Origin: a virus
Reading direction: 5' to 3' (one strand)
Virus record (IMG/VR): IMGVR_UViG_3300025141_016305
Span: 96,001 to 160,000 of that record
Length of the DNA stretch: 64,000 bases
Program-made: the position numbers and the translations under genes
Part shown: in pieces, positions 1 to 64,000 of the stretch
Position numbering within the stretch: position 1 is the stretch's first letter
Layout: every line of letters begins with the position of its first letter
The notes under the pieces: generated by a model
What the model saw: the letters and a program-made list of their open reading frames with translations, nothing else
Databases searched by the model: none
Told to the model about the DNA's origin: nothing

Positions 1-2534
1 AGATAATTTGTTTTTGAATCATCATGTCTTGCTTCAAGCACTATCGTGTTTAAATCGTCATCATCACTAGCGCCGTCGATAATAGTGATCGTCGAACCAG
101 TTGGAGGCGAAGATGCTATTGATATATAGCCGGATGACGAGGTAGCCGCAACGGCCGGTGTTGTAACTACAGGAGCGGAATCATAAGTTGGGCCGCAGCC
201 ATAAAGGGAAGAATTAGTTATGGCTGCGGGTACATTAAGTTTTGGAAAAATAAAAGAACCCTCAGCTGTCCAAGGCGTCATCAAATAAGTTGAACCAGAC
301 ATAAACTTTCTAGTCTCTTCTTCATTAGAGGCTGAACTTGTTTGTATTATATTTGCGTCTTTATTAACCCCTTCGAAAGAGATCGTTTTCTTCTTTACAG
401 CAGTATAAACTGGTTCGTTTAAAATCTCTCTTTCTTCGTTGTTTGCATATACATTAAGGCGTATAAGATTTTCGTCAATACCAAAGCACCTTATAAGGTT
501 TCTGTATGAAGCTTCTGTTCCTTTAGATTTAAAAATATGATTTAAATTTCTATAAATATTTTTAAGAATCTTATTTTTAATATCATACGTATTTTGTTCA
601 AAAAGAATAGAAGGAGATTGGGGGTCTCCTTGTCCATAAAACATCTCTTCGATAGTTTCATATCTAGATAGCGCTGATTCTGTATAGTTCGATCCCTTTG
701 GAGGATCCACATTAAAGCCGCGGCCCATGAGCTGTAATCTTGCAAGCTTTGAATTATCTTCAAACCCTGCAGAATTAACTGAAAATTCATTTGCGCAACC
801 AAACAAATATTGATCATCAGAAAATACATAATTTGAACCTGTAACGTTTGTAAATTCTGTTAATTCTGACGATTTAATTCTTGTCAGATTATCGATATAA
901 GATTTAATGCTATCGAATTCTGAGGCCATGGCCTGTAGGAGAATCCCCATCTGACTCTTTATATTACTCGACCCCTCTCCGTCAGAATCGTACGCCCATT
1001 GTGGGACACTTTTCGCTAATGCTGTATGGTTTTGTGAATCATATCCTTTGCCGATCTTAATATATTCTTGCAGTGTACCCCTCGTTAGAGCCTCATACAT
1101 TACTGGGTCGGCGGATTCGTTATTAACTGCAGCGGAATCAGTTATAGCAGATCCGGCTACTCTAGAGGTGCTATTATAGCCAACAAATAAACCATTGGCT
1201 ATTCTTCCGGAATAGTCCAATATTATATTATCTGTCGAGTCTTGGCCTAAAATTCCTTCATTAAATTTATAATATAGCCCTAGGCCCGGGGCATGAGTGA
1301 TATCATCAACAGTTGCACCATATACCGGTTTGTCATAATAGACGCCTATTTCCCTTGCGTTTCGCTCAGTTTTCCAAAACCTAAAATCATCCACTGATCC
1401 GGATAATTTTCCCCAACCTAGGCCGGCTTGGGTAGTGGTTGTAACAGTAGAGACGGGTGCGGCTGCTGCACCAATAGTACCAGACATTGTTAATAACACT
1501 CTACCAACATTTGTACTATTCTTGATTGTCTCTTGTGGGTGGCCGGCAGTGTCTTTCTCCAAAACACCATCAACATAAAGTCTAGCTTTTAGAGCGCTGC
1601 CAGTATTTGCTACAGATACAGCATAGTGATGCCATTTACCATCAGCTACCTGGCCAGAAGTTAGATTAGTGGTTATTTGTCGACTTGAAAAGCCTACGTT
1701 GCCAGACAGATATGTAACCAAAAAAGGGTTAGAGCTAGATCCAGTTAATTCGACCAAAAATCGCCCATGGCCGGTATTAGCTGGAAGTGGTGAATTTACT
1801 GTGTATGAATCAAATACAACTTCTCTTTTGGATGCGTCTTCAAATTTAGATTTTTTCAACCAAAATTCAACAGTATTTCCATGTTCACCATCTATCTCTA
1901 TGTTGTTGGTCATCCTCAGCGAGGGAAGATATCTAGTATTAGGATTCACCCCACCATCAAAAGCAATATATTCTAATTTATCTGTAAGGTTATAATATGT
2001 AGAATTGGAACTTATAGAACCAGTATCACTTAAAGAAAAATTAACGTACCCAGTGGCTTTCGGATAAACATGTCTAAGAACTGAAACGTCTAACGCTGAA
2101 GCGCTCAATAACCACTCCAGCCTTTCGGCCCTTGAACCATCATAAGGATAAGTCTCTGTTATCCTATAAAACGCATCTCTATAATATTGTTCCGCGGAGC
2201 CATAACAAGCAAAAGTTGAAGGATCCTTAAAATCAACACTTGGCCTGATTAAGTTTTGAAGCTTGTGATGGGCGCTTATAAACCTATTTGACTCTATATC
2301 ATTCTCAATATTGCTGCCAATAGTGTCACTTATTCCCATACCGTGCTGAGGGCCTAAATACTGAGGGTTACCTATCGGCCTTGGTTCTTCCACTTCTGGG
2401 AGTCTATTCTGAATTCCTGATTCTGTATTTGCCCTGCCAGAAGGAGCACCAGGATTAAGATCCCTGTTGGTCTCTTCTTCTAAACCGGTAGCTCTGGTTC
2501 TTGGCGGGGGGAGGTTGTTGTTGTCATGACTCAT
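1..2534 (-). CDS. Large baseplate/tail structural protein with LamG (concanavalin-like) domain and gp7/tail-protein-I-like motif; runs off the window (partial, >840 aa); missing from the ORF track
   Basis: ATG at 2534 overlaps the upstream TGA (ATGA). Hand translation of segments, all in one frame, gives MSHDNNNLPP..., VDFKDPSTFACYGSAEQYYRDAF...YPYDGS, LamG motifs (TVEFWLKK, WHHYAVSV, LYVDG, SGSVDDFRFW) and NIYRNLNHIFKSKGT. No stop seen in the segments checked. Confidence 0.8.
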   Translation of the reverse strand, partial: MSHDNNNLPPPRTRATGLEEETNRDLNPGAPSGRANTESGIQNRLPEVEEPRPIGNPQYLGPQHGMGISDTIGSNIENDIESNRFISAHHKLQNLIRPSVDFKDPSTFACYGSAEQYYRDAFYRITETYPYDGSRAERLEWLLSASALDVSVLRHVYPKATGYVNFSLSDTGSISSNSTYYNLTDKLEYIAFDGGVNPNTRYLPSLRMTNNIEIDGEHGNTVEFWLKKSKFEDASKREVVFDSYTVNSPLPANTGHGRFLVELTGSSSNPFLVTYLSGNVGFSSRQITTNLTSGQVADGKWHHYAVSVANTGSALKARLYVDGVLEKDTAGHPQETIKNSTNVGRVLLTMSGTIGAAAAPVSTVTTTTQAGLGWGKLSGSVDDFRFWKTERNAREIGVYYDKPVYGATVDDITHAPGLGLYYKFNEGILGQDSTDNIILDYSGRIANGLFVGYNSTSRVAGSAITDSAAVNNESADPVMYEALTRGTLQEYIKIGKGYDSQNHTALAKSVPQWAYDSDGEGSSNIKSQMGILLQAMASEFDSIKSYIDNLTRIKSSELTEFTNVTGSNYVFSDDQYLFGCANEFSVNSAGFEDNSKLARLQLMGRGFNVDPPKGSNYTESALSRYETIEEMFYGQGDPQSPSILFEQNTYDIKNKILKNIYRNLNHIFKSKGTEASYRNLIRCFGIDENLIRLNVYANNEEREILNEPVYTAVKKKTISFEGVNKDANIIQTSSASNEEETRKFMSGSTYLMTPWTAEGSFIFPKLNVPAAITNSSLYGCGPTYDSAPVVTTPAVAATSSSGYISIASSPPTGSTITIIDGASDDDDLNTIVLEARHDDSKTNY

Positions 2535-4399
2535 GGATTCACTCTAAACTTAAACTTTTCTTTTTGCTCAACAAAATCAGTACTATCTTTGTAGAGAAAA
2601 CTTATTTCATATAAATAGTTTGGCTCTAAAATTGACATATCTAAATCGAAAAATAAACCTTTTTCATCATAAGATAATGAAGAAAAGCTAGGAGAACTAC
2701 CAGTGGAATAAGGTATAATCTCTAAATTGTCTGATACTCTCACAACTCTGTAATAGGCATCTTTTATAATCGTGGCTGTTGCTGTATTGCTAGCAACTGT
2801 ATAAATATTTGGTTGCCATGATTTATCTCTAGTAAAAATCCTAAAAGTATAAACTTCATTTTTGTCATATGAAGATTTTAAATTAGTAATATTTGTAAGA
2901 TAAGAAGGTATCTCCATATAGGAGCCAGGAGACTCAGTTGTTACCGTAAAGCCCGAACCTGTAAAAATTTGTTCGTGCCCTGAACTGCCTGTTGTACTCC
3001 AGACGTCTATCAACTTTGTCTCCGTGCCTGCATATGCAAACTCTGCTTTATATATCCCCTTGGAAGCTCTACTAGCGGTTATATGACTCAGGTTGATAGT
3101 AGTCACGCCACCGCCTTGAGAAAGGGCTTCAGCCGGGGCGGAGGCAGATGTATGCAATTGTACTAAGAGGGCTGACCCCGTATTTGGAATATCTACCAAA
3201 TTGTTTCTTCTTCTGTTATAGAGATAAATATTATTAAGATTATCTGCAGGGGGAGCTAAAGAGCTAGATTTTATAACACTGCTTCTGTCATCTTTAGTGG
3301 AAGCATCCCACTGTGCCTCTATAACCGGTCTTTTGAAAAAATTGTGAGAAGATCTTGCAAAAAACTTCTTAGTATAAAAAGATCTTAACTGTGCTCCATC
3401 TTCATATGAGCCGCTTAATCTTAATACAAAACCATTATTTGGGGCGCCTGTTCCGCCATTAAAGCTATTAAGTACAGCAACAGCTTCAGCCACACTTGAA
3501 GAAAGTGTTGTGTTTCCATAAAATCCCCTAATATTTTGGGTTAAGCTAGCAGTTACCTCTGAGGCGTTTTCATTTGCTCCGACTTTTGTTGCAGAAATGG
3601 CTGATCCTAAACCACTATTGTTTATCTCTTGAACTAAACTCTCGACAGATCCAGTGAGACCGGTCGACCCGATTGGGACCAAGACTGTTTTTCCAACAGA
3701 GCCACTAGTGTTAGAAAATTTAAATATTCTATGATCTCCCTCGTGAGAGTATATTTTAAATTCACTATCAACGGATACAGGCGTTGCAAGATTAGCCCCT
3801 TTAAAAACAATCGAACCAGTAGCTGCTGTTGATAACCCTTTGTAATCTTTTATGAATTCTTCTGTTATAGCTGTGACGTCGATTATAAAATCTTCCGTTC
3901 CGATATCAAACCCAGCTTGATAGTCTAATGGTGCCAATGGATTGTGTATAATTGCCGGGTCTGCGTAGTCGCTCCCCTGATTGTGCCAAGCTAAACCGGT
4001 ACTACATGAAACCCAGTTACTATTTCCAACATCTGTGAAGGATTCCATGTCGAGACCAGTACCCTCACTCCAATCCCTAACTAAAGGATGTGCAGTTACT
4101 GAAAACTTTTCGGGAGTAGTCTGCCCATGGGCAGCGTTAAAGAGTTTTAACTTAAAAGTAACGGATCCAGAACCCAGCATATATGCACTATCTCTATCAT
4201 TTGAAATTCCACTGACTGGGATTTGTACCAAAATTCTAGATTGCTCTAGTGAAGAAGTGTTGGATTGGCCAAATATTGAAAAAATCTCTACTATATCTGA
4301 AGAACCCATATTGGCCAGGGTCGCTCTGTTACTTAAATTTGTTTTAAAAGCAGAAGAAATGGTGTTGTCTTTTCCAGCTATATATCTTTTTATAGACAT
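2531..4399 (-). CDS. Virion structural protein (baseplate-associated; DNRLRE-like N-terminal region), Ser/Thr/Gly-rich
   Basis: 622-aa ORF between baseplate genes; N-terminal KDNTI...N.G...EQSRILV pattern. Confidence 0.55.
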   Translation of the reverse strand: MSIKRYIAGKDNTISSAFKTNLSNRATLANMGSSDIVEIFSIFGQSNTSSLEQSRILVQIPVSGISNDRDSAYMLGSGSVTFKLKLFNAAHGQTTPEKFSVTAHPLVRDWSEGTGLDMESFTDVGNSNWVSCSTGLAWHNQGSDYADPAIIHNPLAPLDYQAGFDIGTEDFIIDVTAITEEFIKDYKGLSTAATGSIVFKGANLATPVSVDSEFKIYSHEGDHRIFKFSNTSGSVGKTVLVPIGSTGLTGSVESLVQEINNSGLGSAISATKVGANENASEVTASLTQNIRGFYGNTTLSSSVAEAVAVLNSFNGGTGAPNNGFVLRLSGSYEDGAQLRSFYTKKFFARSSHNFFKRPVIEAQWDASTKDDRSSVIKSSSLAPPADNLNNIYLYNRRRNNLVDIPNTGSALLVQLHTSASAPAEALSQGGGVTTINLSHITASRASKGIYKAEFAYAGTETKLIDVWSTTGSSGHEQIFTGSGFTVTTESPGSYMEIPSYLTNITNLKSSYDKNEVYTFRIFTRDKSWQPNIYTVASNTATATIIKDAYYRVVRVSDNLEIIPYSTGSSPSFSSLSYDEKGLFFDLDMSILEPNYLYEISFLYKDSTDFVEQKEKFKFRVNP

Positions 4400-4412
4400 T
4401 CAATCAATCCCT

Positions 4413-6269
4413 TTAATAATTTCTTTTTCCATTGTATTGTTTCATCACTATATCCGATGGTCTCTTGATTTCCCATATATGATCCGGGTCGATTTTCAAA
4501 GATTCCATGGGTCTTAATTTGCCTCTAGTGTCATACAAATTTCCTTCGTAACCTGTACCAGCTTTGGAAACCAAATTGACTGAACGTACCATACTAACGC
4601 CCGGAAAGTTTTGGATTATAGACCAAACCTTTGAAATATTGAAATGTTCTCCGATTTCTGGTGGGTTCATTGTTAATTCTTTATACAAAGTGTCCCTTAA
4701 TGGGCCTGTTAATCTTTCTCTGCTTGTGTTGCCCTCTGCTACAATATCATATTCTATTCCCAAATTTACTATATATGCGGGAAAAAGATCAACACTGTCT
4801 GATATCATTCTTCTAGTATTCAGAAAGGTTTTCAAATTTGCATATAAAGAAGGTGTTGGAGCCTGCAACTTTCCATCCGGACCTTCAGCGATAATGTACA
4901 TGTTTAAGTTTCGTCTAAAATCGTTATCGTCTCTTATAACTGTCGCTCTTTTGATTTTTCCATAGCGCGGTGGCATAGCATAAACCGCAGCTGCATAATC
5001 CTGCAGTGTGACTGCTCTCTTTTGTGCTGCGAAAGCCCCGCGGTGGCGGTGCTTCATCTCATTTGTCGACATCATGGAAACATCACCATTTATTGGGTTT
5101 GGGTTTCTTACCCTTATGCTATCTCTTACATACTTAATATAAGAGGGGTTCAGCAAATGCTCACTCTTAAACGTCATCCCAGTACTTAAAACTTGATTAC
5201 ATGCACCGGCAGCGACATTTACATTGCTTTTTTCATTATATTTATATTTTATTGTTAATGTTGTGTTGATTGGAGAAACCCCTAATTTATCGTTAGAGAC
5301 TAATTTGGTAGGATCGACAGATCTTGTACCATCCAAAGTACTTTTTCCGCTCATTTTTATCGCTAAATTGCTAGGATCTGCAACTGCATCTTCTTTAATC
5401 TTGTTAGCAGATCCAAAAGAAAATTCTAAAAATGTTTTTCCTCTTCTTTTTCTAACTACAAATCTTCTCATAACTGCCTCTGGGCGCATTATAGAAGATA
5501 CTTGAGTATTTGTATCTGAGATATTTGGTATGCTTTTCAACATAGAATTGGAAGTTAATGAATCTAGTTGGTGATATTCGTTGCCCTCTGAATCCGTTAC
5601 GCTTACAATTCCACTTACGTTTGGATGCCTCACTTCAATAATTGGTGACCTTGTAGGAACACCAACCACAGTGGATTGTTGCGCAATTTGACCAGAAGTT
5701 ACAGGAATTGACAACTTTGCAAGAAAAACTTTAACTTTAGATCCGTCGATTTCGGCAACTTCAGTGTTTGTGAAGTCAACCAAAACATCTTGAATTGTTA
5801 TATCATTGTCCAAAGTGAAAGTCTGACCACTTTCTGTGGCCAACAACATAAAAGGAGAAGAGTCACCTGCGTGCAAAACACCATCAAGATACGTACTATC
5901 TGGCTGGCCGTTGGCATCAGCCGGGATGGATAGGATCATTTCTAACGTTGTTGAGACTCTGGCCGCCAAGTCAAACTCTGCGCCATGCTCCTCCGCGAGG
6001 TCCCTAACGCTATTCTCTTCCTGCGCAGTAACCAGATTTGATTCTGCTGCGATATAATCTGTATAAAACGCTAATTGATCTCCAACATAAGACACCAGAT
6101 CAAACATCAAAGACCCAAAAGATGAAGCATTAAAATCTTGATATGTGTCTGGGTAATTTACTTTTACATACTCTACGAGTCTTTGTTTTATTGTGTCAAA
6201 ATCTCTAGCAGTATAATCTATAAAATTTTTAGGCACATTAATTGCGCGGTTGTTTATTCTTATTCCCAT
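4413..6269 (-). CDS. Baseplate wedge subunit (T4 gp6 / baseplate J-like)
   Basis: DYTARDFDTIK...YPDTYQDFN.SSFG...DLVSYVGDQLAFY and AQKRAVTLQDY motifs; adjacent to the gp25-like gene. Confidence 0.9.
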   Translation of the reverse strand: MGIRINNRAINVPKNFIDYTARDFDTIKQRLVEYVKVNYPDTYQDFNASSFGSLMFDLVSYVGDQLAFYTDYIAAESNLVTAQEENSVRDLAEEHGAEFDLAARVSTTLEMILSIPADANGQPDSTYLDGVLHAGDSSPFMLLATESGQTFTLDNDITIQDVLVDFTNTEVAEIDGSKVKVFLAKLSIPVTSGQIAQQSTVVGVPTRSPIIEVRHPNVSGIVSVTDSEGNEYHQLDSLTSNSMLKSIPNISDTNTQVSSIMRPEAVMRRFVVRKRRGKTFLEFSFGSANKIKEDAVADPSNLAIKMSGKSTLDGTRSVDPTKLVSNDKLGVSPINTTLTIKYKYNEKSNVNVAAGACNQVLSTGMTFKSEHLLNPSYIKYVRDSIRVRNPNPINGDVSMMSTNEMKHRHRGAFAAQKRAVTLQDYAAAVYAMPPRYGKIKRATVIRDDNDFRRNLNMYIIAEGPDGKLQAPTPSLYANLKTFLNTRRMISDSVDLFPAYIVNLGIEYDIVAEGNTSRERLTGPLRDTLYKELTMNPPEIGEHFNISKVWSIIQNFPGVSMVRSVNLVSKAGTGYEGNLYDTRGKLRPMESLKIDPDHIWEIKRPSDIVMKQYNGKRNY

Positions 6270-6271
6270 TT

Positions 6272-6736
6272 TTAATAATCCCTATTAATAGTAGATTCTA
6301 TTTTTGTGTTTTGCTGTACCATATCCTCACTGTCATTAGCAACTGTCCAGCCGTCTGTGCCGACGTTCATGGATCCTTGTAAATTTAAGCGCTTAACATA
6401 ATAATGTATTGTAATATGCGCTTGGCTGATGTCGATTAACTCCGGGTCAGATTTAACATCTACTGACGTTATTTGTATTGCTGGTAGGTACCTTTTTACT
6501 TGTTGTTTTATTTTTCCTACAACTGCCATAAACTCTTGAGAATTTGCAGTTTCAAATAAATATTTTGTCAAACCCACTCCCAGAGCAGGTCTCATGGGCC
6601 ACTCGCCAGGTATTGTTCTTAAAAGAAACAAGAGGTCTTGATGTAGAGACCGGGCGACTTCCTCTCTCTCGATTGCCATATATGGCCCGTGTTCGAGATT
6701 CTTTTTTAATGGCCATACAGGCTGCAACAAGCTCAC
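6272..6736 (-). CDS. Baseplate wedge protein, gp25/GPW-like
   Basis: LLRTIPGEWPMRPALGVGLTKYLFE motif. Start moved to GTG at 6736 because a GGAGGA Shine-Dalgarno lies at 6744-6749. Confidence 0.85.
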   Translation of the reverse strand: MSLLQPVWPLKKNLEHGPYMAIEREEVARSLHQDLLFLLRTIPGEWPMRPALGVGLTKYLFETANSQEFMAVVGKIKQQVKRYLPAIQITSVDVKSDPELIDISQAHITIHYYVKRLNLQGSMNVGTDGWTVANDSEDMVQQNTKIESTINRDY

Positions 6737-6754
6737 AAAACTATCCTCCAGATA

Positions 6755-6762
6755 TAAATAGT
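6755..6762 (-). promoter_or_regulatory. Putative late promoter ACTATTTA upstream of the gp25-like gene
   Basis: Same CTAWTTA motif as before other structural genes; followed by a Shine-Dalgarno and GTG. Confidence 0.55.
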
Positions 6763-6801
6763 GATTTATCAATATTCTTTGCAAATAAGTTTGTTTACAT
6801 T

Positions 6802-9800
6802 TTACTCTTCACTCTCATCGCACAAATCATCTTCGTCAAGTAGATCTGAACAATTCTTCTTTACCAGCTCTCTTTCTCCTTTTATTTCCGGAGTAGCTAA
6901 GGCTAAATTAGTAAATACTGTCATTGGATGTCCATAACGACCGTATTGACCTATTTTCCACTTAAGGTCCCAACCCACATCTACTTCCATACACGGGGCC
7001 GCGAAAGCAAAAGAAAGGTCCATCATAGACAGGGGGCCACCGATGGAATAAGACAACATTCTACTAACAGTAGTTCCAAGTGCTTCCCACCCGGATGTGT
7101 TACTAGGGCCATGGGATAGTAATTCGCGACTAGTCGCGAACGGCTTGGGCGTAAGCAAATACGCAGATAGATACATATCTGCTAGAGCCGTTGGAAAAAT
7201 AGGGGCATATTTGCCATGGCCGGAGCCTCCTTCTTGTCTTCTTCGAGTCCTATCTATTAGGCCGGCCGGCATTTCATTCGTATTTCCGGCTGTAATAAAC
7301 TTTAGATCTGAATTTCTAAGATTCTTTAGATTACAATTTGAGTAATGATATCTCATCTCTTTATATGCAGGGTCTAAAACATTAGCAATTCCGCGCAAAA
7401 CTATCGATGGCATTTGCTTTATAATTTCATACAAATCCTCCACAAACATCTTAAGTAGATCTGTATCAAAAGGAAAATCAAAACAAGGCAAATTCGATCC
7501 GTCTGATAATGAACTTTGCAAATTCATCTTTAACATTTCTGATTGTGTAACATCCGACATGAAATTTAATTTTTCTTTTGGTGATAGCGAGCATACAAGA
7601 AAAACACTAGCTAGACTAGATTTTGCACCGGTGAGCAGACCGCCGGCGGTACGTGGGTCAGCCGGAATCTTTCCATATCCTCCTAGAATACTAGTGGAAA
7701 AAACTGTGGCTATAGACATATACCTTTTTACTGGAAAAATGTATTCTAAAGCCAACTTGCATTCTGGCTTTTCTATTAGCTTATGTAGCCTTTCGTTTTT
7801 AGAATGAATGTACTGATTTTGTATATTTACAATCGAAAAATTTTGAAAACCTACATCCTCTTCATGTGAAGCTAACGGGTGACTATATAAATATTTCTGT
7901 TCACCTTCTCTCGCCACTGTCTTATAACACCTCTCCTCGTTGGAAAGGTTACCATATGCTTCAGATCCGACCTTTTCTATTATTGATTCAAACAGAGCAG
8001 TTGAATCTTCACTAGGTGTATTGTGCATCAGGCGAACTCCGTAATTCACAACGGAGGAATCAAAAAGTGAATCAGTTTGTCGATATAATTCTGTCATGAA
8101 AGTATCTTTAAATTTATTATAAAAATAATAAACCCCTGTTTCTTCTAAAGCGCACACCCAAGAATCGTGCTGTTTTTGTATGCTTCTTCTTAAAAAGGTT
8201 TTCGCATGGCGCTGTATGTGATTTGTATAGCTGTTTCCAAAACCAAAACGATACAGGTGGTAATAATTAGATATTGTTGCAGCTCGGATTTTATCTCTTA
8301 CAAGATTATATTTGTCGCGACTAAAAAAGGTAGCTATCTTTTGATGCCTCTCCATTCCAGGAAAGCCGTTGAGCGCGATATCATTTAAATTGGTAAAGTC
8401 CAAAACATGATTTAGTGGATCTACAGCTGGTTGCCCATTCGGCAGGCGAGGTACTGATGATTCAAGACTGTTCATCAAATATAAATTAATCTCTGTGAAG
8501 TGATCTTTGAATCTTATTAATTCTGTTGGCAAATCAGTGTTGTTTGCTGTAAAAATATCATCAACAAACCGACTACTATTTATTCTATCTTCAACGATGA
8601 ATTCAAAATTTTGAAGCTGCTTTTTCAAAAATCTAAACACCAGCAACATATCATCCCTATATCTTATAAACGCTGGTGAAGTTAAAATACGTTGGGATGC
8701 TAAATTGATTAGCAGCGAGTCTTTATTCATTCTATGAGATTTGTACGCTTCAAAAAACTCATCGGGATTATAGCGGTCGTCGCCTAAAAATGGTGAGAAG
8801 CCACACATCATGTCTGGAATCTCAACGGAAGGAATTATATGTTCCACTTGTGCCCTTGTGCTGTTATTATCCCAATTTGTACTATACCGAGATTGGGATA
8901 TGTCCACTAACCCTCTCTCAACTCGGACTTGCTCTTCAACCAAGTCTGCATAAAATATCTCTGGGTCGACGCCATCTGCAAAGCCCTGGATTCTCCTGAT
9001 CAGCGGCGATGATAAATCTTCGAAATCAAGACCAGTGTCCTCCTCGAAAGCATTTGCTTGATGTCTAGAGGCGGCATCTAAGCGATCTGCGTCTTCGCGA
9101 ATGATACCTGATCTTATCCTGCCAGCGCTAGGTAATAATATATCTCTCACTCTTTCGAACTGTGCTTGTGTGATTTCTATGAATCGACCTTGGGGGCCCA
9201 TGTATTGGCCTCCCAATTGTGGAGTTCCAGTTTCGTCTCCAACATAATAACCGTAGCGACCCGTTCCAGTAACTGTATACTCGTCACCACCTAAAACATC
9301 ACTCTTTTCTGGGAGCCAACTTGGCATTGTTGTTCTTCCCCAAAAAGACTCCACTCTTCTCTGTTTAAACCAGTGTAATATATTTGCAATTGAAATGGCC
9401 AACTTATTTCTTAATCTTGCCGGTTGAAGAGGGGTAGCAACTATAGTGTTACCAGTTCTTTGCAATCTATCTGGTAGAGTATTCATGTTTAGTGCCGTAT
9501 TATAAAGAAAGTTTAAACCATACCTTTGTTGGCTTTTTAAGTTTTTAAAATGCTCTCTTCTCTTTCCCAATTCATCAGTAAAGATTACTTCTTCTACAGT
9601 TCCCAAAGCATAATTTATATTTCCCAAATTCGCCCGGGTTGGATCTGCGTCGGGGTTTCCAAGAAAAGCGTTTTCTACTTGTTCAAATATTTTCCTAGAT
9701 GCGCTTAGAAAATTAATTCCAGTGTCTTCCTCAAATTGTTCCATTGATGCCGCAGCGGCAGCAGAAAGGGCTTGACCCTCTGCAATATTTCTGGCCTCTG

Positions 9801-12800
9801 GAGATAATATGTCTCTTATTCTTTGAAATTGTTCCTCTGTAAGCTCTTTGAATTCACCACCCTCTATGTAACCCCTTCTTCCTGTTGTGTGGCTGCTAGT
9901 CTCTTCGCCAGGGTTTGTATAAAACAAATAATTTGGTGGTCTCTTAAGAATATTTTTATTATCTTTCATGAGATAGCCACAATCCGCAAACAACTTATCT
10001 ATGTCTGCTTGATTGTTCGAGAAATTGCCTAGGCCTTCGTCTGCTTCTATTTTACATGCGTAGGAATATATTTTTGACACGGAACAAAAAGACTTTCTAT
10101 TGTTATCCCTTTTTTGTAAGTTACTTTGTCTTATGAAGTAAGGAAAATTTGAAATTCTCTCGATTACATCATTGTATTTTTTTGACCTAGTTTGATCAGT
10201 AGAGTCTGGATTCATTGTCGCATATGCGTTTTCTATCATTTCAATATACTCATCAATGACCTTTTTAATCGCCCTCTTTAATAAGTCTTTTCGAAAATCT
10301 ACGGATGAAGTGTCTGAAAACTCCATCACTCTTGGTGTTACAACTTTTGAAAACACCTCTTTTATTGCGCCATCTCTATCATCTACGACTTGTGTAATCA
10401 AAATTCTAACTGGTACAATGTAGTCATTTACACCTAGGACCTTTTGGTTCGGAGGGTTTAGTCCCCGGTCAGTAGCCGAGAATTTCCCAGTTGTTATGTT
10501 ACGCGCAAACTCTTCTATTTTGTTAAACAAGACTTGGCGATCGAACCTTCTAACTTGATTCCCAACTCGAACTTCAGAAGAAATGTAAGGATTGTACCCC
10601 ATAGAGTGTGCTAATCCCACAGAGGTTATATTTTCTCTTGCACCCTTTGTGCATAGAACTAAATTTTGCAATTCTGCATTGCCAGGATTTATAATTTTTT
10701 CAATATACTGACCTTTGCGGGCTTCATCAGGGGGCGTGCCGGCATGTAAATCAGTCTCTTCCTCTAGATAATCTAACAGCTTCTTAAACGATTGTGTAAC
10801 TGGATCATCTGGCATCTGCGATGGCCATGTTGAGATAGCTTGATCATCACTGGCGCCAGGAGAATTAAAAATTATTGATGAATGACCTTTTAAATCAACC
10901 ACTGTCTCAACCCATCTCTCGGTGAAACCCTTTTCTGGGAGATCTTCTGTGTTTTCTTGTTCGGCATCTGTAATGGTTGAGTATAATGTTTCCAATTCAT
11001 TAAAATCTTGTTCTGGCATTTCTCCATAAACATTTAAGAAAACGGTCTTACCATTGCGAAGCTTGATCCAATCGTTTGGAAAGTTGTTATTGTTTATTAT
11101 TACTCTAGTCCCATCGGCGCCGTATCTATAAACATTAAGCCAAGGAGCATCTGGATCCAAAGGAGTGTGGTTAGTATTTCCAATTCCCAACATCTTATAT
11201 CCGCGGGAGATGGTATTAGAATCCTGGTCTGGATGGTCGACATTGTAAAGAGACTTTAAAAGTGCTCGGTCGGTCAAACCCTGAAATGTTATTTCTCTTT
11301 CGTCTGAAGTGTAATCTACTGTTGTTTCTCCATCCATAGGAATAAGATAAAATCTATTGCTTTCTTTTGTAAAACTATTTGGTAGAAATAATTTTTGCAT
11401 TTGCCTTGTAATCGTTCCAGCGGTGGACAAAGAGAGATCAAGATCTTGAGTATTAAAAAGCGAAGAGATATCTTCTTGTTTGTGATCGAAAAAATCGTAT
11501 GGATTGCCAGCATTTGATACGTTTAAAACCTGCCGCTGCCTTTTTATAAACCGGCCAGGGGACCTTTTAATGACCTCTGCTAAGTGATGAGCCTTGCTTT
11601 CAAGATTTTCAGTGGAAATAAAGCCGAACTTTGGTAAAATTGCATTGTCATATCTTCTTGTTAGTCCGTTAATTTGAGTAAATAAATTTTTTAAATCTTC
11701 TATACTATATATTTCTTGGTTTTTCCAAGCTTCAAGAGGATCCTCTGTCCCATCCAGAAAAGACAAGTCAGGAGCAAAGTCACCGCCTTGCATACTTAAA
11801 CTTAATAGACTATCAGGGAGAGCCTTAAGGATCCCGCCAGATGGTGGAAAAATACTATCTGTTGTTTGTTTTAAGGTTAAGTTTGTTGATGGGTCCTCTT
11901 CTGTTTCTATTACCGCCAGAAACTCATCAAAAGCCCTAGTCGTATCAAGCGTTAAATTGCTAAAATCTGCAAGCCCACCTTCTACTCTAATATAATGTTC
12001 GATTGATAGAAATGGATCATTTAAAATTTCAGTTTCAGGAATCGATGTTTTCCAAAGTTGCCGGTTGCCAAAAATCTCCTCAGTAATATCGCTAGATACG
12101 TCGACGTTTGGAATATTGTTTATGAACCAATCGCGATAAGAAACAGAAACATTATTATATATCTTTTTAGATAAATCTGGCATCAACAACAATTCGGTGG
12201 ATACCATCTTATCTACTGCTTTCTGGCCATCAGAAATGTTTGTTATTTTTTCCGCTACTGGTCTCCATATGTCTTTTAGAGATTGGCTTTTTTGTAATTC
12301 ACTATAGACGTATCTGGAGATAAAATCACTGTAAAACTGATCACCTAATACACCTTCGACATCCCATTCTGAATATGGTATTGAGCCCTTTAGCATAAGC
12401 TCGATCAAACAGATTCGAACAAAACCTTTCAGCGTTGCCACCTGTATAGCACTCTCTATGGGTCCGGGTTTTGAATAGTCTAAATTTTGTGGCTGATTTT
12501 CTGGCTTTGCAAGTTCTGTTGCTACAAGATCCGGAATCTCTTCTATCACCATTTTATCGAAAGATAAAATTCCATAATGACTTAGGTTAAATCGATTTCT
12601 AAGGCAGCCAGTAGTTTCATCTATATATCTGCCGCGGATACGATCACCAACGCGTTGGCCATAAGCCTCATCAAACATTCTAGAGCCCCTCAATTTAAAG
12701 AATATTTGTTCCATGATTCCTTCGAAACTCTTCTGATAGAGAGAATCGGTACCGGGGCCGTATATTAAATTCCTCGCGTCACTGTCACTTGGCATTGCAT

Positions 12801-15800
12801 ATTGTACATTGGAGTCGTAACTGTATCTACTTAAGTCTTCGTTGATTTTACTTAAGTATTGCTGAGCGAAAACCTCTCTTTTGGATATAATTTCCTGCTG
12901 TGGCGAAGGTTCGATTGACCTAAGCAGAAGATTTTGAAACTCTTCTGGAATGGGGTCACAATATCTAAAGTGCTGTTCTTCTGGGAAGAGCTTGTTGTCT
13001 TTTACGATTATGACTTGCGAGTCTTTATCCAGATAAGTTCCAAACTCCTTTAAAGAAATTTCTGGACCGAAGTCCTTCACCTCTCTTGGGAACTTAAGAG
13101 TCAAAACATTCTCAACAGATGTGCTAATTACGGATTGACGACCTTCATACTCTCGCCTATTTTCTTGGGCAATATCATGTACATCCTTTAGAAATACCAT
13201 ATATTCCGATTTTGTTTGTGTGGCAAAAACCTTTGGTGCTTCTCTTTCCAATATTTGTGATAATTCTCTGAGTCTTTCAAGTAATTTATTTTGCTTTTCT
13301 GGTAGTGTGATTTTATCCCCTACAAACTCATTTTCTTGCCCTTCTGCCAAGCGAATATTCGCGGCATCTTCCGAAAAGAAGTCCTTAAAAACCAACAAAT
13401 CTTTGAAATTTTGAGTTTCTGCAGTTGTGACCTCTTCCCCAAACCCAATTGGTGATAGAACCACTTGTAATGCCGCGGAGTCTTCCGGGCTTAGGTTCTT
13501 TAGTTGCTCTACGCTTATGACCGTTGGTGGCGAAAAGTTTTCTCTATACTTAACAGTTACAAAACTTCTCTCCTCAGTTGAAGGATCAATGTATTCTGCT
13601 GCCTCATAAACACTATATAAAATCTGGAACTGTTCCTCTATCGACTCTTGTGTTATAACTTGCTGAAATCTATCTCCTTGACTAGCATATCTTCTTATTG
13701 ATTCTGCTGCAGATTCGAACCTCAAGACTGCAGTGGCGTTGAAATTTGGATCTCCAGGGCGGGCGACACTCGGTACTTCTGTTGATAAGTTTGGAACAAA
13801 GGCTCCAAGAGAATTAACATAGGATGATTTTGCTTTTTCAAAAACACCTTTTGTTGTTCTTTCAATTGCCTCATTTAAACTATTTGGAAAAGAATTGAAC
13901 AGTGCATTTGAGTCGCCAACTCTAAATAGTTCTTCAGCTATTGGAGCTAAGCCATTTTCAGATAGGGCCTTTTGAGCTTCGAATTCGTCCAAAAGGTTCT
14001 GCTCTGCTAACTCTAAAGCTCTCCTAATTTCGTCATCTTGGACATTATCATTAGCCATAATCTTACGACGAATTTCATTCAACACTTCTGTTGTGGTTTC
14101 GCAAGTTGCGGCGCCAGCTATAGTACTGGTGGCTTGCAAGGCATCACACAGCGTAGATGGGACAAATGAACTAATAGTGTCAAAAAACTCAATTATATCT
14201 TCGTGAGTTTGAAAGCTATTCTGTAAATCAAATGTTTGAGAGAGGCGCCCAAGTATTCCCACCGCAGAGGGAGGGATTGGCTCACCAGAAAAAAGTCTAC
14301 ACAACTCTTCCCCTGAAAGTGTCCTCAAGGAAGCGTCTATGAAATCTGCGGCCTTCTCTCTATCTTCGTTTTCTAGTCGCAAATTAAACATTGCATCAGC
14401 CAGTGCTTTTTGTACAAAAGGAGACAAGCCTTCACCGCTTCCAAATGTGTTGGAAAACTGATCGGCACAGAATGGAAATTCTAAAAATTGAAGTATGGTA
14501 CGTAAAAATGTGCATATCAATCTATTAATAATCTCTTGCAATTTTTTATATAAAAGATCAAGAAAATCCACATCAAAACCAAAAATTGGTATTCTATCTG
14601 GTATTGGTATATTAAAGTTTGGTATTTTTATTGAAAACCCCGGAAGTTTTGCACACTTTAAATAATCACAAAGCAAACCAGTTAAATTAAGCTTTTTAAA
14701 AATCTCCTCTTTTAAGAGGTGTGCATTACATGTATCACCAAGCATGCTCAGTATCTCGTCTTTACCATAAGGGGTATCTGCAACATTTTTTGTTAGAAAA
14801 TTAATTTCTGTTAGTTTTTCTGCCCATTCAACTTGTGCTTGTGCGCCTTGTTTGGCCCACGAGCCAGCTTTGTGCCAATAGGCTTCATCCTCGTTTGTGC
14901 TTGTTCCGCTAGCGGAGATTCCCAGATTAAATGTGTGCTCCAACAAATAAGCAATTCCATTTTTTGGATCAAAAAGATCAGCGCAGCCGAAACCACCAGT
15001 ATCAACTTGATTTGATATATTGTCTGTAATTCCACTCACAATTGGAATTGGAGTGCTTGTCATTTGTCTGATTCTTGCCAAATACCCGACAGCATATGGT
15101 TTCATAAACTCCGTCGGCGCATGTACCTCTCTTGACCTAGGTGTCATACCGGGGGCGCGGGGTGCCATAACTGCAGTGTCTTCATATATAATTGCATTGC
15201 TTGTGACTATTTTGCTTATTATGATCACCGGGGATTTTGAAATAATTCGCTCCCGGGCGCGGTCTGTTTCGTAGTCTCCTAGTAAGCCCAAGCCTTCATT
15301 GCCCGGAATTGTAAAATCAAAATGAATTGTTATTTCTGGTGCGAATAGACCTAAATCAGCCCTGGGTGTGTTTGTTGTTATGAAACTAGGATCTCTTTCA
15401 TTGACAAGTGCCTTGATTTGATCCACAAGCATTTGTAAATTATTTGCCTCTTGCAAGGGGTCAAATCCACTGGGGTCAAACTGAAATCGTGCCTCTTTTG
15501 CTTGTTTTGCAGCTTCCCTTATATCTTCTTTGGCCACCTGCAATCTTCTGTCCAACTCTGCGATATCTATGGAAATAGAAAGGGGCGTTGTTTGAAAAGT
15601 GTTCAAAAAATCTGATGCTTTCGGATCAGAATCTGCAGCTAATTTAGACAAAGAGACAAGCGATTCGCCAATTATCTCGCTACCGTCAAATCTACCAAAC
15701 GGACCTAGGTCAATATCTATTCGAGACCTTTCTTGTGCTGACAATTCAGAATCTTCACGTGAAACTTTTAGGGCGGCCTCTCTAAATCTTCTGACTATTT

Positions 15801-17622
15801 CTCTTCTGTTTGCTGCAGCGTACGCTCTATATTCTTTAAATCTTCTTTTGTTTTCTTCTGGGGATAAATCTTCGCATGCCTCATCAATCCTAGCCGCTAG
15901 AGGATCCGGGACAGTATCTGTATAAGAGGACTCTTCTGGGTCGAGTGCAGGAGCTTCTTGAGTTGATATTGAGTACCCTTCCGTTATTAGATTTAATTTA
16001 TCTACATTTATTTCAAAATAGGCACGATAAGGGTCCCCGGTACGAAACGAAGGGGTTCGATATTGAATGAATTTAATTAATGGCTCTTGAAGGTTCAAAC
16101 CCTCTATTTCATCATAAAACTGAACTTCTGATTCTACTATTTCATTTGATTTTGAAAGATTTTCCCTTGTTGTTAATACCCAATATTTAGATCTATCTTC
16201 ACTTGCTATATCGTGCGGAAGCATGTTTGAATGTTCTGGCTGTGGTATGTCCGAGCCCACTACAAAATACTCATCCAAAAACTCTATTTTATCTTTATAT
16301 ATGTACCAGATATCTGGCTTATTATAAAAATCTAACACTTTACTTAAGGCTTTGTCTTCCAAAGATTTTATTGTTTCGGGATCATAATTAAAAATATTTT
16401 CAAAAGTAAACTCTGTGATATCGAAAAATCCAACTGTTTTACTATTCACAACAAATGGATCCGGATCTGTCAGGGGGTCTGGTTGCAAAGCTCTCTCTAT
16501 GTAACCTCTTGCTTGTTCTAAATCAATCGTAGGATCTATTTCATCCTCTGCAATCATTTCCATTGTTTTTACGGCGGCATCATATAATATACTAGCCTTT
16601 GCGGAATCTTGGCCGGTGGCTTTTGGTCTTGCCTTATAAATTATAGAAGCAGCAGACATAGAAATACTTTCTTCCGTCCCGCCAGAACGAACAGCTTCGG
16701 CGCTTGGAGAATCTTGCCCTAAGCGGCTGGCACTTTGCAGCACGGGACCCCTAGGGCGGATTGGGTCCCAATCATAAGAAGCTGGTGCCTTTTCTTTGAA
16801 AATAGCAACGTGGCCTTGGTTGTCTTTTAATGAATTCAAAACGTCTAGAGAGGCGAGCGGAAATGCAGGGGCGAATATTGCTCCTTGGCTTTCTGCAGAG
16901 TCTGGGCGTTGCGCTAAGAGGAGACTAACAAACCGGTTAAATAATTCATATGGTATTATATCTACAACTAGGCCCCCTTCCGCTGTCCCAAAACTTACTT
17001 CTTGTACTGTCCCATCCAAAACTATTGGTCTGGTTATAACATCCTCTCTATGGTAGTACCCTTCATTTGAAAGACCGGAAGCCTGAGGGAGCCATCCATG
17101 CATAACTGCAAGAGTCGCTTCTCCAAGTTGGCCATACTCTCTTTCAAACAAAGTTATAATTGAATCAATAACCTGCAAAGTTAGTGATTCTTTTCTTGCA
17201 ATTTTGCTAGCATTTGAAAGATCATTATACTCAACACCTTTTTCCAACTCGTTCAATTCAGCTATCATTCTATTGACACCAAATTTGTTAAAAAGATAAC
17301 AAAGTATAAAAAACTGGTTATCTAGTTGATATTTCATTATTCGAGATTGCAGGTCTTTATTGAAGGTTGCAACATCTCTAGGCGTAGAGCCAACTCCGGA
17401 AACACAGTCAAACCACCCATTTGGATCGTATGCTACGCCCTCATTTGCTTCTTCTTGTGGAGGTAGGTCTTGGGCTCTAACGACGGACCCTAAAGCTAAT
17501 TTAACAGCGGATATGTCACTACCGATATCGCCTATTTTTCGAGGTCCGAAAGATAAAGTTCTCTCTCCCTTGTCTGTAGTGTGCGTTACTTCTAGCTTGA
17601 ATGATCTGATCGTACTAGACAT
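6802..17622 (-). CDS. Giant hypothetical protein (3606 aa), probably virion/baseplate-associated
   Basis: Single long ORF with GGAGA Shine-Dalgarno, between gp5-like and gp25-like genes; acidic; contains an internal repeat. Confidence 0.75.
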   Translation of the reverse strand: MSSTIRSFKLEVTHTTDKGERTLSFGPRKIGDIGSDISAVKLALGSVVRAQDLPPQEEANEGVAYDPNGWFDCVSGVGSTPRDVATFNKDLQSRIMKYQLDNQFFILCYLFNKFGVNRMIAELNELEKGVEYNDLSNASKIARKESLTLQVIDSIITLFEREYGQLGEATLAVMHGWLPQASGLSNEGYYHREDVITRPIVLDGTVQEVSFGTAEGGLVVDIIPYELFNRFVSLLLAQRPDSAESQGAIFAPAFPLASLDVLNSLKDNQGHVAIFKEKAPASYDWDPIRPRGPVLQSASRLGQDSPSAEAVRSGGTEESISMSAASIIYKARPKATGQDSAKASILYDAAVKTMEMIAEDEIDPTIDLEQARGYIERALQPDPLTDPDPFVVNSKTVGFFDITEFTFENIFNYDPETIKSLEDKALSKVLDFYNKPDIWYIYKDKIEFLDEYFVVGSDIPQPEHSNMLPHDIASEDRSKYWVLTTRENLSKSNEIVESEVQFYDEIEGLNLQEPLIKFIQYRTPSFRTGDPYRAYFEINVDKLNLITEGYSISTQEAPALDPEESSYTDTVPDPLAARIDEACEDLSPEENKRRFKEYRAYAAANRREIVRRFREAALKVSREDSELSAQERSRIDIDLGPFGRFDGSEIIGESLVSLSKLAADSDPKASDFLNTFQTTPLSISIDIAELDRRLQVAKEDIREAAKQAKEARFQFDPSGFDPLQEANNLQMLVDQIKALVNERDPSFITTNTPRADLGLFAPEITIHFDFTIPGNEGLGLLGDYETDRARERIISKSPVIIISKIVTSNAIIYEDTAVMAPRAPGMTPRSREVHAPTEFMKPYAVGYLARIRQMTSTPIPIVSGITDNISNQVDTGGFGCADLFDPKNGIAYLLEHTFNLGISASGTSTNEDEAYWHKAGSWAKQGAQAQVEWAEKLTEINFLTKNVADTPYGKDEILSMLGDTCNAHLLKEEIFKKLNLTGLLCDYLKCAKLPGFSIKIPNFNIPIPDRIPIFGFDVDFLDLLYKKLQEIINRLICTFLRTILQFLEFPFCADQFSNTFGSGEGLSPFVQKALADAMFNLRLENEDREKAADFIDASLRTLSGEELCRLFSGEPIPPSAVGILGRLSQTFDLQNSFQTHEDIIEFFDTISSFVPSTLCDALQATSTIAGAATCETTTEVLNEIRRKIMANDNVQDDEIRRALELAEQNLLDEFEAQKALSENGLAPIAEELFRVGDSNALFNSFPNSLNEAIERTTKGVFEKAKSSYVNSLGAFVPNLSTEVPSVARPGDPNFNATAVLRFESAAESIRRYASQGDRFQQVITQESIEEQFQILYSVYEAAEYIDPSTEERSFVTVKYRENFSPPTVISVEQLKNLSPEDSAALQVVLSPIGFGEEVTTAETQNFKDLLVFKDFFSEDAANIRLAEGQENEFVGDKITLPEKQNKLLERLRELSQILEREAPKVFATQTKSEYMVFLKDVHDIAQENRREYEGRQSVISTSVENVLTLKFPREVKDFGPEISLKEFGTYLDKDSQVIIVKDNKLFPEEQHFRYCDPIPEEFQNLLLRSIEPSPQQEIISKREVFAQQYLSKINEDLSRYSYDSNVQYAMPSDSDARNLIYGPGTDSLYQKSFEGIMEQIFFKLRGSRMFDEAYGQRVGDRIRGRYIDETTGCLRNRFNLSHYGILSFDKMVIEEIPDLVATELAKPENQPQNLDYSKPGPIESAIQVATLKGFVRICLIELMLKGSIPYSEWDVEGVLGDQFYSDFISRYVYSELQKSQSLKDIWRPVAEKITNISDGQKAVDKMVSTELLLMPDLSKKIYNNVSVSYRDWFINNIPNVDVSSDITEEIFGNRQLWKTSIPETEILNDPFLSIEHYIRVEGGLADFSNLTLDTTRAFDEFLAVIETEEDPSTNLTLKQTTDSIFPPSGGILKALPDSLLSLSMQGGDFAPDLSFLDGTEDPLEAWKNQEIYSIEDLKNLFTQINGLTRRYDNAILPKFGFISTENLESKAHHLAEVIKRSPGRFIKRQRQVLNVSNAGNPYDFFDHKQEDISSLFNTQDLDLSLSTAGTITRQMQKLFLPNSFTKESNRFYLIPMDGETTVDYTSDEREITFQGLTDRALLKSLYNVDHPDQDSNTISRGYKMLGIGNTNHTPLDPDAPWLNVYRYGADGTRVIINNNNFPNDWIKLRNGKTVFLNVYGEMPEQDFNELETLYSTITDAEQENTEDLPEKGFTERWVETVVDLKGHSSIIFNSPGASDDQAISTWPSQMPDDPVTQSFKKLLDYLEEETDLHAGTPPDEARKGQYIEKIINPGNAELQNLVLCTKGARENITSVGLAHSMGYNPYISSEVRVGNQVRRFDRQVLFNKIEEFARNITTGKFSATDRGLNPPNQKVLGVNDYIVPVRILITQVVDDRDGAIKEVFSKVVTPRVMEFSDTSSVDFRKDLLKRAIKKVIDEYIEMIENAYATMNPDSTDQTRSKKYNDVIERISNFPYFIRQSNLQKRDNNRKSFCSVSKIYSYACKIEADEGLGNFSNNQADIDKLFADCGYLMKDNKNILKRPPNYLFYTNPGEETSSHTTGRRGYIEGGEFKELTEEQFQRIRDILSPEARNIAEGQALSAAAAASMEQFEEDTGINFLSASRKIFEQVENAFLGNPDADPTRANLGNINYALGTVEEVIFTDELGKRREHFKNLKSQQRYGLNFLYNTALNMNTLPDRLQRTGNTIVATPLQPARLRNKLAISIANILHWFKQRRVESFWGRTTMPSWLPEKSDVLGGDEYTVTGTGRYGYYVGDETGTPQLGGQYMGPQGRFIEITQAQFERVRDILLPSAGRIRSGIIREDADRLDAASRHQANAFEEDTGLDFEDLSSPLIRRIQGFADGVDPEIFYADLVEEQVRVERGLVDISQSRYSTNWDNNSTRAQVEHIIPSVEIPDMMCGFSPFLGDDRYNPDEFFEAYKSHRMNKDSLLINLASQRILTSPAFIRYRDDMLLVFRFLKKQLQNFEFIVEDRINSSRFVDDIFTANNTDLPTELIRFKDHFTEINLYLMNSLESSVPRLPNGQPAVDPLNHVLDFTNLNDIALNGFPGMERHQKIATFFSRDKYNLVRDKIRAATISNYYHLYRFGFGNSYTNHIQRHAKTFLRRSIQKQHDSWVCALEETGVYYFYNKFKDTFMTELYRQTDSLFDSSVVNYGVRLMHNTPSEDSTALFESIIEKVGSEAYGNLSNEERCYKTVAREGEQKYLYSHPLASHEEDVGFQNFSIVNIQNQYIHSKNERLHKLIEKPECKLALEYIFPVKRYMSIATVFSTSILGGYGKIPADPRTAGGLLTGAKSSLASVFLVCSLSPKEKLNFMSDVTQSEMLKMNLQSSLSDGSNLPCFDFPFDTDLLKMFVEDLYEIIKQMPSIVLRGIANVLDPAYKEMRYHYSNCNLKNLRNSDLKFITAGNTNEMPAGLIDRTRRRQEGGSGHGKYAPIFPTALADMYLSAYLLTPKPFATSRELLSHGPSNTSGWEALGTTVSRMLSYSIGGPLSMMDLSFAFAAPCMEVDVGWDLKWKIGQYGRYGHPMTVFTNLALATPEIKGERELVKKNCSDLLDEDDLCDESEE

Positions 17623-17637
17623 ATTTTATATTCTCCG

Positions 17638-19032
17638 TTAATTAACAGTGTTATATTTGCTGTTAATGTATTCCTCTGATTCGTGATCTAAAAATCTTAT
17701 TTTAAATTGGGCTAAGTTCAACTTGTTAAATGTACATTGCAAGTCCCCTGTTGTCAAGAGTGCAAGATCAGTTGAAATTCCCTTTGCCGCATTCATAAGA
17801 TTCCACAGGGCTGGGCCTGTTGCTGTCTCATGATGGTGCATCGCTAACGTTCGGTTAAATTCGGTCTGAAATGTTATGACATTGTTGATTATTCTTGTTG
17901 TCTCTTCAACTAATTTCACAATTTGCTCAAGTGCCATTTCCAAATTAGACCCAAGAACCATTGGTTGTTGAGGCAGGTCCTGGTCGGGGTGAGTTACTTT
18001 TTTCCCATTATTAGCAACCAGATGAATACCAACATCTGATGCATTGATTTGGTTGCCTTGCGAATTCACGGTCTCATGATTTCCTCTGGTTATAAATTTA
18101 ATATTTTGCCTTGCATGCATCCTTACTCTATCTGCTTTGAGCATAATGGCAGAAGCTGGTGCACCAGGATTATCAATTTTTGTATTTCTATAGGAAAGGA
18201 GCCCAAAGTCATCATATGCGACCATCTCTTTCTTTAGCGGTTTTGAGATTTTAAAATATTCATCAACATCTGTCATTTGACTTATATATATGCGGGCTGC
18301 GTCCATCATCATCCCGGGGTGAATTCCATCACTTAAACGCTTCCCTTGCAAGGAATTGGATCTAACAGTATTATATAAAGGACCAAGAACAATTGGCTTT
18401 CCAGTTCCAAAATCAGCTACTGGGAAAGGTGACATTCTACCTGCCACAATATCAATTGCACCAGCGGCCATATGGTCAGAATATCCAGATTTTTCGCTGC
18501 GGCTAAGAGAATCAGGTGACCAGTTTTCTGTTCTATCCGCCGGGTTCCTATCTCTACCTAAGCAGATCAAAGTATTATTCGCTCCTTGAAGTACAGTATC
18601 CGTTTCCCTATTAAAAAACTCCGGTATTACATGACTTTCGTCAAGTGGCCTATTTCCACTACCATCTGCGGGGGTGTCCGAGGGTCCAGCTAAAAACGAA
18701 AAAGCAGAATCCAAAGGCTTAAAAGAAAAATGGTTTCTCGGTATGCCTTTTGTTTGTACCTTTTTTGTACTATTTTCTGGTGTCCTCTCTTGTGGGCCGG
18801 ATCCAGGGGAAGATGCTGGCGGCTCGTCAGGTGGTGGGCTTTCTCCTCGCAATTTCGCGCCATGAGCCATGGCCCGATCAAAATCTTCTCTCCTGGCTTG
18901 GGCCGCGGTCTCTCTACGCTCAGCGCTTCGCCGCGCAGATTGTTCGAGGCGCAAATCTTCCATAGCATCAGCCTCTGCCTGTGCGGCTCTAGACTTAAAA
19001 TCGTTACCGTTATTGTTGTCGTTATCTGCCAT
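17638..19032 (-). CDS. Baseplate hub/spike protein (gp5-like C-terminal beta-helix with His metal site)
   Basis: QGANNTLICLGRDR, GAIDIVAGR, DAARIYISQ, AIMLKADRVR, QPMVLG and a C-terminal HHH; position in the baseplate module. Confidence 0.65.
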   Translation of the reverse strand: MADNDNNNGNDFKSRAAQAEADAMEDLRLEQSARRSAERRETAAQARREDFDRAMAHGAKLRGESPPPDEPPASSPGSGPQERTPENSTKKVQTKGIPRNHFSFKPLDSAFSFLAGPSDTPADGSGNRPLDESHVIPEFFNRETDTVLQGANNTLICLGRDRNPADRTENWSPDSLSRSEKSGYSDHMAAGAIDIVAGRMSPFPVADFGTGKPIVLGPLYNTVRSNSLQGKRLSDGIHPGMMMDAARIYISQMTDVDEYFKISKPLKKEMVAYDDFGLLSYRNTKIDNPGAPASAIMLKADRVRMHARQNIKFITRGNHETVNSQGNQINASDVGIHLVANNGKKVTHPDQDLPQQPMVLGSNLEMALEQIVKLVEETTRIINNVITFQTEFNRTLAMHHHETATGPALWNLMNAAKGISTDLALLTTGDLQCTFNKLNLAQFKIRFLDHESEEYINSKYNTVN

Positions 19033-19044
19033 TTTCTTTCTCTT

Positions 19045-19725
19045 TTATCTGATCGATTTTAAGATGCCAATACTAAAATTGTGTTTATTGGGAAATTCAA
19101 CTGCAGCCATCGCGCCGTTGCGAAGTCCATCAGCTTTATTAACGGAATAGAATCTAGGAAACCTATCCAATCTTTTAATTTGTTTTGGTACAGTTTTATA
19201 CCACTCTGGAGGCACAACTGCACCGGTGGCGTCTTTCTCGACGTACTCATCAGCGTCCATCTCAATACCTTCAAGAGTAAACAAGCCGGAATCGGCCACA
19301 CTACTAAATGGTTTGTCTGGATTAAGAATCGACGCGTCCGAGGGATCCATCAAAGTCATTTCTGAAATAAATCTATCAATTAATTTCATTTCTGGCAACG
19401 GCAAGCATCCTGAAATTTCTGGTATATACACTATTGCCTCTACTATGTTTGCATCTTTTGCATCTTCTGGTGTTTTGCTGCCCATCACCAAAGACAAGAA
19501 TGTATTATCATGTTTTTCCCAAAAAGTTTTATAATCCATATAAGACCAGTGCATGATTATGCCGTTGTAAGTTTGAGATGGCTTGTCTAGGCCCTTGGTA
19601 TTAGGGTGCCTAGGCTCTAACCCTTCTAAGGCATATCTCATAGGGTTGTATCTAAGATTCATCTGATCAGATGGTTGTCTTTTTTTGTCTCTTTCTTCTA
19701 CTGGGCCTGAACCGTAACCTGACAT
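19045..19725 (-). CDS. Hypothetical protein (baseplate module)
   Basis: 226-aa ORF, co-oriented, GGAGGAG upstream. Confidence 0.6.
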   Translation of the reverse strand: MSGYGSGPVEERDKKRQPSDQMNLRYNPMRYALEGLEPRHPNTKGLDKPSQTYNGIIMHWSYMDYKTFWEKHDNTFLSLVMGSKTPEDAKDANIVEAIVYIPEISGCLPLPEMKLIDRFISEMTLMDPSDASILNPDKPFSSVADSGLFTLEGIEMDADEYVEKDATGAVVPPEWYKTVPKQIKRLDRFPRFYSVNKADGLRNGAMAAVEFPNKHNFSIGILKSIR

Positions 19726-19726
19726 C

Positions 19727-20026
19727 TTACTCCTCCTCTTGATCCTGATTTATTAAATCAAAAAGTTCTTGCTTATCTTCTTCCGATATTCCTTCTTTGT
19801 TGTTTTCCTTCTTTTGCATTAAACCTGCCAACTTTACTAGTTGTTCATTTGATCTTTGTAGGGTTTCTAAGTATTTTGCAGCGATTAATCCAACTTCTTT
19901 ATGTCTATCATCAGATATCTGCATGTATTTTAAAAGATTCATAAGCAGGCTTTTTGTGGCTGCTCGATCATCAACTATGTTTTTCGTTGCATCTTCAATG
20001 AAGTCTATAACTGTCTTTTTTGCCAT
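19727..20026 (-). CDS. Hypothetical helical protein; first gene after the putative late promoter
   Basis: 99-aa ORF with CTAATTA 4 nt upstream of the ATG. Confidence 0.7.
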   Translation of the reverse strand: MAKKTVIDFIEDATKNIVDDRAATKSLLMNLLKYMQISDDRHKEVGLIAAKYLETLQRSNEQLVKLAGLMQKKENNKEGISEEDKQELFDLINQDQEEE

Positions 20027-20030
20027 ATTT

Positions 20031-20037
20031 TAATTAG
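20031..20037 (-). promoter_or_regulatory. Putative late promoter CTAATTA-N4-ATG
   Basis: Same motif and spacing at 53654, 60281 and 60924. Confidence 0.6.
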
Positions 20038-20054
20038 GTATGTGCTAAATTTTA

Positions 20055-20750
20055 CTATTCTTTATCCCACTTTGTTTTAAACAATCTATACTTTTCTCTT
20101 AATTTATTTAGATTATTTACAACTTGTTTTGTATTAAGGCCTGTTAATTCTCTCAAGTACAAATAAACCGCCTTCTTGTTGAATATTTCAATGTCCTCTA
20201 TATTGTGCAGGAGAACTTTTACAGCCTCAAGAACAGATTTTTCGTTTGGTTTTAAATTGCCGTTGTCCCACTTGTCAACTTGGCTTAGCAAACTGTTCCA
20301 AAATTCTATCTCTGTGCGTCTTTCTATATATGAATCAACTTCTGTGTCGGAGGTTCCATTTAGGACATCGGCTCCTCCATTTTCTACAAGGTTCTCATAC
20401 GAAACCTCTCTTTTAATTTTTTTAGAATTCTTTTTTACTTTGTGAATAAACCAATTTTTTGTAACAACAGAGAAATAAGAAAAAGCTTTTGACCCCTTGT
20501 TTGGGTCATATTTTTCTAATATCGTAGTTAGCCAAACTTTACAATCTTCCCTTAAAGAATCAATATTTGGAAGTGTATTGAACTTATAAGTAAAAATGAT
20601 TTTATTAACCATCTCATCAAAAGCAGGCTGGATTAGAGATCCATATAGTTTTTCTCTTTCCTTTTTGCAATTAGTTGATGCATAGCTTACTATTGCATCT
20701 TCATGTAATTTTGTAAAATAATCATTTTTCTTACTTTTCCTTCTTCTCAT
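20055..20750 (-). CDS. Phage RNA polymerase sigma-like factor (late, gp55-like)
   Basis: Region-2-like EKYDPNKGSKAFSYFSVVTKNWFI; C-terminal HTH-like YLYLRELTGLNTKQVVNNLNKLR. Confidence 0.8.
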   Translation of the reverse strand: MRRRKSKKNDYFTKLHEDAIVSYASTNCKKEREKLYGSLIQPAFDEMVNKIIFTYKFNTLPNIDSLREDCKVWLTTILEKYDPNKGSKAFSYFSVVTKNWFIHKVKKNSKKIKREVSYENLVENGGADVLNGTSDTEVDSYIERRTEIEFWNSLLSQVDKWDNGNLKPNEKSVLEAVKVLLHNIEDIEIFNKKAVYLYLRELTGLNTKQVVNNLNKLREKYRLFKTKWDKE

Positions 20751-21047
20751 TTAGTCTTCACCTAATCCAATTTCTTTTGTTTCTTTTGACTCGTTCAATA
20801 CCAAGTCCAGTCCACCTAGTATTGCTACTAACTCTCTACTATGCTCTAAAAGGTTGTGTAATGTGGTGTCACCATAAAACATTTCAAGTTCATGAATGCT
20901 ATTAATATGACTAGAAAAATCTGTGATCATCTCTGACAATGACTCCATATCTTGATTAGCTGTTGCTATAATTTGCAATAACCATCTTACATATAGCATT
21001 AAAACTAAAACTATCAATAAACTCACTATAAACAACCAAAACCACAT
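20751..21047 (-). CDS. Small membrane-anchored protein
   Basis: N-terminal hydrophobic helix MWFWLFIVSLLIVLVLMLYVRW. Confidence 0.65.
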   Translation of the reverse strand: MWFWLFIVSLLIVLVLMLYVRWLLQIIATANQDMESLSEMITDFSSHINSIHELEMFYGDTTLHNLLEHSRELVAILGGLDLVLNESKETKEIGLGED

Positions 21048-21295
21048 TACAATTCCTTATTTTTTAATTTTTGTTTTTCACTCTTCATTTCTTGCTTGGT
21101 TCTTTTGATATAATCATCTACAACCTGGCCAGTCTTTGAAGAATTAAAATTTGAAGTCTTTATGTCTAAAATTGCAGGGACCTTGTAAATATTTTCTCCT
21201 CCGCACAAAATGCACGCATTTTGCCCATCAAACATACTATGTTTCACTTCAAACGTTTCAAGACAATCCTTGCATTTATAAACATAGACCGGCAC
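21047..21295 (-). CDS. FmdB-family zinc-ribbon protein
   Basis: MPVYVYKCKDC...CILCG motif. Confidence 0.85.
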   Translation of the reverse strand: MPVYVYKCKDCLETFEVKHSMFDGQNACILCGGENIYKVPAILDIKTSNFNSSKTGQVVDDYIKRTKQEMKSEKQKLKNKEL

Positions 21296-21516
21296 TAATC
21301 AGAGCCCACAGTAGTGTTGGTCTCTTCTAGGCGATGCAAACTATTTTCGTTTTCGACCTTAAAATTTGGAGGATTAGTAACAACAAGTTCGCTCTGACTT
21401 GGGTCACTTACCACAAAATTAAATGATCTTAATACCGGTACAATATCTGTTTGTTCTAGTAAAGATTTTTGTAGGGCCATCATGATGGCTCCCATTGCTT
21501 GGTCTGATAATTTCAT
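21295..21516 (-). CDS. Hypothetical protein
   Basis: 73-aa ORF, GGAGA Shine-Dalgarno, tightly packed. Confidence 0.65.
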   Translation of the reverse strand: MKLSDQAMGAIMMALQKSLLEQTDIVPVLRSFNFVVSDPSQSELVVTNPPNFKVENENSLHRLEETNTTVGSD

Positions 21517-21517
21517 A

Positions 21518-22489
21518 TTACATATTCTCCTTTATCTTTTTGAAATCACTCTCATACATAATTTTGGCTAATTTCTTAAATGTTACTTTTGGCTGCCAAC
21601 CCAATACTCTTTTTGCCTTTGAACTATCGCCCAACAAAAGCGGTACTTCATGTGGTCTAAATAATCTTTCATCTATTTTAACATGCTTATCTACATCTAG
21701 GCCTGCTATAGTAAAAACTTCTTCCAAAAATTCTTTAACAGTATGTGTTTCCCCAGTTGAAATAACATAATCATCAGGGTATTTTTGTTGCAACATAAGC
21801 CACATTGCTTCAACATAGTCGCCGGCGAAACCCCAGTCACGTTTTGCTTCTAGGTTGCCCAAATATAAAGTATCCTGTAGGCCTAACTTGATCCTGGCTG
21901 CAGCAAGTGTTATCTTTCTAGTCACAAATGTTTCCCCTCGTTTAGGAGATTCGTGATTAAACAAGATACCAGAAGAAGCATGCATTCCGTACCCGGTCCT
22001 ATAATTATTCACTAAATTATGAGCAAACAATTTTGCACATGCATATGGAGATGCCGGCTGGAACGCTGTCTTTTCTGATTGTGGCACTTCTGGATTATCT
22101 CCAAACATCTCAGACGATGAGGCTTGATAGAATTTGCAATTCGGCCGGAGTTCTCTTAGTGCATTTAAAATTTTTAATGTGCCCATCGCGATGCCGTCGA
22201 CCGTATTTTCAGGTATATCGAAAGATACTCTAACGTGAGATTGTGCCGCAAGATTGTAGAATTCATCTGGCTTGTATTTATTGATTAATTTCCACACAGA
22301 CCCTGCATCATTTAGATCAAAAAACTCCATATGAAACCTGGGGTGACCGAAGACATGATCTACTCTTCCAGTGTTGAAAGAGGAGCTTCTTCTTTTGAGA
22401 CCTATAACTCTATATTTTTTATTCAATAAAAATTCGGCCAGATAGGCGCCGTCTTGGCCTGTGATTCCTGTGATCAATGCTGTTTTCAT
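21518..22489 (-). CDS. gmd: GDP-mannose 4,6-dehydratase
   Basis: [66 protein letters not shown]. Confidence 0.97.
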
Positions 22490-22491
22490 CT

Positions 22492-23493
22492 TTATTCCTT
22501 ATTTAGTTCTTCATTTAAAATATCTACAATTTTATCTGCGGAATTGCCGTCACCATATGGACATGGTAAATCTATAGACCAATCTGATTTTACCTTTTCA
22601 AAGGCCCTCTTTAGTTCCTTGGGCTTGGCGCACATAAACGCAAAACTACCTATACCCTCTAACCTCTCTGTCTGTTCTCTACAAACAATGCATTTTTTTT
22701 TCAGAAACGATGTTTCTTCTTGTAATCCGCCTGAGTCTGTTATGACAAACCTTGTTGTTGCCAAAATAGATATAAATTCACTATACTCCATTGGCTCGAT
22801 AATATTAACGTCTGATAGTAGATGTTTATGTTTTTGTACATTTGGATTAGGGTGTAAGGGTATTATAAAATCTAAATGCTTGTTATTTTTTGCAATATTG
22901 TTTATTTCTTTAAACCACATGTGCATTTGTTGATGGTTTTCTCTTCTATGCATAGTTACTACAACTTTATTAGAATAAGTTGGAACTAGATCTTTCAAAT
23001 TATCTAAAACTGTATTGCCTACTACTTCAATTCTTCCCTGCGTGGATTCATCGAGAAGAAATTTTTTCGATGTCTCAGTTGGGCACAGGTGTAAATCAGC
23101 AATTCTAGAAATAGCCTGCCTATTAAACTCTTCTGGATATGGTTGTAATTTATTATAAGTTCTTAGACCTGCTTCGAGATGTACAACTTTTATCTTTCTG
23201 TGAAATGCAGCCAAGGCCACCGCAAAGGCCGAGGTAGTGTCTCCTTGTACTAGTACCGCCTTTACGCCTTTGAACACTTCGTCTTGGTTCATTATGGAAG
23301 ACACAATTGAATCAAGTCTATTTTTTCCATGAACAATAGATAATCTAATTATATCCCCTTCCTCTGCTATAATCTTTCGTAGCAAATCTTCATGTTGCCC
23401 TGTAAACAACAATTTATAAGGCAGATTAATCTTGGCCAATATTGGTTTAATTTTTATAAACTCGGGCCTAGTCCCAAAAGATACTAATATCAC
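22492..23493 (-). CDS. wecB: UDP-N-acetylglucosamine 2-epimerase (non-hydrolysing type)
   Basis: [38 protein letters not shown]. Start moved to GTG at 23493. Confidence 0.9.
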
Positions 23494-23494
23494 T

Positions 23495-23800
23495 TTATAA
23501 CTCTTCTTCAAAAAAAGTATCAGAAGTAATTGCCTTATCACATATGAATAAATCATAGATCGGCTTCTTTAAAATTAGGTCATGATACTTAACACCCCAC
23601 TTTTTAAATTGTTTTTGTGTTGTTTCTGTCCAGTCTATACCTGAACCAGTGCCGCGGGCGGTCCAATAAATAATCTGATTACCTTGGTCAAAAAGTTCGT
23701 TTATTTTTGATATGCGATTCTTCAGCGGTGTAGCTTTTGAATAATCTCTATTCGGCGGTGAGGAACAAATTGTCTCATCTATATCAACATAAATTATCAT
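23495..23800 (-). CDS. Small HAD-family phosphatase (capsule-biosynthesis phosphatase type)
   Basis: YVDIDETI, WTARG, KP.YD motifs; paralog at 54991-55347. Confidence 0.8.
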   Translation of the reverse strand: MIIYVDIDETICSSPPNRDYSKATPLKNRISKINELFDQGNQIIYWTARGTGSGIDWTETTQKQFKKWGVKYHDLILKKPIYDLFICDKAITSDTFFEEEL

Positions 23801-24621
23801 TATTTTCCTCTTAGGCTTTCTCTTTTGGAAAGCTCTGAACCCAATACTTGTCTTGGGCCGGGATTTCCAAAAGATTTTTCAATATCTCTGATTCCTTTTA
23901 CAAGCTTCATTAAGCCAATTGGTTCTACTGACGCCATCTGATCGCTGCCCCACATTGTTCTGTCTAAAGTTATGTGTCGTTCGACCCATGTGCAGCCCAT
24001 GGCGACTGCTGCAAATGTGGTAACTAAACCATATTCATGGCCGCTATAGCCTATATCTTTATTGACGTTTTTACTGGAAAGGTGATGAATATAGTTCAGG
24101 TTTAATTCTTCTATTTTTGAAGGGTAGGAAGAGTTTGTATGCATTATAACATCCGGATCGCAAACATCTACGCACAATGAAATTTCCTCCTCCGTACTCA
24201 TTCCTGTGGAAATTATCAAATTATCACAATTTTGTCTTGCGTATAAACAAAGTTCAAGATCGGTTATAAGTGCAGATGGGATTTTCATTATAGAAGTATA
24301 TTGTTTCATGAAATCAACTGATGGCTTATCCCATACAGATGCGAATAATTTTACTTTCTTAGTTTCTGCATATTTATACAAATCATCATATTGTTCTTTT
24401 TCAAATTCGATCCTATTTTTATAATCAATATATTTCATCTCGCCCCAGGGTGTAGAGCGCATTTTATCTTTCTGATGTTCTGGGACGCAAAGTTCTGGTG
24501 TTCTTTTTTGAAACTTTGCATAATCACATCCGGAAACTTCGGCCAAATCAATTAGCTTTTTTGCCAATTCAATATCGCCATTGTGGTTTATTCCAATTTC
24601 TGCTATTATTTTAACTGCCAT
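23800..24621 (-). CDS. neuB: N-acetylneuraminate synthase family protein (short; no C-terminal SAF/antifreeze domain)
   Basis: IIAEIGINHNGD, AKFQKR, ISTGMS, GYSGHE, VERHITLDR, GSDQ.AS; 273 aa. Confidence 0.9.
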   Translation of the reverse strand: MAVKIIAEIGINHNGDIELAKKLIDLAEVSGCDYAKFQKRTPELCVPEHQKDKMRSTPWGEMKYIDYKNRIEFEKEQYDDLYKYAETKKVKLFASVWDKPSVDFMKQYTSIMKIPSALITDLELCLYARQNCDNLIISTGMSTEEEISLCVDVCDPDVIMHTNSSYPSKIEELNLNYIHHLSSKNVNKDIGYSGHEYGLVTTFAAVAMGCTWVERHITLDRTMWGSDQMASVEPIGLMKLVKGIRDIEKSFGNPGPRQVLGSELSKRESLRGK

Positions 24622-25255
24622 GTTTATTCTTGAATTCCTCTAAATCACTAAGAGTATCTATATCAATAACTTTTGGTATCTTGTAATATAAAGTATCTTT
24701 ATTATACAGGTTGTTGTTTAGGTTTTTAATCTCATTTGTTTTAAATATACTAATCATATGACATATTTTAAAACATTTGGGATAATCTTGCCTCCTATAG
24801 TAATCGTGCGGGACTATTTGAGAGCCCCTATTGTTATCCTCTTCTTTTAGAAATAAATAAGGACTAACATCTATTTCTTCTCTGCACAATAAAGATAGAG
24901 CTTTATTGCACTTAAACCATTCATACGCCTTCAATACATCTTCCCATTTTCTTTCTGGGTATGTCAAATACAGCATTATTACATCTCCAGATAATTGACA
25001 ATCTTCAACAACTTCCTCGACACACTGTAATGTGGAAGCTGTGTCTTTTGCGCTTTTAGCACTACGATTGTGAATATTGCACATTGCAAAATCACTGCGT
25101 ACGCGGGCAATAATCGATGGATCATCTGTACTAACAAAGACCTTATCACGATATTGTTTTGGGATCTTATTTAGCGTGGCATCTAACAGTATTTGATTTT
25201 TTTTTGGCAGGCCTTTGGAGCCCTTTCTGGCTGGTATGATAATGTTGAAGTTCAT
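24611..25255 (-). CDS. neuA: Acylneuraminate cytidylyltransferase
   Basis: IIPARKGSKGLPKKN, VSTDD, RRQDYP, DIDT. Confidence 0.88.
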   Translation of the reverse strand: MNFNIIIPARKGSKGLPKKNQILLDATLNKIPKQYRDKVFVSTDDPSIIARVRSDFAMCNIHNRSAKSAKDTASTLQCVEEVVEDCQLSGDVIMLYLTYPERKWEDVLKAYEWFKCNKALSLLCREEIDVSPYLFLKEEDNNRGSQIVPHDYYRRQDYPKCFKICHMISIFKTNEIKNLNNNLYNKDTLYYKIPKVIDIDTLSDLEEFKNKHGS

Positions 25256-25258
25256 TTT

Positions 25259-25903
25259 TCATCTATTTGCTTTTTCATATATGGGAAACTGTGATAAGTC
25301 TTTATGAATCCCTGAAGTTTCTAGATCTTCATTGTAATCCTCTATATTTTTGAATAGCTCCAAGCCCTCTGCCGCTTGTTCCGGGGGCATATACATATTC
25401 CACCCTATCATGTCGAAAGAGTCGTCCTTGTAAAGTTTATCTATATGGCGACCTTCATATCTAGCTACCTTGAACCAGTCGTATGCTTTTTTATCGTTTG
25501 TAAGAATCATTCCACCTTTGCCAATTGGAATATGTTTTCTGCGGTGAAAAGAGAGACAATAATAAGAATCTTGCACGTACATGTCTTTTCTCATTCTGGT
25601 TGCTGCATCATAAACTGGGTATGGAGATAATTGATATTCTCCTGACCAATCTATATCTTTAAATTTTACCTGACAACCTGCGTGAATCACTGTGCACGGG
25701 ACGGATACATAGGTTCTTTTTGGGAGCGTAATTTCTCCTTCTGCTTTTAAATACTTTAAGCACAAAAACATCGCATCAGTACAATTATCAATGGCTACAG
25801 CATATTTGCTTCCCGCGTAATTTGCCATCTTCTTTTCAAAAAGATCGACCACATCCCATGGATCAGATAAATTATAATCCTTTATATACTTTTCTACTAA
25901 CAT
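25259..25903 (-). CDS. Short DegT/DnrJ-family PLP aminotransferase
   Basis: FEKKMANYAGSKYAVAIDNCTDAM, DAA, LSFHRRKHIPIGKGGMILT; start set to the ATG at 25903. Confidence 0.8.
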   Translation of the reverse strand: MLVEKYIKDYNLSDPWDVVDLFEKKMANYAGSKYAVAIDNCTDAMFLCLKYLKAEGEITLPKRTYVSVPCTVIHAGCQVKFKDIDWSGEYQLSPYPVYDAATRMRKDMYVQDSYYCLSFHRRKHIPIGKGGMILTNDKKAYDWFKVARYEGRHIDKLYKDDSFDMIGWNMYMPPEQAAEGLELFKNIEDYNEDLETSGIHKDLSQFPIYEKANR

Positions 25904-25905
25904 AA

Positions 25906-26568
25906 TTATTGCGGGTCTTCTACTCGTATTAACAAATTGCATGCATCGGCTTGATTAAAACATCGATCGATAATGCACTGCTCGTCAGTAAAGCGACCAG
26001 CAGCGTCGACGCAGTTTGCCCTAACACAATTAGCAAAGTTGATATAGGCATTCTGTGCAGCTGCACTATACCGGTCCATGCACATGCGGCTGCATTCCAC
26101 TTGTTCTTCTTCCATCATATATTGGCCACAATTTTCCTGATCAAAACAACCAACCAATTCAAGACACTCAGCTGCTACGGCGCGATCTACTCCGGTGTCG
26201 GGAAACTGACTATCACTGCCGGTGGATGGCTGATCCTCTTCTACTGCCGGAGTGAAGTCGCTCATCGGTGCGGTACCGCCTGTTGGCTCGGCGGATTCTT
26301 CTTCGGTCATAATTCCTGCCATGACGCTAGGGGAGTTTGGAGTTTCTTGGCCGGCCGAGGGAATGTATTCATTAACAGGTGGGGTTTGCGTGTTGCTTGG
26401 CGTACATCCGTACCGGCTGCCTTCGAGAGTTAATTGTTCAGTACACTCAAGCCCATCGCCACAGTCGAAATCGCCAGCATTGCAGTTGCCGCTAGGAATG
26501 TGCCTTTTTTCTTTTTCGCACCCAAAAAGAAAAATAAGTGTTGTTAATAGTATAAAAATTAATTTCAT
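25906..26568 (-). CDS. Cys-rich lipoprotein
   Basis: Signal peptide with LFGC lipobox, Pro/Glu/Thr linker, two Cys-rich domains; visibly more GC-rich than its neighbours. Confidence 0.7.
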   Translation of the reverse strand: MKLIFILLTTLIFLFGCEKEKRHIPSGNCNAGDFDCGDGLECTEQLTLEGSRYGCTPSNTQTPPVNEYIPSAGQETPNSPSVMAGIMTEEESAEPTGGTAPMSDFTPAVEEDQPSTGSDSQFPDTGVDRAVAAECLELVGCFDQENCGQYMMEEEQVECSRMCMDRYSAAAQNAYINFANCVRANCVDAAGRFTDEQCIIDRCFNQADACNLLIRVEDPQ

Positions 26569-26571
26569 TTT

Positions 26572-27228
26572 TTATCCTTTTTTTCTTGTCATCTTATCAT
26601 AATATTCGCCAACTTTAAATGATTTACCCGTGGTCGCAGTAGTGCCCGCGAAATCTTCATCATAGGCAAAACCAGGAATAACTCTAAAATCAAAACTAAC
26701 TCTTGTCGCACCTGTCTTATTGGTTTTGTTTCCGTGGCGGACTTGATTTAAATAAGCAAACAAAAATTCGCCATATTCCAACTCTATTGGCTTAAAGTCT
26801 CCTAGGCCTGGTAGGGTTTCTGACCAGATTGTATTAGTTCCGTAACATTTAGTGATGGGCAAAAAGATATTTACCTCTCCTAATGGGTGCTTATGGTTAG
26901 AATCCCCATCGCAGTGCCAAAGATAGACTGCTTTTGCCCCAGGTCTATGAAATCGAATGTTCGGATATTTTTGATATATAAGCGTATCGTCTTGAAACAA
27001 GGGAAATACAACCTTTCGAAGGAAAGAGGTATATAAGTTCTCGAATTCTGGCCAGCCATCATCAATCTTTTTATAGAAAGCTTTATGGAAAGGTGTGTGA
27101 GTATCCTCTCCTAGTGCCAAATTTTTCTTTCGATCGTGACTGTCTAAATCTTCTAGGGGCACCTCGTATAAGGCGCGTACAAGCTGGGAAAAAGGATATT
27201 TTTTTGTATCATACTTTATTATTTTCAT
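26572..27228 (-). CDS. 2OG-Fe(II) oxygenase-like protein (StrG-like)
   Basis: WHCDGD...HP.GEVN..LP.T and HGN..N.TG.TRVSFDFRV. Confidence 0.7.
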   Translation of the reverse strand: MKIIKYDTKKYPFSQLVRALYEVPLEDLDSHDRKKNLALGEDTHTPFHKAFYKKIDDGWPEFENLYTSFLRKVVFPLFQDDTLIYQKYPNIRFHRPGAKAVYLWHCDGDSNHKHPLGEVNIFLPITKCYGTNTIWSETLPGLGDFKPIELEYGEFLFAYLNQVRHGNKTNKTGATRVSFDFRVIPGFAYDEDFAGTTATTGKSFKVGEYYDKMTRKKG

Positions 27229-27243
27229 TTATACTCTCCAATT

Positions 27244-28323
27244 TTAGTAATATTGTTTAGAAAATTTAATTATTTTTTCACAAATATAATCAATTTCTAA
27301 ATTTGTTAAATCCGGAAACGATGGAAAAACTACCACTTCCTTGTTTATCAATTTTGCATTTATATCTTTTCCGGAAAAATTTAAGTGTTTATGAGCCCTG
27401 TAGGAATAAAACATTGGCCTAGTATCGATTGCCGCGGCCATAAAGAAATCTTTTGCTACATCATATCCTTTTGAACCTGGTATTTTAATTCCGAACATCC
27501 ACTTTGAATGAGTAGTATTTTCTTCTTCTATTTGCAGTTTCACGTTGGGGATGTTTTTTAAATTTTCTTTGTACCTTGAAAAAATTCTTTTTTTACTTTC
27601 GATGATACTGTTGCTATCTTCTAATTGCCCAAGAAGCAGAGCAGCTTGTATATTCGTCATTCTATAGTTGTATCCTAATTCATCATGAATAAATCTGACT
27701 TCGCTCTGCCCTTGTCCTCTTAGTTTTGAAGCGTATTCATAAATATTTTTATCATTTGTCAAAAAAGCACCACCTTCACCACAAGTTATATTTTTATTGC
27801 CGTAAAAAGATAGTGAAGAACACAGGGATTGAGTACCAGAAGAATAGCCGGCATAAGACCCAAAAAAACCCTCACAGTTGTCTTCAATAATTGGACAATT
27901 AAATTTTTGTTTCAAATCTGGGACGTTTATTATGTTTCCCAAGTTATGTACAGCAAATATCGCGCTTCCCTCTTCAACCTTGTCTATTTCCATATTCCAA
28001 GTATTTAAATTCAGATCGACACACTCAACTGCCCATTCATTATTATCATACACTAGAGAATTGTAAGCTGCAACGTAACATGCACTAGGCACTATAATCT
28101 TTTTTATATCTGGGCGTGTTTTTTTTAGCGCTCTTACCACAAGGTGTGTGGCAGCGGTACCATTATTAGTAAGGAGTGCATATTTGTAGCCTCCTACTTC
28201 TGATAGTTTTTCTGAAGCTAAATCAACATATTTGCCTGTTGAAGATACCCAGGAAGACTTTATGGCATCATTAGCATAGTGCGCGCTTTTCGCGGAGATA
28301 GATGGCTTATATACCGGAATCAT
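27244..28323 (-). CDS. DegT-family aminotransferase (perosamine-synthase-like)
   Basis: WVSSTGKYV, NGTAATHL, IEDNCE, SFYGNKNITCGEGG, GYNYRMTNIQAA. Confidence 0.9.
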   Translation of the reverse strand: MIPVYKPSISAKSAHYANDAIKSSWVSSTGKYVDLASEKLSEVGGYKYALLTNNGTAATHLVVRALKKTRPDIKKIIVPSACYVAAYNSLVYDNNEWAVECVDLNLNTWNMEIDKVEEGSAIFAVHNLGNIINVPDLKQKFNCPIIEDNCEGFFGSYAGYSSGTQSLCSSLSFYGNKNITCGEGGAFLTNDKNIYEYASKLRGQGQSEVRFIHDELGYNYRMTNIQAALLLGQLEDSNSIIESKKRIFSRYKENLKNIPNVKLQIEEENTTHSKWMFGIKIPGSKGYDVAKDFFMAAAIDTRPMFYSYRAHKHLNFSGKDINAKLINKEVVVFPSFPDLTNLEIDYICEKIIKFSKQYY

Positions 28324-28729
28324 TTTCTCTTCTCATAAAAATAGTATCTTCTGTTTCTTTAAACTTGCTGAATTCGAATGTTTCATATACATGAATTGCT
28401 CTTTCGTTGTCCCTATCCACTGACAAATATATCTCTCCAGAGTACGAATCTATAAGCTTTTTCATTATCTTTTTGCCATAACCCTTTCCATAATGACCTT
28501 CTTTCACACATATTCCAAGCCACACTTTGTCGGATGCGTGATCTAGATCTAGGTGACCATAGCCGATTGCGGCCGTATCTATCAAAAGAAAAGTGACAAT
28601 ATGGTTTTCAATCGCGGTTTCGGGTGTGCGATTAGAATAATATCTAAACTTTTTTTCAGACGAACCTATTGAATGTATAAAATTTCTCAAAGTAGAAATA
28701 TTATTCTGATCAATTTTTAAGAATTTCAT
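28307..28729 (-). CDS. GNAT acetyltransferase
   Basis: LGICVKEGHYGKGYGK motif A; N.RAI..YE. Confidence 0.85.
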   Translation of the reverse strand: MKFLKIDQNNISTLRNFIHSIGSSEKKFRYYSNRTPETAIENHIVTFLLIDTAAIGYGHLDLDHASDKVWLGICVKEGHYGKGYGKKIMKKLIDSYSGEIYLSVDRDNERAIHVYETFEFSKFKETEDTIFMRRENDSGI

Positions 28730-29678
28730 TTACCTCTTCTACACAAGTTTCAGCATGTTTTTTCGACCCTATTCGAGTATGGTTTTGAAAAGTCACCGCA
28801 TCCCATCCGGCTTCACTACACCTTTTTGATATGTGCGCGCACGAATCTTTAAAATTTTCAAAAGAAAATGCGGCTTCCTCTTCTTTGGATAAGATATGTA
28901 CATCTCCATAAAGGTTTGTTCTAGAACCTATAGTGTGATTTTCTTCTCCTGGTACGCCCATTCGCCCCTTATAGGCCAAAATGCTCTTTTGAGGTCTGAT
29001 TGCAACTCTGTTCGGATGATGTTTTAGAACATAATTAAAATAAAGCTCATAAGTTGTAAACAAAAGAGGTAACTTATCATGAGCCGGTTTTGGAGATGGT
29101 ATGCAGCGATACTCTTGTTGGGTAACTGAAATATCTGCCTTCCAAAATGGCATATTATGACGCTTTTCAACCCTTTCAAACATCTCTTTTAGAATATCTT
29201 TTTGAATCAACATATGATGACATATTCCAGAATATCTACTTTGCTTTGTCAGGCCGGGAATTAGCTTTTCCATATGTTCTAAATACGGGTGCTGAGTGAC
29301 ATGGCTTGGTATATCATAACTTGCATTGTAAAGAGCAATATCATCTTCATTTATAAATTCTGTTTCTTTTAAAAATATAGTGTCTGCATCACAAACGAGT
29401 ACATCTCTTTCCAAATCAGGAATAACTAGAGCCGAAGTTGTTTGTATAAGGCCTCCATAATAGTTAAAAGTTTTTCTATGGAATCCTACAATATCTCCAA
29501 CATCTGTAAAGGAAAACGGAAACTTCTCTTCTGAATAAAACTCAGCTTTATCTGTTAGCTTTTCTTTGGATACAACTATGATCCTTCTAACGTTTTTTAC
29601 ATTTTTTCTGATCCCGTCGATACACAGATCCAGAGTATCGGTGTCTTTTCTATGAGCGGGTATAACTACGTCTATCAT
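28710..29678 (-). CDS. GT-A fold glycosyltransferase-like protein
   Basis: MIDVVIP, CDADTIFL; ATGA-coupled start at 29678. Confidence 0.7.
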   Translation of the reverse strand: MIDVVIPAHRKDTDTLDLCIDGIRKNVKNVRRIIVVSKEKLTDKAEFYSEEKFPFSFTDVGDIVGFHRKTFNYYGGLIQTTSALVIPDLERDVLVCDADTIFLKETEFINEDDIALYNASYDIPSHVTQHPYLEHMEKLIPGLTKQSRYSGICHHMLIQKDILKEMFERVEKRHNMPFWKADISVTQQEYRCIPSPKPAHDKLPLLFTTYELYFNYVLKHHPNRVAIRPQKSILAYKGRMGVPGEENHTIGSRTNLYGDVHILSKEEEAAFSFENFKDSCAHISKRCSEAGWDAVTFQNHTRIGSKKHAETCVEEVNEILKN

Positions 29679-30508
29679 ACTAATTTCCAAACATCATAAT
29701 AATCACTTTTCATATGATTCATATCGTGAAAAAACATCCCATTGCCAAAACTACTATACCATTTTTGATCTTCATGTTTAAACTGTTCAACAAAGTCTTT
29801 ACTGTGTATTATCTTTTTATGTTTTCCAATCATTCCGGCGGCGAGGACAAATGTGCTCGAACCTGCAATAAGTACGTCACACTCTGACAATATTGAGAAA
29901 TCTGCCATATAGTTGTTTTCTGGCTTGAAATAGAATCGAATGTTTTTGTTTTTTAAATATGTGTATGTTTCGTAAAAAGAAGGATAGTTTATATCTGGAT
30001 CATCCGTACAGAGCGCAAAAATGATATCATTATCATATTCTTTCAACACTGTGTCTATTGCTTTTATATAATATTCTGCAGGGTGTATTTCTCTCCCATT
30101 CATTCCATCAGCACCTCTGGTATCTCCTCCTCTTATGTGAATTCCCACCACCGCTTTTGAGTCGTGTATCAAAGATGCAGGATTCCTTAGTTTAATAAAA
30201 TCTCGGGGATCTTTTTTCGTTACTCGATAAAAAGGACCACACAGAGATAGTGTGTGTAATCTCCAGTTACCGCGGGAGTACGTGTCTATTAATTCTTCTT
30301 GATTTTTATATATTAAATCACCGAAGGGTATTTCTTCAGCTTCTATTTTGTCTTTTAAAATATCACAGGTTTGTTCAAAGCTATGATAACTATCCCACAT
30401 AGCTGTTGAGCATGGTTGCCCCAACATGCTCCCAAGCTGCATTAGAGTATTAAAATGAAAAATTTTGTTTCCATGTCTTCCTCTTGTCTGTTTGTCTATT
30501 ATAATCAT
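29675..30508 (-). CDS. GT11 alpha-1,2-fucosyltransferase-like protein
   Basis: GRHGN, GIHIRGGD, YYIKAI, TDDP, DF..LSECD..I...STF. Confidence 0.8.
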   Translation of the reverse strand: MIIIDKQTRGRHGNKIFHFNTLMQLGSMLGQPCSTAMWDSYHSFEQTCDILKDKIEAEEIPFGDLIYKNQEELIDTYSRGNWRLHTLSLCGPFYRVTKKDPRDFIKLRNPASLIHDSKAVVGIHIRGGDTRGADGMNGREIHPAEYYIKAIDTVLKEYDNDIIFALCTDDPDINYPSFYETYTYLKNKNIRFYFKPENNYMADFSILSECDVLIAGSSTFVLAAGMIGKHKKIIHSKDFVEQFKHEDQKWYSSFGNGMFFHDMNHMKSDYYDVWKLV

Positions 30509-30509
30509 T

Positions 30510-31169
30510 TTATTTATTCCATTCCGGTAGGTGTTCTACTTCCTTAATAGGGTACCAATAAGTTGTCATTGCAATGCGGATCCCTTCTGATATTTCTTTT
30601 CCTCTATGTACATACGTAGAATCAAATAAAACGCAAGTTCCGGCATTTCCTGTCACTTCTACTATCTTATCATCTCCAAAATTGTTGCGAATATAAGAAT
30701 CTTCAAGTCGAAGATTGGAAAAAAACGGCAACTCTGAATTTCGGGCCTTGGACCCCCTCAAGAACATAAACGGACCGTTTTCTGATTTGACATTTGTGAG
30801 ATATATCATTGATTTAAATTGTGCCGGCTTTTGACTATCCAGATGCCAGCCTCCCCCGGAGTCTGAGGGACTATCTTGTGCAAACTTTACAACATTTGAC
30901 TGTACATTTTCTGGGAGGTGGCAATTCGAATATTGCTTTGCTATATCATATATAAATTTGTCATTTTTGAAATCAGACGCACATAAACTATATGGCTCTG
31001 ATGGGCGAAGTCTGAGGTCTCCTCCTTGACCTGAAGAGAATGCTTCCAGAGGGGCTTTGGAAAGTTCCTTTATAGCCATGTCGCATTTTTCTTTGTTCCA
31101 ATAATCTCGAAGTATGCATATGCCTTCTTTTCGAAGAATATTTAGAACTTCATGTATCATGTGGTTCAT
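30510..31169 (-). CDS. PhyH-family 2OG-Fe(II) dioxygenase
   Basis: GWHLD, IYLT.V..ENGPF, FDST.VHRG, R. Confidence 0.82.
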   Translation of the reverse strand: MNHMIHEVLNILRKEGICILRDYWNKEKCDMAIKELSKAPLEAFSSGQGGDLRLRPSEPYSLCASDFKNDKFIYDIAKQYSNCHLPENVQSNVVKFAQDSPSDSGGGWHLDSQKPAQFKSMIYLTNVKSENGPFMFLRGSKARNSELPFFSNLRLEDSYIRNNFGDDKIVEVTGNAGTCVLFDSTYVHRGKEISEGIRIAMTTYWYPIKEVEHLPEWNK

Positions 31170-31953
31170 TTATTTTTTTCCATTTCCATTTCCATCGATC
31201 TTCAATTTCTCTTAACTTTAGTGTTTTTTCAGAGTTGCTTAAAAGATGGTGCTTAATTGTATTTCCATAATTAGCACCATGGTGTTGGTGGTCCCAGGCT
31301 GCGCGGTCGCGATGAGACTCTCCAGAAGTAAAATAGTGACTTAACTTTCCATAATGTAATATTACTGGGTCTTTTTCTACATCTTCATAAGGTCTCGGGG
31401 TGTTGATAGGTTGATTTGACGGTCGTACTCTATGTTGAGTTATATCATACTTTAGAGTATGTCCGGGAATGTTTTTCACTAAAAAACCTTTCCTATAGGA
31501 CGTTCCTATTTCCCATGGGTCCCATCTTATAATTTGGCCATTATTTCCTACATAACTATCGACTCTGTAGTGGTTTTCGTCTCTCCATAAATGAATCCAT
31601 GGGAAAGTATACATATTGACATCGGGATCTAAGCCTCCATTTTTTATCCAATCTGCGAAATTAGCAGAAGGTATTTCGTCGGCATCTAAAAACAAAAAAT
31701 AATCCGGGTTATATTTGTAACAGCGATCTAATATTTCTTGTCTCTGCAGGCTGCCTTGCCTGTCTTTCCAGTCGTGTGGAGGTCTTTTGTATATTTCCAC
31801 GTTTGGATACTTTTTGCAAATCTCATATGTTTCATCATCACTTTGATCATCGCTAATCACTATTGCGTCACAAAATGTTGATAAAGCTTGTATTTGTTTA
31901 TCAGCTATATACGCGGCGTTTTTGGCTGGTATGCCTGCTACTATTTTAACCAT
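31150..31953 (-). CDS. GT2-family glycosyltransferase
   Basis: DDQSDDET, FLDADE, ILHYG. Confidence 0.8.
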   Translation of the reverse strand: MVKIVAGIPAKNAAYIADKQIQALSTFCDAIVISDDQSDDETYEICKKYPNVEIYKRPPHDWKDRQGSLQRQEILDRCYKYNPDYFLFLDADEIPSANFADWIKNGGLDPDVNMYTFPWIHLWRDENHYRVDSYVGNNGQIIRWDPWEIGTSYRKGFLVKNIPGHTLKYDITQHRVRPSNQPINTPRPYEDVEKDPVILHYGKLSHYFTSGESHRDRAAWDHQHHGANYGNTIKHHLLSNSEKTLKLREIEDRWKWKWKKINEPHDT

Positions 31954-32209
31954 TTATACTGCTCCAAATATTAGACACATAAAGACTTGGGTCTTCATCG
32001 ATTATCTCTTTCTTTACCGCTACAATTGTTGCAGCCCCGGGGCACAAACACTTTGGATGCACTATTCCTCTGGCTCCGGCATCAATAACAAAAGAAAAAA
32101 AGTTTTCAGGATACGCGTCGTGCATGTATTCTCCCACTTTTCGGTGATTGTATTTTTGAATTTTTGGAAATGCCCACGATACACTTTTTTCACTAAGGTC
32201 TATTCTCAT
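31946..32209 (-). CDS. Hypothetical protein, possibly a chimeric gene remnant
   Basis: 87-aa ORF overlapping both neighbours; VIDAGA resembles a SAM-binding motif I but the protein is too short for a full fold. Confidence 0.4.
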   Translation of the reverse strand: MRIDLSEKSVSWAFPKIQKYNHRKVGEYMHDAYPENFFSFVIDAGARGIVHPKCLCPGAATIVAVKKEIIDEDPSLYVSNIWSSING

Positions 32210-33285
32210 TTTATTTCTCCCTTGTTTATTGTATATCTAACTAGTCTAGTTAATGGCGTTTGTATTCCCTCCAAAACACACAAAGTATATACACTCGGAT
32301 CCTCAGAAAATGATACAACATGAGGAGGGCCCATGTGGGTTGCCATAGATGAAACACAACCACTTTCTCGACTTTCCTTCACGGATTCCGGGTCTTGAGA
32401 GAATATGCTCCCGGCCTCTTTCCAATGAACTCCATCTTTTGATGTCATTATTAGTGTCTTTTTATCAAAATATTTTCGCTGTGAGCCGTCTGGGGTTAGG
32501 ATTTCATTTCTAAAAAAATGAGAAAATGCAATGTACCCTTTTTTTGAAGAGAGAGGATATGCTCCCATAAAGTAAAGATTTTCATTTTCAAAATCAAAAC
32601 CAGGATCTTTTGTTATCAACTTTGGCACGGACCAAGAAATTAAATCTTTTGATTTGATATAAAACACATGGCGTACGCCCAAGGCCTCATTTGATCTCAA
32701 GTACGCTACATATTCTTGTATATTCTCGTCGTAAAAAATACTTGGCATATTATCTGATCCGATTATTCCAGATTCACATTTAGTTAAATTACTAAGAACT
32801 GGCTTGTCATGGTAAAGACTCCACTTAATTCCGTCTTCTGACTTGAAAACATAATAACCATTTGCATGATATGGGTGGTGAAAATCATCTCCAAAAATAA
32901 GACGCTCTTCCAAAGGCCAACATGGACTAGGAACATTAAAAAGTTTTGCTCCTTTACTTACTTGACAATCTCTCAAAAGAGGGTGGCTCGGGCCGGCGTG
33001 GTAGCCACCAATAGCTTTATATTTCTCTCCCGGGGGAGTTCTGGGATTTGTGTCAATAAATACTCTAAAGTTTTCTATTGCCAAAGAATTAACTAAAACA
33101 GTATTGTTTTCAGGCTTTATAAACACGTTGCTATTCTTTTTAGCGAAGCAAATAGCTGAAGGGTTGTCTAGTCTGTAGTAAATTTTATCTCCTGCAAGAT
33201 GTGAATACACCCCTGTCCAAGTCCCGTTTTTTTCCCGCGGCGTTTCTCTCAAATTAAGCATTGTTTCATGTCTTTGCATTTTCAT
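32206..33285 (-). CDS. Beta-propeller glycoside-hydrolase-like protein
   Basis: Three S-x-D-[G/L]-x-x-W motifs (SEDGIKW, SKDLISW, SKDGVHW). Confidence 0.6.
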   Translation of the reverse strand: MKMQRHETMLNLRETPREKNGTWTGVYSHLAGDKIYYRLDNPSAICFAKKNSNVFIKPENNTVLVNSLAIENFRVFIDTNPRTPPGEKYKAIGGYHAGPSHPLLRDCQVSKGAKLFNVPSPCWPLEERLIFGDDFHHPYHANGYYVFKSEDGIKWSLYHDKPVLSNLTKCESGIIGSDNMPSIFYDENIQEYVAYLRSNEALGVRHVFYIKSKDLISWSVPKLITKDPGFDFENENLYFMGAYPLSSKKGYIAFSHFFRNEILTPDGSQRKYFDKKTLIMTSKDGVHWKEAGSIFSQDPESVKESRESGCVSSMATHMGPPHVVSFSEDPSVYTLCVLEGIQTPLTRLVRYTINKGEIK

Positions 33286-33911
33286 GAATTTGGTTTTCCT
33301 TTAAAAGTGATATTTTTATCAGATTGCTGTATTAGGGAGAGTATTGTATTTTTTGCAAGATCTCCGCCGTGCGCGCTGGTTTGGTTCATTTTTCCATCTT
33401 CTGTATAAGTTCCATTTTTCCATAAGTAATGCAAACTGGACTTTGTTTCCTCTTTTGAAAAATAATAAACATCTTTCCCAGTTTGAAAAAAGTCAAACCC
33501 TATCAAAGAAATAGTATCATGATCTGGGCTATTTAAAAAATAATGAAATGCCATTACTCCTGTTGATGGCCAAAAGCCATATTGTTTTTCATAAAGTTGT
33601 TTGACATAAGCTCCATAATCTTCAAAATAAATTACTTGGTGATCTGGAAGAAAACACTTGTTTGGAGGCACAATATCTCTGCTTGTATTGAAAACTCTTT
33701 TTAGGCCTAAATTGTTAATAAACTCTTTACTATACGGGAACGGATCTCCTGCATTTAGAAAATGATAGGTTGCCCTGTTTGATATAAAATGCTGATATTT
33801 TTCCATTGGAGGAAAATTACAAATTGCAATTTCGTCAAACGAATCAACAAATTCTTTAGTGCTATACTTAACACTGGGTCCTTTTCCTATTATTGCAACT
33901 GATTTTTTCAT
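33282..33911 (-). CDS. GT29 sialyltransferase-like protein
   Basis: Sialylmotif-L-like VAIIGKGPS...VDSFDEIAICN and motif-S-like PSTGVMA...ISLIGFDFF. Confidence 0.72.
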   Translation of the reverse strand: MKKSVAIIGKGPSVKYSTKEFVDSFDEIAICNFPPMEKYQHFISNRATYHFLNAGDPFPYSKEFINNLGLKRVFNTSRDIVPPNKCFLPDHQVIYFEDYGAYVKQLYEKQYGFWPSTGVMAFHYFLNSPDHDTISLIGFDFFQTGKDVYYFSKEETKSSLHYLWKNGTYTEDGKMNQTSAHGGDLAKNTILSLIQQSDKNITFKGKPNS

Positions 33912-33913
33912 CT

Positions 33914-34687
33914 CTAACCCCTTAAGCTTAAGGGTATTCTTTTATCGTTTATGTCTAATTCTTCAATATCAAAATCGACATCAGTGTCAAAAGGGTATTT
34001 CTTGTTCTGTATTGCATCCTCTAACAAGTCTTTTTTTGCGCAGAATCTATACTGTGGGTGACTATAAGTATGCAATTTATGCACCATCTCTTCAGCAGAC
34101 ATGCACCAAGAAAAATGGCCTCCGACATATTCCTCTGTGTGTCTGGGAAAATCTCTCCAATTATTGGGATAGGCCGGGTTCATTAAGCCATAATATGTTG
34201 CAATTGGAGAAGTAAAATCCTTGTTTCTCCATAAATAATTTTTCTTATAAAAAAATTGCCTAAGCTTAAGCCCTATTACTCCGTACTTCTCCACTTGTTC
34301 TTTGATGTATTCAATTTTATCACCATAAATAATCTCATCAGCATCGATTGATATAACGATATCATTTGGAGAAAAATTATAAAGCTTAGTGAACCAACTT
34401 CTCATAACTGGTTCGTTGATATTGTGTATATCTGCCTCGTTATTATATGCTTCAACTGTATGGTCATGAATAGAACATTGGTGATATTCCAACTTATCTT
34501 GTAGTTCAATTGGGATATTGTCCTTAATATTTCCAAACTTAAAATCTCTTTTCATACCAGTATGATTGACATCAAATTCACAGACTATCATCTTCTCTAA
34601 AAAAGGATAACACTCTTGTAAATTTGCCCTTATAAAATCAATCTCATGAGGAGCATAACAATATGTCTTGAGGTATAATTTGCTCAA
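33914..34687 (-). CDS. GT17 (MGAT3-like) glycosyltransferase
   Basis: E...NHTG, ISIDADEI, GGHFSW...KL.TYSH pattern. Confidence 0.7.
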   Translation of the reverse strand: MSKLYLKTYCYAPHEIDFIRANLQECYPFLEKMIVCEFDVNHTGMKRDFKFGNIKDNIPIELQDKLEYHQCSIHDHTVEAYNNEADIHNINEPVMRSWFTKLYNFSPNDIVISIDADEIIYGDKIEYIKEQVEKYGVIGLKLRQFFYKKNYLWRNKDFTSPIATYYGLMNPAYPNNWRDFPRHTEEYVGGHFSWCMSAEEMVHKLHTYSHPQYRFCAKKDLLEDAIQNKKYPFDTDVDFDIEELDINDKRIPLSLRG

Positions 34688-35325
34688 CTTTGCACTCTCA
34701 ATCGCGAGGCACCTAAAATGTTTATTGGTGGAACTTCTTTGCTTAAATCATACACTTTTCCTTCGTATGAGTATATTTCGTCACCCATTTCAATATTAAT
34801 ATCATTTTCCCAATACAACTCCACAACAAAGCTAGATCTAAAAAAAGGATAAAGGCTGTTAAGCTCTGGTATATCTACCGTTTTATGAACTAAATTTCTT
34901 CTGGGTCTTACTATTATCTTTTCGTTTGAATCATCATAATAAACCCACCATTTATGACCATTAGGATCATGTATGTCGTCCCCAGAAACAAGATTATCTA
35001 TAAGAGGTGTTGGCACTTCAATGTAACCTCTATCTGAAATTCTGATCATTTCTTTTATAAAAGATATCGGATCTCTAACATGCTCCAAGATGTGACTTGC
35101 CCAGCAAAAATCAAATTGTTTGTCTTCAAAAGGGAGTGGAAGATTATTTAAATCGTGAATTATCAATTCCTTATCTTCTGGCTTTTGATCCCAATCATTT
35201 AAATCAACAAACGTTGAAGCATGTTCGCAGGACCCGTTTTCTCCACTACCTAAATCTACTACGTTCCATTCAGGGTTTTCTTGTAGGGTTTGTAAAATAT
35301 CAAACCTGTTACTTCTTTTAATCAT
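34684..35325 (-). CDS. Class I SAM-dependent methyltransferase
   Basis: VVDLGSG, LPFEDKQFDF..ASHILEHV.DP, GYIEVP; ATGA-coupled start. Confidence 0.88.
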   Translation of the reverse strand: MIKRSNRFDILQTLQENPEWNVVDLGSGENGSCEHASTFVDLNDWDQKPEDKELIIHDLNNLPLPFEDKQFDFCWASHILEHVRDPISFIKEMIRISDRGYIEVPTPLIDNLVSGDDIHDPNGHKWWVYYDDSNEKIIVRPRRNLVHKTVDIPELNSLYPFFRSSFVVELYWENDINIEMGDEIYSYEGKVYDLSKEVPPINILGASRLRVQS

Positions 35326-36038
35326 ACCAATCTCCATATTTCATAATCTTTATTTCCGCCGGCGGCGCGGAGGTCACACCAAAACTTATCGTTTTCCGAA
35401 ACTCGATAAGTAACCCAATCTTTTGAATGAATTATTTTTTTATATTTACCAATAAACCCAGCTGAAATACAGAAGGTCGATGGACTCGAAATTATATGAC
35501 TGCACTCAGTCATAATAGAAAAATCATGTGCATAGTTGAGTCTATTCCCTGTGTTTTTACCTATAAAAAAATCAAGATTATTTTTCCCTAAATAATCTTT
35601 TACTATCTTATAACTCTCCAGGCCTGGGTCGTCTGTAAAGAGGACAAAACTAGATACATCGTTTTTTACTATATCTATACTATCACAGTAATATTTACTT
35701 TTTAATATAGATTTAGGATTCCAATCTTTAAAGTCTGTACCTCTAAAATGGATCGCGCAGACATTATCTGATATTATTGGCTTCTCTTTTAGGTTGAAAA
35801 CTTCCCTTGTTGAAATTCCGGATTCTTCGAAGAATTTATCTCCGAGACAAAAATCAAAAACTTCAAACCCTTCCGCTGGTGGGGGATGACCAACAAGATC
35901 CCCTTCAAATAAATTATGGCCATGAAATGGAGTACAAAAATAATTCACACCTCTTTTGTGTGCTTCTTGCCTAAGATTGTAGTAGTATATAAGCCTATTT
36001 CCAAAGCCGCAACCAGGCATGTTCATTATTCCAAGCAT
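35322..36038 (-). CDS. GT11-like glycosyltransferase (second copy)
   Basis: GFGNR, AIHFRGTDF, YY..SI, FTDDP, DF..M.EC..II...STF; TAATG-coupled start. Confidence 0.75.
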   Translation of the reverse strand: MLGIMNMPGCGFGNRLIYYYNLRQEAHKRGVNYFCTPFHGHNLFEGDLVGHPPPAEGFEVFDFCLGDKFFEESGISTREVFNLKEKPIISDNVCAIHFRGTDFKDWNPKSILKSKYYCDSIDIVKNDVSSFVLFTDDPGLESYKIVKDYLGKNNLDFFIGKNTGNRLNYAHDFSIMTECSHIISSPSTFCISAGFIGKYKKIIHSKDWVTYRVSENDKFWCDLRAAGGNKDYEIWRLV

Positions 36039-36802
36039 TATTTGCTTTCTCTCACGCACAACGGTTGCCATCCCTTCTCAACCCAATACTGCACAACGCC
36101 GTCTCGAATGCCAGCGTGCGTATTCGTCTTGTAAGTGGCAAAGTCATCGTGACCTAAGTAGTTCTCTGCGTCACCCCACAAACTCCTGTCAGAGGCCGGC
36201 ATTCGCGGTACAAAGCAACCTATACCTTGATGTATCTGACAGGAAGCTGCGAAATGAATGTCTTCTCCATTATCCCAACTATAAGGCTTATCTTTCCATA
36301 TGTTTCTGGCCCACTCTGTTTTGAAAAACCAGCAGTGGCCCACGAAATCAACCTCTGTCTCTGTTTCCACTGGGGACCCATCTCCATGATTAAAACAGTG
36401 CGAATTTAATATTTCTTTTCCCTTTTCGAATGTTCGACCATTGGCGCCAACAATACAATTATTTCGCTTAGATGTATCAAGGCAGTTTTCTAACCATCGA
36501 GGACCGGGCATTGTATCATCATCAAATATTGCCACATATTCGGTATCACATAAGAGAGGCAAGGAAAATCTTCCATGAAATTTAAAGTTTATATCTCTAG
36601 ATTGAATGATTGAAATATTATAGTTTTTTTTATCTTCCTCTGATAATTCAATATTTAAGTGGGATTCATTTTGGTATATCCAAATTTGATAAGGTTTTTT
36701 TGTTTGGTTCAAGAGATAATTTATCTGTTTTACAAGATGGTTTCTTTTCCAGACTGTTAAAATAACTGTTATCTCATCTTTAAGTATATTTATGTTGCTC
36801 AT
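36038..36802 (-). CDS. GT-A fold glycosyltransferase (GT2/GT64-like)
   Basis: ITVILTVWKR, IFDDD, GEDIHF; ATGA-coupled start. Confidence 0.72.
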   Translation of the reverse strand: MSNINILKDEITVILTVWKRNHLVKQINYLLNQTKKPYQIWIYQNESHLNIELSEEDKKNYNISIIQSRDINFKFHGRFSLPLLCDTEYVAIFDDDTMPGPRWLENCLDTSKRNNCIVGANGRTFEKGKEILNSHCFNHGDGSPVETETEVDFVGHCWFFKTEWARNIWKDKPYSWDNGEDIHFAASCQIHQGIGCFVPRMPASDRSLWGDAENYLGHDDFATYKTNTHAGIRDGVVQYWVEKGWQPLCVRESK

Positions 36803-37746
36803 TTCCAGTAACAAGATCCTTCCACAATGTGTGTATTTTTTGGTGTTTCTTCTTCTGAAGGGAACACCCAATGTTCATTAAAAAATTTATTTATTATATC
36901 ATGCGGCAGCCACCTATTGCCTTTGATTCCAAACATGACTTGCAAACCCCCACCTAGGTGTATAGCTGATTTATTTTTATTCTTTATAAAGCTACAAAGA
37001 GGTAAAGAATAGGCCCCTGCTCCAATTAAAGCAACATCAAAATCAATATTTTCTATTTTTTTGCACATATCTTCTAGCGAGAGAAGCCAAGAATCTGCCG
37101 CGGGGGTCTGAAGGGCGGGGGACAATGGGCATTTTAAAAATTTTATATCAAAATCTGGATTTATATCCTTCTCTAAAATGTTCCAAACTTTTGCTTTATT
37201 TTTGTATTGTTTCCCCACTGTCTTTACGAAGGGGCTTATTATTAAAACCTTCTTAGATTCTAGTGCTCGGGTCCATGGCTGGCTGTGATAAAAAGGCTCT
37301 AAGGCCCTCGTTGCACACAAGTTACTCATAAAGGCCCACTCTTTTACAATATGATCCTCTTGAAACTGTGGGCTCCAAACACCCATTAAATCAATATCAA
37401 TCAAAGAACTAGAATATTTGTCGGCCCACTGATCTAAACCCGGGGAGTTTTCAGGAAAGACTCCTGCATTGTTATGCAAAGCTGAGGCCAAAGTAGACCA
37501 CCACATTGGCTTAAACCAGGAGGGTTTTTTTTTGCTTATAAGATACTCTTGCATTGCTGAACATTCGATTCCTCCAATTTTACCTGCGGCGAAAGGAATA
37601 TTCTGTGTAAGACAAGACCTAAGATAGTCATTACCCCATTTTTGCGAATGTACTAATTTGTTTGTGACGCCATAAATTTTGTTAGCCAGCGCAGAGTCTT
37701 CAGGTGTGTCAATTAGGTTATTTTGTTTTTGTTGCCCAATAGTCAT
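36799..37746 (-). CDS. Glycosylation-associated protein (possible GT-D-like fold)
   Basis: KKVLIISPF, FDVALIGAGAYSLPL, AIHLGGGLQVMFGI; located in the sugar island. Confidence 0.55.
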   Translation of the reverse strand: MTIGQQKQNNLIDTPEDSALANKIYGVTNKLVHSQKWGNDYLRSCLTQNIPFAAGKIGGIECSAMQEYLISKKKPSWFKPMWWSTLASALHNNAGVFPENSPGLDQWADKYSSSLIDIDLMGVWSPQFQEDHIVKEWAFMSNLCATRALEPFYHSQPWTRALESKKVLIISPFVKTVGKQYKNKAKVWNILEKDINPDFDIKFLKCPLSPALQTPAADSWLLSLEDMCKKIENIDFDVALIGAGAYSLPLCSFIKNKNKSAIHLGGGLQVMFGIKGNRWLPHDIINKFFNEHWVFPSEEETPKNTHIVEGSCYWK

Positions 37747-39130
37747 ATATTTTCTTTTCTATTTCATATTCTAAATCTTTTACGGGTCGTTCGGGCTGTT
37801 CATCTGCCCAATCGGCCATTTTTTCTATAACATTTCTTAAGTTTGTCTCATCGACAAAACTTAAATGCTTTTTGGCTTTGTCGTGATCACAATAAGCCAC
37901 ATGCACCTCTTCTCTTTTTGCCATATAAACCTTCTTAGGTTCGTGGCCGCGGGACTTCATAATTTCGATTAAAAGATCAGCGGCATCGTCGATCGTACAA
38001 TATTCATCTGAACCAATATTGTATGTTTGCCCGTTTGTTCTTTCATCTTTTATCAATTTTTCTAAAGGCTCCATACAAAAATTAATATCTGAAAATGCTC
38101 GGATTTGGCTTCCATCTCCAAACACTGTTATTGGTTCATTATTTAATACCTGTCTAATCCATATCCCTATAACATTTCTATACCTATCCCATATATTTTG
38201 ATATAACCCAACCACATTGTGAGGCCTAATAATAGAATAGTCTAACCCAAACATCTTATTGGCAATTGCCAAATCCATTTCAACAGCATATTTGGCTACG
38301 CCGTATGGATCATCTGGGTTTGGTATTTGACCCTCTTTGAAGGGCGGTTCTCCAAAACCATACACTGCCATGGAACTAGTGAATACTAGTTTTTTTACAC
38401 TATTATTAATACACGCATTAATGATGTTTGCAGAACACAACACATTGCTTGTATAATTATAGTTTCTTACAAACCTACTTAAGCCCTCGGATGCATATGC
38501 AGCAAAGTGATAAACAAAGTCAGGCCTTTCGCGAGCAAAGATCTCTTCTGTTAGTTTTCTATCTTCTAAATCTGTCTGGTAAAACTTTACACCCTCCGGA
38601 ACACTGGAGTGATACCCTCCACTCAGATTGTCTATCCCCACAACATCATAACCATTCTCTAATAAGTGTCTTGAAAAGTTTGCTCCAAAGAGACCCGCAA
38701 CACCAGTTATCAGTACTTTCAATCTTTCATCCTCATTTGTCTTTATTTTATTTAGTTCTGCTTTAAAATCATCATAGTCTCGAATATAGTCTTCTTTATC
38801 ATACTCTTCAGAACACAAACACAAGACAGTGGTGTTTTTCTTTTTTAAATTTAACACGGCCCATTCTAAGTTTTCATGTAAAAAACTTTGGCCCGGGTCT
38901 AGATTTATAAAATTTTTCCCCTCTTTATTTTCGACGGATATTTCAACTTGCCCAGAAAGGCACACCAATACCTGTTTGCATTTAAGGTGAGCATGCTTGC
39001 CTCTAACACAATTAGATTTTGAACCAGAAGTTATATAAAAAATTCTTTTTACTTCGAAAGGGGTGTGACTAAAGTCAAAAACACCCAGCATAGATTCATC
39101 TACGCGTTTGAAGATCTTTAAAATATCCAT
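37718..39130 (-). CDS. Fusion of FdtA/QdtA-type sugar 3,4-ketoisomerase cupin and NAD-dependent epimerase/dehydratase
   Basis: N-terminal PFEVKRIFYI, RGKHAH, YD..DYIRDY; C-terminal VLITGVAGLFG, TSSMAVYG, YGVAK. Confidence 0.88.
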   Translation of the reverse strand: MDILKIFKRVDESMLGVFDFSHTPFEVKRIFYITSGSKSNCVRGKHAHLKCKQVLVCLSGQVEISVENKEGKNFINLDPGQSFLHENLEWAVLNLKKKNTTVLCLCSEEYDKEDYIRDYDDFKAELNKIKTNEDERLKVLITGVAGLFGANFSRHLLENGYDVVGIDNLSGGYHSSVPEGVKFYQTDLEDRKLTEEIFARERPDFVYHFAAYASEGLSRFVRNYNYTSNVLCSANIINACINNSVKKLVFTSSMAVYGFGEPPFKEGQIPNPDDPYGVAKYAVEMDLAIANKMFGLDYSIIRPHNVVGLYQNIWDRYRNVIGIWIRQVLNNEPITVFGDGSQIRAFSDINFCMEPLEKLIKDERTNGQTYNIGSDEYCTIDDAADLLIEIMKSRGHEPKKVYMAKREEVHVAYCDHDKAKKHLSFVDETNLRNVIEKMADWADEQPERPVKDLEYEIEKKIYDYWATKTK

Positions 39131-40037
39131 GAGTTTTAACTAGTTTTATTACTCTCCCTAATTCTTTTTCTGTTAAGTTCTCGTGAAAAGGAATCGAAAT
39201 AGTTGTTTTCGATTCCTTTTCACTTTTCGGTAAAACCTTTTTTGCTTTGCAGTATATAGGTTTGTTGTGTAACGATTCATAATGAATTCCAATCTCTATT
39301 TGTTCTTTTTTCGCTTTTCTAATAAAGGTGTGTCTATCATTCACATTCAATCGATATAGGTGAAAACTATCATTATTGAGGCCGAACTCTGAATTGTATC
39401 TTTCTCTTATCTCTTCTAGCGATTGATATTTTTGCTTTAATTTATCAAAATTTTTATTTGCAATATACGCTTGAATTGCATTTAGATACATTTTAAATCC
39501 TGGCTTTATTATCTTTCTTTTCCAGCTTTTTTCGTCAAATATGCAACCATTCATAACCATCATTTTAAAAAAATCAATCTTCTCTTTATCGTTACTAACA
39601 ATTATACCGCCATCAAAACTTCCAATTGGCTTTGTCGGGTAAAAACTAAATATCATTAAATCTTGAGGCTCCGCTTCAATTAAAAACTGATTTTTTGTAA
39701 TTTTTTGTGCAGAATCTATTATCTTATATGCGCCGAAATCATGAAGAATATACGAGCCCCCAACCCACTCAATATCATCTCTAAAAGATATGTTATTCCC
39801 AGAAGTTTTTATGGCATTACAAACAACCGGAGGTAATATCGACGGGACTTCGACAGTTACATCTTTATTTAGCAATGCCATGAAAATGGCGTTTGTAGCA
39901 CTATTAAACCCACACGCATATTTAGCTCCGGTGAATTCAGCTATTCTTTTCTCGAACTTATCAACTATGTCGTCGTGCAGACCGGTCAATTTAGAAGTAT
40001 CGATTGTGTAATTGTTTATGTTAAAAAGATTAATCAT
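39096..40037 (-). CDS. DegT-family aminotransferase
   Basis: NSATNA, DSAQ, FSFYPTKPIGSFDGG, GIHY, TISIPFH. Confidence 0.85.
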   Translation of the reverse strand: MINLFNINNYTIDTSKLTGLHDDIVDKFEKRIAEFTGAKYACGFNSATNAIFMALLNKDVTVEVPSILPPVVCNAIKTSGNNISFRDDIEWVGGSYILHDFGAYKIIDSAQKITKNQFLIEAEPQDLMIFSFYPTKPIGSFDGGIIVSNDKEKIDFFKMMVMNGCIFDEKSWKRKIIKPGFKMYLNAIQAYIANKNFDKLKQKYQSLEEIRERYNSEFGLNNDSFHLYRLNVNDRHTFIRKAKKEQIEIGIHYESLHNKPIYCKAKKVLPKSEKESKTTISIPFHENLTEKELGRVIKLVKTHGYFKDLQTRR

Positions 40038-40044
40038 ATATGTT

Positions 40045-40884
40045 TTATAACTGAAAAGACTCAGTTATTGCCTTTGGATGAAGCCCTATGAATTTTCTAG
40101 TTCGACATGGGCCGCGGTGTTCTGGTTTCCATTCGTGCACTCCATGGTATTTATTTTCTAAGAGGTATCTCTCGACCCTTCCGCCATTTACCCATGGAAC
40201 AAAAACCTTTTCGTAATAATCAGGAATACATTTAAACCTGCTAACTTTTGCTTCATAATACTCTGCCTTGTTTTTGACTTGTCTATCAAAGACGTAGGAA
40301 TAATGATACATCATTACGCCTGTCATATTATAAAATGAATCACTATTAATGTGTTTAAGATCATGTTTCGATGAATACTTCATTGTCGGAGGGCGATGTG
40401 TCAGCCAAGTACAGCCTTTTTCATATTTAAAAATTCTTATAAAATTATCAACATTTTGTTCAAACCCAGTAAGATAATCCTCAAAACCACCATAAAAAGT
40501 ACAACTTTGAACCCCAACGCTAGTTGGTTGATGTTCTTTTAAAAAATTTATTGTTTTTAATATATCTTCCGTTTTATATACTTCGTCGCTATCAACCATC
40601 CAAAGATAGTCTGTATCTTCCTTCAAAAGAGACATATACGCATTACACTGATCGTCTTTTTCGTCATATTGGCCATGGACGACAAAAATTTTATTATCAG
40701 GATCAGGGAAACTATCTAATATTTCATTAGTTTTGTCTGAAGATGTGTTTCTTCCTTTACTTTGCCAAAACTTTACCGGACCTTCGGCAATAACTATTTG
40801 ATGCGCATGAGGGTATATTTGTTCTAAACACTCTTTTAGAACATAGTCTCCTTCAAATACAATCATTCCAAATGATATTTTCAT
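40045..40884 (-). CDS. GT2-like glycosyltransferase
   Basis: S.DKT, VDSDEVY, YHYSYV. Confidence 0.7.
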   Translation of the reverse strand: MKISFGMIVFEGDYVLKECLEQIYPHAHQIVIAEGPVKFWQSKGRNTSSDKTNEILDSFPDPDNKIFVVHGQYDEKDDQCNAYMSLLKEDTDYLWMVDSDEVYKTEDILKTINFLKEHQPTSVGVQSCTFYGGFEDYLTGFEQNVDNFIRIFKYEKGCTWLTHRPPTMKYSSKHDLKHINSDSFYNMTGVMMYHYSYVFDRQVKNKAEYYEAKVSRFKCIPDYYEKVFVPWVNGGRVERYLLENKYHGVHEWKPEHRGPCRTRKFIGLHPKAITESFQL

Positions 40885-41764
40885 TCAAACTCTCCATATC
40901 TTTAAAATATTGCTCGTATAAAGAAAAAACAAATTTATTATTTTTAAGATTTAATATACCATGGCGTGGGGCTGGAATATAGGTTTTATTTTTCAAATCT
41001 TCCTTGAAGTTTGAAAAATGATAAAATAGTAGTTTCTGCAACTTTCCGTTCCATAATATTTTATCGGCTATATATTGATGGTGATGTATGTTCCATGGTG
41101 CTAGGTGTCCAAGATAATCATCAATTTTAAATACACTATTGTAGAGTTTTGGAAACAGCTCTAAATATTTTTGATCCCCGCAAGTACCATAAGCGCTAGC
41201 GTACTCGTTATCGTCATGAAGCAAACAGTCTTTCCAAAAGGCCGCGCATGATTGACCATCTTTGTCGTTTTTAAAATACACTATTCCTACATTGTACAAC
41301 CCATTGACTGGGTTATAGGGTACCCTGTTCTCTATAAGACCTATTGACCCGAAATCTTTTAAATCTAAAATCCTTGTTGGATCTTCAAAGAAATAAATAT
41401 CCGCATCAACATAGACAATATCGTCTATGTTGCAATGTTTCAAACAATACCAAGAATAATAAGAAGCTAAAGACCATATGAATTGCAGCTTTTTTGCACC
41501 TTTCTCGTTTCCTCCGCAGAGGTTTAAAGATTCGAAAGATGGCTTATTGTTTTGTGATTTTTTTAATTCTTTGTCTGAATTTAAGAGGTCTTTTATATTA
41601 TGACAATTTACTTCTTTACAATTATTGTTAATTAATTTAAAAATATCGTCATCTAAGCACAGTAAATTAATCGTATACTCTGAGGTATGATTTCTTATAC
41701 TTTCTCTTAATGCTAAGAACTTTATGGCAAATTTGCTGTCAGCCAATGTACAAATGCTGATCAT
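40853..41764 (-). CDS. GT8-like nucleotide-diphospho-sugar transferase
   Basis: YVDADIYFF, YNVGIVYF, GDQKYL, APWN, FYHFS. Confidence 0.75.
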   Translation of the reverse strand: MISICTLADSKFAIKFLALRESIRNHTSEYTINLLCLDDDIFKLINNNCKEVNCHNIKDLLNSDKELKKSQNNKPSFESLNLCGGNEKGAKKLQFIWSLASYYSWYCLKHCNIDDIVYVDADIYFFEDPTRILDLKDFGSIGLIENRVPYNPVNGLYNVGIVYFKNDKDGQSCAAFWKDCLLHDDNEYASAYGTCGDQKYLELFPKLYNSVFKIDDYLGHLAPWNIHHHQYIADKILWNGKLQKLLFYHFSNFKEDLKNKTYIPAPRHGILNLKNNKFVFSLYEQYFKDMESLNENIIWNDCI

Positions 41765-43830
41765 GTACTAGGTTTTTGTGCTCTTGCGAGATAAGAAGCT
41801 TGATGTTTTTTAAACACTTCTCTTTCTTCTCGACTCTTCCAAACTGCGTTGTCCGTATCTGTTGATACACCTTTCGGGTTAAAATAATATAGACCTAAAG
41901 GTTTATAATATTTTTTAAATTTTGAACCATTTAGCGCGCAGCGTAACCAGAAATCCCAATCTGCTGCTGACTTATATTTATCATCAAAAAAGCCATTTTT
42001 ATCGTGAATAGTCTTGCGCCACATCGGCATACAGTGGGGCGCGTTGCCTCTTAGCATTGACTCTATAGAAAAATCTTCTGCCGGATATATTTGTCCTTGT
42101 GATGAGTTTTCTTCAAAAGTCTCATTTTCATGAAAAGTCAAAAGATTTTCAGAGTAAACTAGATCGGCATCTTCGTTCGTAGATAAGAAAAACCCTAATT
42201 GCTCCATAAAATCTATTGCATGCCTATCATCCAAGTTGGCATTCGTGATAAATTTACCAGAAGCCATTTCAACAGCCATGTTCCAGACACCATAAATACC
42301 GGGGTCGTGATCTAATCTTTTATAAATAATGTTGTCCGGATGGGAGTTTGCATATTCTAAGATTGTAGGCTCTTCGTTGCCGGGGGAGTTCGCATTTATT
42401 AGTATTAATTCACACTTTTCTCTAAAGATTGTTTGTCGTGTTATATCTTCCAAAAAGGGCTTTATAAAATTGTCCGCATCATATACAGATGTAATAATGG
42501 ATATTTTCGGTATCTTTGATCTATCGACCTTTTTTATCTGAGAGTCGACTCTGTCGAATAGACTCTTTTTTTTGCTTCTGGTCTGGTCATTTACAGTTAA
42601 ATATTCAATAGTTTGATCTCCGAGAATCGCGCTACTCATTTGTTTTAATATTTTCTGCTTTTCGTGAGAAATAGAGATGTCTTTTTTTAGTGTTTTTGCC
42701 CAACTTTTATAGAGGCTATAATTACTTTTAACATTTCTGATTTGTTTTCTAAAAGACAATTCATTTGGATACGCCCACTTGCTGCCTTCAACTAAGATAT
42801 TTTCCCACTCCGCGGACTTTTGAATCGCTTTTAATTCATATTCAACTCTTGCAAAAAGTTTTTTATCTTTTAATTTTTTAGTTTTCTTTTGTTTTACTTT
42901 TGTAGTTAAAAAATCCAAATGAGCTGACCAGTCTGTTGCCACGACGGGCATGCCAGAATACGCTGCTTCAAACAAAGGAAGACCATAACCCTCGCCATGA
43001 GTAGTGGAGACTACTGCTTTAATCTTTGGATTGTTATATAATCCATGTATTTTCTCTTCTGAGAGGGATCCATGAAGTAGATAAATTTTACACTTCTTTT
43101 CTCCGAAACCACTAATAAGTGTTTTTAAATATTTCTTAGTTGCTGCTCGATCTATTTTATTACCAGCAACAAAGCCCGTCTTCAAAATTAAACCTACGTC
43201 CGCATCATTTCTAAACTCTTTAATAAACCACTCAATTGTTTGGTTTAAGTTCTTTCTAGGACCGAAGAGTGCGAGGGTTAAAAAATTAAACTCTGTTTCT
43301 AAATCTAAATCGATTTGTTCCGGAACTATATCTTTTACTGGGTAAGGTACAACTTCGACTGGACATTGACACTCTAGTATAGTGACCTCATCTTGTTTTG
43401 AATGGTTCGTAATTTCATACTTAGTTTTAACAAATCCGTCTTTTGCGTGTTGAGATGGTACAATTAACTTGTTAATCCCTTTTGTTTTTTCAAGCCAGGT
43501 ATGAGAAACTCTATCTGTTTCAATCCCAGCTGTAACACAAATTGAATAATTTGCTCTTTTTGTAAATTCAAAAGGGATTCCCACGTGCACCTGCATATCA
43601 AAGACTGGTTGTGCGTCATGAGCCTGGCACTGTGTCATGTATCTCTGAAACTTTTCAATATTGTCGTTTATTGTTTGATCTCTGGGTGGTGACCATGCGG
43701 TGTTTCCCCACGGGAGTGGGACTATATACATGTCTAGGCCTCTTATTTGTTTCAAAGATTCATACACCAACCGTGCATGCTCACCATACCCAGATTGAGT
43801 CAATATTGGTGCTTCTAATAATACTCTCAT
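41761..43830 (-). CDS. GT4-GT2 fusion glycosyltransferase
   Basis: SGYGEH, THGEGYGLPLFEAA (GT-B), then ISIITSVY, NANLDD, ADWDFWLR (GT-A). Confidence 0.88.
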   Translation of the reverse strand: MRVLLEAPILTQSGYGEHARLVYESLKQIRGLDMYIVPLPWGNTAWSPPRDQTINDNIEKFQRYMTQCQAHDAQPVFDMQVHVGIPFEFTKRANYSICVTAGIETDRVSHTWLEKTKGINKLIVPSQHAKDGFVKTKYEITNHSKQDEVTILECQCPVEVVPYPVKDIVPEQIDLDLETEFNFLTLALFGPRKNLNQTIEWFIKEFRNDADVGLILKTGFVAGNKIDRAATKKYLKTLISGFGEKKCKIYLLHGSLSEEKIHGLYNNPKIKAVVSTTHGEGYGLPLFEAAYSGMPVVATDWSAHLDFLTTKVKQKKTKKLKDKKLFARVEYELKAIQKSAEWENILVEGSKWAYPNELSFRKQIRNVKSNYSLYKSWAKTLKKDISISHEKQKILKQMSSAILGDQTIEYLTVNDQTRSKKKSLFDRVDSQIKKVDRSKIPKISIITSVYDADNFIKPFLEDITRQTIFREKCELILINANSPGNEEPTILEYANSHPDNIIYKRLDHDPGIYGVWNMAVEMASGKFITNANLDDRHAIDFMEQLGFFLSTNEDADLVYSENLLTFHENETFEENSSQGQIYPAEDFSIESMLRGNAPHCMPMWRKTIHDKNGFFDDKYKSAADWDFWLRCALNGSKFKKYYKPLGLYYFNPKGVSTDTDNAVWKSREEREVFKKHQASYLARAQKPST

Positions 43831-45092
43831 AAGTCCTTAATCAATTCCCAACTTTGATAGTTTTTTCTATTTTCCCATGAGCCCAGATTTTGTGTTACAT
43901 ACTCAAAAAGTTCGCGCCAATTACTTTCGTACTGCTCAAAACCATAATTCGTTAAAACATGATTTCTTCCAGATTTACCCATCTTTAATCGTTCCTCTTT
44001 TGGAGTATTATAAAAATCCTCTAGTGCTTTTAAAAAGTCCCCTCTTGAAATACGGTCTTCGTAAATATAAGGTACATCTTGAGAGCCGATAACAGCTTTA
44101 GAGGAAGGCTCTATACCAATCCCAAACCAATTACCTTGACCATCAGTCACCTGTTCCTGCAGGCCGCCTGTCATATTTACAATTACTGGAGTTTCACATG
44201 CAAGAGACTCTAAAGTAGAGAGACCGAAACCTTCAGCATCTGATATGTTTATTGTGCAATCCACAAAGGAATAAATTTTTGCTAATTCTTCCGGGGGCAT
44301 TTTCTGTGTTGAAAACATTATTTGATCTGATTTTAGGCCTAGGCGTTCTGCGATTACTTCCAAATCTTGACCATTTGGATCCTTTGGTTCCGTGTGCATT
44401 ATTAGCGCAGCTTTGTCGTGCCCCACTTTATCTAAAAAATCTTTAAACCAAAATATTAAAGTTCCGGATTGCTTTCTTCTTGCATTTCTATTGTTCCAGA
44501 AAAACACCATTTTATTGCTTAAGCTATTTAATTTTTCATTTAAAGTACCCAATTTAGAAGTAGGCAGGGCTTTGAATATTTCAGTATTAACAGTGTGTGG
44601 AATTCTTACACATTTAACGTCCGGGCTGACTTTTCTGACGATTTGATCAGTTACATCACTAATTGTGCAAATAACATCATTTGAATCATAGAAACTTTTA
44701 TTATAATATGGATATGGAAAATTATCCCAAACATGATAATAAACCATGGGGACATTCTTTCTTATTTCATCTTCCAGTTGCCACAACCAAATAAAAAATC
44801 TTGGATCTGTCATAAACCACAAAACGTCTGGCTTAAATTGGTGAAGAACTTGCCTGACAATAGTTGCGTTGCCATACCCATCAACTGGATGGATTATTAG
44901 ATCCTCTCCGTATGGTTCCACCTTAATAGGCCGATAATCATTGTGTTTTAGGGCGCCAGCTAGGCATAGAAACTTATATTCACCCGTCTTTAGTAAAGCC
45001 TCAATCATGTATTTTGTTTGAGTTCCAACCCCGGAAGGTACTAGTGGGCTATCAGCAATAACGAAGATCTTTTTTTTAGGTTTTGTGGTCAT
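43827..45092 (-). CDS. GT4-family glycosyltransferase
   Basis: NRNARRK, SDAEGFGLSTLESLAC.TP; ATG at 45092 overlaps the TGA of the duplicated nuclease end. Confidence 0.9.
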   Translation of the reverse strand: MTTKPKKKIFVIADSPLVPSGVGTQTKYMIEALLKTGEYKFLCLAGALKHNDYRPIKVEPYGEDLIIHPVDGYGNATIVRQVLHQFKPDVLWFMTDPRFFIWLWQLEDEIRKNVPMVYYHVWDNFPYPYYNKSFYDSNDVICTISDVTDQIVRKVSPDVKCVRIPHTVNTEIFKALPTSKLGTLNEKLNSLSNKMVFFWNNRNARRKQSGTLIFWFKDFLDKVGHDKAALIMHTEPKDPNGQDLEVIAERLGLKSDQIMFSTQKMPPEELAKIYSFVDCTINISDAEGFGLSTLESLACETPVIVNMTGGLQEQVTDGQGNWFGIGIEPSSKAVIGSQDVPYIYEDRISRGDFLKALEDFYNTPKEERLKMGKSGRNHVLTNYGFEQYESNWRELFEYVTQNLGSWENRKNYQSWELIKDL

Positions 45093-45104
45093 ATGCAATG
45101 TTTA

Positions 45105-45213
45105 GTTTTATAAAATTTACAATATTTACAAGAAAGTCTATTTTTAATAAAGTTTTTTCTTTCTATATTTATAGCAGCTTTCTCTAACATTTTTAAAGAA
45201 TTTTGTGTTTTTT
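45105..45213. repeat. Direct repeat copy A: duplicated 3' end of the PD-(D/E)XK nuclease gene
   Basis: 106/109 nt identical to 45945-46053 (offset 840 bp). Confidence 0.95.
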
Positions 45214-45248
45214 CTTTGTTTATAGCTTCATTTACTTTCTCGCTCTTG

Positions 45249-45932
45249 CTATGGAAATTTTACATATATCCAATCGATTGGACAATCCGAATACGGGCGG
45301 TGGTTGCGAAGATCAAAATACTTTCTTAAAACAGTATCATGCTCTGACATCTTCTTGCCTAGCTCTTTAGTGTTCTCGATGGTGCCGAGATTGTCATGAT
45401 AATCTAAATAAAGCTGACGTATTGTTATATTATCAAGAACTTTAGATTCGAACATATGATCCAAAACATCAAATTCTGCTCCTTCGATGTTCATAACAAT
45501 ATAAAGTTCAAACTTATCTTTTGGAAAGTTTTTTAAAATTTCTACAAAATCAACGGCTTCAACATTGTATGATTGAACATATTTCCCCGATCGTTTGCCT
45601 CTGTGTGTCGAGTTTGAACCTTTCCCAAAATCATGAAATTCTACAGTCCCATCAGCATTCCACACTGCCGCATTATATAGACGCGTCTTTGCGCGTGTGT
45701 TAGGTTCTAGATAAGACAACTCTTTTTCTATATCAAAATCTTTTAAAGCTTCAAATCCCAGGATTTGATCGAAAAAATCACCAAGTTGTTCTGGTTTTGT
45801 CGGCAGACCATTTGGACGATTGAGGGTACATTCGTGGCGACCCCATGGGGCGATGTGATGAAAATATGAGGCGCCTTTGGTATACCACCCGCAAATGATT
45901 AATACTTTTTTTCTTTTTGTTTTCAAAATCAC
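45249..45932 (-). CDS. FkbM-like methyltransferase inserted between the direct repeats
   Basis: GFEA, NAAVW..DG, VEAVDF, MNIEGAEFDVL; GTG start overlaps the nuclease TGA. Confidence 0.65.
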   Translation of the reverse strand: MILKTKRKKVLIICGWYTKGASYFHHIAPWGRHECTLNRPNGLPTKPEQLGDFFDQILGFEALKDFDIEKELSYLEPNTRAKTRLYNAAVWNADGTVEFHDFGKGSNSTHRGKRSGKYVQSYNVEAVDFVEILKNFPKDKFELYIVMNIEGAEFDVLDHMFESKVLDNITIRQLYLDYHDNLGTIENTKELGKKMSEHDTVLRKYFDLRNHRPYSDCPIDWIYVKFP

Positions 45933-46702
45933 GTACAGTATTCTGTTTTATAAAATTTACAATATTTGCAAGAGAGCCTATTTTTAATAAAGTTTTTTCT
46001 TTCTATATTTATAGCAGCTTTCTCTAACATTTTTAAAGAATTTTGTGTTTTTTTCTTTCCGGCAGTAACTCTATATATTTCAACATTATCTTTTTTTGCA
46101 GTTCTTTTTAGTAAAGCGAAGTGTACTTCTATATTTTTAGGATCAATATTATGTTTTTTGGAAAAATAATTCTTATAATACACTAACTGATATGTTGTCA
46201 TTGGAGCTGATTTTCTTCTACTATCCCAACCCCAGGAGCATGTTTTCCAATCAATAATGTGGTATTTACCATCAGATGTCTTTAAGACCAAATCAATAAA
46301 GCCTTTAAATTTTCTACCACAAGACTCCACTTCATCTATATCTTCTAAAATCTCTTCTTCAACAGAAACAACAGCATAATCTCCAAAAACCTTTTTTAAT
46401 TCTGGAAGTATAAGATTTGAAAGCAATTTACTTTGTATTTTCATTTCTCTTATCAATTTTTGGTTCAGGTCGCAATCTAAAATTGATAGTTCTTCTTCAA
46501 ACTTTTTTAGAAAAAAGCCGTATTTATCTTCTATGTCCTTATTTACGATATTTTCACAAAGATAATGTATAGCTGTGCCAAAGGCGGTATATTCATTACC
46601 AGAAAAATAAGGTAATTTATCGATATGAATTAATTTATGTCTGTATGGACACTCTGTCCAGTTTTTCAATTCTGAAAAACTTATTCTTTTTATTTCTTTC
46701 AC
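45929..46702 (-). CDS. PD-(D/E)XK nuclease (AddB/Cas4-like, with Fe-S cysteines)
   Basis: ISFSEL...CPY, GTAIH, KGFIDLV...IIDWKT, QL..Y, C-terminal CKYC...C. Confidence 0.9.
   Translation of the reverse strand: MKEIKRISFSELKNWTECPYRHKLIHIDKLPYFSGNEYTAFGTAIHYLCENIVNKDIEDKYGFFLKKFEEELSILDCDLNQKLIREMKIQSKLLSNLILPELKKVFGDYAVVSVEEEILEDIDEVESCGRKFKGFIDLVLKTSDGKYHIIDWKTCSWGWDSRRKSAPMTTYQLVYYKNYFSKKHNIDPKNIEVHFALLKRTAKKDNVEIYRVTAGKKKTQNSLKMLEKAAINIERKNFIKNRLSCKYCKFYKTEYCT
45945..46053. repeat. Direct repeat copy B (within the intact nuclease gene)
   Basis: Pairs with 45105-45213. Confidence 0.95.
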
Positions 46703-47169
46703 GAACTCTCTTTTGTTTTGTTACTAATATTTTTCATCTTATCACGAATTGATCTAGATGTCGAGGCTTTTTTTGTGGATGGTCTTCTTCGTCGTGGTCG
46801 AGGGGGAGGTGTAGGTATTGTAGTTTCTTCTTTCTCTTTAGTTTTGGTTTTAAGCTGAGGTTCCTCTTCTTTTTTTGAAGGGGTTTCTATTGAATTTTTC
46901 TTTTTGGTTTCAAGTTCTATCTGAACAACCCATGTTCCAATTTGTTTGATGCCACTGCGAATTGAATTGCCTACAGCATTTTTCGGTCTGGAAATTATTC
47001 TTGACACTTTATAGTTTTTACTTGCAATCTTTATTATATCTTTATCGTTTAAAATTATTGTTGGATTTATAATAAAGTCTCTCACCTCTGTGTGAATAGT
47101 GATCTTTAGTTCGTCTCCGTTTAATTCTTCAATTACCTTCCTAATCACCGGTATCAACTCCATCCTCAA
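46699..47169 (-). CDS. Hypothetical protein with basic low-complexity C-terminus
   Basis: 156-aa ORF in the operon. Confidence 0.55.
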   Translation of the reverse strand: MRMELIPVIRKVIEELNGDELKITIHTEVRDFIINPTIILNDKDIIKIASKNYKVSRIISRPKNAVGNSIRSGIKQIGTWVVQIELETKKKNSIETPSKKEEEPQLKTKTKEKEETTIPTPPPRPRRRRPSTKKASTSRSIRDKMKNISNKTKESS

Positions 47170-47821
47170 AAGATAAATTTAAAATCTTTTGATATAAGAC
47201 AGGACTGATGGATTTCAATCTGCCTACATCTTTAGATATGAAGAAAGACTCAAAACCATTTGCAAAATATTCTCTAAGTGAGGTAGCTGCGTAAGGGGAG
47301 TAGAATAAATTTGCAGTCAAACTTGATAAAGTGGGATACCCTATTTCGCGGTACAAAAAATCATCAAACTCAAAAGAGAAATCAGTTTCTAAGAAATCAT
47401 CTAAATCAACACTAACACCTTTTCTATCCAATATTGTCCATAATTTTTTTCTTTTTCTTATAAACTCGTTTGCAATCTTTTGATCAGAATATATATAAAA
47501 AGCATTTGCATCCTCAATTGAGTGTGCTATTTCATGAGCCAAATCATCAACCATGTCTTCAACTGAATCTTGCTCATTTGTTATAAAAATAGATGAATTT
47601 TCATACATAGCTTGAACATTTCTTTGCAATAAAAAATCAAACTCCCCAACGTAAATAGAATCAACGTTGGCCAACAAAAAAGAAGGAATAGATTCTTTTA
47701 TTTTCATAAGCACTTCCTGGATCGAAACATTGTTTGTTATCGCATCCTTTATAAAGACCTCAATCCCAAGAAAAGTAAAATGAATAGGTTTTTTATTTTT
47801 TATATAATTCTTAAGACTCAT
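47141..47821 (-). CDS. Putative zincin-like metallopeptidase
   Basis: HEIAH (HExxH) and downstream YAATSLREYFANGF. Confidence 0.55.
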   Translation of the reverse strand: MSLKNYIKNKKPIHFTFLGIEVFIKDAITNNVSIQEVLMKIKESIPSFLLANVDSIYVGEFDFLLQRNVQAMYENSSIFITNEQDSVEDMVDDLAHEIAHSIEDANAFYIYSDQKIANEFIRKRKKLWTILDRKGVSVDLDDFLETDFSFEFDDFLYREIGYPTLSSLTANLFYSPYAATSLREYFANGFESFFISKDVGRLKSISPVLYQKILNLSFEDGVDTGD

Positions 47822-48086
47822 CTTCTTGATTCCGAGTAGTTATATTGTTCTTAACATATTCCACGTCAGTTAAAGCCTGTGTGTATCCATTGACCCAGTT
47901 TTCTTCTGCCACCGCTAATAAAAATTCTGGGAATTGTTCTGCAAAAATGCTGATAACACTTTCAACAGTTACTTCATCGTTTTCGGGATTTGTCTTTTCA
48001 CCAACATAATTAACAATTATTTCTTTTAATTCAGATTCAGTTGGAATAACCTCTTTTTGTAAATCAGAATTCTTTATCTCTGTCAT
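47811..48086 (-). CDS. Hypothetical protein
   Basis: 91-aa ORF, ATGA-coupled to phoH. Confidence 0.65.
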   Translation of the reverse strand: MTEIKNSDLQKEVIPTESELKEIIVNYVGEKTNPENDEVTVESVISIFAEQFPEFLLAVAEENWVNGYTQALTDVEYVKNNITTRNQEDES

Positions 48087-49393
48087 AATTTTGTTGCCGC
48101 AATAGTTGCTACTTGCGATCGTTCTCCTTTCATCAGTGTAATGTGTCCTGTTATTTGTTCCTGTTTAAGCCTCTCTACCACGTATGAGAGTCCGTTATTC
48201 GTTTCATCTATATACATGTTGTCAATTTGTTCAATATCCCCTGTGAGGACAATCTTGGTACCTTCTCCGACCCTTGTTAAAACCGTTTTAATCTCATGCT
48301 GGGTCATATTTTGTACTTCGTCGATAATAATGAACGCGTTTGATATGGACCTACCTCGGATAAATGTCATCGCCTCTACTTCGATTTTTCCTTGATCCAT
48401 ATACATAGCCAATGTGGTTTTATCATCGCCCATCAAAAATTGTAAATTATCTTGTATTGGCGCCAGCCATGGCAACATCTTCTCTTCCATGGAACCTGGG
48501 AGGAAACCAATATCCTTTCCCATTGGTTCAACCGGCTTGGTTACAACTACTTTTTTATAGGTCGCGCCTTTGCCGAAAGTCTGCTCTAACCCAGCTGCTA
48601 AAGCCAAGAGAGTTTTTCCAGAGCCGGCTTTACCCACCAAAGAAACAACTGGGATCTTGCTGTTCAACAGCAAATCGAATGCAAATTGCTGCTCTTTATT
48701 TCTTGGGTAAGTTCCCCAGATTCCTTTTGTTGATTTTGCTATTCTATCCAAAGGAGATAAGCTATTGATATATTTTGCCAAGGCAGTTTTTTTGTCATTT
48801 GAATTCGAGATAAGCATAACAAACTGATTTGGGGAAAGATTATATTCATCTCCTAAAAATACTTCCTCATCTTCATAAAAACTATTTATTATCTGCTCAT
48901 CTACTAATATTTCAGTTTTTCCGGAAAACAAACCATCAGAACTTTCCAAAACCTGTTCACCATGATAATCCTCAGTGAGGAGACCTAGAGCATCACACTT
49001 AACTCTCATATTAATATCTCGGGAAACAACAATAACTTTTCTCGGCTTATTTTCCTCTTGGACAGATAAAGCCGTTGCAAGAATTTGATTATCGGAATCC
49101 TCCAGGTCTAAATCATCAGGAAGACAAAAGGGGTTATAAGAACTAACTCTCAATATGCCCTTTCCTTTTCCCATTCTTACGCCTTTTGAAAGATTACCTC
49201 CAGATCTGAATGCATCTAAACGGCGTATTATCTCTCTAGCTTGAGATCCTACAGAATCTTGTCTTTTTTTATGTTTGTCTATTTCGTCTAGTATTTTTAA
49301 AGGTATGACAATATCATTATTGCCAAATGTATTGATCGCCGCGGCGCTTGTTAAATACACATTAGTGTCGAGAACGTATGTTTTTTTAGCCAA
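48083..49393 (-). CDS. phoH: PhoH-family protein with N-terminal PIN domain
   Basis: VLDTNV (PIN), D.DNQIL, GKAGSGKT Walker A, IGFLPG, RGRS, IIDEVQN, TGDIEQID. Confidence 0.95.
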   Translation of the reverse strand: MAKKTYVLDTNVYLTSAAAINTFGNNDIVIPLKILDEIDKHKKRQDSVGSQAREIIRRLDAFRSGGNLSKGVRMGKGKGILRVSSYNPFCLPDDLDLEDSDNQILATALSVQEENKPRKVIVVSRDINMRVKCDALGLLTEDYHGEQVLESSDGLFSGKTEILVDEQIINSFYEDEEVFLGDEYNLSPNQFVMLISNSNDKKTALAKYINSLSPLDRIAKSTKGIWGTYPRNKEQQFAFDLLLNSKIPVVSLVGKAGSGKTLLALAAGLEQTFGKGATYKKVVVTKPVEPMGKDIGFLPGSMEEKMLPWLAPIQDNLQFLMGDDKTTLAMYMDQGKIEVEAMTFIRGRSISNAFIIIDEVQNMTQHEIKTVLTRVGEGTKIVLTGDIEQIDNMYIDETNNGLSYVVERLKQEQITGHITLMKGERSQVATIAATKL

Positions 49394-49421
49394 AAAAATA
49401 TCCTTTTTTGATATAGTATCA

Positions 49422-49595
49422 CTAATAATTAGGTTTTTTAGCTATTTTTATCCACTCAGTTGGAATCTTTATATATTTTGGTTTTTGTTTCTTTGGTGCT
49501 AAAATAGTTGATTTTTCAATAGGTTTTTCAATTTTCCCGCTTGTGTGAGGGCATGGGGCTGAAAGTATTAAAAGTATCATATACGCAGTAATCAT
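49422..49595 (-). CDS. Small hypothetical protein (57 aa), missing from the ORF track
   Basis: AGGAGA Shine-Dalgarno; MITAYMILLILSAPCPHTSGKIEKPIEKSTILAPKKQKPKYIKIPTEWIKIAKKPNY. Confidence 0.5.
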   Translation of the reverse strand: MITAYMILLILSAPCPHTSGKIEKPIEKSTILAPKKQKPKYIKIPTEWIKIAKKPNY

Positions 49596-49646
49596 GAGAG
49601 TTCTCCTAAATTAAAAATTATTTTGTGGTATATTTAATATATAAGT

Positions 49647-50405
49647 ATGAACACAAAAACCAAAAAACTAACTTTATTAATGTTTTTTTCCATCTTCCTG
49701 GCTAGTTGTCCAACTGCTAGCAGTGTTGGTGCAAATAAAAAAATCAATCCACCTACCTACAGCTTTGTAAAAGTCTTCAACGAGCTTCAAATAGAAGAAT
49801 GCAAAGGAGATAAAGATGAACGCGGTAAAGAATGCCCTGTTGGGTTTTATTTTTCCACCGGGAGTGGCATGGCTGCAGATGTAGTCGAAAATGAAATGAT
49901 TGTTTTAACAGCTGGGCATGTTTGTGAGGCAAAGCTTAACCCTTTTATAACGAAATACACTTTGACAATAACCGTTATGGGACATGATGGTAGAAAACAC
50001 CAATCTCATATAATAAAATCCTCTTTTGACAATTCAAAAGGAGATCCAGATATGTGTGCCCTATATGTTCCGACTTTAAGAATCAAAAAAGTGCAGATTT
50101 CTGGGAGGCCTCCTCAAATAGGAGACGAGATATATTATATCGGGGCGCCCATGGGAGTTTATCATAACCCAGTTGCTCCGATCTTCAGAGGAATATATAG
50201 CGGAATAATTGACCCGTCATCAGCACTAGTAACTGCTCCAGCTGCAGGAGGCTCTTCTGGTTCTTCTGTTTTAAACCAAAATAACAGAATTATTGGAATC
50301 TTATATGCTACTCATCCCGGGTTTCATCATGTTACTGTTATGACAAATTATTATGCTACACTGTTGTTTTTAAATGATGTGAAAAAAGAATTCAAAAAAC
50401 AATAA
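49647..50405 (+). CDS. Trypsin-like serine protease, probable lipoprotein
   Basis: FLASC lipobox; triad motifs LTAGHVC, DMC, GGSSGS. The only credible plus-strand gene. Confidence 0.88.
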   Translation: MNTKTKKLTLLMFFSIFLASCPTASSVGANKKINPPTYSFVKVFNELQIEECKGDKDERGKECPVGFYFSTGSGMAADVVENEMIVLTAGHVCEAKLNPFITKYTLTITVMGHDGRKHQSHIIKSSFDNSKGDPDMCALYVPTLRIKKVQISGRPPQIGDEIYYIGAPMGVYHNPVAPIFRGIYSGIIDPSSALVTAPAAGGSSGSSVLNQNNRIIGILYATHPGFHHVTVMTNYYATLLFLNDVKKEFKKQ

Positions 50406-50414
50406 AATTATTTT

Positions 50415-50588
50415 CTATTTTATACCGCGAACATTAGGGTAGTTGCTTGCAAACCAGTCGCAAGTTTCTTTTAATGATTCTTTAAAATTAGTATATTTAC
50501 ATTCATATCCCATCGATCTTAACAATGAATTACTAGATGGCTTTCTTTGTTGTCCTGTTGGTTTCGAGGTGTCCCAAACTTTTTTCAT
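50415..50588 (-). pseudogene. fcl: C-terminal remnant of GDP-L-fucose synthase
   Basis: 57-aa frame MKKVWDTSKPTGQQRKPSSNSLL...SLKETCDWFASNYPNVRG matches the WDTSKPDG..RK C-terminus of Fcl; no Rossmann fold upstream. Confidence 0.7.
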
Positions 50589-50608
50589 TATATTTTAAAA
50601 ACTTAGAA

Positions 50609-50779
50609 TCAATATTCCGCTTGATTATAAGTGTTTAGTATCTCTTTTTTCTTTTTTATAATTATCTCTAAGCGCTTGGCAAAATGAATTTTATTACCCC
50701 TCTTTGCCTGAGATATTGTTTTCTCTAAATGCACTATATCTTCTCTTATTTTTCTTATCTTATTTGAGTTCATACTCAT
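50609..50779 (-). CDS. Small basic hypothetical protein (56 aa), missing from the ORF track
   Basis: MSMNSNKIRKIREDIVHLEKTISQAKRGNKIHFAKRLEIIIKKKKEILNTYNQAEY; GGAGG upstream. Confidence 0.5.
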   Translation of the reverse strand: MSMNSNKIRKIREDIVHLEKTISQAKRGNKIHFAKRLEIIIKKKKEILNTYNQAEY

Positions 50780-50784
50780 GATAT

Positions 50785-51111
50785 TTATTCATCCTCCACT
50801 TCATGATATTCGACATAAACTTTATATCTCATAGATATCGAGTCAATGCCGCCGCCAGGCGGCGGAGACGATGGCGCAAAATACACATTCTTAACAGCAT
50901 CATCTTCCATTAAACTTATTATAAAATCAAAAGAGATTACTCTTACTGTAAATCTATAAGTGTTAACTGCTTTTCTAAATTTTTTATGATTTGAAAATCC
51001 AACAAGGTATTGGTTTATACTTTCCATGTGAGTCCGCAATACCTCCATAGACTCGGCTTCTGTAAGTGCGCGCCACTTAATATCGTCTTCGCTCTTGTTT
51101 TCTGTGGCCAT
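50785..51111 (-). CDS. Hypothetical protein
   Basis: 108-aa ORF in the operon. Confidence 0.6.
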   Translation of the reverse strand: MATENKSEDDIKWRALTEAESMEVLRTHMESINQYLVGFSNHKKFRKAVNTYRFTVRVISFDFIISLMEDDAVKNVYFAPSSPPPGGGIDSISMRYKVYVEYHEVEDE

Positions 51112-51114
51112 GGT

Positions 51115-51291
51115 CTAATCTCTCTGAGATTTCAATATTAAAGCTCTCAATTCTTTCAATTCTTTTATTGCTGTCATAGAATTTTTGCGTACGCGGCGGC
51201 CGGCTGAAACATTCCCGTCCTCAGATTTTTCTGCGTCCAGTGCAGAACTCTGCAATATATCAATAATTTCTGCTAATTTTTCGTTAATCAT
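51115..51291 (-). CDS. Hc1-family histone H1-like protein (58 aa), missing from the ORF track
   Basis: AAGGAG Shine-Dalgarno; MINEKLAEIIDILQSSALDAEKSEDGNVSAGRRVRKNSMTAIKELKELRALILKSQRD carries the D.EK...GN.SAG.R.RK signature. Confidence 0.8.
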   Translation of the reverse strand: MINEKLAEIIDILQSSALDAEKSEDGNVSAGRRVRKNSMTAIKELKELRALILKSQRD

Positions 51292-51649
51292 GACTTTCTC
51301 CTTCTATTCTGTTGTAATCGTCACTATATCTAATTATATCCTCTTCCTGAAAAGTTTCCCCTGTCTGGACTTCTACAAATATTAAACACTGATTTTTGTT
51401 TGTATTTTCGATTCTATGTTTTGTTCCTTTGGGTATGCTTATGATGCTACCGTATTTTACTGGACTCTTCTTGTCATCGATGGTAACTTCTCCATAACCT
51501 GAGACAACTACCCAAATTTCATTTCTCTTTTTATGAGATTGATAGCTGATTCTATGACTAGGATTAATAATTATTCTTTTTAATTTATATTGAAGCTCAT
51601 CCAAAAGTACTTCATAAGTTCCCCACGGTCGATGAATATGATTTGGCAT
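51284..51649 (-). CDS. Mannose-6-phosphate isomerase type II cupin domain protein
   Basis: HRPWGTYEVL, SYQSH..R.E.W, HRIEN, EVQTG..F.EEDIIRY.DDY. Confidence 0.9.
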   Translation of the reverse strand: MPNHIHRPWGTYEVLLDELQYKLKRIIINPSHRISYQSHKKRNEIWVVVSGYGEVTIDDKKSPVKYGSIISIPKGTKHRIENTNKNQCLIFVEVQTGETFQEEDIIRYSDDYNRIEGESHD

Positions 51650-51671
51650 TTTTCCCTTTTATATTTTGTTT

Positions 51672-51748
51672 TGGTGGGCCTCCGCGGACTTGAACCGCGA
51701 ACCTGCCGGTTATGAGCCGGATGCTCTAACCTATTGAGCTAGAGGCCC
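51672..51748 (-). tRNA. tRNA-Ile2 (anticodon CAT, lysidine substrate)
   Basis: GGGCCTC...TCCGG-CTCATAA-CCGGC...GGTTCAAGTCC...GAGGCCC-ACCA. Has C4:G69 and C5:G68, lacks initiator features, and sits next to tilS. Confidence 0.9.
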
Positions 51749-51769
51749 GATACTTATTTATACCAAACA

Positions 51770-52372
51770 TTACTTATAAATTTCAATTAATTTTTTTCTA
51801 ATTGTTGTCCTCAGCCCGGGATTGACCACTAATACTTGAGGTAAAATATTTATTCTTGTATGATTTCTCATAAAATTTAAATGAGAATTAGAAGGGTCTT
51901 GAATCCAAGAAACTTTTTTTTTAATTGCATAATCTTTTATCGTTTTTTTATTTGTCATCAAAAACGGTCTAAAAATATTCTCACCTCTTTTATAGGGTAT
52001 TAGACGGCCATGGCCATGCAAACTTGACATAATCCAAGTTTCTACGCAATCATCGAGGTGATGACAAGTAATAATAAACCTACTACCAAGATTGTTGAGG
52101 AAATCATATCTTTCGTCTCTCCAAAACTCTTCTAAAGAACGCTTGCCTTTAACTCCATTGACCCTACCAATAATTAGTTCTAGTTTATTCTCATTTGCAT
52201 AGTTTTCAACAAATTCTTGAGCTTTTTGCGAATGATTCGTGTCATGATTAAAGTAAGCTAATTTTATTCTTCTTTTTCCCTGCTTGAGAAAATGAGCGAA
52301 AACCATCGAATCAATGCCGCCAGAACATGCAATAGTTACATTTCTAGGGATTTTTCCAATTATACGTATCAT
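51770..52372 (-). CDS. tilS: tRNA(Ile)-lysidine synthetase, minimal (catalytic domain only)
   Basis: PP-loop CSGGIDS, RDERY, CHHLDD..ET, RPFL, DPSN....RN..R; 200 aa. Confidence 0.92.
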   Translation of the reverse strand: MIRIIGKIPRNVTIACSGGIDSMVFAHFLKQGKRRIKLAYFNHDTNHSQKAQEFVENYANENKLELIIGRVNGVKGKRSLEEFWRDERYDFLNNLGSRFIITCHHLDDCVETWIMSSLHGHGRLIPYKRGENIFRPFLMTNKKTIKDYAIKKKVSWIQDPSNSHLNFMRNHTRINILPQVLVVNPGLRTTIRKKLIEIYK

Positions 52373-52379
52373 ACTTTAT

Positions 52380-52408
52380 ATGATATAAGATTGCTTTAAA
52401 AAAATCAA
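52380..52408 (-). promoter_or_regulatory. Sigma70-type promoter for tilS-tRNA: TTGATT-N17-TATCAT
   Basis: -35 at 52403-52408, -10 at 52380-52385, 7 nt from the tilS ATG. Confidence 0.55.
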
Positions 52409-52623
52409 GCTTTTCTTTTGTCTGCGTGTTCTTTTCCTTTTTTCAACCATTCATGAGTTGCGTCAAGATTTAAGTGTTTTGGAATCTCGACCATAGGCAA
52501 AAATCCATGAACCAAGAAAAAAGCAGATCGGTATAAAAAACCAAGTCCCAAAGATCCAGCAAACTTAAGATGAGAGATATAAGTTTCATTATTTTCCTTA
52601 AGGTGCTTCATATTATTAAACAT
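52405..52623 (-). CDS. Small conserved hypothetical protein (DUF6356-like)
   Basis: HLKENNETY.SHL.FA...VHG.LP pattern; true start may be the ATG at 52611. Confidence 0.65.
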   Translation of the reverse strand: MFNNMKHLKENNETYISHLKFAGSLGLGFLYRSAFFLVHGFLPMVEIPKHLNLDATHEWLKKGKEHADKRKA

Positions 52624-52650
52624 CTCCCAACAAGAGAAAAGTTGGTGGAG
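52609..52650 (-). repeat. tmRNA-3'-end/promoter repeat, copy C (degenerate)
   Basis: 16-bp exact match AGAAAAGTTGGTGGAG (52635-52650) to 53672-53687, followed on the minus strand by GGGAGATGTTTA...ATG. Confidence 0.8.
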
Positions 52651-52662
52651 AGGGTGGGTTTC

Positions 52663-53649
52663 TTACCAGGTAGAGAGAGCAGACCGCTTCCAAGTATTTG
52701 TCGCGACACAAACATAGACATAGTTTGTATCCCAGCAAATCATCCCGGCTGTGCCTGTGGCTGTGGCGCTAGCTGGAGTTTGCGAATCTCTGAGTCTTAT
52801 CGCGTCTGCGTCGATATCCAACACTTCTGTCGGAGAGGTTGTGCCAATACCGACCTTTGGCGCGCCATAAGCATCATATTTAAATGTCATAACATCTATA
52901 GGAGTACCGGTTGGGGCTTGTTGAATTACAAGATTGTTTGAATCATTGTGCAAAGCCCAATCTACAAATCCGTGCCTATCGTTTTGGAGGACAATCCAAT
53001 TTTCACCATCGTTTCGGGAATGGACCGACAATATTCCGTTACCATAGTTGTTGAATGAGTTGATCGACACTGTTTCACCAAACGTATGTGTAGTTCCATC
53101 TTCAGAGGTTATATGAAGACTAGATTCGGTACCATCTAGTTCTTGAGAACTCCACAAAGCAACCTGACCATCGGTAGGAGCATATACCTCTTTAACGGAT
53201 ATCGAATCAATTGAAAAAGCGGTGGAAGAACCTATTGAGCTTATCTCTAGAGACGTGCCGCCGGCCTTTATCAGTTGGGTATATGTATTTGCGCCGTTCC
53301 CACCAATGTATGTTGGCGAAGTACTTGGCGAAACATTGCCAAGCTTCACCATCATATTTGAAGCAGTTGTTACGTTGCTGATTGTGAATTGAATTAAGTA
53401 CAAGGTACCAGATGATACCCCCGACAATGTTTGGGTTAAAGCGCTGTACGTGTAACCAGAACCGGCGGACTTAGTTAATTTTCCGGAGTCATAAGCCCAA
53501 TCAGTCCCTAACGACCAACTGCTAGCATCACTATCAAAAGTCCCATTTGTGACCAGTTCGGTACCTAAATCGGTTGTACCAAGCTTTATACTTTTTGTAA
53601 TTGCTTCTGACCAACCTATTTGTTCTACATCTAGTTTTGCTCTAGCCAT
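52663..53649 (-). CDS. Tail-fibre/receptor-binding-like protein with carbohydrate-binding-like module
   Basis: ELVTNGTFD...W...IDSISVKE module, KVGIGTTSP repeat, C-terminal GMICWDTNYVYVCVATNTWKR; late-promoter motif upstream. Confidence 0.7.
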   Translation of the reverse strand: MARAKLDVEQIGWSEAITKSIKLGTTDLGTELVTNGTFDSDASSWSLGTDWAYDSGKLTKSAGSGYTYSALTQTLSGVSSGTLYLIQFTISNVTTASNMMVKLGNVSPSTSPTYIGGNGANTYTQLIKAGGTSLEISSIGSSTAFSIDSISVKEVYAPTDGQVALWSSQELDGTESSLHITSEDGTTHTFGETVSINSFNNYGNGILSVHSRNDGENWIVLQNDRHGFVDWALHNDSNNLVIQQAPTGTPIDVMTFKYDAYGAPKVGIGTTSPTEVLDIDADAIRLRDSQTPASATATGTAGMICWDTNYVYVCVATNTWKRSALSTW

Positions 53650-53653
53650 ATTT

Positions 53654-53661
53654 TAATTAGT
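53654..53661 (-). promoter_or_regulatory. Putative late promoter ACTAATTA-N4-ATG
   Basis: Fixed 4-nt spacing to the ATG at 53649. Confidence 0.6.
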
Positions 53662-53679
53662 CTCCAATATTAGAAAAGT

Positions 53680-53989
<310 letters not shown>

Positions 53990-54085
53990 TTAACAGCAAC
54001 CACTCTTGCAAGTGCAACACCCGCAACAGCAGCAGCAATGTTTTGAATTAAATAAATTAACCAATCTATGCAATAAACCTTTCAT
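53990..54085 (-). CDS. 31-aa Cys-rich micropeptide MKGLLHRLVNLFNSKHCCCCCGCCTCKSGCC, missing from the ORF track
   Basis: AAGGGGG Shine-Dalgarno-like sequence before the ATG; 10 Cys in the last 15 residues using mixed TGC/TGT codons; stop abuts the tmRNA 5' end. Confidence 0.65.
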   Translation of the reverse strand: MKGLLHRLVNLFNSKHCCCCCGCCTCKSGCC

Positions 54086-54108
54086 GATAATTACCCCCTT
54101 TTAAGTAA

Positions 54109-54978
54109 TTACCACTCTTCTGGAAAATTAGTCTTAAGAAAATTTAGTGCTCTCTCTTTTTGAGCTTGAGTTTCCCAGGAATATTCTTCGTCTCCTGTTG
54201 TTCTGGGTATTATGTGCTCTACTTTTGAATGGGGATTAAAATCTAGCTTTAAACTTTCATCTTTTCGCACCCTATAAGACCATTCTATGTCATCTCCATA
54301 ATAATGAAGCAAATCTTCGTTAAGTGGATACTTTTCCCATGCGGCTTTTTTACCTACAGTATAATTCCCGTCAAAATATTGATGTCTAGTAAAGGATTTT
54401 TGATCATATGGTAACAACATCCTCTTTGGTAGTGTCGGATGATCCCACAAAATCCAGTCCCTATATCTTTCCCCAGAAATTGTATGTTTCACATTCCAAC
54501 AAAAATCCCAATCATATCCAAATTTATTAAAACCATTGAACCAGTCTTTATCAAATTTATAATAATCATGAAAAATAACCACATTCTCATATTTTGCATT
54601 TTGCCAAATAAGATTCTTCTTTTTGGTTGTCCAACCACTCTTAATACCCGGGTGTTTTCTTTTATTTATATCTAACTTCTTTACAACATATTCTTCGGAT
54701 TTTTCATCTTTTATAGAGAGTCCGTTTCTTAGTTTTAAGAAACTGTCGTCTTTAATCCAATCTGTTTGATCGTCAAAAGGGATATGTTTAACATCTCCAA
54801 AAGCATGTAGGCGGTATGCATTGCGGCCATTTTTTGGATACGGACCTCCAACTATAATGATTTCATATTCCGGAATATTCAAATTTCTTATTGAGTCCAA
54901 TATCGTTAATATCTTATCTCTCCAAGCTAAATGATTTTCATTTTCGCTAGCTACCGTTGGAAAACCAAATGTCCACAT
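54109..54978 (-). CDS. GT-A fold glycosyltransferase-like protein
   Basis: YEIIIVGG, KKN....AKYENVVIFHDY, DDIEWS; GGAGA Shine-Dalgarno. Confidence 0.65.
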   Translation of the reverse strand: MWTFGFPTVASENENHLAWRDKILTILDSIRNLNIPEYEIIIVGGPYPKNGRNAYRLHAFGDVKHIPFDDQTDWIKDDSFLKLRNGLSIKDEKSEEYVVKKLDINKRKHPGIKSGWTTKKKNLIWQNAKYENVVIFHDYYKFDKDWFNGFNKFGYDWDFCWNVKHTISGERYRDWILWDHPTLPKRMLLPYDQKSFTRHQYFDGNYTVGKKAAWEKYPLNEDLLHYYGDDIEWSYRVRKDESLKLDFNPHSKVEHIIPRTTGDEEYSWETQAQKERALNFLKTNFPEEW

Positions 54979-54990
54979 AAACTTTATCTC

Positions 54991-55347
54991 CTATTTGCTC
55001 ACTAAGCGTTTATTATAATTAATTGTTATGATGCATTGCTGCAGCGGGTCGTCGTAATCTAAAATCGACGCATTTATATTTTTGTCATCAATAAATATAT
55101 CATACTCAGGTTTGCCAACCATAAATTTATGATATTTTACTCCCCATTTTTTTAATTGATTTTTAGTAAATTCGTACCAATCTTTTTTGGTAATCGTACC
55201 CCTAGCGGTCCAATACACGATTTCATGGCCGTTTTCATACAGTTTGTTTATCTTTTCTATTCTATCTTTTAGCGGTCTAGAATTTTCATAATTTAAATCT
55301 AATTGGCGCGTACATATAGTACCATCAATATCAACAAAAATTTTCAT
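54991..55347 (-). CDS. Small HAD-family phosphatase (paralog of 23495-23800)
   Basis: FVDIDGTI, WTARG, KPEYDIFIDDK. Confidence 0.82.
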   Translation of the reverse strand: MKIFVDIDGTICTRQLDLNYENSRPLKDRIEKINKLYENGHEIVYWTARGTITKKDWYEFTKNQLKKWGVKYHKFMVGKPEYDIFIDDKNINASILDYDDPLQQCIITINYNKRLVSK

Positions 55348-55350
55348 TTT

Positions 55351-56295
55351 TCAACTTTCAACTTCACAATATGGATCTTTATTATCCAATATATTTACTG
55401 CTGTGGTACATGCTTTTCTTCTCATTTCTTCAAAAGACTGCTCAGAATAAAACGATGTATGAGGATTAATGATTACGCGGTTACTATAATAACCGCTAAG
55501 CCACTTATCTAAAAAAGAACACCTAAGTGGGGGTTCCGTTTTTAAAACATCCAAATAAACATTTGAAATTTCTTTAGAATCTAGTGCCTTTTCTAAAGAT
55601 TTATAATCTTCAATTAAATTACCTCTTGCAGTATTCACTATTGTAGACCCTTTTTTCATATTTTTTAAAAATTCTTTATTTATCATACCAACTGTTTCAT
55701 TGTTACATGGTACGTGAATTGAAATAAAGTCTGAAGTTTTTAACAAATCATTTAAAATGTTAACTCTTTTGCATTCCAAGACCTTTTCGTATCCTTGGGA
55801 AACATATGGATCGTAAAATAAAACATCAAAACCGAAAGACTTACATAAACGGATTAACACACTACCGATTCGGCCAGCGCCTATAACTCCTACTTTTATT
55901 AAGTTGGCTCTTTGTATGTTCTTGTTTGGCAATTGCCATTTTTCAGATAAATAGTTTTGTTTAGATAAACAATTATATTCATATATATTTCTATATTTTG
56001 CAAAAATAAAAGCGGCGGCTGATTGTGCGACCTCATGAACTCCATAATCTGGTATTATACAGACTTTTATTCCTCTTTTTTGAGCTTCTTTTACATCTAC
56101 ATTATCATATCCCACACCATATCTAACCACAGCTCTTAACGACTTGAATTTATCAAAAAAAACATTATTTATTTTTTCATTCCAAGCTAGATAAACAGTT
56201 GCATCATAGTTTTCCCTACTAATCTCGTTACCTAAAATCTCTTTTTCTATATCAGTGATTTCAATATCATTGGATATACACACTCTACGCATCAA
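55351..56295 (-). CDS. D-isomer-specific 2-hydroxyacid dehydrogenase
   Basis: RYGVGYDNVD, GVIGAGRIG, VNTARG, LDV...EP, PHTSFYS. Confidence 0.92.
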   Translation of the reverse strand: MMRRVCISNDIEITDIEKEILGNEISRENYDATVYLAWNEKINNVFFDKFKSLRAVVRYGVGYDNVDVKEAQKRGIKVCIIPDYGVHEVAQSAAAFIFAKYRNIYEYNCLSKQNYLSEKWQLPNKNIQRANLIKVGVIGAGRIGSVLIRLCKSFGFDVLFYDPYVSQGYEKVLECKRVNILNDLLKTSDFISIHVPCNNETVGMINKEFLKNMKKGSTIVNTARGNLIEDYKSLEKALDSKEISNVYLDVLKTEPPLRCSFLDKWLSGYYSNRVIINPHTSFYSEQSFEEMRRKACTTAVNILDNKDPYCEVES

Positions 56296-56987
56296 ATGCC
56301 TCTGTTGTTTAAAATCAGTTTATAGGAATCCATTAATACAGTTGTATCCATCCCCAAAGCAAAAAAAGAAAAATCATCTTCGTATTTCTCTACATCCAAA
56401 GAATTTCTAACCAGATGAATCGCTGCCTTGTTTTTCGGAATAAGTAATTTATATTTTTTTATTGCATTCAAAAAATTTTCATTTTCAAAATCCCCAACGC
56501 AACCATAACTGGCAGATAGATCATACATCCCTATAAGAAAATGATCAATATCAAAATTGATCATTTCATCCAGAATGTCAATCCCCTCTTTTGATTCAAT
56601 CATAGCAATTATTTTTGGGTTTGCTTTATCTAAATCCCTAGTTCCCCACATGTTTTCGCGAACTAATCCCTGGCCGCGTTGGCCGCCATGGCGAGGATAT
56701 TTACACATTTTAATAATTTTTTGACAATATTGAATACTATCTACAGTAGAAAAAATAGCATAATCTATACCACTATCTAAACAGGTTCGAACCAAATGAT
56801 CATCAGCATATGTAAATCTTACACCACATTTTTTACCACACAATTTTACAGTCTGTATACATGAAAACAAACTTTCATTAGAAAAATTTGAATGTTCTGC
56901 ATCCAGGATTACTCCTTCACAATCTGCATTACAAAGAATCTCACTAATAATGGTACTGGGTATCTGTTGCCAGGAAAACTTTCTCAC
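56292..56987 (-). CDS. HpcH/HpaI-family class II aldolase
   Basis: LDAEH, KYP..GQRG, AMIES.EG, IGMYDLSAS; GTGA-coupled start at 56987. Confidence 0.88.
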   Translation of the reverse strand: MRKFSWQQIPSTIISEILCNADCEGVILDAEHSNFSNESLFSCIQTVKLCGKKCGVRFTYADDHLVRTCLDSGIDYAIFSTVDSIQYCQKIIKMCKYPRHGGQRGQGLVRENMWGTRDLDKANPKIIAMIESKEGIDILDEMINFDIDHFLIGMYDLSASYGCVGDFENENFLNAIKKYKLLIPKNKAAIHLVRNSLDVEKYEDDFSFFALGMDTTVLMDSYKLILNNRGI

Positions 56988-57652
56988 CCCAGCACTCCGG
57001 GGGCCATCAAACATGCCATTTCAAAATCATCCCAATAATCTATTTCCACTGCTTCTTTTTTCGAAACTCTAAATTTAAATGGATTAGTTCCCATCCAGTA
57101 TTTAACTTCTCTTTGTTTTTTTACACTAGCTGTATATGCTGCTCCGGTTATTTGATCCCAAGATGGTAATTCCTGTGTAAAATTATGCCAGGGCCCTGGA
57201 TTAAAATTGATGCATCTTCCCTTTTCGTCCAATAAAAAATCGTTATAAGGTACAGTTGTTACAACACTATCTTTCGTATTTTTATCAATCACTTCCTTTT
57301 CATAAGCTTCTATAATTTGGTCATATCTAGTAAAAAACGGATTTGTTACCATCGCCCATGTAATAATATCCTCTTCAGAAAAATGTGATATAATATCTAA
57401 AATATATTCATGAAGGCGTGCGTCATTACACATGTAGTCGCTTCTCGAAATAAAACTTATGTTATTCTGCTCAGCTATAAGCCTTGCTTTAGAACTGTTA
57501 CTTGCCACTACGATATCGTCGACTTTGGTGCATGATTTAAGTTGTTCTATTTTAAGATTAAGTAAAGACTTGTCCTTATGAAAGTTTCTAAAATTCTTAT
57601 TTTTAACCCTTGTTGAACCCTCTCTTACAGGAATTACTGCAATGTGTTTCAT
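56984..57652 (-). CDS. Acylneuraminate/KDO-type cytidylyltransferase
   Basis: IPVREGSTRVKNKN, TNPF, TQELP, EID..DDF. Confidence 0.85.
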   Translation of the reverse strand: MKHIAVIPVREGSTRVKNKNFRNFHKDKSLLNLKIEQLKSCTKVDDIVVASNSSKARLIAEQNNISFISRSDYMCNDARLHEYILDIISHFSEEDIITWAMVTNPFFTRYDQIIEAYEKEVIDKNTKDSVVTTVPYNDFLLDEKGRCINFNPGPWHNFTQELPSWDQITGAAYTASVKKQREVKYWMGTNPFKFRVSKKEAVEIDYWDDFEMACLMAPGVLG

Positions 57653-58680
57653 GTTATATCCAACTTTTGGTAGAGAGATATTTGATCCACAACTCTACTA
57701 GCATACCCGAATTCATTGTCATACCACAAAACCAATTTTAAAACATTTCCCTTAGTTTCTGTCCAGCGATGATCAATATGGCAAGAATAAGGAGACTTAA
57801 TAAAATCTGTTGAAACCAGAGGTTCAATATCGTTTTTAAAAATTTTACAAGTTTGTTCACTCTCCGCATCTAAAAAGATTTCTTTAATTTCTTTCTTATC
57901 AACGGTTTTCTCTAAAATAATTGTAAGGTCCGCTGATCCAACAATGGCATGGGGTGTTCTATAGGAAAAAACCAACAACTTATCCTCAATACCTGTTAAA
58001 ACTCGGTTTGTTGCAACTAAAGCTGTCGTCCATTTGGGAATAATATTATTAGAACTGGAGCGGCCTAGGGCATAGTTATGATAAGTTTGTTTCGGATTAG
58101 ATTGATATTTTGATTGTCCATCTAAAACGTTCTGATAATTTAGCCATGGATGAACAGTAGTGATGCTGCCACCAGAGATACCAAAAGAATTATCTAATCT
58201 CTTTAGTACCGGGGCGAGAGCCGTAGTATCGCAAATACTACATGAAACCACCTTATGACATTTATCTGCAAACTTTTCGTTAACACCCAAAACTAATTCA
58301 AAATCAGAAATTGAACTTGAGTTAGTTATATAAACCCTTTTTACTCCCCACTTTTGTATAACCTGAGGTGCTGAACTTATATTTCTTCCTATTCCAGATG
58401 CATCAATAACATAATCTGTGTTGCTCCAATCTACGTTTTCTATTTTCGATTCACAAAAAACTTTAATCTCATGACCATTTAAAACTAGTTTATCGTTGGC
58501 GGTGCATTCGACATGGCCCTGAAAGCGACCATATAAAGAATCATACTTTATTGTATATTCAATATTCCTAACATCAAAATTTATATCATTGATAGTGGTA
58601 ATTTGAAAGTTATTATTATTGGCCAAGATTCTTAATATTTGGCGGCCGATGCGGCCAACGCCGTTGATACCAATTTTCAT
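57649..58680 (-). CDS. GAPDH/erythrose-4-phosphate dehydrogenase-family protein (divergent active site)
   Basis: IGINGVGRIGR, KYDSLYG, SICDTTALAP, TTVH, WYDNEFGYASRVVD. Confidence 0.88.
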   Translation of the reverse strand: MKIGINGVGRIGRQILRILANNNNFQITTINDINFDVRNIEYTIKYDSLYGRFQGHVECTANDKLVLNGHEIKVFCESKIENVDWSNTDYVIDASGIGRNISSAPQVIQKWGVKRVYITNSSSISDFELVLGVNEKFADKCHKVVSCSICDTTALAPVLKRLDNSFGISGGSITTVHPWLNYQNVLDGQSKYQSNPKQTYHNYALGRSSSNNIIPKWTTALVATNRVLTGIEDKLLVFSYRTPHAIVGSADLTIILEKTVDKKEIKEIFLDAESEQTCKIFKNDIEPLVSTDFIKSPYSCHIDHRWTETKGNVLKLVLWYDNEFGYASRVVDQISLYQKLDIT

Positions 58681-58795
58681 TTTTCTTAAAAAACCTTACT
58701 AGCTATGGATGTAGATCTCTATACCTTTATAGCATAAAACACTTTTTTTTTTAAGAATATAGATTTTTGTATATTTATTTATTTTTATTGCTTCT

Positions 58796-59989
58796 CTAGC
58801 GTGATTTAAGTGTTTTGATGTGTTCTAGGGCAGTTTGTAGCAGGTCTTTATTTAATTGAAAAATTTGTCTCTCCCGGTTAGGGCCGCCTATTTTAGTTTT
58901 GACAAGGCCTAATTCTTTCAATACATCCACCATTCGGGCAGCCCGATTATAACCTATACTTAATTTTTTTTGCAAGAACCCATGGATTCCTCCAAGGGTG
59001 GGTGGAGATTGTTTTTTAGGATACTTAATAAGAACATGTAATGCATCAAGAAATCGAGGGTCTTGTATAGCTACTCGAATCAAATCATCGCTAAGTAAAG
59101 TGTCTCTGGCTTTTGGGCTTCTTCTAGGAGGGTTTTCATATGCTCTAGGAATCTCATCTGGAATGAAATCCAAAGTGTCGTCTTTTCCAATATTTGCATC
59201 TCTTTCTTTTACTTTCTGTCTGACAAAATTTTGTGCATCCAAAAATCTTTCATGAACTGTTTTTGGCAATTCTTTCGCTACACTGTCAGTCATCCACTCG
59301 CTAGGTTTTCCTGCTTGGTCTAATAGACCCATTTGAGGTGTTGCAACTCGCTTGATCGGAGCTGATGGGAGAGGATCACTCATGCTACTTGGCAAAGGTG
59401 GAAAATCTACTTGTGTTTTCTTTTTTCCTAAACTAGATAATTTATCCAAAGACGTTGGTTCGTCTCCAATAGGAGGCCTCTGGTAAATCTGCCTATCTTT
59501 AACTTTTGATCCGGATTTTCTGATTGCTTCTCTGGTTTGTTTTTCGACAACATCTGTAACCTTATCTACCTGGTCGACATAATAAAATATTTTTTCGGCT
59601 ACTTCGTTTTGTGGTGCTCTCACTAAAGCATCGGATGATTTTAAAGATTTGCTAGCTTTTTTTAATTTTAGGGCACCTTTTAGCGCTCGACCTGCTTGGC
59701 CAAGCAAAGGAAGGGCCGCGGCCAGTGATATAGCTAGATTGGCAGCTGCAAAAATGTTGCGATACTTCTCAAATGCTTCGATGGCAGGAGGGATGTCCGG
59801 ATAAGCTGATATCCCTGTTGGATCGAAAAGTCCTATAACCGTGCGTAAGTTTTCAAAATCTTCTTCTGATACTTTAACGTTTCCGAGATCTGGATCTGGG
59901 GAAGTGATCACCCGGGCGGTGTCTGGATCTGTTATATCTATTTCTCTTAGATACTTTCTCCAGCTTTCCATTATGAGTTGATGTTTCAT
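58796..59989 (-). CDS. Putative head-packaged protein with C-terminal FtsK-gamma winged-helix domain
   Basis: N-terminal MKHQLIMESWRKYLRE; C-terminal DPRF.DA...LQKKLSIGYNRAARMVDVL.E.GLV. Confidence 0.75.
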   Translation of the reverse strand: MKHQLIMESWRKYLREIDITDPDTARVITSPDPDLGNVKVSEEDFENLRTVIGLFDPTGISAYPDIPPAIEAFEKYRNIFAAANLAISLAAALPLLGQAGRALKGALKLKKASKSLKSSDALVRAPQNEVAEKIFYYVDQVDKVTDVVEKQTREAIRKSGSKVKDRQIYQRPPIGDEPTSLDKLSSLGKKKTQVDFPPLPSSMSDPLPSAPIKRVATPQMGLLDQAGKPSEWMTDSVAKELPKTVHERFLDAQNFVRQKVKERDANIGKDDTLDFIPDEIPRAYENPPRRSPKARDTLLSDDLIRVAIQDPRFLDALHVLIKYPKKQSPPTLGGIHGFLQKKLSIGYNRAARMVDVLKELGLVKTKIGGPNRERQIFQLNKDLLQTALEHIKTLKSR

Positions 59990-60000
59990 GATATATTCTC

Positions 60001-60276
60001 TTATTCAAGCTGGCCTAAATCTCTGGCAGCATTTCCAGATATATATTTTACAGCTGAATTCATGTAATCTCCTGCTTTTGTTATTTTTGTTTCAAGCCAT
60101 TCTGGTAAATCATCTTTATCTTCTATGAGGCTTAAAAGAATTTTTGTATCTGCCAATAGATGAGCTAAAGTTGTACGATGCATTCTAGCTTCTTCTTGAT
60201 TCTGCGCATTTGGCATCGATGATACCTTGGCATCCGTACAGCCACAACTTTCTTGTATACTAATTTTAATTTTCAT
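60001..60276 (-). CDS. Conserved phage hypothetical protein (DDLPEW..KIT.A.DY motif)
   Basis: 91 aa; late-promoter motif 4 nt upstream. Confidence 0.7.
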   Translation of the reverse strand: MKIKISIQESCGCTDAKVSSMPNAQNQEEARMHRTTLAHLLADTKILLSLIEDKDDLPEWLETKITKAGDYMNSAVKYISGNAARDLGQLE

Positions 60277-60320
60277 ATATTAAATAGTCCCCGATAAGAG
60301 AAAAGCTTGGTGGAGGTGGC
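60274..60320 (-). repeat. tmRNA-3'-end/promoter repeat, copy A (includes ACTATTTA-N4-ATG)
   Basis: 40 of 47 aligned positions identical to 53647-53692. Confidence 0.85.
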
Positions 60321-60337
60321 AGTTCGAGTTCAAATGC

Positions 60338-60919
60338 TTATTGTTTTCGAAAAACATATATACTATCAGGCTCGCCGGGTACCTTCTCTCTGATTATTAG
60401 CTCTTTATTGTTATATGATATTGCCCAGTTCTCTACTCTTTGGCCGCTGTTCGGGTCGAAGAAGTGTAGTTTTCCTTTCTCATCAGCATCAGCTTTAAAA
60501 ATCAATTCGCGGTTACGGCGCTGGCGGTTGATTCTTTTTCGCTGTGAGACTCTGCTGCCGGAAAAAAAACGCAAGTTCCAACGTAGATCTACGCTTGGGG
60601 GCGTAGCTCGTATTGGCTGGCCAGGGTATGGCTTCAAGGGGTTGGTATATGTATGCACCTTGGATCTTTCGTGATCAAGATCCCAGGCCGTGTCTTCGAG
60701 ATCTTTTGCAGCTTGGAGCTGTTCTGCTTGTTGTTTTGCTTCTTTCGCGGAGGCCTCTTTTTTAGCTTTCATTTGATTATGCTTCACCAGCGCCTTCATG
60801 CGGGCCTTATGGATTTTGGATATAGGACGAGGTTCTGGTTCGTCCTCGATATCGGTAGCCAGTGTCGTCTCTATTTCTTCTTCGATTATTCTTAGCAAAT
60901 ATTGTTTTGTGATCTTCAT
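60338..60919 (-). CDS. Putative head-packaged hypothetical protein
   Basis: N-terminal MKITKQYLLRIIEEE leader; late-promoter motif upstream. Confidence 0.65.
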   Translation of the reverse strand: MKITKQYLLRIIEEEIETTLATDIEDEPEPRPISKIHKARMKALVKHNQMKAKKEASAKEAKQQAEQLQAAKDLEDTAWDLDHERSKVHTYTNPLKPYPGQPIRATPPSVDLRWNLRFFSGSRVSQRKRINRQRRNRELIFKADADEKGKLHFFDPNSGQRVENWAISYNNKELIIREKVPGEPDSIYVFRKQ

Positions 60920-60923
60920 ACAT

Positions 60924-60931
60924 TAAATAGT
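60924..60931 (-). promoter_or_regulatory. Putative late promoter ACTATTTA-N4-ATG
   Basis: Fixed 4-nt spacing to the ATG at 60919. Confidence 0.6.
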
Positions 60932-60940
60932 ATAAATTAT

Positions 60941-61288
60941 TTAAAAATCAATATTATAGCTTTTGATATATCGTTGGAGGTCTATTTTTTTTATTCCCAA
61001 AATTAGGCTAGCCTCTCTTATGTTTTTCGATTCAGATAAAGCATACCTAACTACTGCTTCTTTACAAATATCAGAAGAATATTTAAGAAGAGGAAAATTA
61101 AATAACTTACCCCTTAATGATTTACTAGCAACTAGTAACTTTAAAGTAATAAGCTCTTCTAAAGTGAGAAAATTTAATTTTTCTAAGAAATCTTTATTTA
61201 TTTTATTATTTGAAAGAAGTTCTTTTCTAAGATCATAATTTTCATTATTTGATTTAAACTTGGCTTCTTTTAATGTGTTGTCTTTCAT
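60941..61288 (-). CDS. Hypothetical protein with possible Fis-like HTH C-terminus
   Basis: AVVRYALSESKNIREASLILGI...LQRYIK. Confidence 0.55.
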   Translation of the reverse strand: MKDNTLKEAKFKSNNENYDLRKELLSNNKINKDFLEKLNFLTLEELITLKLLVASKSLRGKLFNFPLLKYSSDICKEAVVRYALSESKNIREASLILGIKKIDLQRYIKSYNIDF

Positions 61289-61321
61289 AACCCCTGTGCT
61301 GTTTTGCCAACCTTCCTACCA

Positions 61322-61350
61322 AGGGTATCATATGAAGCTTAAAAATTCAA
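61322..61350 (-). promoter_or_regulatory. Possible sigma70 promoter TTGAAT-N17-TACCCT with extended -10 TG
   Basis: Spacing of 17 nt; intergenic, upstream of the 115-aa gene. Confidence 0.35.
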
Positions 61351-61363
61351 GGGTAATGAGCAA

Positions 61364-64000
61364 CTATTCTGCTGCCTGAGTAAATTCACCCATTCCCGGG
61401 GCTGATGAAGCTTGAGTCGAGGCTTGATCATAAGCTGTATTTGTTGGCTCTTCCACATTAATGGCTGTTTCATTATCCCATTTATCAAAATAAAGTTTAA
61501 CATTTGCAATGAGATAATCGTGATACATTTCCTGATCTTCAGGATTGTCTAGTTCTCCATAGTAATTAACAATAGACTTTTCAATTGCTGGGTAGATTCT
61601 TTCTGCTTTATTTCTACCAGTAGTATCTTCCCCTTCTATGGAAGCCATAGTTTCTTCTTCAGGCTCATCTGGTAGTTCCTTTTCTGATCCGTCGTCAGCA
61701 TCGATAAACATTTCAGCATCGACACCTTGAACATCTACTCCAACCTCTTCACTTATAGTTACTTCTGCAAGTTGGTCTGCTCCAACGTCATTTAAGCGAA
61801 CCGGCGTTAAAGTATCTTGAATCCATTTTACAATATGAGCCCTAAAGGAACTCTTCTGATCCTCATCAGTAGTTAAGGTTTTGTAGGCTTCTCTCATAGT
61901 TGCTAAAATATTAGTATTTTTTAAGAGGTCTTTAAGAGTGTTAATTCCAGTATTATCATGCACATCAACAGTTGGATCTTCAACTTCGTTAAGGGAAGTT
62001 TCGAAAATAATATTTCTAAGTTGCATTCTTAATCTGTGTTCTTCTAACGCTCCAGCGATAACCTCTTCATGTTGAGAAGCCTTTTTATTAAAAAATTCCC
62101 TAAGCCCTATTCTTATCTTTTTTCGCAATCTTTTTTCTTCTTTGGTCATTTCATCATCCCTTTTGTTGTTTTTGATAGGTCCAGCATAACCAGCCACTGC
62201 GCCAGAAGACATAGATGACATTTCTTCTATGTCTTCTTCTGCTAAAAATGCATTTGAAACGTTTTTCGTTCTATCTTTCCTGAACCCACCGCCATGTTTA
62301 GTTAAATCATGCCGGCCTTGATCTAAATAGTCCGAATGTGCTTTCGAAAGTCTTTTGCGCATATTCTTTTGAAATTTTCCACTGCCCGGGACGCCTTTTG
62401 GAGCAGTTTGCGCCCGGAACTCCTCAAATAGTTTTTCAGCTTCTTTTACGATAATTTCCTGTAGTGGGTCCAGTTCTGGCTCTTCGACTTGATCTTCAAC
62501 AGATTGTGAAGAAACATCTGTATCTGCTGGGTTAAGGCCCATAATTCCCATAAATGCTAAAGCATCATCTCTGTTTGGTAAAAAGTGCTGCAGTAATTGT
62601 AGGCCGATGGGGTTTTCAGTTGCGAAATCCATTAGGGCTCGCATGTCACTTGCGTTAAATGCTGTATAATCTTTTTTCAGTTTAGATTTAATCTCTGGTA
62701 ACTCTTCGATCATTTTGATGTATTCAGAATCGTGAGTCACAAGTGGCACAAGACCAGATAAAAGCTCCAGATCTGGCCTAGACTTCTGAACCGAGGCTCT
62801 CAAGCCTTTAAACCGTTTTGCATCATTTTCTTTGTCTCCAACCCCGACAATCACTTTTGCGTTAGGAGGTGCAATCAACAAATCTGTTGGATCCGCCGGC
62901 TTTGTTACATAATCTATCGTTAAACTCACCGGTGTCACGCGGCCTTGGTCTGCCACTATTATTTGAGTCTTACTTCTTATAGGTGAATCCTCAAGCATGA
63001 CAGTCCACATTTGTTTTGCCTGTTCTGCAGTAATAACTTTTCCAGATACAGGCAGAGGTCTAGAGTTCTTCATAGGGCTTGACACTATGATATATATTTT
63101 ATCAGCCTCCGGTAAATCGCCCCGCGGGCCCCCCATCGCGATTATTTCAGCGGCCTGCCGATGGCCTTTGTGTGGTGGCTTAAAGGACCCGGGCAATATT
63201 GCAATCACTAGAGGCTCAGAACTGGCTTTTAAGACCTGTTCTCCTTCTCCGGCAGGCTCTATAGGGCCAAAGCGGTTAAATGGCCTCATACCGAGGATTT
63301 GATTGGCCGGAGCAAAGTTTCCAGTGAACTTGTAGGTAACACCATTCCACGCAAAGACGAACCCTTCAGATGGTGTATTTACACCGTCAATTGATTTAAG
63401 TTTAACCATCTGCTTTTCAAGCTCGGCTTTTGCTCTCTCGTTAGTAGATCCGCGAATGGCATCAATTTCCGTTTTAATTTTATCTTGTAAAAATTTTATT
63501 TGTTTTGGGTTATCTCCAATAAATGCAGAATCAAAACCTTCCAGTGCCGCCGAAGAAAAGTCATGAAGAATACGTTGAAGATCTAAAGTGTAGTTAGCAT
63601 AATTAAAAGTCTTTACAAATTGGCTAACTTCTCTCTTTAGTTCTATGGGCATTCCTTTTGTAATTTGGGGCAGCCCCGGATAATCTCCTATTTTCATAAC
63701 TCTTTTTAAAATCATGCGATTAACATCTTCTGTTAAGCCAAACTGTTCAATCTGGGGGGATACTTGTTCTGATACATAATGATTGATTGTATCAGAGTCA
63801 TTAACTTGAATATCTTGCATAAGATTATTTATCGCGTCAATTGTTGGCTGTAAAGTATTGTTTATACTCTCTAAGCCTGCAGGGGCTAGTTTTCTTTGAG
63901 TGTGTGTCTCAACAGAGAAAATCGTCGGATCATCCGTTGCTTTGCCTCTAACAACTCGCTCAAGTTTGTTGTAGTTTGGAGAAACATCTACTTTCTTGTT
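61364..64000 (-). CDS. Multidomain protein: DUF6267-like domain + HxGH cytidylyltransferase-like domain + acidic C-terminal domain (5'-partial)
   Basis: Frame stays open from 63820 to the window end. EGFVFAWNGVTYKFTGNFAPANQILG, PGSFKPPHKGH, ASDMR. Confidence 0.8.
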   Translation of the reverse strand, partial: NKKVDVSPNYNKLERVVRGKATDDPTIFSVETHTQRKLAPAGLESINNTLQPTIDAINNLMQDIQVNDSDTINHYVSEQVSPQIEQFGLTEDVNRMILKRVMKIGDYPGLPQITKGMPIELKREVSQFVKTFNYANYTLDLQRILHDFSSAALEGFDSAFIGDNPKQIKFLQDKIKTEIDAIRGSTNERAKAELEKQMVKLKSIDGVNTPSEGFVFAWNGVTYKFTGNFAPANQILGMRPFNRFGPIEPAGEGEQVLKASSEPLVIAILPGSFKPPHKGHRQAAEIIAMGGPRGDLPEADKIYIIVSSPMKNSRPLPVSGKVITAEQAKQMWTVMLEDSPIRSKTQIIVADQGRVTPVSLTIDYVTKPADPTDLLIAPPNAKVIVGVGDKENDAKRFKGLRASVQKSRPDLELLSGLVPLVTHDSEYIKMIEELPEIKSKLKKDYTAFNASDMRALMDFATENPIGLQLLQHFLPNRDDALAFMGIMGLNPADTDVSSQSVEDQVEEPELDPLQEIIVKEAEKLFEEFRAQTAPKGVPGSGKFQKNMRKRLSKAHSDYLDQGRHDLTKHGGGFRKDRTKNVSNAFLAEEDIEEMSSMSSGAVAGYAGPIKNNKRDDEMTKEEKRLRKKIRIGLREFFNKKASQHEEVIAGALEEHRLRMQLRNIIFETSLNEVEDPTVDVHDNTGINTLKDLLKNTNILATMREAYKTLTTDEDQKSSFRAHIVKWIQDTLTPVRLNDVGADQLAEVTISEEVGVDVQGVDAEMFIDADDGSEKELPDEPEEETMASIEGEDTTGRNKAERIYPAIEKSIVNYYGELDNPEDQEMYHDYLIANVKLYFDKWDNETAINVEEPTNTAYDQASTQASSAPGMGEFTQAAE

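Follow-up and report, generated by a model that had tools for sequence, protein, structure and literature searches.

A polycysteine microprotein gene in direct contact with the tmRNA gene of a distant T4-like phage

Introduction

The metallothioneins, among them bacterial SmtA and BmtA and the small fungal Cu-thioneins, are very small proteins in which about one third of the residues are cysteine, arranged in CC and C-x-C spacings and with histidine beside the cluster. Metal-thiolate clustering is the expected chemistry for a cysteine arrangement of this kind, and an invariant phenylalanine together with two histidines is atypical for the classical members. In the precursors of two groups of RiPPs, the streptolysin S-type TOMMs (SagA) and the SCIFF ranthipeptides, a Cys-rich C-terminal segment comes after an N-terminal one; RiPP cores are usually variable. 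A different kind of arrangement, the tRNA punctuation of animal mitochondrial transcripts, was reportedly described by Ojala, Montoya and Attardi in 1981: there the reading frame runs up to or into the first base of a tRNA-like gene, so that cleavage by RNase P fixes the 3' end of the mRNA.

In mycobacteria, polycysteine leaderless sORFs have been described as attenuators, in which an operon opens with a short, Cys-codon-dense ORF (Canestrari et al., bioRxiv 10.1101/834739). The tmRNAs of marine myophages (Melnitz and the pelagimyophages) are two-piece and have been described with a glutamine riboswitch (PMC9004378). The 5' end of tmRNA is matured by RNase P, as a passage of PMC3985003 sets out.

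Here we describe a 31-codon polycysteine gene whose stop codon touches the first base of a phage tmRNA gene, and we compare it with each of these systems. It lies in a stretch of viral DNA of 64,000 nucleotides, positions 96,001 to 160,000 of IMG/VR virus record IMGVR_UViG_3300025141_016305, which is called the window below.

Results

Carrier phage and locus

The virus record is 175 kb long and 96% complete (IMG/VR). The carrier is a distant T4-like myovirus with gp23, and its best cultured capsid match, at 47% identity, is to a Flavobacterium phage. Neither SmpB nor tRNA-Cys is present in the phage genome. In being a large marine T4-like phage with its own ssrA and no SmpB, the carrier resembles Melnitz and the pelagimyophages, but it differs from them in its one-piece tmRNA and in the source of that capsid match, and for these two reasons an assignment as a pelagimyophage with a two-piece tmRNA was rejected. 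The features of the locus, in the order of transcription, are as follows.

54109-54978, minus strand: upstream gene of 289 aa, the last of a sugar-modification operon, with its stop 23 nt before the microprotein ATG (ORF list)
54094-54100, minus strand: Shine-Dalgarno-like AAGGGGG, 8 nt 5' of the microprotein ATG
53990-54085, minus strand: polycysteine microprotein gene, 31 codons, 10 Cys and 2 His (ORF list and sequence)
54083-54085, minus strand: start codon ATG of the microprotein (sequence)
54038-54085, minus strand: codons 1 to 16, conserved amphipathic N-terminal helix ending with the invariant His16 (alignments A1 and A2, AF2, pN/pS)
53993-54037, minus strand: codons 17 to 31, cysteine cluster C5-G-CC-x-C-x3-CC (invariant columns in alignment A2)
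53990-53992, minus strand: stop codon TAA of the microprotein (sequence); the next base, 53989, is tmRNA G1
53680-53989, minus strand: one-piece tmRNA gene, with G1 as the base after the microprotein stop (ARAGORN; Rfam RF00023)

The 31-residue peptide with ten cysteines that a preliminary description of this DNA had pointed out is thus encoded at the locus, as are the Shine-Dalgarno-like site and the two upstream GTAATTA motifs noted there, and the contact of its TAA with tmRNA G1 holds with a boundary that ARAGORN and Rfam RF00023 set independently. The GTAATTA copies lie at 54088-54094 and 54106-54112 on the minus strand; given 6 matches in the whole window, the pair is locally unusual, and it was not seen in those upstream sequences of relatives that were printed. 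The sequence GTAATTAC at 54105-54112 is a perfect palindrome that overlaps the stop of the upstream gene, and the second GTAATTA falls 18 nt downstream of it, between the Shine-Dalgarno site and the ATG.

The product consists of a 16-residue N-terminal part and a 15-residue part that holds the ten cysteines. Across all six frames of the whole 175-kb genome, the micro-ORF is the sole frame with at least 8 Cys per 16 residues (it has 10, and the next best has 7). An AF2 monomer prediction of moderate confidence (pLDDT 66) places a helix at residues 2 to 11 only. A complex prediction with four peptide copies and zinc scored 0.02; the model yields no answer there and weighs neither way.

Conservation and selection

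The family search was a scan of viral contigs for the back-translated cysteine cluster. The signature H-C5-G-CC-x-C was found in 85 viral contigs, all except one of which hold clear homologues of 31 to 49 aa; since the search patterns fix the cysteine cluster, divergent members are under-sampled, and the locus counts given throughout are not phylogenetically independent. The homologues have a common layout of start codon, conserved helix, invariant His and C5-G-CC-x-C, usually with a GGAGG-like site before the start, and a purine-rich stretch resembling GGAGG or AGGAG occupies the Shine-Dalgarno place in most of those printed. In alignment A2 the residues invariant across the family include His16 and Gly22, Phe12 is nearly invariant, and His6 is conserved along with His16.

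A check for frame conservation and synonymous variation in relatives, which the preliminary description had called for, showed that the frame is kept and that synonymous change is abundant. Among the eleven members of 31 codons, the mean pS is 0.88, near saturation, against a pN of 0.175, and TGC and TGT are mixed at every Cys position but one. The N-terminal 14 codons were tested separately because the search pattern fixed only the cluster and not this segment. Over 75 distinct sequences, these codons have a pN/pS of 0.38 when read in frame, compared with 0.72 and 1.58 when the frame is shifted; their third positions vary most, with a variability of 0.43 against 0.26 and 0.20 at the other two.

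These values bear on the simplest alternative, that the ORF arose by chance or is a TGC/TGT microsatellite in a non-coding tmRNA leader. Many looser matches to a C5-G-CC pattern are indeed repeats or noise from other frames, but about 85 homologues conserve start, Shine-Dalgarno site, stop and length, with codon-periodic variation and low pN/pS, and the microsatellite reading is refuted by purifying selection, in frame, in N-terminal codons that the search pattern did not fix. We regard a chance origin as barely credible, and on this comparative evidence the 31-codon ORF is a real coding gene kept by selection.

Several members depart from the common form. The C terminus is extended by a basic stretch that contains an R-G-R-P (AT-hook-like) motif at L288:12876-13022, L291:12470-12616 and L297:7050-7193 and in P0001 and P0002. 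On the minus strand of L272, a degenerate tandem second polycysteine copy, with neither the helix nor the C-terminal Cys residues, precedes both the intact copy, by about 140 nt, and the tmRNA.

A generic scan of viral tmRNA 5' ends gave a first relative, L087, in which a different Cys-rich mini-ORF abuts a related tmRNA, and a motif scan of the tmRNA clade gave L134, which has a clear homologue of the micro-ORF 4 nt before its tmRNA. A second micro-ORF family of the CKCCKCC-x-C type, 13 to 26 codons long, is present at 48 loci in viral contigs, and may be a helix-less relative of the 31-aa family. Examples of its CKCCKCC-x-C-x-C... ORFs, to which about 45 further loci are to be added, are the following.

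L087:1025-1090, minus strand: second-family micro-ORF
L352:1354-1407: second-family micro-ORF
L398:1008-1061: second-family micro-ORF

Representation in databases

The micro-ORF peptide has zero matches in Pfam (E values up to 10), PHROGs, NCBIfam and a profile search of the PDB. A profile search of 1.84 billion representative proteins returned 8 hits only, a collection of 15 billion predicted proteins lacks the exact peptide sequence, and those few relatives that have been called are nameless; gene callers almost never call family members. Searches of GenBank phages by blastn and tblastn with the locus, two other family loci and two peptides gave nothing usable, in a setting where the low-complexity filter may hide peptide matches, and the ESM Atlas held no usable match for the peptide. 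Close relatives sought in viral contigs through the neighboring 289-aa protein numbered zero, and no relevant report of polycysteine or metallothionein-like peptides in phages was found in the literature searched.

In prokaryotes, a scan of 185,579 species genomes for the signature returned 8 matches; two of these are true members, both from marine MAGs that also hold a T4-type major capsid gene. These MAGs, L330 and L332, are labelled Halobacteriovorax and Candidatus Pelagibacter; they are probably phage contigs binned with bacteria, the capsid gene of L332 apparently sharing a contig with the phage island. As judged from these sequence searches, the polycysteine family is unannotated, phage-only and restricted to large uncultured marine T4-like phages.

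Nature of the product

Metallothioneins are recognized by low mass and at least about 20 to 30% Cys in CC or C-x-C spacings, and the peptide, with 10 Cys in 31 residues arranged as C5-G-CC-x-C-x3-CC, has this composition; like them it is very small and has a His beside its cluster. It does not share their scarcity of aromatic residues, having the nearly invariant Phe12 as well as His6 and His16, and it differs from them further in its amphipathic helix and its phage-only occurrence. No sequence match to metallothionein or Fe-S families was found in Pfam, NCBIfam or the PDB. Metallothionein-like metal binding, a putative property deduced from the residue pattern, is compatible with the data. 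A role exerted at the level of the protein is suggested by the conserved helix, His16 and Gly22, by the variants with an RGRP tail and by the variety of the downstream genes. The invariance of His16 and Gly22 is not explained by a mere loading of Cys codons, the RGRP-tailed members point to a product that acts as a protein, and the changing downstream neighbor argues against a dedicated target in cis.

The same layout lends a superficial fit to a RiPP precursor, in which a leader, here the conserved 16-residue N terminus, would precede a Cys-rich core opening with five Cys and matured to thiazoles, as in streptolysin S, or to thioethers, as in the SCIFF ranthipeptides. A RiPP-like precursor had been one of the readings first offered for the peptide, together with the remark that no maturase is visible in the window. 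The remark extends to the whole genome, where neither YcaO nor a radical SAM enzyme was found, and it is the reading that suffers: the YcaO cyclodehydratase (PF02624) is absent from the carrier's own, 96% complete genome and from 21 other carriers, so that 0 of 22 genomes hold one, although host-encoded enzymes are possible. Radical SAM (PF04055), absent from the own genome, is present in 2 of the 21 others, and the adjacent radical-SAM/SPASM maturase that accompanies SCIFF precursors was not found. The precursor families in NCBIfam and Pfam are unmatched, no conserved enzyme neighbor was found, and the supposed core is invariant. We consider this reading very unlikely.

Contact with the tmRNA gene

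The tmRNA gene belongs to RF00023, matching the full model (1-374) with 127.2 bits (E = 1.4e-50) against a gathering threshold of 47. Its tag peptide, as given by ARAGORN, ends in ALAA, and its acceptor stem shows a G3:U pair; a scan for the same tag elsewhere found zero. That the peptide is encoded in the tmRNA 5' leader, as first described, is literally true here but only through promoter-less packing of genes: across relatives of this tmRNA clade an upstream ORF, of whatever kind, ends within a few bases of G1 and leaves no room for a promoter, and in this window no promoter-like or terminator-like site was found between the upstream gene, the micro-ORF and the tmRNA.

The upstream sugar operon, the micro-ORF and the tmRNA would then lie on one polycistronic transcript, and an RNase P cut at G1, directly after the TAA, would free the tmRNA from the mRNA. 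The resulting mRNA would end exactly at the stop codon. In L087, L125 and L135, the TAG stop of the ORF 5' of the tmRNA takes tmRNA G1 as its third base; here the cut would destroy the stop and leave a message lacking a complete one, and an mRNA end at or in the stop codon might favor trans-translation. The likeness to mitochondrial punctuation lies in a reading frame whose end abuts a tRNA-like gene or overlaps its first base, so that the RNase P cut would set the mRNA 3' end. The differences are that this is a bacterial virus, that the tRNA-like element is a tmRNA, that the TAA in the window stays intact and that the processing here is a predicted one.

Direct contact between the ORF and a tmRNA is a minority arrangement, yet a recurrent one. 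ARAGORN found a same-strand tmRNA within 1.53 kb downstream at 11 of 88 member loci and at L253, which is counted as a twelfth case and ends inside its tmRNA. The gaps are 0 (this window), 4, 5, 15, 34, 398, 455, 492, 774, 775, 1127 and 1529 nt, and whole-contig data add a thirteenth nearby tmRNA at about 1.7 kb. In the second family the gaps are -1, 5 and 5 nt, with two more loci at 495 and 721 nt. Two subtypes of the peptide show placement near the tmRNA, the tmRNAs concerned have tags of several types, and such placement is far commoner than the roughly 1% that we ourselves estimate for a gene at a random position in a 150-kb genome. Of the 62 family-1 loci whose downstream sequence reaches 1.5 kb or more, 51 have no tmRNA nearby. 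A full tmRNA is present in 16 of 21 large carrier contigs, including all nine that are at least 90% complete, and in 15 of those 16 the polycysteine gene and the tmRNA are 20 to 140 kb apart.

These placements speak for a cysteine-sensing leader, in which translation of the Cys-dense ORF would report the supply of Cys-tRNA and pausing would alter expression or processing downstream, of the tmRNA here and of Isc or CysK genes elsewhere. In its favor are the short gaps of both families, the lack of a phage tRNA-Cys, the many loci where the ORF stop overlaps or nearly touches the next start, and a parallel with the Cys-metabolic operons of the mycobacterial attenuators (bioRxiv 10.1101/834739). 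Like these, the phage ORF is short, dense in Cys codons and 5' of other genes, and in some relatives it heads genes for cysteine or Fe-S metabolism, being followed by cysK in L304 and L134, at 6 nt in the former, and, in the case of a family-2 ORF, by iscU at 11 nt in L345. In this genome the elements that follow are a tmRNA and a tail-fiber-like gene, and most downstream genes in the family encode Cys-poor proteins of unknown function that are unrelated to cysteine.

The phage ORF differs from the mycobacterial ones in several further respects. It is operon-internal and has a Shine-Dalgarno site instead of a leaderless start. The downstream element in the window is an RNA gene and not an RBS, and no structure of the attenuator kind, which sequesters the downstream start until a paused ribosome opens it, was found; the region has no significant RNA structure (z = -0.35 against shuffles), and complementarity between ORF and tmRNA, assessed at 7 loci, is no better than for codon-shuffled ORFs. 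Conservation of the first 16 residues, His16 and Gly22 at the protein level and the existence of variants with added C-terminal domains also count against a leader, as does the distance of the tmRNA in most loci and genomes. The coupling of a leader to tmRNA maturation, which the preliminary description had suggested, is therefore not general, while the Isc and CysK context gives cysteine sensing some ground; we keep the leader as a live rival that is nonetheless unlikely.

Accessory island and other neighborhoods

Downstream of the tmRNA, the window continues with the following features.

52663-53649, minus strand: tail-fiber-like gene of 328 aa, starting 30 nt past the tmRNA 3' end, its C terminus matching PHROG tail proteins
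52627-52667, no strand assigned: partial duplicate of the tmRNA 3' end and trailer, 76% over 41 nt in comparison with 53664-53704
51672-52372, minus strand: TilS (PP-loop) gene with tRNA(CAU), at the far end of the same accessory island (synteny)

The two copies of the 41-nt repeat bracket the tail-fiber-like gene. In L131, a homologue of this gene is placed between the microprotein gene and the tmRNA, and this opposite-side position suggests cassette shuffling by recombination at the repeat.

The island has a recognizable order in relatives, namely cupin, polycysteine gene, sometimes a small MPKFY-type gene, tmRNA, IscA/IscU, sometimes a CysK-type PLP enzyme, and TilS with tRNA(CAU). This genome retains the polycysteine gene, tmRNA, TilS, tRNA and cupin; IscU and CysK are absent from anywhere in it, and the Isc and CysK genes have been lost from its island. 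A fuller version is seen in L134, where the peptide gene is followed, across the 4-nt gap, by tmRNA, IscU, IscA and CysK, with Pfam NifU_N, Fe-S_biosyn and PALP confirmed.

L134:4025-6794: island with peptide gene, tmRNA, IscU, IscA and CysK (synteny table)

Genes of thiol or Fe-S metabolism recur around the peptide gene in relatives, as in L134. The cluster at L304:119-1183 runs from a thioredoxin-like gene through the peptide ORF to the CysK-like gene, and in L234 and L271 IscU is directly upstream of the peptide gene. IscA, IscU and often a CysK-type PLP enzyme follow the tmRNA of this clade in L134, L087, L130, L131, L127, L332 and L064; in L127 they do so though no polycysteine ORF is near, and in L064 the same set stands beside a two-piece tmRNA. 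IscU occurs in 4 of the 21 other carrier genomes, and with the own genome lacking both IscU and CysK, any Fe-S link cannot hinge on phage Isc genes.

Outside this clade, the commonest neighbor is a gene whose product has an N terminus resembling K-x-x-L-x-x-I-I-x-E-E. About half of the loci (32 to 39 of 77) have such a next gene, against 100 of 1132 background ORFs, and the stop and start often overlap. The products are otherwise unrelated, 64 to 617 aa long and Cys-poor. Examples are the following.

L264:5363-5782: neighbor with K-x-x-L-x-x-I-I-x-E-E-like N terminus
L279:8000-8578: neighbor with K-x-x-L-x-x-I-I-x-E-E-like N terminus
L311:1533-2246: neighbor with K-x-x-L-x-x-I-I-x-E-E-like N terminus

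A further group of downstream genes opens with an E-N-W-R-x-Y motif. Clustering of the neighbors revealed no universally co-occurring enzyme.

The common N terminus of the downstream genes may be a shared targeting or processing signal, and its enrichment favors a protein role that is not centered on metal storage; the peptide might, for example, inhibit a host protein or serve as its adaptor, or it might belong with its leader-bearing neighbors and be associated with DNA or packed inside the virion. The RGRP-type basic tail of a subset, a feature read from sequence, would suggest DNA binding. Against such a role, 8 of 10 neighbor proteins tested have no PHROG match and the other 2 fall only in families of unknown function, the peptide has no L/I-x-E site of the prohead-protease kind, and the simplest reading of the invariant Cys/His/Gly pattern is that of a ligand set. 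We judge this alternative possible but rather unlikely.

Discussion

The reading that we favor, and to which we give about half of our confidence, is that the locus encodes a translated phage microprotein, a putative holder of a metal-thiolate or Fe-S cluster, whose message would share a transcript with the tmRNA until RNase P parts the two. The peptide would be a miniature metallothionein-like protein or an Fe-S or sulfur carrier. A metal-thiolate or Fe-S binder is our best guess because the invariant pattern is ligand-like and the recurrent neighbors are thiol and Fe-S genes.

A wider proposal joins the polycysteine micro-ORF, the phage tmRNA and the Isc and CysK genes in a single "cysteine-shortage" module, in which the ORF would gauge Cys-tRNA and RNase P would leave a leader message ending at or inside its stop codon, a substrate for trans-translation. 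We think this improbable; if true, it would connect the rescue of ribosomes with the synthesis of cysteine and the assembly of Fe-S clusters while the phage infects sulfur-limited marine hosts.

Although proteins so small are almost never called in phage genomes, this family is common among large marine phages, and the constraint on it is strong. Should the peptide bind metal or Fe-S, viruses would take part through it in the trace-metal or sulfur economy of the ocean, with its gene placed beside phage copies of IscU, IscA and cysteine synthase. Should it prove to be a tmRNA-coupled cysteine sensor, viruses would have their first case in which amino-acid sensing by the ribosome is joined to ribosome rescue. 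In either case, two kinds of polycysteine micro-ORF repeatedly touch phage tmRNA genes, and this offers a testable handle on why phages carry tmRNA.

Follow-up and report, generated by a model that had tools for sequence, protein, structure and literature searches.

We found that a 397-residue protein of an uncultured marine phage carries a complete FtsK-gamma winged helix without the FtsK motor, placed behind a portable N-terminal tag and a conserved module with a hydrophobic helix. We tentatively read it as an internal protein of the virion, targeted to the capsid and trimmed by a protease, that enters the cell together with the genome and then attaches to DNA close to the membrane. What sets this case apart is the tag it uses, its carrier module and its gamma cargo.

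The source phage is a distant T4-like myovirus. Its IMG/VR record has 175,011 bp and is about 96% complete; the window, that is, the whole stretch of 64,000 nucleotides that was analysed, corresponds to bases 96001-160000 of the record. The phage genome encodes a Peptidase_S77 (gp21-type) prohead protease (109 bits), a Gp23-type major capsid protein (208 bits), a gp20-type portal (Portal_T4) and a gp25 baseplate wedge, and its nearest capsid proteins are those of Flavobacterium phage vB_FspM_immuto (47% identity) and Rhodothermus phage RM378. The open reading frame lies exactly at the coordinates given for it in an earlier note on this DNA, 58796-59989, on the minus strand. A cluster 99% identical to it, P0001, was found elsewhere. 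The whole protein had no tblastn match among cultured phages, and a search for related loci gave no relatives with the query or with P0003 and only tag-level matches with P0005. The features discussed below are as follows, in window coordinates.

58796..59989, minus strand: the whole ORF, 397 aa, stop codon included (from the ORF list)
59942..59989, minus strand: N-terminal tag MKHQLIMESWRKYLRE, residues 1-16 (invariant residues and shared tag type)
59834..59941, minus strand: acidic variable spacer, residues 17-52 (low conservation)
59615..59833, minus strand: conserved carrier module, residues 53-125, with LFDPTGISAYPDIPPAIEAFEKYRN, the hydrophobic helix and a Lys-rich stretch (family profile)
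59699..59755, minus strand: predicted transmembrane-grade helix IFAAANLAISLAAALPLLG, residues 79-97 (hydropathy and model)
59072..59614, minus strand: residues 126-306, with a long helix (129-169), a Pro/Lys-rich disordered linker (about 170-230 and 267-298) and a helical piece (235-266) (full-length model)
58847..59071, minus strand: complete FtsK-gamma winged helix, residues 307-381, with 8 residues inserted between H1 and H2 (Pfam, BLASTP, model and Foldseek)
58799..58846, minus strand: extra C-terminal helix, residues 382-397 (helix 88-103 of the domain model)
60001..60276, minus strand: 91-aa ORF ending 11 nt upstream of the target (ORF list)
60281..60288, minus strand: ACTATTTA motif, 4 nt ahead of the ATG of the 91-aa ORF (recurring upstream motif)
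60338..60919, minus strand: 193-aa ORF with a second tag, MKITKQYLLRIIEEEIE, next-but-one gene upstream of the target (tag pattern)

The earlier note had taken the C-terminal part, at 58859-59062 (residues 310-377), for an FtsK-gamma domain bearing the IGYNRAAR signature, and Pfam, BLASTP, modelling and Foldseek all bear this out. With a cut-off of 30.6 bits, the FtsK_gamma profile (PF09397) scored 37.4 bits on the whole protein, 40.6 bits on its C-terminal 104 aa, and 40.1 bits in a search of the phage genome, where the target was the sole gamma match. Pfam aligned only profile positions 24-59, because 8 additional residues separate helices 1 and 2. BLASTP against 116 bacterial FtsK gamma domains, fetched by their IGYNRAARM signature, covered residues 307-381 at 33-49% identity, and when the domain was aligned with 27 bacterial gammas, D17, Q47, IGYNRAARM, G68 and the wing Arg79 (domain numbering) were invariant. 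A full-length ortholog, P0005 (455 aa, 33% identity), scored 53.9 bits over profile positions 2-50; it has no insertion in the H1-H2 loop.

The full-length AlphaFold model consisted of helices and disordered linkers and was weak in the gamma region, which was therefore remodelled as a separate domain from the C-terminal 104 aa with the bacterial alignment. The domain model (pLDDT 82.3, pTM 0.72) has helices at 20-28, 39-50 and 54-66, wing strands at 70-75 and 81-86, and a further helix at 88-103. Foldseek aligned it over the full length of solved gammas (2VE9_B, TM 0.67 per target; 2J5P, 0.59) with probability of at least 0.97 and 27% identity. ArsR/SmtB-type winged helices ranked above FtsK gamma in this search, an effect of the additional helix that flanks the phage domain at either end. 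P0005 has the C-terminal one of these too (aligned residues 389-400), whereas the 27 bacterial gammas do not, so the gamma domains of the target and P0005 have a common origin. The full-length model gave no meaningful match among viral structures.

The domain thus resembles the gamma domains of FtsK/SpoIIIE (PF09397; 2J5P, 2VE8/2VE9, 5DCF) in its winged helix, its IGYNRAARM, the DP-x-F..A..V pattern of helix 1 and its wing Arg; it differs in its loop insertion and extra C-terminal helix. It differs further in what accompanies it, as had been noticed from the reading frame: Pfam found no alpha/beta RecA-type motor (FtsK_SpoIIIE domain) in the protein, which is therefore not a translocase.

To place the contact residues we used E. 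coli FtsK numbering, mapped through what we take to be the E. coli sequence. The KOPS-reading positions R1300, E1303 and E1306 correspond to phage R352, D355 and K358, so that Asp and Lys stand for the two Glu; the Lys reverses the charge of a residue that is Glu in at least 90% of the 27 bacterial gammas. The triple mutation R1300A/E1303A/E1306A makes E. coli FtsK KOPS-blind (PMC2680272). XerD is contacted by Q1288, R1289 (a critical salt bridge), R1292 and N1296, on a surface that also reads DNA (PMC5052618). The phage residues there are Q340, K341, S344 and N348, with Lys and Ser for the two Arg and one of the four contacts apparently lost when judged against E. coli. The gamma domain probably binds DNA, to judge from these alignments, and with its altered KOPS-reading residues it need not read canonical KOPS. 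Canonical KOPS occurs in the phage genome at chance level (2 and 1 copies).

The gamma cargo is rare. FtsK_gamma was found in none of 50 related phage records that bear the tag, seven of them complete; close gamma relatives were absent from short proteins and, among longer ones, were limited to the target's own cluster, and a pattern search of bacterial genomes for close relatives gave none. Phage-encoded gamma domains without a translocase have been described before, as an FtsK_gamma-TerS fusion of Bacillus phages Sam46 and Sam112 with a proposed role in packaging or genome recognition, and as stand-alone genes whose role was called unknown (PMC8190038). The target is alike in having gamma without translocase, and unlike in that a tagged protein from a polymorphic family of a T4-like marine phage carries gamma as its C-terminal cargo, where the others have it as a small free protein or as part of a terminase. 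Stand-alone phage FtsK-gamma thereby gains a concrete setting, as a DNA reader that may be delivered or membrane-anchored.

The N-terminal leader MKHQLIMESWRKYLRE, singled out in the earlier note, proved to be conserved in relatives, with M7, E8, W10, Y13, L14 and E16 invariant among the close ones. It contains two L/I-x-E motifs, IME (6-8) and LRE (14-16), and similarity among relatives falls directly behind Glu16; the spacer that follows is acidic (pI 4.05 for residues 17-78). The leader is this phage's version of a tag found on many proteins, MKL[IL]MENW[RK]x[YF]LxE, which is thus portable. A degenerate DNA pattern for MENW[RK]x[YF]LxE occurs in at least 120 viral contigs. Nearly all of the 130 matches listed lie at ORF starts, 89 of them preceded by exactly MKL[IL], and among these matches the sequence after the tag Glu is unrelated from protein to protein; the tagged proteins listed include Zeta-toxin-like kinases and a NUDIX hydrolase. 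Complete genomes had 23 matches to the tag and none to a reversed control pattern, with 1-6 tagged genes per genome, all on the gene strand and within clusters of about 10 kb. The tag gave no tblastn match in 50,697 phage records. A ParB-like reading of one tagged protein, suggested by a DGHHRW motif, was set aside for want of Pfam confirmation.

Selection acts on the tag peptide, since its synonymous positions are free (AAC and AAT share Asn at 57:43, and Arg and Leu each draw on more than one codon family) and the flanking DNA is not conserved. The varying synonymous sites also eliminate a DNA-level element, such as a recombination or translation signal, as the source of the conservation. 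A radical-SAM-linked role for the tag was likewise rejected: the enzyme was found in only two of eight complete tag-bearing genomes and was not found in the genome of the target phage.

The tag travels with a prohead protease. Among the matches listed, 14 of 16 large tag-bearing contigs encoded Peptidase_S77, as did all seven records at least 90% complete, an association that is partly confounded because most large marine phage contigs are T4-like anyway; two of five small tag-bearing fragments had it as well. The prohead proteases of tag-bearing phages themselves start MK[LV]L[LI]REY[YF]EL...DLLTE, and this N-terminus bears a moderate resemblance to the tag in MKLL-x-E and an aromatic residue. 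There was a weak trend to L/I-x-E depletion in the mature parts of tagged proteins (observed/expected 0.83-0.97 in tagged sets vs 1.21 in untagged ORFs); the mature part of the target has one such motif where 3.2 are expected (P=0.13).

In phage T4, the gp21 protease cuts after L/I-x-E, and the capsid-targeting sequence consists of the first 10 residues of IPIII, with positions 4 and 7 serving in targeting and 8 and 10 in processing (PMC9026906). Counted from Met7 the target has W4, Y7, L8 and E10, a register that is notional given the MKHQLI extension. T4 internal proteins have been called 'a highly diverse set' with only the targeting sequence in common (PMC3012670). The present system is like that of T4 IPI, IPII, IPIII and Alt in that a short N-terminal tag ending in L/I-x-E heads unrelated proteins in phages with a gp21-type protease, in that the cargo is basic and diverse (with an ADP-ribosyltransferase in the wider family), and in that the genes lie outside the head module. 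It is unlike T4 in that the tag has a different sequence and is longer (14-16 residues vs 10), that far more protein families are tagged, that the target has in addition a conserved hydrophobic carrier module, which is lacking in T4 internal proteins, and that packaging and cleavage are predicted. Capsid targeting of a few injected internal proteins is a textbook case in T4; the same principle is suggested here for abundant uncultured marine T4-like phages, in a version with a different tag and a much larger and more varied cargo set. If packaging holds, injected phage effectors could be predicted in metagenomes by this tag, from sequence alone.

Behind the tag and spacer comes the segment that the earlier note wrote as DPTGI...LAISLAAALPLLGQAGRALK, which is indeed the best-conserved part of the protein. 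An exhaustive search with a profile of the N-terminal 290 residues (E<=1e-3) gave 77 cluster representatives sharing the module, 91-1129 aa long, with a common region at residues ~40-125. The region runs from [LIF]xDPTG[IV]xS[YW]PD through one helix and then a second, hydrophobic and Ala-rich, which ends in AIPxxGK, to a Lys-rich stretch. D56, P57, T58 and G97 were at least 90% conserved and P94 was invariant among 66 members. The module is single-copy in the phage genome, and its profile had no meaningful match among PDB sequences. Helix 79-97 has a Kyte-Doolittle 19-residue mean of 1.95 (family median 1.82) and is helical in the full-length model, in a block of pLDDT 84-87; the net charge is -6 before it and +6 just after, a pattern that fits a predicted N-out, C-in membrane anchor. 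The module is thus a second conserved layer, one without a described function.

C-termini behind the module are exchangeable, as the earlier note had proposed checking. In the family they include FtsK_gamma (twice), ART-PolyVal, RIO1/APH kinase-like, Pesticin, PG_binding_1, besides many that match no known domain. Three of the closest relatives (P0002, P0003 and P0004) stop at ~290-310 aa without a gamma domain, and P0004 and P0005 are 59% identical over the first 175 residues and then diverge. The carrier, with its changing C-termini, is shared by a family of phage proteins. ART domains are typical of proteins co-injected with DNA (PMC5512222). Between carrier and gamma head, the linker region with its conserved helical piece has E231, W232, F249, A252, Q253, R257 and R263 invariant in close relatives.

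The earlier note likened the DPTG segment to the pre-toxin regions of polymorphic toxins, and here the data speak otherwise. The Pfam PT-TG profile (PF14449) gave nothing at E<=10 with the segment and its close relatives, nothing at E<=0.01 with 66 family members, and nothing at E<=10 in the whole phage genome. A language-model neighbour search placed four PT-TG clusters among the 30 nearest (score 0.93), which by the calibration of the tool is a lead only. The helix that had been read as pre-toxin region scores as a transmembrane segment, and so brings in a possible link to the membrane that the note lacked. The architecture is like that of PT-TG polymorphic toxins and polyvalent proteins in joining a conserved N-terminal trafficking part to an exchangeable effector, and ART-PolyVal is common to both; it is unlike PT-TG toxins in having no PT-TG match and no LXG/T7SS context. 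Polyvalent proteins combine two or more disparate effector domains per polypeptide (PMC5512222), and the target, with one recognisable effector domain, falls outside that class.

The earlier note's idea of a capsid-packaged protein delivered with the DNA stands in part, on comparison: the T4-like background, the portable tag with its protease and the swapped C-termini speak for it, and its PT-TG component has fallen away. Blocking of chromosome segregation, competition for KOPS and triggering of XerCD, which it also put forward, are candidate actions, weakened in part by the altered contact residues. We infer packaging, cleavage, ejection, membrane insertion and the target of the gamma head along the following lines. 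The tag would most likely act like the T4 capsid-targeting sequence and bring the protein into the core of the assembling prohead, where a gp21-type protease would then remove it after Glu. The mature protein, computed to be basic (pI 9.4), would ride in the head with the DNA and enter the cell along with it. There the hydrophobic helix would insert in the inner membrane, leaving the basic C-terminal part in the cytoplasm, and a basic, largely disordered Pro/Lys-rich linker would join the carrier to the gamma head. The head would be a motor-less DNA-binding part that binds the incoming phage genome or the host chromosome, so that membrane anchor, long linker and gamma would follow one another as in FtsK without the pump. 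Against this account, T4-type internal proteins do not usually have a transmembrane-grade helix, which would suit a protein that acts in the membrane of the infected cell. If packaging holds, the gamma cargo would be a new phage route to host chromosome handling.

Further observations count against a packaged protein. The gene adjoins sugar-metabolism genes and not head genes. The peptidoglycan-binding or lysozyme-like C-termini of some family members do not fit a cytoplasmic C-terminus. Another concerns the upstream region, where the 91-aa ORF, which has no family match, is probably co-transcribed with the target and is preceded by the ACTATTTA motif, possibly a promoter. The core of the motif, CTATTTA, has 31 copies on the gene strand vs 8 on the opposite one, and 12 of these sites lie no more than 40 nt from an ORF start, 11 starts in all; the 8-mer, followed by T/A, is about 8-fold enriched upstream of ORFs. 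The motif precedes the operon of the target and four other tag-bearing genes. Both the portal gene and a DnaB-like helicase follow it as well, so that it gives no timing; an argument from a late promoter was dropped for this reason, and a motif not demonstrably late counts against packaging.

The protein might instead be made in the infected cell and never packaged, as a DNA organiser anchored in the inner membrane by helix 79-97, which we consider unlikely, though not negligibly so. With its N-terminus out and its C-terminus in, it could hold phage or host DNA by the gamma head for replication, segregation or packaging; in a variant, it could be a decoy for host FtsK at the septum. The hydropathy over 19 residues and the charges, which fit the positive-inside rule, agree with this, as do the succession of anchor, Pro-rich linker and gamma that mirrors FtsK and the position of the gene outside the head module. 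It leaves unexplained why the same tag heads many unrelated, soluble-looking proteins, and why that tag ends in a protease motif and travels with the protease. Nor does the tag behave as a membrane signal tied to the module, since only one of the 130 tagged proteins listed has the hydrophobic module; its locus, L123, a short sequence, is the sole viral one with tag and module among the matches listed. The phi29 protein p16.7 is a membrane-anchored, DNA-binding phage protein that would be a model for such holding of DNA at the membrane; it is not known to carry an N-terminal tag or to be part of the virion. The target is like p16.7 in its predicted single membrane helix and C-terminal DNA-binding domain, and unlike it in being tagged; the two have no sequence relation, and the membrane topology of the target is a prediction.

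An injected, motor-less FtsK mimic, anchored in the inner membrane, could turn on the host Xer recombinase away from the septum or occupy FtsK loading sites. This more specific role for the gamma head is improbable in our view; if true, the mimic would disturb cell division and the resolution of chromosome dimers as soon as infection begins. On this same reading, tag and DPTG/helix carrier would more broadly make a general plug-in system that brings exchangeable effectors to the host membrane.

There is similarly little chance that the tag, instead of addressing the capsid, is recognised by a modifying enzyme or a chaperone or serves in regulated degradation or the control of translation, and that the protein is an intracellular winged-helix regulator. 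The Foldseek ranking, with ArsR/SmtB-type repressors above FtsK gamma, agrees with a regulator; by its IGYNRAARM signature and its Pfam match the domain belongs to FtsK_gamma and not with ArsR. For the tag, the sparse occurrence of Radical_SAM in tag-bearing genomes and conservation at the peptide and not the DNA level speak against such a process. A role of the gamma head in packaging or recognition of the phage's own genome, reading a phage sequence and handing the DNA to the packaging or replication machinery, has the Sam46/Sam112 and stand-alone gamma genes as precedent (PMC8190038) and altered D355 and K358 as a hint of a non-KOPS target, and is nonetheless very improbable, given that the protein has no terminase domain, that its gene is not adjacent to terminase, that a domain missing from all 50 related records is not conserved machinery, and that canonical KOPS is at chance in the phage genome.

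At least three other proteins of the target phage, among them the product of the 193-aa ORF, start with a second tag type (MKITKQYLLRIIEEEIE and similar), and its pattern was N-terminal in all three proteome matches. Both tag types are found ahead of the carrier module in family members.

Genes that begin with the type-1 tag, MKL[IL]MENW[RK]x[YF]LxE, are grouped in 'islands' of about 10 kb, both on viral contigs (L010-L128) and in genomes. Complete genomes hold one to six tagged genes each, in every case on the gene strand, and the tagged cargo includes, among the matches listed, Zeta-toxin-like kinases and a NUDIX hydrolase. Islands in three tag-bearing phage genomes, and one further gene from the genome of the phage under study (G000), are as follows.

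G011:C1:12883-21572, tag island
G012:C1:10407-19491, tag island
G016:C1:78776-83841, tag island
G000:C1:5127-7733 (locus L268, outside the window), 868-aa PcfJ-like protein, N-terminus MTNFHNKWREFLAE

The start of the PcfJ-like protein is a variant of the type-1 tag, and its gene is preceded by the motif ACTATTTA, found in the form ACTATTTA(T/A) at window 60281-60288 and at the starts of 10 other ORFs of this phage. This candidate promoter motif, whose core CTATTTA is strand-biased (31 vs 8), lies upstream of several genes with a tag as well as of those for the portal and a DnaB-like helicase.

The gamma-bearing ortholog P0005 finishes, at residues about 425-455, with the second tag type repeated in frame (…MKITKTQLKQIIKEE…). 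Either the reading frame runs on into the tagged gene that follows, or this copy is a tag-like joint within a longer cargo protein.

The prohead proteases of these marine T4-like phages (L002, L129-L142) share a conserved N-terminus, MK[LV]L[LI]REY[YF]ELCEGG[VI]CQDLLTE, which contains two Cys and an L-T-E site and may be a propeptide.

Other features of the window are these.

6802-17622, 3606-aa ORF adjoining a gp25-like baseplate gene
51672-51748, phage-encoded tRNA-Met
53680-53989, tmRNA with tag peptide ANDDIEIFEDFALAA
55351-58680, four metabolic genes in a row, directly downstream of the target

The 3606-aa ORF presumably encodes a giant baseplate or fibre protein. The metabolic run 3′ of the target comprises GAPDH-like, cytidylyltransferase, HpcH/HpaI aldolase and D-2-hydroxyacid dehydrogenase genes, and looks like a sugar-nucleotide pathway.
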